15,075 nucleotides of DNA from Calditrichia bacterium (GTDB lineage Bacteria; Calditrichota; Calditrichia; RBG-13-44-9). The notes below the pieces were generated by a model. The model saw only the letters and a list, made by a program, of their open reading frames with translations. It had not been told where the DNA came from and did not search any database. Below, one piece after another: positions 1-15,075 of the stretch. Within the stretch, counting starts at the first letter, position 1. Each line of letters opens with the position of its first letter. The stretch is from assembly GCA_037381445.1 (NCBI GenBank), contig JARRQT010000067.1, forward strand, positions 1 to 15,075, read 5' to 3'. A program made the translations under genes and the position numbers.

Positions 1-41
1 AAGTGCGCTTTTTCGGCAGAACACGAATATTTTTCCCGAGG

Positions 42-750
42 CTACCATTCCAGCGCCGCCGCGAAATTTTCTATTGCCAAGTTAAATACGGCCGGCTTCT
101 GCAGACTGCACAGATGATTCGCGCCGGGAATGATCTCCAGTTTCGCATTATGGGCTGACGCCAGGAAGACCAGTTCGTCCTGGCGGAAAATAATATCCTT
201 TTCCCCATTGAGAAATAATATCGGCACCGCGATGCCGGAAACCATCTTTGAAAAATTCCGGCCCGCAATTTCCGAAACGATCTGAGGAACAGCCCTGAAA
301 TAGAAGCCGTCCGCAATGATCGGATCGGCGATTTCCGGGGCAAATATGCGCCGGAAAATAATGCGGTTCAGGGATGAAAGCATTCTTTCGCTCAATATCC
401 GCGTGAAAAAGGCACCAATCCGGGGCGGAATGGTTATCGCGCCCCGCGGGTTGGTGCTGCAGCCGGAGAGGACCAGCCCGCAAAGCTTTTCCGGGTGTTT
501 GAACGCGAATTCCATGGCAACATATTTCCAGCCGGAAAGGAATATCTTTTAATGCCCCATGACCGGGCATATCGGGGGCGACTACCCGGTATTTCCCTGA
601 CAGCTCTTTCACCTGCGGCAGCCACATCCTGCGGGTCAGGCGGGTACCGTGAACGAGAATGACGGGTTTGCCTGCCGGGGGACCGGCCGCATCAAACCAG
701 GAATTTATTTCAGGAACATTCATTGAACGAATTTTTTCACTCCAAAGCAT
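42..750 (-). pseudogene. Alpha/beta-fold hydrolase, disrupted by an internal deletion and frameshift at ~525-527 (start at 750 or 723)
   Basis: The N-terminal frame (ORF 148..750) has the hydrolase motifs VILVHG, MWLPQV and RVVAPDMPGHG up to PFRLE (540-526). The C-terminal frame (ORF 42..515, extendable to YVAMEFAFKHPEK from 524) has ILFLNGEKD (acid) and IIPGANHL (His). The segment with the GxSxG nucleophile elbow is absent from all frames. Confidence 0.8.
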
Positions 751-770
751 GACAGCACTGCCATATTTGA

Positions 771-818
771 GAAAATAAAAAAGGTGTCAAAGACCGCATT
801 TGATCGATAACACCTTTT
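771..818 (-). terminator. Probable rho-independent terminator of the kamA operon
   Basis: The minus strand reads AAAAGGTGT-tatcgatcaaatgcggtctttg-ACACCTTTT then TTATTTTC: an imperfect hairpin with a U-tract about 47 nt after the kamA stop. Confidence 0.6.
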
Positions 819-864
819 CAATTTTATTCGAAACAAAAAAGTTCAGTTAAGCCGGTTCCGTGAA

Positions 865-1962
865 TTAATAAATATCCCCGGCCTCATACTGGCTGAGTTC
901 TTCCACCTCCACTTTTTTGTCAGCAGCCGCCTGCCGGTAGCGGAATATTTTGCCCTCATAATTACGCAGGACCACCTCGTCATCGGACATGTGGATCACA
1001 TAATTGGGCAGCAGGGGAATCTTGCCGCCGCCGCCGGGAGCATCGATGACAAAATGGGGCACCGCCAGGCCTGATGTCCATCCCCGCAGGGACTGGATAA
1101 TTTCCAAGCCCTTTTCCACCGAGGTACGGAAATGCTCGGTGCCGAAAACCATGTCCGCCTGGTAAATGTAATAGGGGCGGACGCGGGCTTTCAGTAGTTT
1201 CTGCATCAGCTCTTTCATCACCTCCGGATCGTCATTCACGCCCTTCAGCAAAACAGTCTGGTTGCCGAGGGGAATTCCGGCATTGGCGAGCTTTCCCAAT
1301 GCTTTGACCGCCACCGGTGTCAGTTCCCTGGGATGGTTAAAGTGCACATTCATGAAAAGCGGATGATATTTTTTAAGCATATTTGTTAATTGGGAGGTAA
1401 TTCTTTGGGGCAGGAAGCACGGAACGCGGGTTCCGATGCGGATGATTTCAACATGCGGAATGCGCCTGAGCTTCTGAAGAATATATTCAATTTTATCATC
1501 GCTTAACAATAGCGGGTCGCCGCCGGACAGGATCACGTCGCGGATTTCAGTGTGCTCGCGGATATACTCGATGCCTTCATCGATGAATTTCAGGCTGATT
1601 TTGGTGGGATCGCCAACCTTGCGCTTGCGGGTGCAGAAGCGGCAGTAGGAGGCGCACACATGGGAAACCAGGAACAGGCAGCGGTCCGGATAACGATGCA
1701 CAATATTGTTTACCGGCGAATCCTTGTCCTCCGCCAGGGGATCTTCAAAAAGACCGTTATCAGCCAGTTCCTGCTTGTCGGGGACAATCTGCCGGTAAAT
1801 AGGGTCCCCTTTTTCCCTGATTAATGACAAATAATAAGGTGTTATTTTTATATTAAATTCATGTTCGATATTCTGGATTTCTTCCAGCGGAATATCAAAT
1901 TTTTCTGCGATTTCTTTTGCGCTTGTGACACTATTTTGCAAAATTTTGCGCCATCGCTCCAT
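865..1962 (-). CDS. kamA: KamA-family radical SAM/PLP enzyme, probable lysine 2,3-aminomutase
   Basis: Motifs [14 protein letters not shown] (CxxxCxxC), [38 protein letters not shown] and the PLP-lysine motif [18 protein letters not shown] upstream. Confidence 0.92.
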
Positions 1963-2467
1963 TTTCTTTTTTTCCTCCCGTTGTATAAACGTTCAAATGT
2001 TTGACGAAAATCAGCCGGTCATCGCCCGGCCGGTAAAAATCTTTGATCCGTGCTTCCAGCTTGTACTGATTCCTGAAGTAAAATTGCTGGGTAGGGGTAT
2101 ATTTCGGCTGGGATGATGTTTCAATAATGATCAGTCTTCCCTGCTCCCGGGCGATTTCCTTTTCAACAAAGTGCAGCAGTTTCTTGCCGATCCCCTGGTT
2201 CTGCAGGGCGGGCGAAACGGCTATCCAGTATAGATCGTATGTTCCTTCCGTGGCCGGCGTGGGACCATAGCAGACATAGCCCGCTACTTCCGAATTTTCG
2301 GTTTCAGCCACCGCTATGCTGTAATCATTCTGTTCCTTGTTGAACAGATAAACATCAATCAGCTCCATTGCCACATTCACTTCGGCCATGGTAAACATAT
2401 CGGTTTGCTGCAATATTTCGTAGATGGCTCCCCGGTCTTCGGGAAGCAGTTTTCTGAACTTAATCAT
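1931..2467 (-). CDS. GNAT-family N-acetyltransferase
   Basis: Acetyl-CoA binding motif A ([17 protein letters not shown]) and typical GNAT strands ([21 protein letters not shown]). Overlaps the upstream ligase by 8 nt and kamA by 32 nt. Confidence 0.9.
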
Positions 2468-3476
2468 GTGCCATCCTGTTCATGGTTTGGTTAATGACAA
2501 AATCGACAAACTCCCGGTATTTCATTCCCGCCGCTTTCACCGCATTGGCAAATCCGGCGTCCATCGATATATCGGGATTGGGATTGAATTCGAGGACATA
2601 AATCCGCCCCGATGAATCCACCCGGATATCCACGCGGCCGTAATCGCGTCCCATTAAAAGATGATAGACCTGCAATGTCACATCGGCCAGCCGCTGCCGC
2701 AGATCCTGGGAAATATCCGCCGGGCACACAGCCGGTGTTTTCTGGAATAGCGGGTGGTGCGGCAGCCATTTGGCCTCGTAGCTGGTAATATGATGGTGTT
2801 CCGCTTCCAGCTCGGCAAAGTTGATTTCCGAAACGGGCAGCACCTTCGCAGGATTGTTTCCCAGTACGCTCACATTGAATTCGCGTCCCTGGATAAATTT
2901 TTCAACCAGCACCGGCTGTTTATAGCGTTTCAGGAGTTCCGCAACCACTTTGCTCAGTTCCTCGAAGTTGTGGATGATGGAACGCTGCGTGATGCCGATG
3001 CTAGCATCCTCGCGGGCCGGCTTGGCAATCAGCGGGTAATTCAGATAGGTGTGCTTGGGCGTTTCCGAATATACCTGGTACATGGGCGTGGGAATTTTTT
3101 TCGATTCGAACAGCTTTTTGGCCAGCACCTTGTTTTGGGCCAGCCCCAGGGTAAGCGGCGTATTACCGGTGTAAGGAATGCCCAGCAGCTCCCAGAATCC
3201 GGCAATATGCATCTCATGATGAGCGTCCCCCCGGTAGCCTTCACACAGGTTAAAAATCATGTCCGGGGCAAATTCTTTTACCTTCTGGATGTCCTTTTCA
3301 ATGTTGCTTACCGGCAGGTAACCGGGGATGTGGTCCAGTTTTAAAACCGCTTTGTAGATATTGTCCGCCTCGGTTTTCACCGCCGCTTCGGAGATGTAAT
3401 CCAGGTTATCGCCGTTCTTTTTATCCGGATCGTTATAGGCAATCAGGACACGATATTTTCTTTGTTTCGAAGTCAT
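2460..3476 (-). CDS. D-Ala-D-Ala ligase-like ATP-grasp enzyme (second of pair)
   Basis: Motifs LGIPYTG, NKVLAK, PLIAKPAREDASIGI, VLVEKFIQGREFNV, SYEAKW, GRVDIR, VLEFNPNPD. ATGA overlap with the upstream ligase. Confidence 0.88.
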   Translation of the reverse strand: MTSKQRKYRVLIAYNDPDKKNGDNLDYISEAAVKTEADNIYKAVLKLDHIPGYLPVSNIEKDIQKVKEFAPDMIFNLCEGYRGDAHHEMHIAGFWELLGIPYTGNTPLTLGLAQNKVLAKKLFESKKIPTPMYQVYSETPKHTYLNYPLIAKPAREDASIGITQRSIIHNFEELSKVVAELLKRYKQPVLVEKFIQGREFNVSVLGNNPAKVLPVSEINFAELEAEHHHITSYEAKWLPHHPLFQKTPAVCPADISQDLRQRLADVTLQVYHLLMGRDYGRVDIRVDSSGRIYVLEFNPNPDISMDAGFANAVKAAGMKYREFVDFVINQTMNRMAHD

Positions 3477-4525
3477 AGAGGCAGTCCGTATCTCTTGGCT
3501 GCAAATTCAAGCACTCTGTTCAACATGTCCGCATAATGGTAACCGGCTGTGTGCGCCGCCTTCGGAAAACAGGAATTGTCTTCCGGCTTGGGAAGAATGC
3601 CGGGAAGCGGATTTAACTCCAGAATATGCGGAATACCCTGGTCATCCATCCTGACATCTACCCGGCACCAGTCGCGGATACCCATTACCTGGTAAGTGTC
3701 TCGCACCACATCTTCTATTCTTTCCTGCCGGATTGATTCCAGCGTCGCCGGGCACTGGAATATTTCCAGCGGCTGCTGCGGAGTGTCCCAGATCCATTTC
3801 GCTTCGTAGGAGTAAATCGGCTGTGCCCCTTCCGGCAAGTTCTGATAATTGATGGCCACAACAGGCAGGATTTCGATATCATCTCCGTTGCCCCAGATGG
3901 CAACCGTGTATTCATCGCCGGTCAAAAAGCGCTCGATCATGACCGGTTGATTATAGCGCTGAATTTTTTCGCGGATCTTCTTTTTCGCATCGGTCGCGTT
4001 TAAAACTACCGAGTCATTGAATATTCCCTTGCTGCTTCCCTCCGATACCGGCTTTACGATGGCCGGAAATTCAACCTCTTCCACATTTATTTCCTGCAGA
4101 GGATAGAAAACCCGGAAAGCCGGCGTGGGAATCAGATAGTAGCTCAATACCTCCTTGGCACGGGCCTTGTTCAGACAGATGGCCAGAGTGAGCGGGTCCG
4201 AGCCGGTGTAGGGAATGCCCAACTGCTCGCAGATGATGGGCACCTTCGACTCCCGGAAATCCCCGAACAGGCCTTCCGCCATATTGAAAACGAGCTCCGG
4301 CCCGTGTTTGATCAGATTTGCCTCCACCGCATCATTGGCCTCAATCCCCACCACATTGTGTCCGTTGCTGCGCAGCGCTTCCATCACAGCCTTGATCGTT
4401 TCGGGAGAATCACCTTCGGCAAAGAAATCTGCGGGTATTTCCGCTTCATGAAATTTATTGCCGCGATATCTTTTATATTCCTGCAAAAGTCCCTGTTTAC
4501 TGCTATAGGTTAATGCGATCTTCAT
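3473..4525 (-). CDS. D-Ala-D-Ala ligase-like ATP-grasp enzyme (first of pair)
   Basis: Motifs LGIPYTGS, NKARAK, PAIVKPVSEGSSKGI, IERFLTGDEYTV, YSYEAKW, CRVDVR, ILELNPLPG. Confidence 0.88.
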   Translation of the reverse strand: MKIALTYSSKQGLLQEYKRYRGNKFHEAEIPADFFAEGDSPETIKAVMEALRSNGHNVVGIEANDAVEANLIKHGPELVFNMAEGLFGDFRESKVPIICEQLGIPYTGSDPLTLAICLNKARAKEVLSYYLIPTPAFRVFYPLQEINVEEVEFPAIVKPVSEGSSKGIFNDSVVLNATDAKKKIREKIQRYNQPVMIERFLTGDEYTVAIWGNGDDIEILPVVAINYQNLPEGAQPIYSYEAKWIWDTPQQPLEIFQCPATLESIRQERIEDVVRDTYQVMGIRDWCRVDVRMDDQGIPHILELNPLPGILPKPEDNSCFPKAAHTAGYHYADMLNRVLEFAAKRYGLPL

Positions 4526-4581
4526 TTCAAATTCCCACTGTATTTCTGTTAAATTCTATAATTATATGCCTAAGTGGATGC

Positions 4582-4809
4582 CTAATTAAGCGTGGTAGTA
4601 TCCACCTTTGCAGTATCGATCCCCAGGGTGTCGACTCCCATGGAATCGATATCGGAGGTGTCTTTCATGCTGCTGTCCGTTAAGGTGGTATCCATCATGC
4701 TGGTATCACGCTGAGTTGAGGTTTGAGGTGTTTTGGTTCCTTCGGATTTCTGACATGCAAAAATTCCGAAAGTCAATATTATCAGGGCAATCATAGTAAA
4801 ACGGTACAT
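4582..4809 (-). CDS. Small lipoprotein (75 aa) with eight D-[T/S]-x-x-x pentapeptide repeats
   Basis: AAGGAG RBS at 4821-4816 sits 6 nt before the ATG at 4809, favouring this start over 4824. Signal peptide MYRFTMIALIILTFG followed by a lipobox-like IFA-C19, then a low-complexity T/S/D-rich mature part. Confidence 0.78.
   Translation of the reverse strand: MYRFTMIALIILTFGIFACQKSEGTKTPQTSTQRDTSMMDTTLTDSSMKDTSDIDSMGVDTLGIDTAKVDTTTLN
4588..4707 (-). repeat. Eight degenerate 15-nt (5-codon) tandem repeats within the lipoprotein
   Basis: DTSMM DTTLT DSSMK DTSDI DSMGV DTLGI DTAKV DTTTL; each unit starts with an Asp codon followed by a Thr/Ser codon. Confidence 0.85.
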
Positions 4810-4843
4810 AATCTTCTCCTTCATAAATTGTTTTTATTATATA

Positions 4844-4860
4844 ATCAATGATAGTGCCAA
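4844..4860 (-). promoter_or_regulatory. Sigma54 (RpoN) -24/-12 promoter
   Basis: The minus strand reads TTGGCAC-TATCA-TTGAT versus consensus TGGCAC-N5-TTGCW (GA instead of GC at -12). It lies about 35 nt before the lipoprotein ATG and just downstream of a sigma54 activator gene. Confidence 0.72.
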
Positions 4861-4876
4861 CAATTTCTCGTCGCGC

Positions 4877-4889
4877 TAAATAGTTGATT
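4877..4889 (-). promoter_or_regulatory. Putative IHF binding site
   Basis: The minus strand reads AATCAA-CTAT-TTA, an exact match to WATCAANNNNTTR, located between the enhancer-like sites and the -24 box. Confidence 0.6.
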
Positions 4890-4945
4890 ATATATTTCTT
4901 AGGAGATTTCAGGAATTGGGATGGGATGAGACTTTCCGGCCTTTA

Positions 4946-5001
4946 TTATCATATTGAAAAAATATCCCCCCATAAGGGCGATTTCATTCTCACTTTGAGA
5001 A
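4946..5001. promoter_or_regulatory. Tandem palindromic upstream activator sites (TTnTCA-N3-TGAnAA)
   Basis: TTATCA-TAT-TGAAAA at 4946-4960 and the perfect TTCTCA-CTT-TGAGAA at 4987-5001, 41 bp apart and about 90-140 bp upstream of the -24 box. Confidence 0.55.
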
Positions 5002-5062
5002 AATAAACGCCCGGAGAGGGATATCGGATACCAAATTGATAATGGGAAGTGAAGGAAGAATT

Positions 5063-6427
5063 TTATTCCAGATTATATTCTTTGATTTTCCGGTAGAGGG
5101 TGGCCAGACCGATCTCAAGGGTTTTTGCGGCCTTTTGCTTGTCGTAATTGAAATACTGCAGCGTTTTTTGAATGGCTGTCTTTTCAATTTCGGAAAATGA
5201 CATGCCTACCGAGACCACGATGCTGCGCTGGGTGTCCTCCAGGCCGGCAGCCAGCACCGGCAGGTGATGCAGCTTCAGGAAATCGTCCTGGCAGAGAACC
5301 ACCGCCCGTTCAATCATATTCTCAAGTTCCCGGATGTTGCCGCGCCAGGAATAGCGCATCATCTGTTTCAGGGCATCCGGTTCAATTCCCTGTATATTTT
5401 TATTATTGATGCGGTTATATTTTTCGATAAAGTGCTGCACCAGAAAGGGAATATCGTCGGTTCTTTCCCGCAGGGCGGGCATGTGAATGGTAATAACATT
5501 CAAACGATAGTACAAGTCCTCCCGGAACGTCCCGTTTTCGACCCGCTCTTCCAGATTGATGTTGGTTGCCGCCACAAAACGAACGTCCGCTTTCTGGGTG
5601 GTCAGCGCGCCCAGCCTTTCAAATTCACCATTCTGCAGCACCCGCAGCAGTTTCACCTGCATGGCCGGGGTCAATTCGCCCACTTCATCCAGAAAGAGCG
5701 TTCCATCGTGGGCCAGCTCGATCTTTCCCTTCTTTTGCTTGACCGCACCGGTAAAGGCCCCTCTTTCATAGCCGAACAGTTCCGCCTCCAGCAGGTTTTC
5801 GGGGATGGCGCCGCAATTTATTTTCACGAAAGGCTTATCGGCGCGGGGACTGTAAAAATGGATGGCGGAAGCGGCAACTTCCTTTCCCGTGCCGGTCTCG
5901 CCGGTGATCAAAACGGTGGTCCGCGACGGCGCGATCTGCTTGATAAATTCCTGAATCTGTTTGAAACGGCTGCTGACCCCGACCAGTTGGGGAAAGCCCG
6001 GTTCCAGTTTCAGGAATTGTCTCAGCCGTTCATTTTCGCGGCGCAGTTTGATGGTCTCGCTCAACCGCGACAGGATCCTCCGCAGATCGGCGAAGCGGAA
6101 AGGTTTGACCAGGTAATCATAGGCGCCGCCCCGGATGGCCTCCACCGCCGATTCCACCGATCCGTAGGCGGTTATGATAATCACCGAAGTGCCGGGATAA
6201 TTTTCCCGGGCGTAGCCCAGAATATCCAGTCCGGAGCCGTCCTTCAGTTTCAGGTCCGTCACCACGATATCGGCGTCGCTGGTTTTCAAATAGTTCAGAG
6301 CTTCCTTGCGGGAGGTGGCGGTGGCGATCTGATAACCGTTTCCCTCCAGCCCCATTTTCAGCGCGTTGAGGGCGTCAACTTCATCGTCTACGATGAGAAG
6401 CTTCAGCTTATTCGTTTCCATTTTCAT
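5063..6427 (-). CDS. NtrC/AtoC-family sigma54-dependent response regulator (REC-AAA+-Fis HTH)
   Basis: Receiver (LIVDDE, VVTDLKL, ITAYG, YLVKPF), Walker A GETGTGKE, GAFTGA, Walker B LFLDEV, DLYYRLNV, WRGNIRELEN and HTH AAKTLEIGLATLYRKI. Start could be 6427 or 6421. Confidence 0.96.
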   Translation of the reverse strand: MKMETNKLKLLIVDDEVDALNALKMGLEGNGYQIATATSRKEALNYLKTSDADIVVTDLKLKDGSGLDILGYARENYPGTSVIIITAYGSVESAVEAIRGGAYDYLVKPFRFADLRRILSRLSETIKLRRENERLRQFLKLEPGFPQLVGVSSRFKQIQEFIKQIAPSRTTVLITGETGTGKEVAASAIHFYSPRADKPFVKINCGAIPENLLEAELFGYERGAFTGAVKQKKGKIELAHDGTLFLDEVGELTPAMQVKLLRVLQNGEFERLGALTTQKADVRFVAATNINLEERVENGTFREDLYYRLNVITIHMPALRERTDDIPFLVQHFIEKYNRINNKNIQGIEPDALKQMMRYSWRGNIRELENMIERAVVLCQDDFLKLHHLPVLAAGLEDTQRSIVVSVGMSFSEIEKTAIQKTLQYFNYDKQKAAKTLEIGLATLYRKIKEYNLE

Positions 6428-7967
6428 CTCTGTTTTTTGTCAAGGGAAGGCTCACCGTGAAGCTGGTTCCCCTCCCCGGTTGGGAGGCATATGAAATCCG
6501 GCCGCCATGGGCGTTTACGATCTCACGGCTGATAAAAAGCCCCAAACCTTCCCCGGATTTCTTGGTGGTAAAAAACGGTTCAAATATCTTGTTTTGGTAA
6601 TTGGGATCGATGCCCGGCCCGTTATCGGTAATTTTGACTAAAACCCGGCTATTTCTGCGGTAGATTTTTACCCGCACCTGCCCGTCCTCTCCCAGCACCT
6701 CAAAAGCGTTGTGAAAAAGGTTCATGAAAACCCGTTTCAACTGCAGCCAGTCCGCCATGACGGGGTAATCCCTCTGCAGCCTGGGATGATTTATTTTGAT
6801 CTTTCTGACGGACGCCTCGTAGATGACATCCTGCATCATATTTTCAAACTGTTCGGACAGATTACAGGGGACCATATTCAGGTCAGTGAGATGCGTATAG
6901 CTCAGGTAATGGTTCAGGCTCGTAGTCAGATACTGAATCTGGTTCTGCATTTTCTCCAGCAGGCTGTTTACTTCCGGGCGGATTGATCCGTATTCCCGCT
7001 GCAGGGCGTTTGCCAGCAGTTCCGAATGCAGGCCCAGCGTATTGAGGGGATTCCGGACATCGTGCATCATGGCGCTGGTCAGCCGCGAAATGGTGGTGAG
7101 CCGGTCAATCTTTTTGATGTGAGAATCGAATTTTGCCTGTGTGGAAATATCCTGAAAACTTACGATGAATGCGATGTTGCCAGGATTAATCTTGCGGATC
7201 CGGCTGATGGAAACCAGCGCCGGGAAGCTGTTGCCGTCGTTGCGCAAAATGTTCAGGTGCAAGGTCGGCACCCTCTCCCTTTCCGAGCGCACCCGTTTTA
7301 AAAACAGGTCCCGGGATTTCAGCGCAAAGACTTCCGTGATCCTCTTTTTCAGGATATTTGCAGGTTCCAGCCCGGTGAGGCGGGAAGCCATCGGGTTCCA
7401 GTGAAGCACATGCAGTTCCTCGTCACAGCCCACCACCCCGATGGGCGATTCCTTGATTAGCTGGTAGATCACGTTCAACTGCTTCTGTAGTCCATTTTTT
7501 ACGATTTTCAGTTCCTGGATCAACTGCTGGTCCTTCAGCCAGATATCCCGGTAAATCTGGCCCCACCACTGGCTCAGAAAAATGAGGGCGTAATCGAAGA
7601 TTTTCTGGACATTTTCCAGCTTTGCATTAAAATCTTCTCCTTCGTTGACATGATGATGGATCAAAAAGTGGTTGAGAACCACCCGGGCTGTCCCCAGCAG
7701 CGCCAGCTGCAGATGGAAATTGCGCCTTAATTTGCTGTCCCTCTGGAACGTCTGCAGGTAGAAATGGCTCAGATAGTGACCGAATTCATGGCGCCGCTCG
7801 GATTTCAGGTCTTTTTCCACATGGGAAAATATACCCTCCAGAATCCGGGCGCAGGATTCCTCCGTAATTTCGAGATGCTCGCCCCAGCTGGCGGTAAACA
7901 GGGTCTCCATGCTGGTATCGATGAGCGCCGCTTTGTTGGTATGTATAAGATTGCTGATACTTTTCAT
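6408..7967 (-). CDS. Cytoplasmic PAS-domain sensor histidine kinase
   Basis: PAS (ESPIGVV...WNPMASRLTG), H-box MMHDVRNPL, N-box VFMNLFHNA, DNGPGI, FEPFFTTK and GEGLGL. No evident transmembrane helix. Overlaps the regulator start. Confidence 0.93.
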   Translation of the reverse strand: MKSISNLIHTNKAALIDTSMETLFTASWGEHLEITEESCARILEGIFSHVEKDLKSERRHEFGHYLSHFYLQTFQRDSKLRRNFHLQLALLGTARVVLNHFLIHHHVNEGEDFNAKLENVQKIFDYALIFLSQWWGQIYRDIWLKDQQLIQELKIVKNGLQKQLNVIYQLIKESPIGVVGCDEELHVLHWNPMASRLTGLEPANILKKRITEVFALKSRDLFLKRVRSERERVPTLHLNILRNDGNSFPALVSISRIRKINPGNIAFIVSFQDISTQAKFDSHIKKIDRLTTISRLTSAMMHDVRNPLNTLGLHSELLANALQREYGSIRPEVNSLLEKMQNQIQYLTTSLNHYLSYTHLTDLNMVPCNLSEQFENMMQDVIYEASVRKIKINHPRLQRDYPVMADWLQLKRVFMNLFHNAFEVLGEDGQVRVKIYRRNSRVLVKITDNGPGIDPNYQNKIFEPFFTTKKSGEGLGLFISREIVNAHGGRISYASQPGRGTSFTVSLPLTKNRDENGNE

Positions 7968-7985
7968 GGTCCCTGCAAGTCCCGC

Positions 7986-8013
7986 AATCTGAGTAATTTT
8001 TTACGTATGTCAA
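7986..8013 (-). promoter_or_regulatory. Possible sigma70 promoter for the kinase/regulator pair
   Basis: Perfect TTGACA (8013-8008), 16-nt spacer and a weak -10 CAGATT (7991-7986), about 20 nt before the kinase ATG. Confidence 0.33.
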
Positions 8014-8324
8014 AAGGATTGCTATCGTCGTCCAAAATTACGCTCGATTTTTTTCGCACTAAATTAACATATTGAGTGAAAAAAGAAAACTAATTTCAAA
8101 ACATGAGGCGAAAAATATGGATTTATTTTCCGGATAATTGGAGAAAAAACAGGGAATGGGGGTTGAATAGATTAATTTTTTGGGTTTTGAGAGGAATGGC
8201 GAACAGGGAGATGAACAACCGGGATTTGGCCAGTGATTTCAGGATGGCAATAATCGGAAAATATGCGGCCGGATAATCTTTGACCGGCGGATTGTCCGGA
8301 GATCATTTTGAGGATGATTGGAAA

Positions 8325-9989
8325 ATGGCAATTGAGAGAAACAGTTGGGGGAGCCGCATCGGCCTGATTCTGGCCATGGCAGGGAATGCGGTAGGGCTCG
8401 GAAATTTTTTGCGCTTCCCGGTGCAGGCAATCCGGAACGGCGGCGGCGCCTTCATCATTCCCTATCTCATCTCCTTTCTGCTGATGGGTCTTCCGCTGCT
8501 GTGGGTGGAATGGGCCCTCGGCAAGTACGGCAGCCGCTTTGGCGATCATGCTTCCCCTTTCATTTTTGACCGCATGGGGAAGGGACGATTCTGGAAATAC
8601 CTGGGCGTATTCGGCATCTTCTCCAATTTTGGGGTGGCGGCCTACTATGTTTATATCGAATCGTGGACATTTTCGTTTGTCTGGTTTTCGGTATTCGGCA
8701 GCTTTTCGGGCCTATCGGAAAGCGGGGTCAGCCATTTTTTCGATAAATATGTGAATATCAATCCCGGCATGGTGAATCTGCCGGTGATCGCCTTCCTGTT
8801 CTTTCTGCTGACCCTGTTCATCAATATCACCATCCTGTCCAAAGGCCTGAACAAAGGGATCGAACGGGCCTCCAAAATCGGGATGCCGCTGCTCCTGCTG
8901 TTCGGCGTTCTGCTTGCCATCCGGGCCGTGACCCTGCGCCAGGGCGTGGAGGGCGCCACATTTGATTCCGCGGTGGGGCTGAATTTCCTGTGGCAGCCGC
9001 AGCTCAAATCACTCTACAACCCGGATGTATGGCTGGCGGCCGCGGGACAGATCTTTTTTACGCTTTCCCTGGGGATGGGCACCATTGTCTGCTATGCCTC
9101 CTATCTGGACAGCCGCGACGATATTGCCCTCAACGCCATGTCCGCCGGCTGGATGAATGAATTCGTGGAAATAGTGCTGGGCGCCTCCATTGTGATTCCC
9201 ATTGCGGTGGGCTACATGGGGCTGGATTGGGTCAAGGCCAACGCCGGTTTCATGATGGGCTTCAAAACCATGCCTTATCTTTTTCAGCAATGGGGACCGT
9301 TCCTCGCGGCGCTTTCCGGGGTCCTGTGGTTCGGGCTGCTCTTTTTTGCTGGAATCACTTCTTCTCTGGCTTTCGGCACCCCGTGGATGGCCATGATGCA
9401 GGACGAGTTCAACTGGGACCGCAAAAAGTCCGCCTACACCTTTGGCCTGCTCATCCTGCTTCTGGCGCTCCCCTGCATCTTTTTCTTCCAGGCCGGTGTG
9501 TTCGATGAATATGATTACTGGACCGGCACCGTCTCCCTGGTCTTTTTCGCCTTGATCGAAATCATCCTGTTCGCCTGGGTGTACGGCATCGATAACGGGT
9601 GGCAGGAAATCACCGGCGGCGCAGACATTTCTGTTCCGCAGTTCTTCAAAAAAATTATCAAATATGTCACGCCGCTGTTCATCGCGGTGGTCTTCATCGG
9701 ATCGCTCATTGAACCTGCCGGCGGGGAATGGATTGCAGCTTTCAAAAGCCTGTTTGCCGGTCACGGCTGGCCCTTTGATGCCGCCAGCCTGGTGAGCAAG
9801 GTTTTTCATTTGAGCGAAAAAGATACCCGCTGGTTCATCAACGGCCGGGCCACCACTATTTTCATCATCGACATGTCCCGGGTGCTGCTGACCCTGGCAT
9901 TCCTGGGAATTGCCCTGGTCGTGAAACTGGCCATGGTGAGGAGAAAGCGGCTGCAGAAAAACGAAAATCTGGATGGAGTCACATCATGA
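8325..9989 (+). CDS. NSS (SNF/LeuT) family sodium-dependent amino-acid transporter
   Basis: Motifs RNSWGSRIGLILAMAGNAVGLGNFLRFP, NGGGAFIIPY, KGIERASK, AAGQIFFTLSLGMG and FFAGITSS, with many hydrophobic helices. The ATG at 8325 with GAGGA upstream is preferred to the TTG at 8280. Confidence 0.94.
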   Translation: MAIERNSWGSRIGLILAMAGNAVGLGNFLRFPVQAIRNGGGAFIIPYLISFLLMGLPLLWVEWALGKYGSRFGDHASPFIFDRMGKGRFWKYLGVFGIFSNFGVAAYYVYIESWTFSFVWFSVFGSFSGLSESGVSHFFDKYVNINPGMVNLPVIAFLFFLLTLFINITILSKGLNKGIERASKIGMPLLLLFGVLLAIRAVTLRQGVEGATFDSAVGLNFLWQPQLKSLYNPDVWLAAAGQIFFTLSLGMGTIVCYASYLDSRDDIALNAMSAGWMNEFVEIVLGASIVIPIAVGYMGLDWVKANAGFMMGFKTMPYLFQQWGPFLAALSGVLWFGLLFFAGITSSLAFGTPWMAMMQDEFNWDRKKSAYTFGLLILLLALPCIFFFQAGVFDEYDYWTGTVSLVFFALIEIILFAWVYGIDNGWQEITGGADISVPQFFKKIIKYVTPLFIAVVFIGSLIEPAGGEWIAAFKSLFAGHGWPFDAASLVSKVFHLSEKDTRWFINGRATTIFIIDMSRVLLTLAFLGIALVVKLAMVRRKRLQKNENLDGVTS

Positions 9990-10090
9990 CAACAGCGGCA
10001 TTGGTGACCATGATTGTTGTGCAGGGTGCGGTGACCCTGATAACGGTTTATTTTTTCCGGAAAATTCTTAAAACGCCGTCCAAAAAGTAG
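9986..10090 (+). CDS. 34-aa single-TM protein, MetS-like NSS transporter small subunit (not in ORF track)
   Basis: ATGA overlap with the transporter stop and GGAG RBS at 9975-9978. Translation MTTAALVTMIVVQGAVTLITVYFFRKILKTPSKK: one hydrophobic helix plus a basic tail. Confidence 0.78.
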   Translation: MTTAALVTMIVVQGAVTLITVYFFRKILKTPSKK

Positions 10091-10110
10091 AAGGCGAAAG
10101 GGTCAGGTTT

Positions 10111-11046
10111 TCACTCAGCGAAAGCTGTTTTCCCGTTTATCTGCTCTTTCATGAAACCGGCGATCTGAGCGGCGCTATTGCGCACGATGTCATCCGGCAC
10201 CCCGTCCCGGTTTTTGGATTGCAGCCGCATGTCGCACGATTCGTTTACATAATCCACCACGATGAATTTCTGGTCCTCGGTGACCGCAATTTCCGTCGAG
10301 AAGAAATACAATTTGCAGATTTCGGCGATTTGATGCACCATCGGGAAGAGCGGCTGCAGCGTATACTGTTCAATTTCATCCGGGCTGAGCGTCTGGTATT
10401 GATGGGTCAGATCATTCCACCAGGCGCACTGCACCAATCCGCAGGAGTAAAATCCCCGGAACCAGAAGCGTCGCCCGTCCCTTTCCAGCGGGGTCACGAT
10501 TTCCTGCAGAAGGTACTTGTCCTGCTGGTATTCCTGCCGGGCCTTGAGCACATCCTGCAGGGTCTCTGCGCCATGCACCACCCCGATGCCGCCGCCGGTG
10601 GTGTTGGCCGGTTTGATGATAAAATTGCGGCCCAGATGCGCCAGGTCTTCCACGGAAAGGGCGCAGACCGCTTCGGTATCGTAGGGGGGCAGAATGATGG
10701 TGTGGGGCGTGTGCAGGCCACGGGAAATGAATTCCAGGTGCATGGTGGCCTTATCGGATGCCCAGCGCAGACTCTCCAGCGGTTCGAACACCCTCACGCC
10801 GCTATCCGTCAGCAACTGCTGAAGCCCCAGGAATTCGGGGGAGGTGTCGGAGGCCCGGTCGAAAAGGTAGCCGAAACGCAGCCCGCCCTCTGCCACGTCC
10901 TTCATGGTTTCCTGCAGATTATCCGGCGTGACGATGAAAGTAGTAAGCCCCATGCCGTGGGAAGCCTCTTCCAGCAGGCGGATAAAATCATGGTCGTATT
11001 CCCAGTCGGAAGCGACGGCGAAATCGAAAGGACGCGCCTTCTCCAT
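10111..11046 (-). CDS. Uncharacterised ATP-grasp fold protein (RimK/glutathione synthetase-like)
   Basis: Ordered ATP-grasp motifs: ASDKATM, GLHTPHT, FIIKPANTTGGGIGV, YLLQEIV, FFSTEI and VVDYVNE. Confidence 0.72.
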   Translation of the reverse strand: MEKARPFDFAVASDWEYDHDFIRLLEEASHGMGLTTFIVTPDNLQETMKDVAEGGLRFGYLFDRASDTSPEFLGLQQLLTDSGVRVFEPLESLRWASDKATMHLEFISRGLHTPHTIILPPYDTEAVCALSVEDLAHLGRNFIIKPANTTGGGIGVVHGAETLQDVLKARQEYQQDKYLLQEIVTPLERDGRRFWFRGFYSCGLVQCAWWNDLTHQYQTLSPDEIEQYTLQPLFPMVHQIAEICKLYFFSTEIAVTEDQKFIVVDYVNESCDMRLQSKNRDGVPDDIVRNSAAQIAGFMKEQINGKTAFAE

Positions 11047-11207
11047 TACCGTCCGCCTTTTCCCGAGCCTTTAATTCCCATAAATCCGTCCGTATATTGC
11101 GATCTGTTTTGGGTCATATTGAATTATATGTTTTGGAACCCGGATGAAAATCGATATTTTAAGAATTAAATTTTTCTGCCCGGTAAAATAAACAGAGGAA
11201 TTGCCGA

Positions 11208-11573
11208 ATGCAAAAATATTTCAAGCAGGATTCGCCGGTCCGCATACCGACGGACGATAACAAATTAATTGAGGAGCATTTCGGGCTGGCCAGCACCGGT
11301 TCGGGGAATTTCAGCATCGCCCGCATGGTGGCGCCTCCTGGCTGGGAGGAACCCCACCAGAACCCGGAATTCGATGAGATCACCATCGTGATCTCGGGCC
11401 GTAAACAGATTGAAGCGGACGGCGATGCCATTTTGCTGGGCGCCGGGGAAAGCCTGCTGGTCCGCAAAGGCACCCGGGTTAAATATGCGAATCCCTTTGA
11501 AGAACCGGTGGAATACTGGTCGGTGTGCATTCCGGCATTTTCACCGGATACCGTGCACCGGGAAAGTGAGTAA
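11208..11573 (+). CDS. Cupin-domain protein
   Basis: AGAGGA RBS. Cupin-like motifs PPGWEEPHQNPEFDEITIVISG and LGAGESLLVRKG; 121 aa. Confidence 0.85.
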   Translation: MQKYFKQDSPVRIPTDDNKLIEEHFGLASTGSGNFSIARMVAPPGWEEPHQNPEFDEITIVISGRKQIEADGDAILLGAGESLLVRKGTRVKYANPFEEPVEYWSVCIPAFSPDTVHRESE

Positions 11574-11580
11574 AAAAGAT

Positions 11581-11603
11581 CGCCTTCCGGCGAGGGAAAG
11601 GCG
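11581..11603. terminator. GC-rich hairpin just after the cupin stop, possible terminator
   Basis: CGCCTTCC-GGCGAG-GGAAAGGCG, with an A-tract on the left and only a weak U-tract on the right. A second inverted repeat (CCGGCGG...CCGCCGG) lies at ~11619-11652. Confidence 0.3.
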
Positions 11604-11727
11604 GCGGGTGATTTTATTCCGGCGGCCAAAAAAATGTTGTATTGCCCGCCGGAGTTGTCTATCATTGGATTCAAAGAAAGGAAGCAGTTATATAAAAATT
11701 GTAACGCATTGAGGAAACAGATTGACG

Positions 11728-14700
11728 ATGAAAAATAGATTCTATCCCGGACACCCCATCCACCAGCACTTGAAGGAACGGATACTGATCATGGACGGGG
11801 CCATGGGCACCATGATTCAGCGTTACCGCCTCACCGAACAGGATTTCCGGGGTGAGCGCTTTGCCGATCATCCCGTGGATGTGCGGGGAAACAACGATTT
11901 GCTGTCCCTCACCCGTCCGGCAGTGATTGACGAGATACACCGGGCCTACCTGGAGGCGGGGGCGGACCTGATCGAGACCAACACCTTCAATGCCAACGGG
12001 GTGTCGCAGACCGATTACCACATGCAGGAGCTGGTTTATGAGATGAACCTGGAATCGGCGCGGATCGCCCGCAGGGCGGCGGATGAAGTCACCGCAAAAA
12101 ATCCGGTAAAACCGCGTTTTGTGGTGGGGTCCATCGGCCCCACCAACCGCACCGCTTCGCTGTCGCCTGATGTCAATCGTCCCGGCTACCGCGCGGTGAC
12201 TTTTGACGATCTGGTGGATGCCTATTCGCCGCAAATCCGGGGGCTGATAGACGGCGGCGCGGACCTGCTGATGGTGGAGACGGTATTTGATACCCTGAAC
12301 TGCAAGGCCGCGCTGTTCGCCATCGATCGTATCTGCGGAGAGATCGGCCGGAAAATCCCCGTCATGGTTTCCGGCACCATTGTGGACGCCAGCGGCCGCA
12401 CCCTTTCCGGGCAGACCCTGGAAGCGTTCTGGATATCCGTCTCCCATGCCGATCTCCTGAGCGTGGGCCTGAACTGCGCCATGGGGGCCGCCCAGATGCG
12501 CCCTTTCATGGAGGAGCTTTCCCGCATGGCGCCCGTTTATACCACGGTTTATCCCAACGCCGGCCTGCCCAATGAATTCTGCGAGTATGATGAGACTGCC
12601 GAGATCACCGCAGGCTTTCTGGCGGAATACGCGGACAGCGGCTTCATCAATATTGCCGGCGGGTGCTGCGGCACCACCCCGCCCCATATCCGCAAAATCG
12701 CGGAAACCCTGGCCGGCAAAAAGCCCCGCCGGATTCCCGAAGTGGAAGCGTATGCGCGTTTCAGCGGACTGGAACCGCTCACCGTTCGTCCCGATTCCAA
12801 TTTTATCAATGTGGGGGAACGCTGCAATGTCACCGGTTCGGCGCGCTTCGCCCGCCTCATCCGCGAGGAAAATTACGAGCAGGCCCTGGAAGTCGCCCGC
12901 CGGCAGGTGGAAAACGGCGCCCAGATCCTGGACATCAATATGGACGAGGGCATGCTGGACTCCGCGCAGGCCATGGTGACTTTTCTCAATCTCATCGCCT
13001 CCGAACCGGATATTGCCCGGGTCCCCGTGATGCTGGATTCCTCCAAATGGTCGGTGATCAAAGCGGGGCTGAAATGCGTGCAGGGGAAATGCATCATCAA
13101 CTCCATCAGTCTGAAGGAGGGGAAGGACGTTTTTAAATCCCATGCCGCGCTGGCCCGCCGTTACGGCGCAGCGGTCATTGTAATGGCCTTCGATGAACAG
13201 GGGCAGGCGGACACGGTGGAAAGAAAGGTGGAAATCAGTGCCCGGGCCTTCAAAATACTGACCGGCGAACTGGATTTTCCCCCGCAGGATATCATCTTTG
13301 ATCCCAATATTTTCGCGGTGGGGACCGGCATCGAGGAACATGCCGATTACGCCCTCAACTACATCGAGGCCGCCCGCCGGATCAAGGCCATGCTGCCCGG
13401 CGTGCTGGTGAGCGGCGGGGTGAGCAATATCTCTTTCGCTTTCCGTGGCAACAATACGGTGCGGGAGGCCATGCATTCCGCTTTCCTGTATCATGCCATC
13501 CGGGCGGGCATGGACATGGGTATTGTGAATGCCGGCCAGATTACGGTGTATGAAGAGATCCCTAAAGATCTGCTGTCCATGGTGGAAGACGTGCTGCTGA
13601 ACCGCCGTCCGGACGCCACCGACCGGCTGGTGGCCTTCGCTGAAACGGTGAAGCAGAAAGGGAAGGAAAAGAAGGAGGAACTGGCCTGGCGCAGGGACCC
13701 GGTGGAAGCGCGCCTGATCCATTCACTGGTGAAGGGAATTGTGGAATTTATCGAACAGGACACCGAGGAGGCGCGGCAGAAATACGGCGAAGCCCTGCAG
13801 GTGATTGAAGGCCCGCTGATGGACGGCATGAATGTAGTGGGCGATCTGTTCGGTTCCGGGAAGATGTTTCTGCCGCAGGTGGTGAAAAGCGCGCGGGTGA
13901 TGAAAAAGTCGGTCGCTTACCTGGTGCCTTACCTGGAAGCGGAAAAGGAGAAGTCCGGCGGCCGGCAGATGGCCGGAAAAATCCTGCTGGCCACCGTGAA
14001 GGGGGACGTCCACGATATCGGGAAAAATATCGTGGGTGTGGTGCTTGGCTGCAATAATTATGAAGTGATCGATCTGGGCGTGATGACGCCAGCCGAAAAG
14101 ATACTGGAAACCGCCCGCCGCGAAGTTCCGCTGCTCATCGGCGGGGCCACCACTTCCCGCAAGCACACCGCGGTGAAAATCGCGCCGGCATATTCCCATC
14201 CGGTGGTCCATGTGCTGGATGCCTCACGCAGCGTGTCGGTGGTTTCCAGCCTGCTGGATGCCAAGCGAAAGGGCGGATTCGTGGAAGAGATCGGGCAGGA
14301 ATATGAGAAAATCAGGAAAGCCCACGAGCAGCGCTACGGAGCGAAGGAACTGCTGAGTCTGCAGGAAGCCCGCGCCAACCGCCTGCAGACTGATTGGAAC
14401 CAGGCGGAGATCACCCGGCCCTCTTTTCTGGGGACCAGGCTGTTCGATGATTTTCCGCTGGAGAAAATCCGGGAACGCATTGACTGGACGCCGTTCTTTT
14501 GGACCTGGGAATTCAAGGGAAAATTCCCCGCCATCTTCGATCAACCCGGTTACGGGAAGGAGGCCCGCAAAGTATACGATGATGCCCAGGTGCTGCTCGA
14601 TAAAATCATCCGTGAAAAACGGCTGAAGGCGCAGGCGGTAATCGGGTTCTTTCCGGCGGGCAGCGTGGGATTTGACGACATCGAACTGTACGCGGATGAT

Positions 14701-15075
14701 TCCCGGGACAGCCTGCTCGCCACGGTGCATACCCTGCGGCAGCAGATGAGGAAACCGACCGAGCAGCCCAATCTGGCGCTGGCGGATTTCGTGGCGCCGG
14801 CGGAAAGCGGCGTGCGGGACTACCTGGGAATGTTTGCGGTGACCGCCGGGGTGGGAATTGAAGATCTGCTGCGTGAATTCGGGGAAGCGCAAGACGATTA
14901 CCACAGCATCATGACCAAGGCGCTGGCGGACCGCCTGGCGGAAGCCTTCGCGGAACTGATGCACGAACTGACCCGCAGGGAATTCTGGGGATACGCCCCG
15001 GAGGAAAATCTAAGCAACGAAGAGCTGATTCACGAGAAATACCGGGGGATCCGTCCCGCGCCCGGCTACCCGGCC
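11728..15075 (+). CDS. metH: Cobalamin-dependent methionine synthase, 3'-truncated by the window edge, with an in-frame ~31-codon deletion in the B12-binding domain
   Basis: Open frame from the ATG at 11728 (GAGGA upstream) to the window end. Contains [18 protein letters not shown] and GGCCGTTP (Zn/homocysteine domain), [20 protein letters not shown] and SGGVSNISF (pterin domain), [14 protein letters not shown] (cap), [12 protein letters not shown] (B12 His), and [12 protein letters not shown] and IRPAPGYPA (AdoMet activation domain). Confidence 0.96.

Follow-up and report, generated by a model that had tools for sequence, protein, structure and literature searches.

The window, a 15,075-nucleotide stretch of DNA from a Calditrichia bacterium, carries an operon of five ORFs, all on the minus strand. 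A small lipoprotein-like ORF of 80 aa (4582..4824) with a hydrophobic leader, a cysteine, a D/T/S-rich tail and no family assignment is followed after 56 nt by genes for two Ddl-like ATP-grasp ligases, ligase 1 (3473..4525, 350 aa) and ligase 2 (2460..3476, 338 aa), a small single-domain GNAT acetyltransferase (1931..2467, 178 aa) and a KamA of the lysine 2,3-aminomutase type (865..1962, 365 aa). The likely start of the small ORF is at 4809, preceded by AAGGAG. As described in the initial annotation, the five genes are co-oriented and the four enzyme genes are tightly packed, overlapping by 4, 8 and 32 nt. Both ligases match Dala_Dala_lig_C (E 2.5e-32 and 2.2e-34), the third enzyme matches the GNAT families Acetyltransf_1/7, and the fourth matches LAM_C and Radical_SAM. 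ORF and profile searches of the window confirmed that it contains no efp, epmA or kamDE, and an Rfam search returned no match.

Promoter and terminator

The enzyme genes are flanked by a sigma-54-type motif and a terminator-like hairpin, as had been proposed. The former (TTGGCAC-N5-TTGA, 4860-4844, minus strand) has a variant -12 box, TTGA, which departs from the consensus TTGC. A TGGC-N7-TTG pattern occurs in 12 of the 17 orthologous upstream regions, with a genome-wide expectation of about 0.03 per 400 nt on one strand, and its presence tracks that of an adjacent sigma-54 activator. In the window, this is an NtrC-type response regulator (5063..6427, minus strand), found directly upstream in 10/16 other phylum loci and the likely activator of the operon. 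It is accompanied by a PAS histidine kinase (6408..7967, minus strand; score 0.84) with no predicted membrane helix and an RsbRD_N-like N-terminus, the latter to be taken as a lead only. The genome also encodes rpoN, and at the sequence level the -24/-12 motif, the sigma factor and an enhancer-binding protein are all present. In other loci, 16 upstream positions were scanned (with crudely placed starts; three were kamA-first loci of the same phylum) and only one had the motif, so it can be called conserved only among the window-type loci in this phylum. At the other end, the hairpin (778..819, minus strand) has T-runs on either side and a folding z of -3.2; a simple terminator scan made no call there. 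Transcription of the operon is likely sigma-54-dependent and controlled by the adjacent two-component pair.

Conservation, neighborhoods and fusions

The linkage of kamA with two ddl-like genes and a GNAT gene, as in the window, was found in 20 of the phylum's 86 genomes and recurs in many lineages beyond it; this and the other co-occurrence counts given here include related genomes, which are not independent. Of the 16 close loci found elsewhere in the phylum, 14 keep the order ligase1-ligase2-GNAT-kamA, and the remaining two end at contig edges. A homologue of the small ORF is present at only one of these 16 loci (2/17 with the window's own), and we therefore regard it as a passenger and rejected it as a pathway member. 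Of 80 metagenome loci kept, 54 had at least 2 kb downstream, and 40 of these have the four genes complete. The GNAT gene is missing between the ligases and kamA at four of the 54, ligase 2 is missing at one locus, and in one family (7 genomes) no GNAT adjoins ligase 2; with GNAT absent from loci of such varied composition, acetylation would not be obligatory. Outside the phylum, kamA adjoins ligase 1 in 21/35 genomes examined, spanning 19 families. A distant ligase-1-like gene occurs in one genome, 99% complete, where the query used found no KamA.

Several fusions join the parts of the cassette: KamA to ligase 1 in one genome, where the fused gene adjoins earP-efp, ligase 2 to GNAT in another, and deacetylase to GNAT at a further locus. 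In a related ligase, the fusion partner is a DmpA/beta-peptidyl aminopeptidase-like domain, and such ligase-peptidase fusions (S58, M20) occur among more distant relatives, outside the window's ligase-1 subclade and with no kamA adjacent. In four genomes the operon is scattered, yet all five genes are retained. Among 101 neighboring ORFs from 28 loci, we saw no carrier, transporter, substrate or Mur/Fem gene that is conserved; a cell-envelope or protein acceptor and a self-protective role of the GNAT, both suggested initially, are accordingly not supported.

A third phylum contributed 18 genomes, and in 14 of them a pyruvoyl arginine decarboxylase with an agmatinase and/or a deoxyhypusine-synthase-like gene precedes the ligases. 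In two of these 14 the operon includes kamA as well, and in the remaining 12 a kamA of the lysine type lies elsewhere in the genome; because all 12 keep it, we rejected a substrate swap in which the decarboxylase stands in for KamA. The decarboxylase was also rejected as a pathway marker in the window's phylum, being present in 3/5 genomes with the cassette versus 4/5 without it.

Ligases 1 and 2

Both ligases fall below the curated Ddl cut-offs, scoring 186.5 and 150.9 with one model (cut-off 243) and 141.4 and 136.3 with a second (cut-off 245.65). They have the ATP-grasp fold and the ATP/Mg residues K97, K144, E187, D257, E270, N272 and R255. The substrate site of DdlB comprises the D-Ala pockets and the E15-S150-Y216 triad (with His63, Ser281 and Leu282). 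That site is not preserved here: both ligases carry H63E, a Y216W change occurs, and in the alignment the His63 position is Glu in 145/145 aligned rows and the Tyr216 position is mostly Trp. Compared with E. coli DdlB, ligase 1 otherwise keeps E15, S150, G276 and S281. Ligase 2 is remodeled more deeply, with G149D, S150A, G276D, S281A and L282G and two invariant acids, D157 and D302; its N-terminus is poorly aligned, which makes its donor site uncertain. Glu15 and Arg255 are the two DdlB residues whose roles have support in a paper. In a FastTree phylogeny of 112 rows, which included only 12 of the kamA-type metagenome loci, ligase 2 was not resolved as a single clade. A canonical ddl lies on another contig (C100) of the genome, and together with the low scores and site changes this bears out the view that the two ligases are distinct from the cell's Ddl.

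KamA and GNAT

The closest solved relative of KamA is PDB 2A5H (E 2e-122). TIGR03820 is its best-scoring model, with 501.6 bits just under the cut-off of 525.4. The lysine 2,3-aminomutase signature (2A5H enzyme numbering) comprises CxxxCxxC, the PLP lysine, a substrate arginine and two aspartates for the lysine side chain; the corresponding CxxxCxxC, K314, R112, D270 and D307 are present in 70/70 cassette KamAs. The C-terminal Cys/Zn tail is absent, with Cys at the Cys268 position in 0/70 and the Zn ligands missing. The aspartate pair is missing from two further members of the KamA family encoded in this genome. With the EpmB model, KamA scored 244.7 bits against a cut-off of 369.3, and in a quick tree it groups with the AblA type, apart from EpmB; the genome has no EpmA over the cut-off, and neither epmA nor efp is linked to the operon. 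A lysine 5,6-aminomutase query had no match in the genome (92% complete), where the controls were likewise silent. The lysine-type residues support the initial assignment, and cassette KamA is predicted to make beta-lysine.

The only TIGR03827 (AblB model) match of the genome lies on contig C18, in a canonical ablA-transporter-ablB set. The window GNAT does not match this model, and no AblB-family gene stands beside kamA in the operon; the GNAT of the initial annotation is distinct from AblB. Its closest solved chain, from the same GNAT subfamily, is PDB 2R7H (E 1.6e-40), presumably a structural-genomics entry. The title 'putative D-alanine N-acetyltransferase of GNAT family' is the depositors' own, and we know of no assay of this protein.

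Two further genes that track the cassette

Two genes overlooked in the earlier gene set co-occur with the cassette. The first encodes ligase 3 (10111..11046, minus strand, 311 aa), a Pfam-less ATP-grasp protein and accessory member. It is found in 20/20 cassette genomes of the window's phylum versus 1/66 others, in 2/21 cassette genomes of a cross-phylum sample and in 1/18 genomes of the third phylum. Its predicted structure (pLDDT 90.8) has an ATP-grasp fold resembling RimK, LysX and ArgX, which modify proteins; Foldseek gave generic ATP-grasp matches only, and sequence searches of the PDB found no relative. The second, encoded elsewhere in the genome, is a fusion of a GNAT to a deacetylase whose best solved relatives are acetylpolyamine amidohydrolases. 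It is present in 14 of the 20 cassette genomes of the phylum versus 0/66 others.

Discussion

From the genes, residues, fusions, conservation and co-occurrence observed, we infer a scheme in which every reaction, the step order, the product and its role are proposals. We lean, by a little, toward the operon being a cytoplasmic, carrier-free route from L-lysine to a small beta-lysyl amide, N-acetylated and two or three units long, whose acceptor may be a polyamine. KamA would convert L-lysine to L-beta-lysine. Ligase 1 would use ATP to activate the carboxyl group of beta-lysine and couple it to an amino acid as acceptor, since the enzyme keeps the DdlB donor glutamate and acceptor-carboxylate serine, has a second acid at the His63 position and occurs fused to KamA. 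For ligase 2, the replacement of the DdlB acceptor pocket by acids and small residues suggests that a second amide would be made with a larger and more basic amine, either another beta-lysine or a polyamine. A free amine would be acetylated by the GNAT. In genomes that have ligase 3, this enzyme could attach another residue. The fusion of GNAT and deacetylase might take the acetyl group off for turnover. The adjacent two-component pair would drive sigma-54-dependent transcription, and the product may serve as a stress solute or nitrogen store. The beta-lysine amide pathway first proposed for this DNA finds support in the conserved linkage, KamA residues, non-Ddl ligases, non-AblB GNAT and sigma-54 control, but not as regards the lipoprotein as a core member, the envelope or protein acceptor and self-protection. 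A bolder version, which we hold to be doubtful, sees here a widespread and so far undescribed branch of amine metabolism in bacteria. A beta-lysyl-polyamine or beta-lysine oligoamide would be built and recycled, under sigma-54 two-component control, by three ATP-grasp ligases, an acetyltransferase and a deacetylase dedicated to the task, and would represent a new class of cationic stress metabolite common to many uncultured lineages.

A special case of the favored reading, and an unlikely one in our estimate, is a beta-lysyl-polyamine product, with ligase 2 using agmatine, putrescine or homospermidine as the acceptor for (acetyl-)beta-lysyl units, in a reaction like that of glutathionylspermidine synthetase. 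The arginine decarboxylase linkage in the third phylum, the acetylpolyamine amidohydrolase-like deacetylase and the invariant acids of ligase 2 speak for it. However, the polyamine gene linkage is confined to that one phylum, the decarboxylase does not track the cassette in the window's own, the queries used found no agmatinase or DHS-like match in the window's genome, and acetyl-beta-lysine has the same 1,4-diamine spacing as acetylputrescine, a likeness that could account for the hydrolase with no polyamine involved. The Ddl ancestry of the ligases, the likeness of ligase 3 to protein-modifying enzymes and the fused KamA-ligase gene beside earP-efp would fit attachment of beta-lysine, or its acetylated form, to a protein, cell-wall precursor or cofactor. 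We consider this quite improbable: the neighborhoods scanned hold no conserved substrate, carrier, Mur/Fem gene or transporter, the lipoprotein lacks conservation, a canonical ddl exists in the genome, and KamA sides with AblA rather than with EpmB in a genome with no EpmA over the cut-off.

Very improbable, in our judgment, is that the ligases polymerize beta-lysine into longer oligomers as a nitrogen store or polycation, with the GNAT as cap and a DmpA-type peptidase for breakdown. Up to three ligases, NtrC-type control and the ligase-peptidase fusions are in its favor, but those fusions lie outside the relevant subclade, with no kamA adjacent, and the two ligases have retained the Ddl architecture, a compact scaffold that forms dipeptides. 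Hardly credible, and largely refuted, is a set of ordinary neighbors, spare D-Ala-D-Ala ligases beside a second ablAB for N-epsilon-acetyl-beta-lysine. Database labels ('D-alanine-D-alanine ligase') and the ablAB-like pairing of KamA with a GNAT suggest as much; against this stand the ligases' scores far below the Ddl cut-offs, their invariant substrate-site changes, the failure of the GNAT to match AblB and the fusions that tie the cassette together. Moreover, since canonical ddl and ablA/ablB lie elsewhere in the genome, the operon duplicates neither.

Once solved, such a pathway would be a new fate of beta-lysine beyond fermentation, EF-P modification, the AblAB osmolyte and antibiotics, would offer carrier-free beta-amino-acid ligases for biocatalysis, and would give the orphan structure 2R7H a function. 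Thousands of such ligases carry the database label 'D-alanine-D-alanine ligase' or ATP-grasp protein: at least 6285 proteins among 8000 scored match at E 1e-40 or better, a number into which other Ddl-like groups may also have been counted. Which six genes to express, and which substrates to try first, follows from the fusions and the two added members. New here are the co-occurrence of ligase 3 and the GNAT-deacetylase fusion, the tracking of sigma-54 motif and activator, the scattered yet retained gene sets, and the kamA found elsewhere in arginine-decarboxylase-linked genomes. The full-text literature searched does not describe the gene set; outside that scope lie Iyer et al. 2009 (Mol Biosyst) and its supplements, said to be a survey of amidoligases, which may describe the neighborhood, possibly in the supplements.

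Comparison with known systems

With D-Ala-D-Ala ligases (E. coli DdlB; Van ligases), the cassette ligases share the fold (TM 0.74 for ligase 1), the ATP/Mg residues and Arg255; they differ in their identity of about 27%, in being two distinct paralogues and in the remodeled acceptor site of ligase 2. As in EpmA/EpmB beta-lysylation of EF-P, a KamA-family enzyme would provide beta-lysine for ligation, but this KamA is not EpmB, the ligases are ATP-grasp rather than tRNA-synthetase-like enzymes, and no efp lies beside the operon. In the AblA/AblB pathway to N-epsilon-acetyl-beta-lysine, as described in two papers (PMC11337218, PMC3543383), lysine 2,3-aminomutase is co-transcribed with a GNAT; the window has the same pairing, whereas its GNAT fails the AblB model and is accompanied by two or three ATP-grasp ligases. 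The negamycin cluster, according to a preprint (bioRxiv 10.1101/2025.05.27.656397), likewise brings together ATP-grasp and beta-lysine formation genes and yields a beta-lysine-derived amide. By comparison, the window operon lacks the hydrazine-forming, methylating and hydroxylating enzymes and the exporter, and its cassette belongs to environmental lineages and is likely under sigma-54 control.

Layout and regulation of the operon

The five ORFs proposed by the initial annotation were borne out at their positions on the minus strand, with overlaps of 4, 8 and 32 nt on recomputation. A lipoprotein-like ORF (4824-4582, an ORF call) precedes two Ddl-like ATP-grasp ligases (ligase 1, 4525-3473; ligase 2, 3476-2460), a GNAT (2467-1931) and KamA (1962-865), these four assigned by family scan. 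A hairpin (778-819, folding z -3.2) comes after kamA. Related-strain contigs from public runs span the stretch, and among the rows listed for them no indel falls in the four enzyme genes. The lipoprotein-like ORF did not hold as a core member of the operon: of the 16 other loci in the phylum, just one has a homologue. Nearby, an alpha/beta hydrolase gene (42-750, minus strand) is broken into two frames; since related-strain contigs from all three runs carry 80 additional bases at 524/525, the window copy has a deletion, either a pseudogene or an assembly error.

The proposed sigma-54 promoter gained support: of the 17 orthologous upstream regions, 12 contain TGGC-N7-TTG (genome-wide expectation about 0.03 per 400 nt of one strand), and rpoN is present. 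An adjacent sigma-54 regulator (5063-6427 in the window) is visible in 11 loci, with the motif in 11/11, and was not seen beside the operon in five loci without the motif, which represent two genera and include two short contigs. The histidine kinase (6408-7967) has no predicted membrane helix; its N-terminus may be RsbRD_N-like, which we regard as a lead only.

Conservation of the cassette

The linkage is kept well beyond this window. The nearest named relatives belong to Calditrichota, which we therefore treat as the window's phylum; there, close ligase 1 was found in 17 of 86 genomes, own genome counted. The order ligase1-ligase2-GNAT-kamA recurs in 14 of the 16 other loci, the remaining two ending at contig edges, and three further genomes have kamA-ligase1-ligase2-deacetylase-GNAT, which brings the cassette genomes to 20. 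Of 600 metagenome stretches scanned, 548 encode a relative; among the best 80, which were retained, 54 have at least 2 kb downstream and 40 of these carry all four genes. Outside the phylum, 60 of 215 sampled genomes matched at E 1e-45 or better. Of the 35 inspected, kamA adjoins ligase 1 in 21 (19 families) and all four genes are present in 12.

Fusions join KamA to ligase 1 (L152), ligase 2 to GNAT (L153), deacetylase to GNAT (L160) and ligases in tandem (L157, L158). In four genomes (G394, G418, G430, G438) the operon is scattered and ligase 1, ligase 2, GNAT, ligase 3 and a window-type KamA (56-66% identity) are all retained, a pattern that favours a common function over hitch-hiking. A fifth genome queried, G425, gave no GNAT or kamA match; its cassette reaches the contig end. 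No recurrent carrier, substrate protein or transporter appeared among 101 neighbouring ORFs scanned at 28 loci.

Individual loci showed further features. At L152:2040-6923 (G158), earP-efp lies upstream of the KamA-ligase 1 fusion with one short ORF between, a single case and probably a coincidence. The tandem-ligase fusion at L158:7275-9341 (G223) adjoins kamA; by eye, its first domain apparently lacks the conserved ATP-binding lysines and may be a pseudo-enzyme half. A second window-type locus, L194:5911-10442 (G046:C71), contains a sigma-54 regulator, a two-piece ligase 2, GNAT and then ligase 3, and is apparently decayed.

Associated genes

The ORF at 10111-11046 (minus strand, ligase 3), with no Pfam match, gave a confident ATP-grasp model (pLDDT 90.8; TM about 0.65 against Ddl, ArgX and LysX). 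In the phylum it occurs in 20/20 cassette genomes versus 1/66 others; the lone exception is split and comes from a genome 79% complete. Of 151 genomes in a second phylum, 26 have it, all within the 32 with window-type ligase 1, a set strongly shaped by shared ancestry. In a third phylum (251 genomes searched, 18 ligase-1 carriers) it occurs in one carrier, immediately before ligase 1, and both of its occurrences among the 215 cross-phylum genomes accompany the cassette. Ligase 3 is thus almost never found without the cassette, while the cassette does not require ligase 3. A sodium:neurotransmitter-symporter-family gene (8280-9989, plus strand) lies between kinase and ligase 3, as in G074, and a gene identified by eye as cobalamin-dependent methionine-synthase-like (11722-15075, plus strand) follows ligase 3, as in G080 and G082.

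A 581-aa GNAT-deacetylase fusion is encoded on contig C244 of the own genome. It is present in 14 of the 20 cassette genomes against 0 of the 66 others in the phylum and adjoins the cassette in 11 genomes. The best solved relatives of the deacetylase are acetylpolyamine amidohydrolases.

Identity and active sites of the enzymes

The own genome holds a canonical ddl on C100 and a canonical ablA-sodium/solute symporter-ablB operon on C18, the only contig there to match the AblB model. Ligases 1 and 2 share 36% identity and score far under every Ddl/Van cut-off. Family models, and a tree grouping the cassette KamAs with AblA-type enzymes, led us to reject EpmB as the identity of the window's KamA; no EpmA exceeded the cut-off in the own genome. 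A search of that genome (92% complete) for lysine 5,6-aminomutase, a marker of lysine fermentation, gave no hit, and neither did its controls. Two other KamA-family genes were noted there: a 625-aa protein 4 kb from the C18 ablAB (both in G000:C18:11820-21323), in which Lys occupies the Asp293 position and the site aligned to the PLP lysine is not Lys, and the fourth family member, on C80, with Arg at the Asp293 position.

All 70 aligned cassette KamAs keep the radical-SAM cysteines, PLP lysine, substrate arginine and two aspartates, and lack the Zn ligands. We take the aspartates to bind the lysine side-chain amine and assume the other residue roles likewise; a literature search found no paper on them.

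Ligase residues were numbered after E. coli DdlB (79 ligase-1 and 66 ligase-2 rows), with roles other than those of Glu15 and Arg255 presumed. Both ligases are likely active, because the ATP/Mg residues and Arg255 are retained. His63 is replaced by Glu in 79/79 and 66/66 rows, respectively. Ligase 1 retains Glu15 (78/79), Gly276 and Ser281; from these residues, its donor site, with an extra acid, would suit a diamino acid and its acceptor site an amino acid. Ligase 2 carries Asp149 (66/66) and Asp276 (62/66) together with Ala281 and Gly282, an open and acidic site that would suit a basic amine of larger size. A figure legend in PMC5717164 gives Glu15 and Arg255 as active-site contacts.

Given the fusions together with the residue patterns, the simplest order would be KamA, then ligase 1, then ligase 2, with GNAT acting next to ligase 2; we propose it tentatively and consider it rather doubtful. 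As the product, we lean slightly toward a beta-lysyl amide that is small and soluble and in most cases acetylated.

A beta-lysyl-polyamine would also fit. An arginine decarboxylase lies upstream, with kamA not in view, in 8 of the best 80 metagenome loci, and this arrangement occurs in 14 of the 18 third-phylum carriers. Two of the 14 have kamA inside the operon; each of the remaining 12 carries a lysine-type kamA at another site, and no ablB lies within 1.5 kb of it. The polyamine genes therefore supplement KamA and are not substitutes. In the window's phylum, however, the presence of arginine decarboxylase does not follow that of the cassette (3/5 cassette versus 4/5 cassette-free genomes). 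Close KamA does, with 0/5 cassette-free genomes exceeding 42% identity. Acetyl-beta-lysine and acetylputrescine have the same diamine spacing, so the acetylpolyamine-type hydrolase is not decisive on a polyamine product.

Comparison with known systems

Ligase relatives also occur in other fusions with no kamA adjoining (L049:7675-10828 in G030, L050, L172, L177). Their partners are an S58 DmpA/beta-peptidyl aminopeptidase, with a deacetylase next, a peptidase-like domain at the C-terminus (of type M20 in L172) and a SAM methyltransferase. More distant ligases lie with kamA and diaminopropionate/diaminobutyrate genes on a Thioflavicoccus plasmid (L057, NC_019941.1) and with kamA and panD on a Mesorhizobium plasmid (L058, NZ_CP080523.1); these neighbours suggest that the family prefers beta- or diamino acids.

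Among the papers listed by full-text literature searching, which did not extend to a 2009 amidoligase survey, none was on the gene set. The cassette is real, widespread and, as far as checked, uncharacterised. The operon would work like a peptide pathway of the ATP-grasp kind that KamA supplies, comparable to the negamycin cluster (bioRxiv 10.1101/2025.05.27.656397), and it has two enzyme types in common with AblA/AblB (PMC11337218, PMC3543383). It belongs to neither system.
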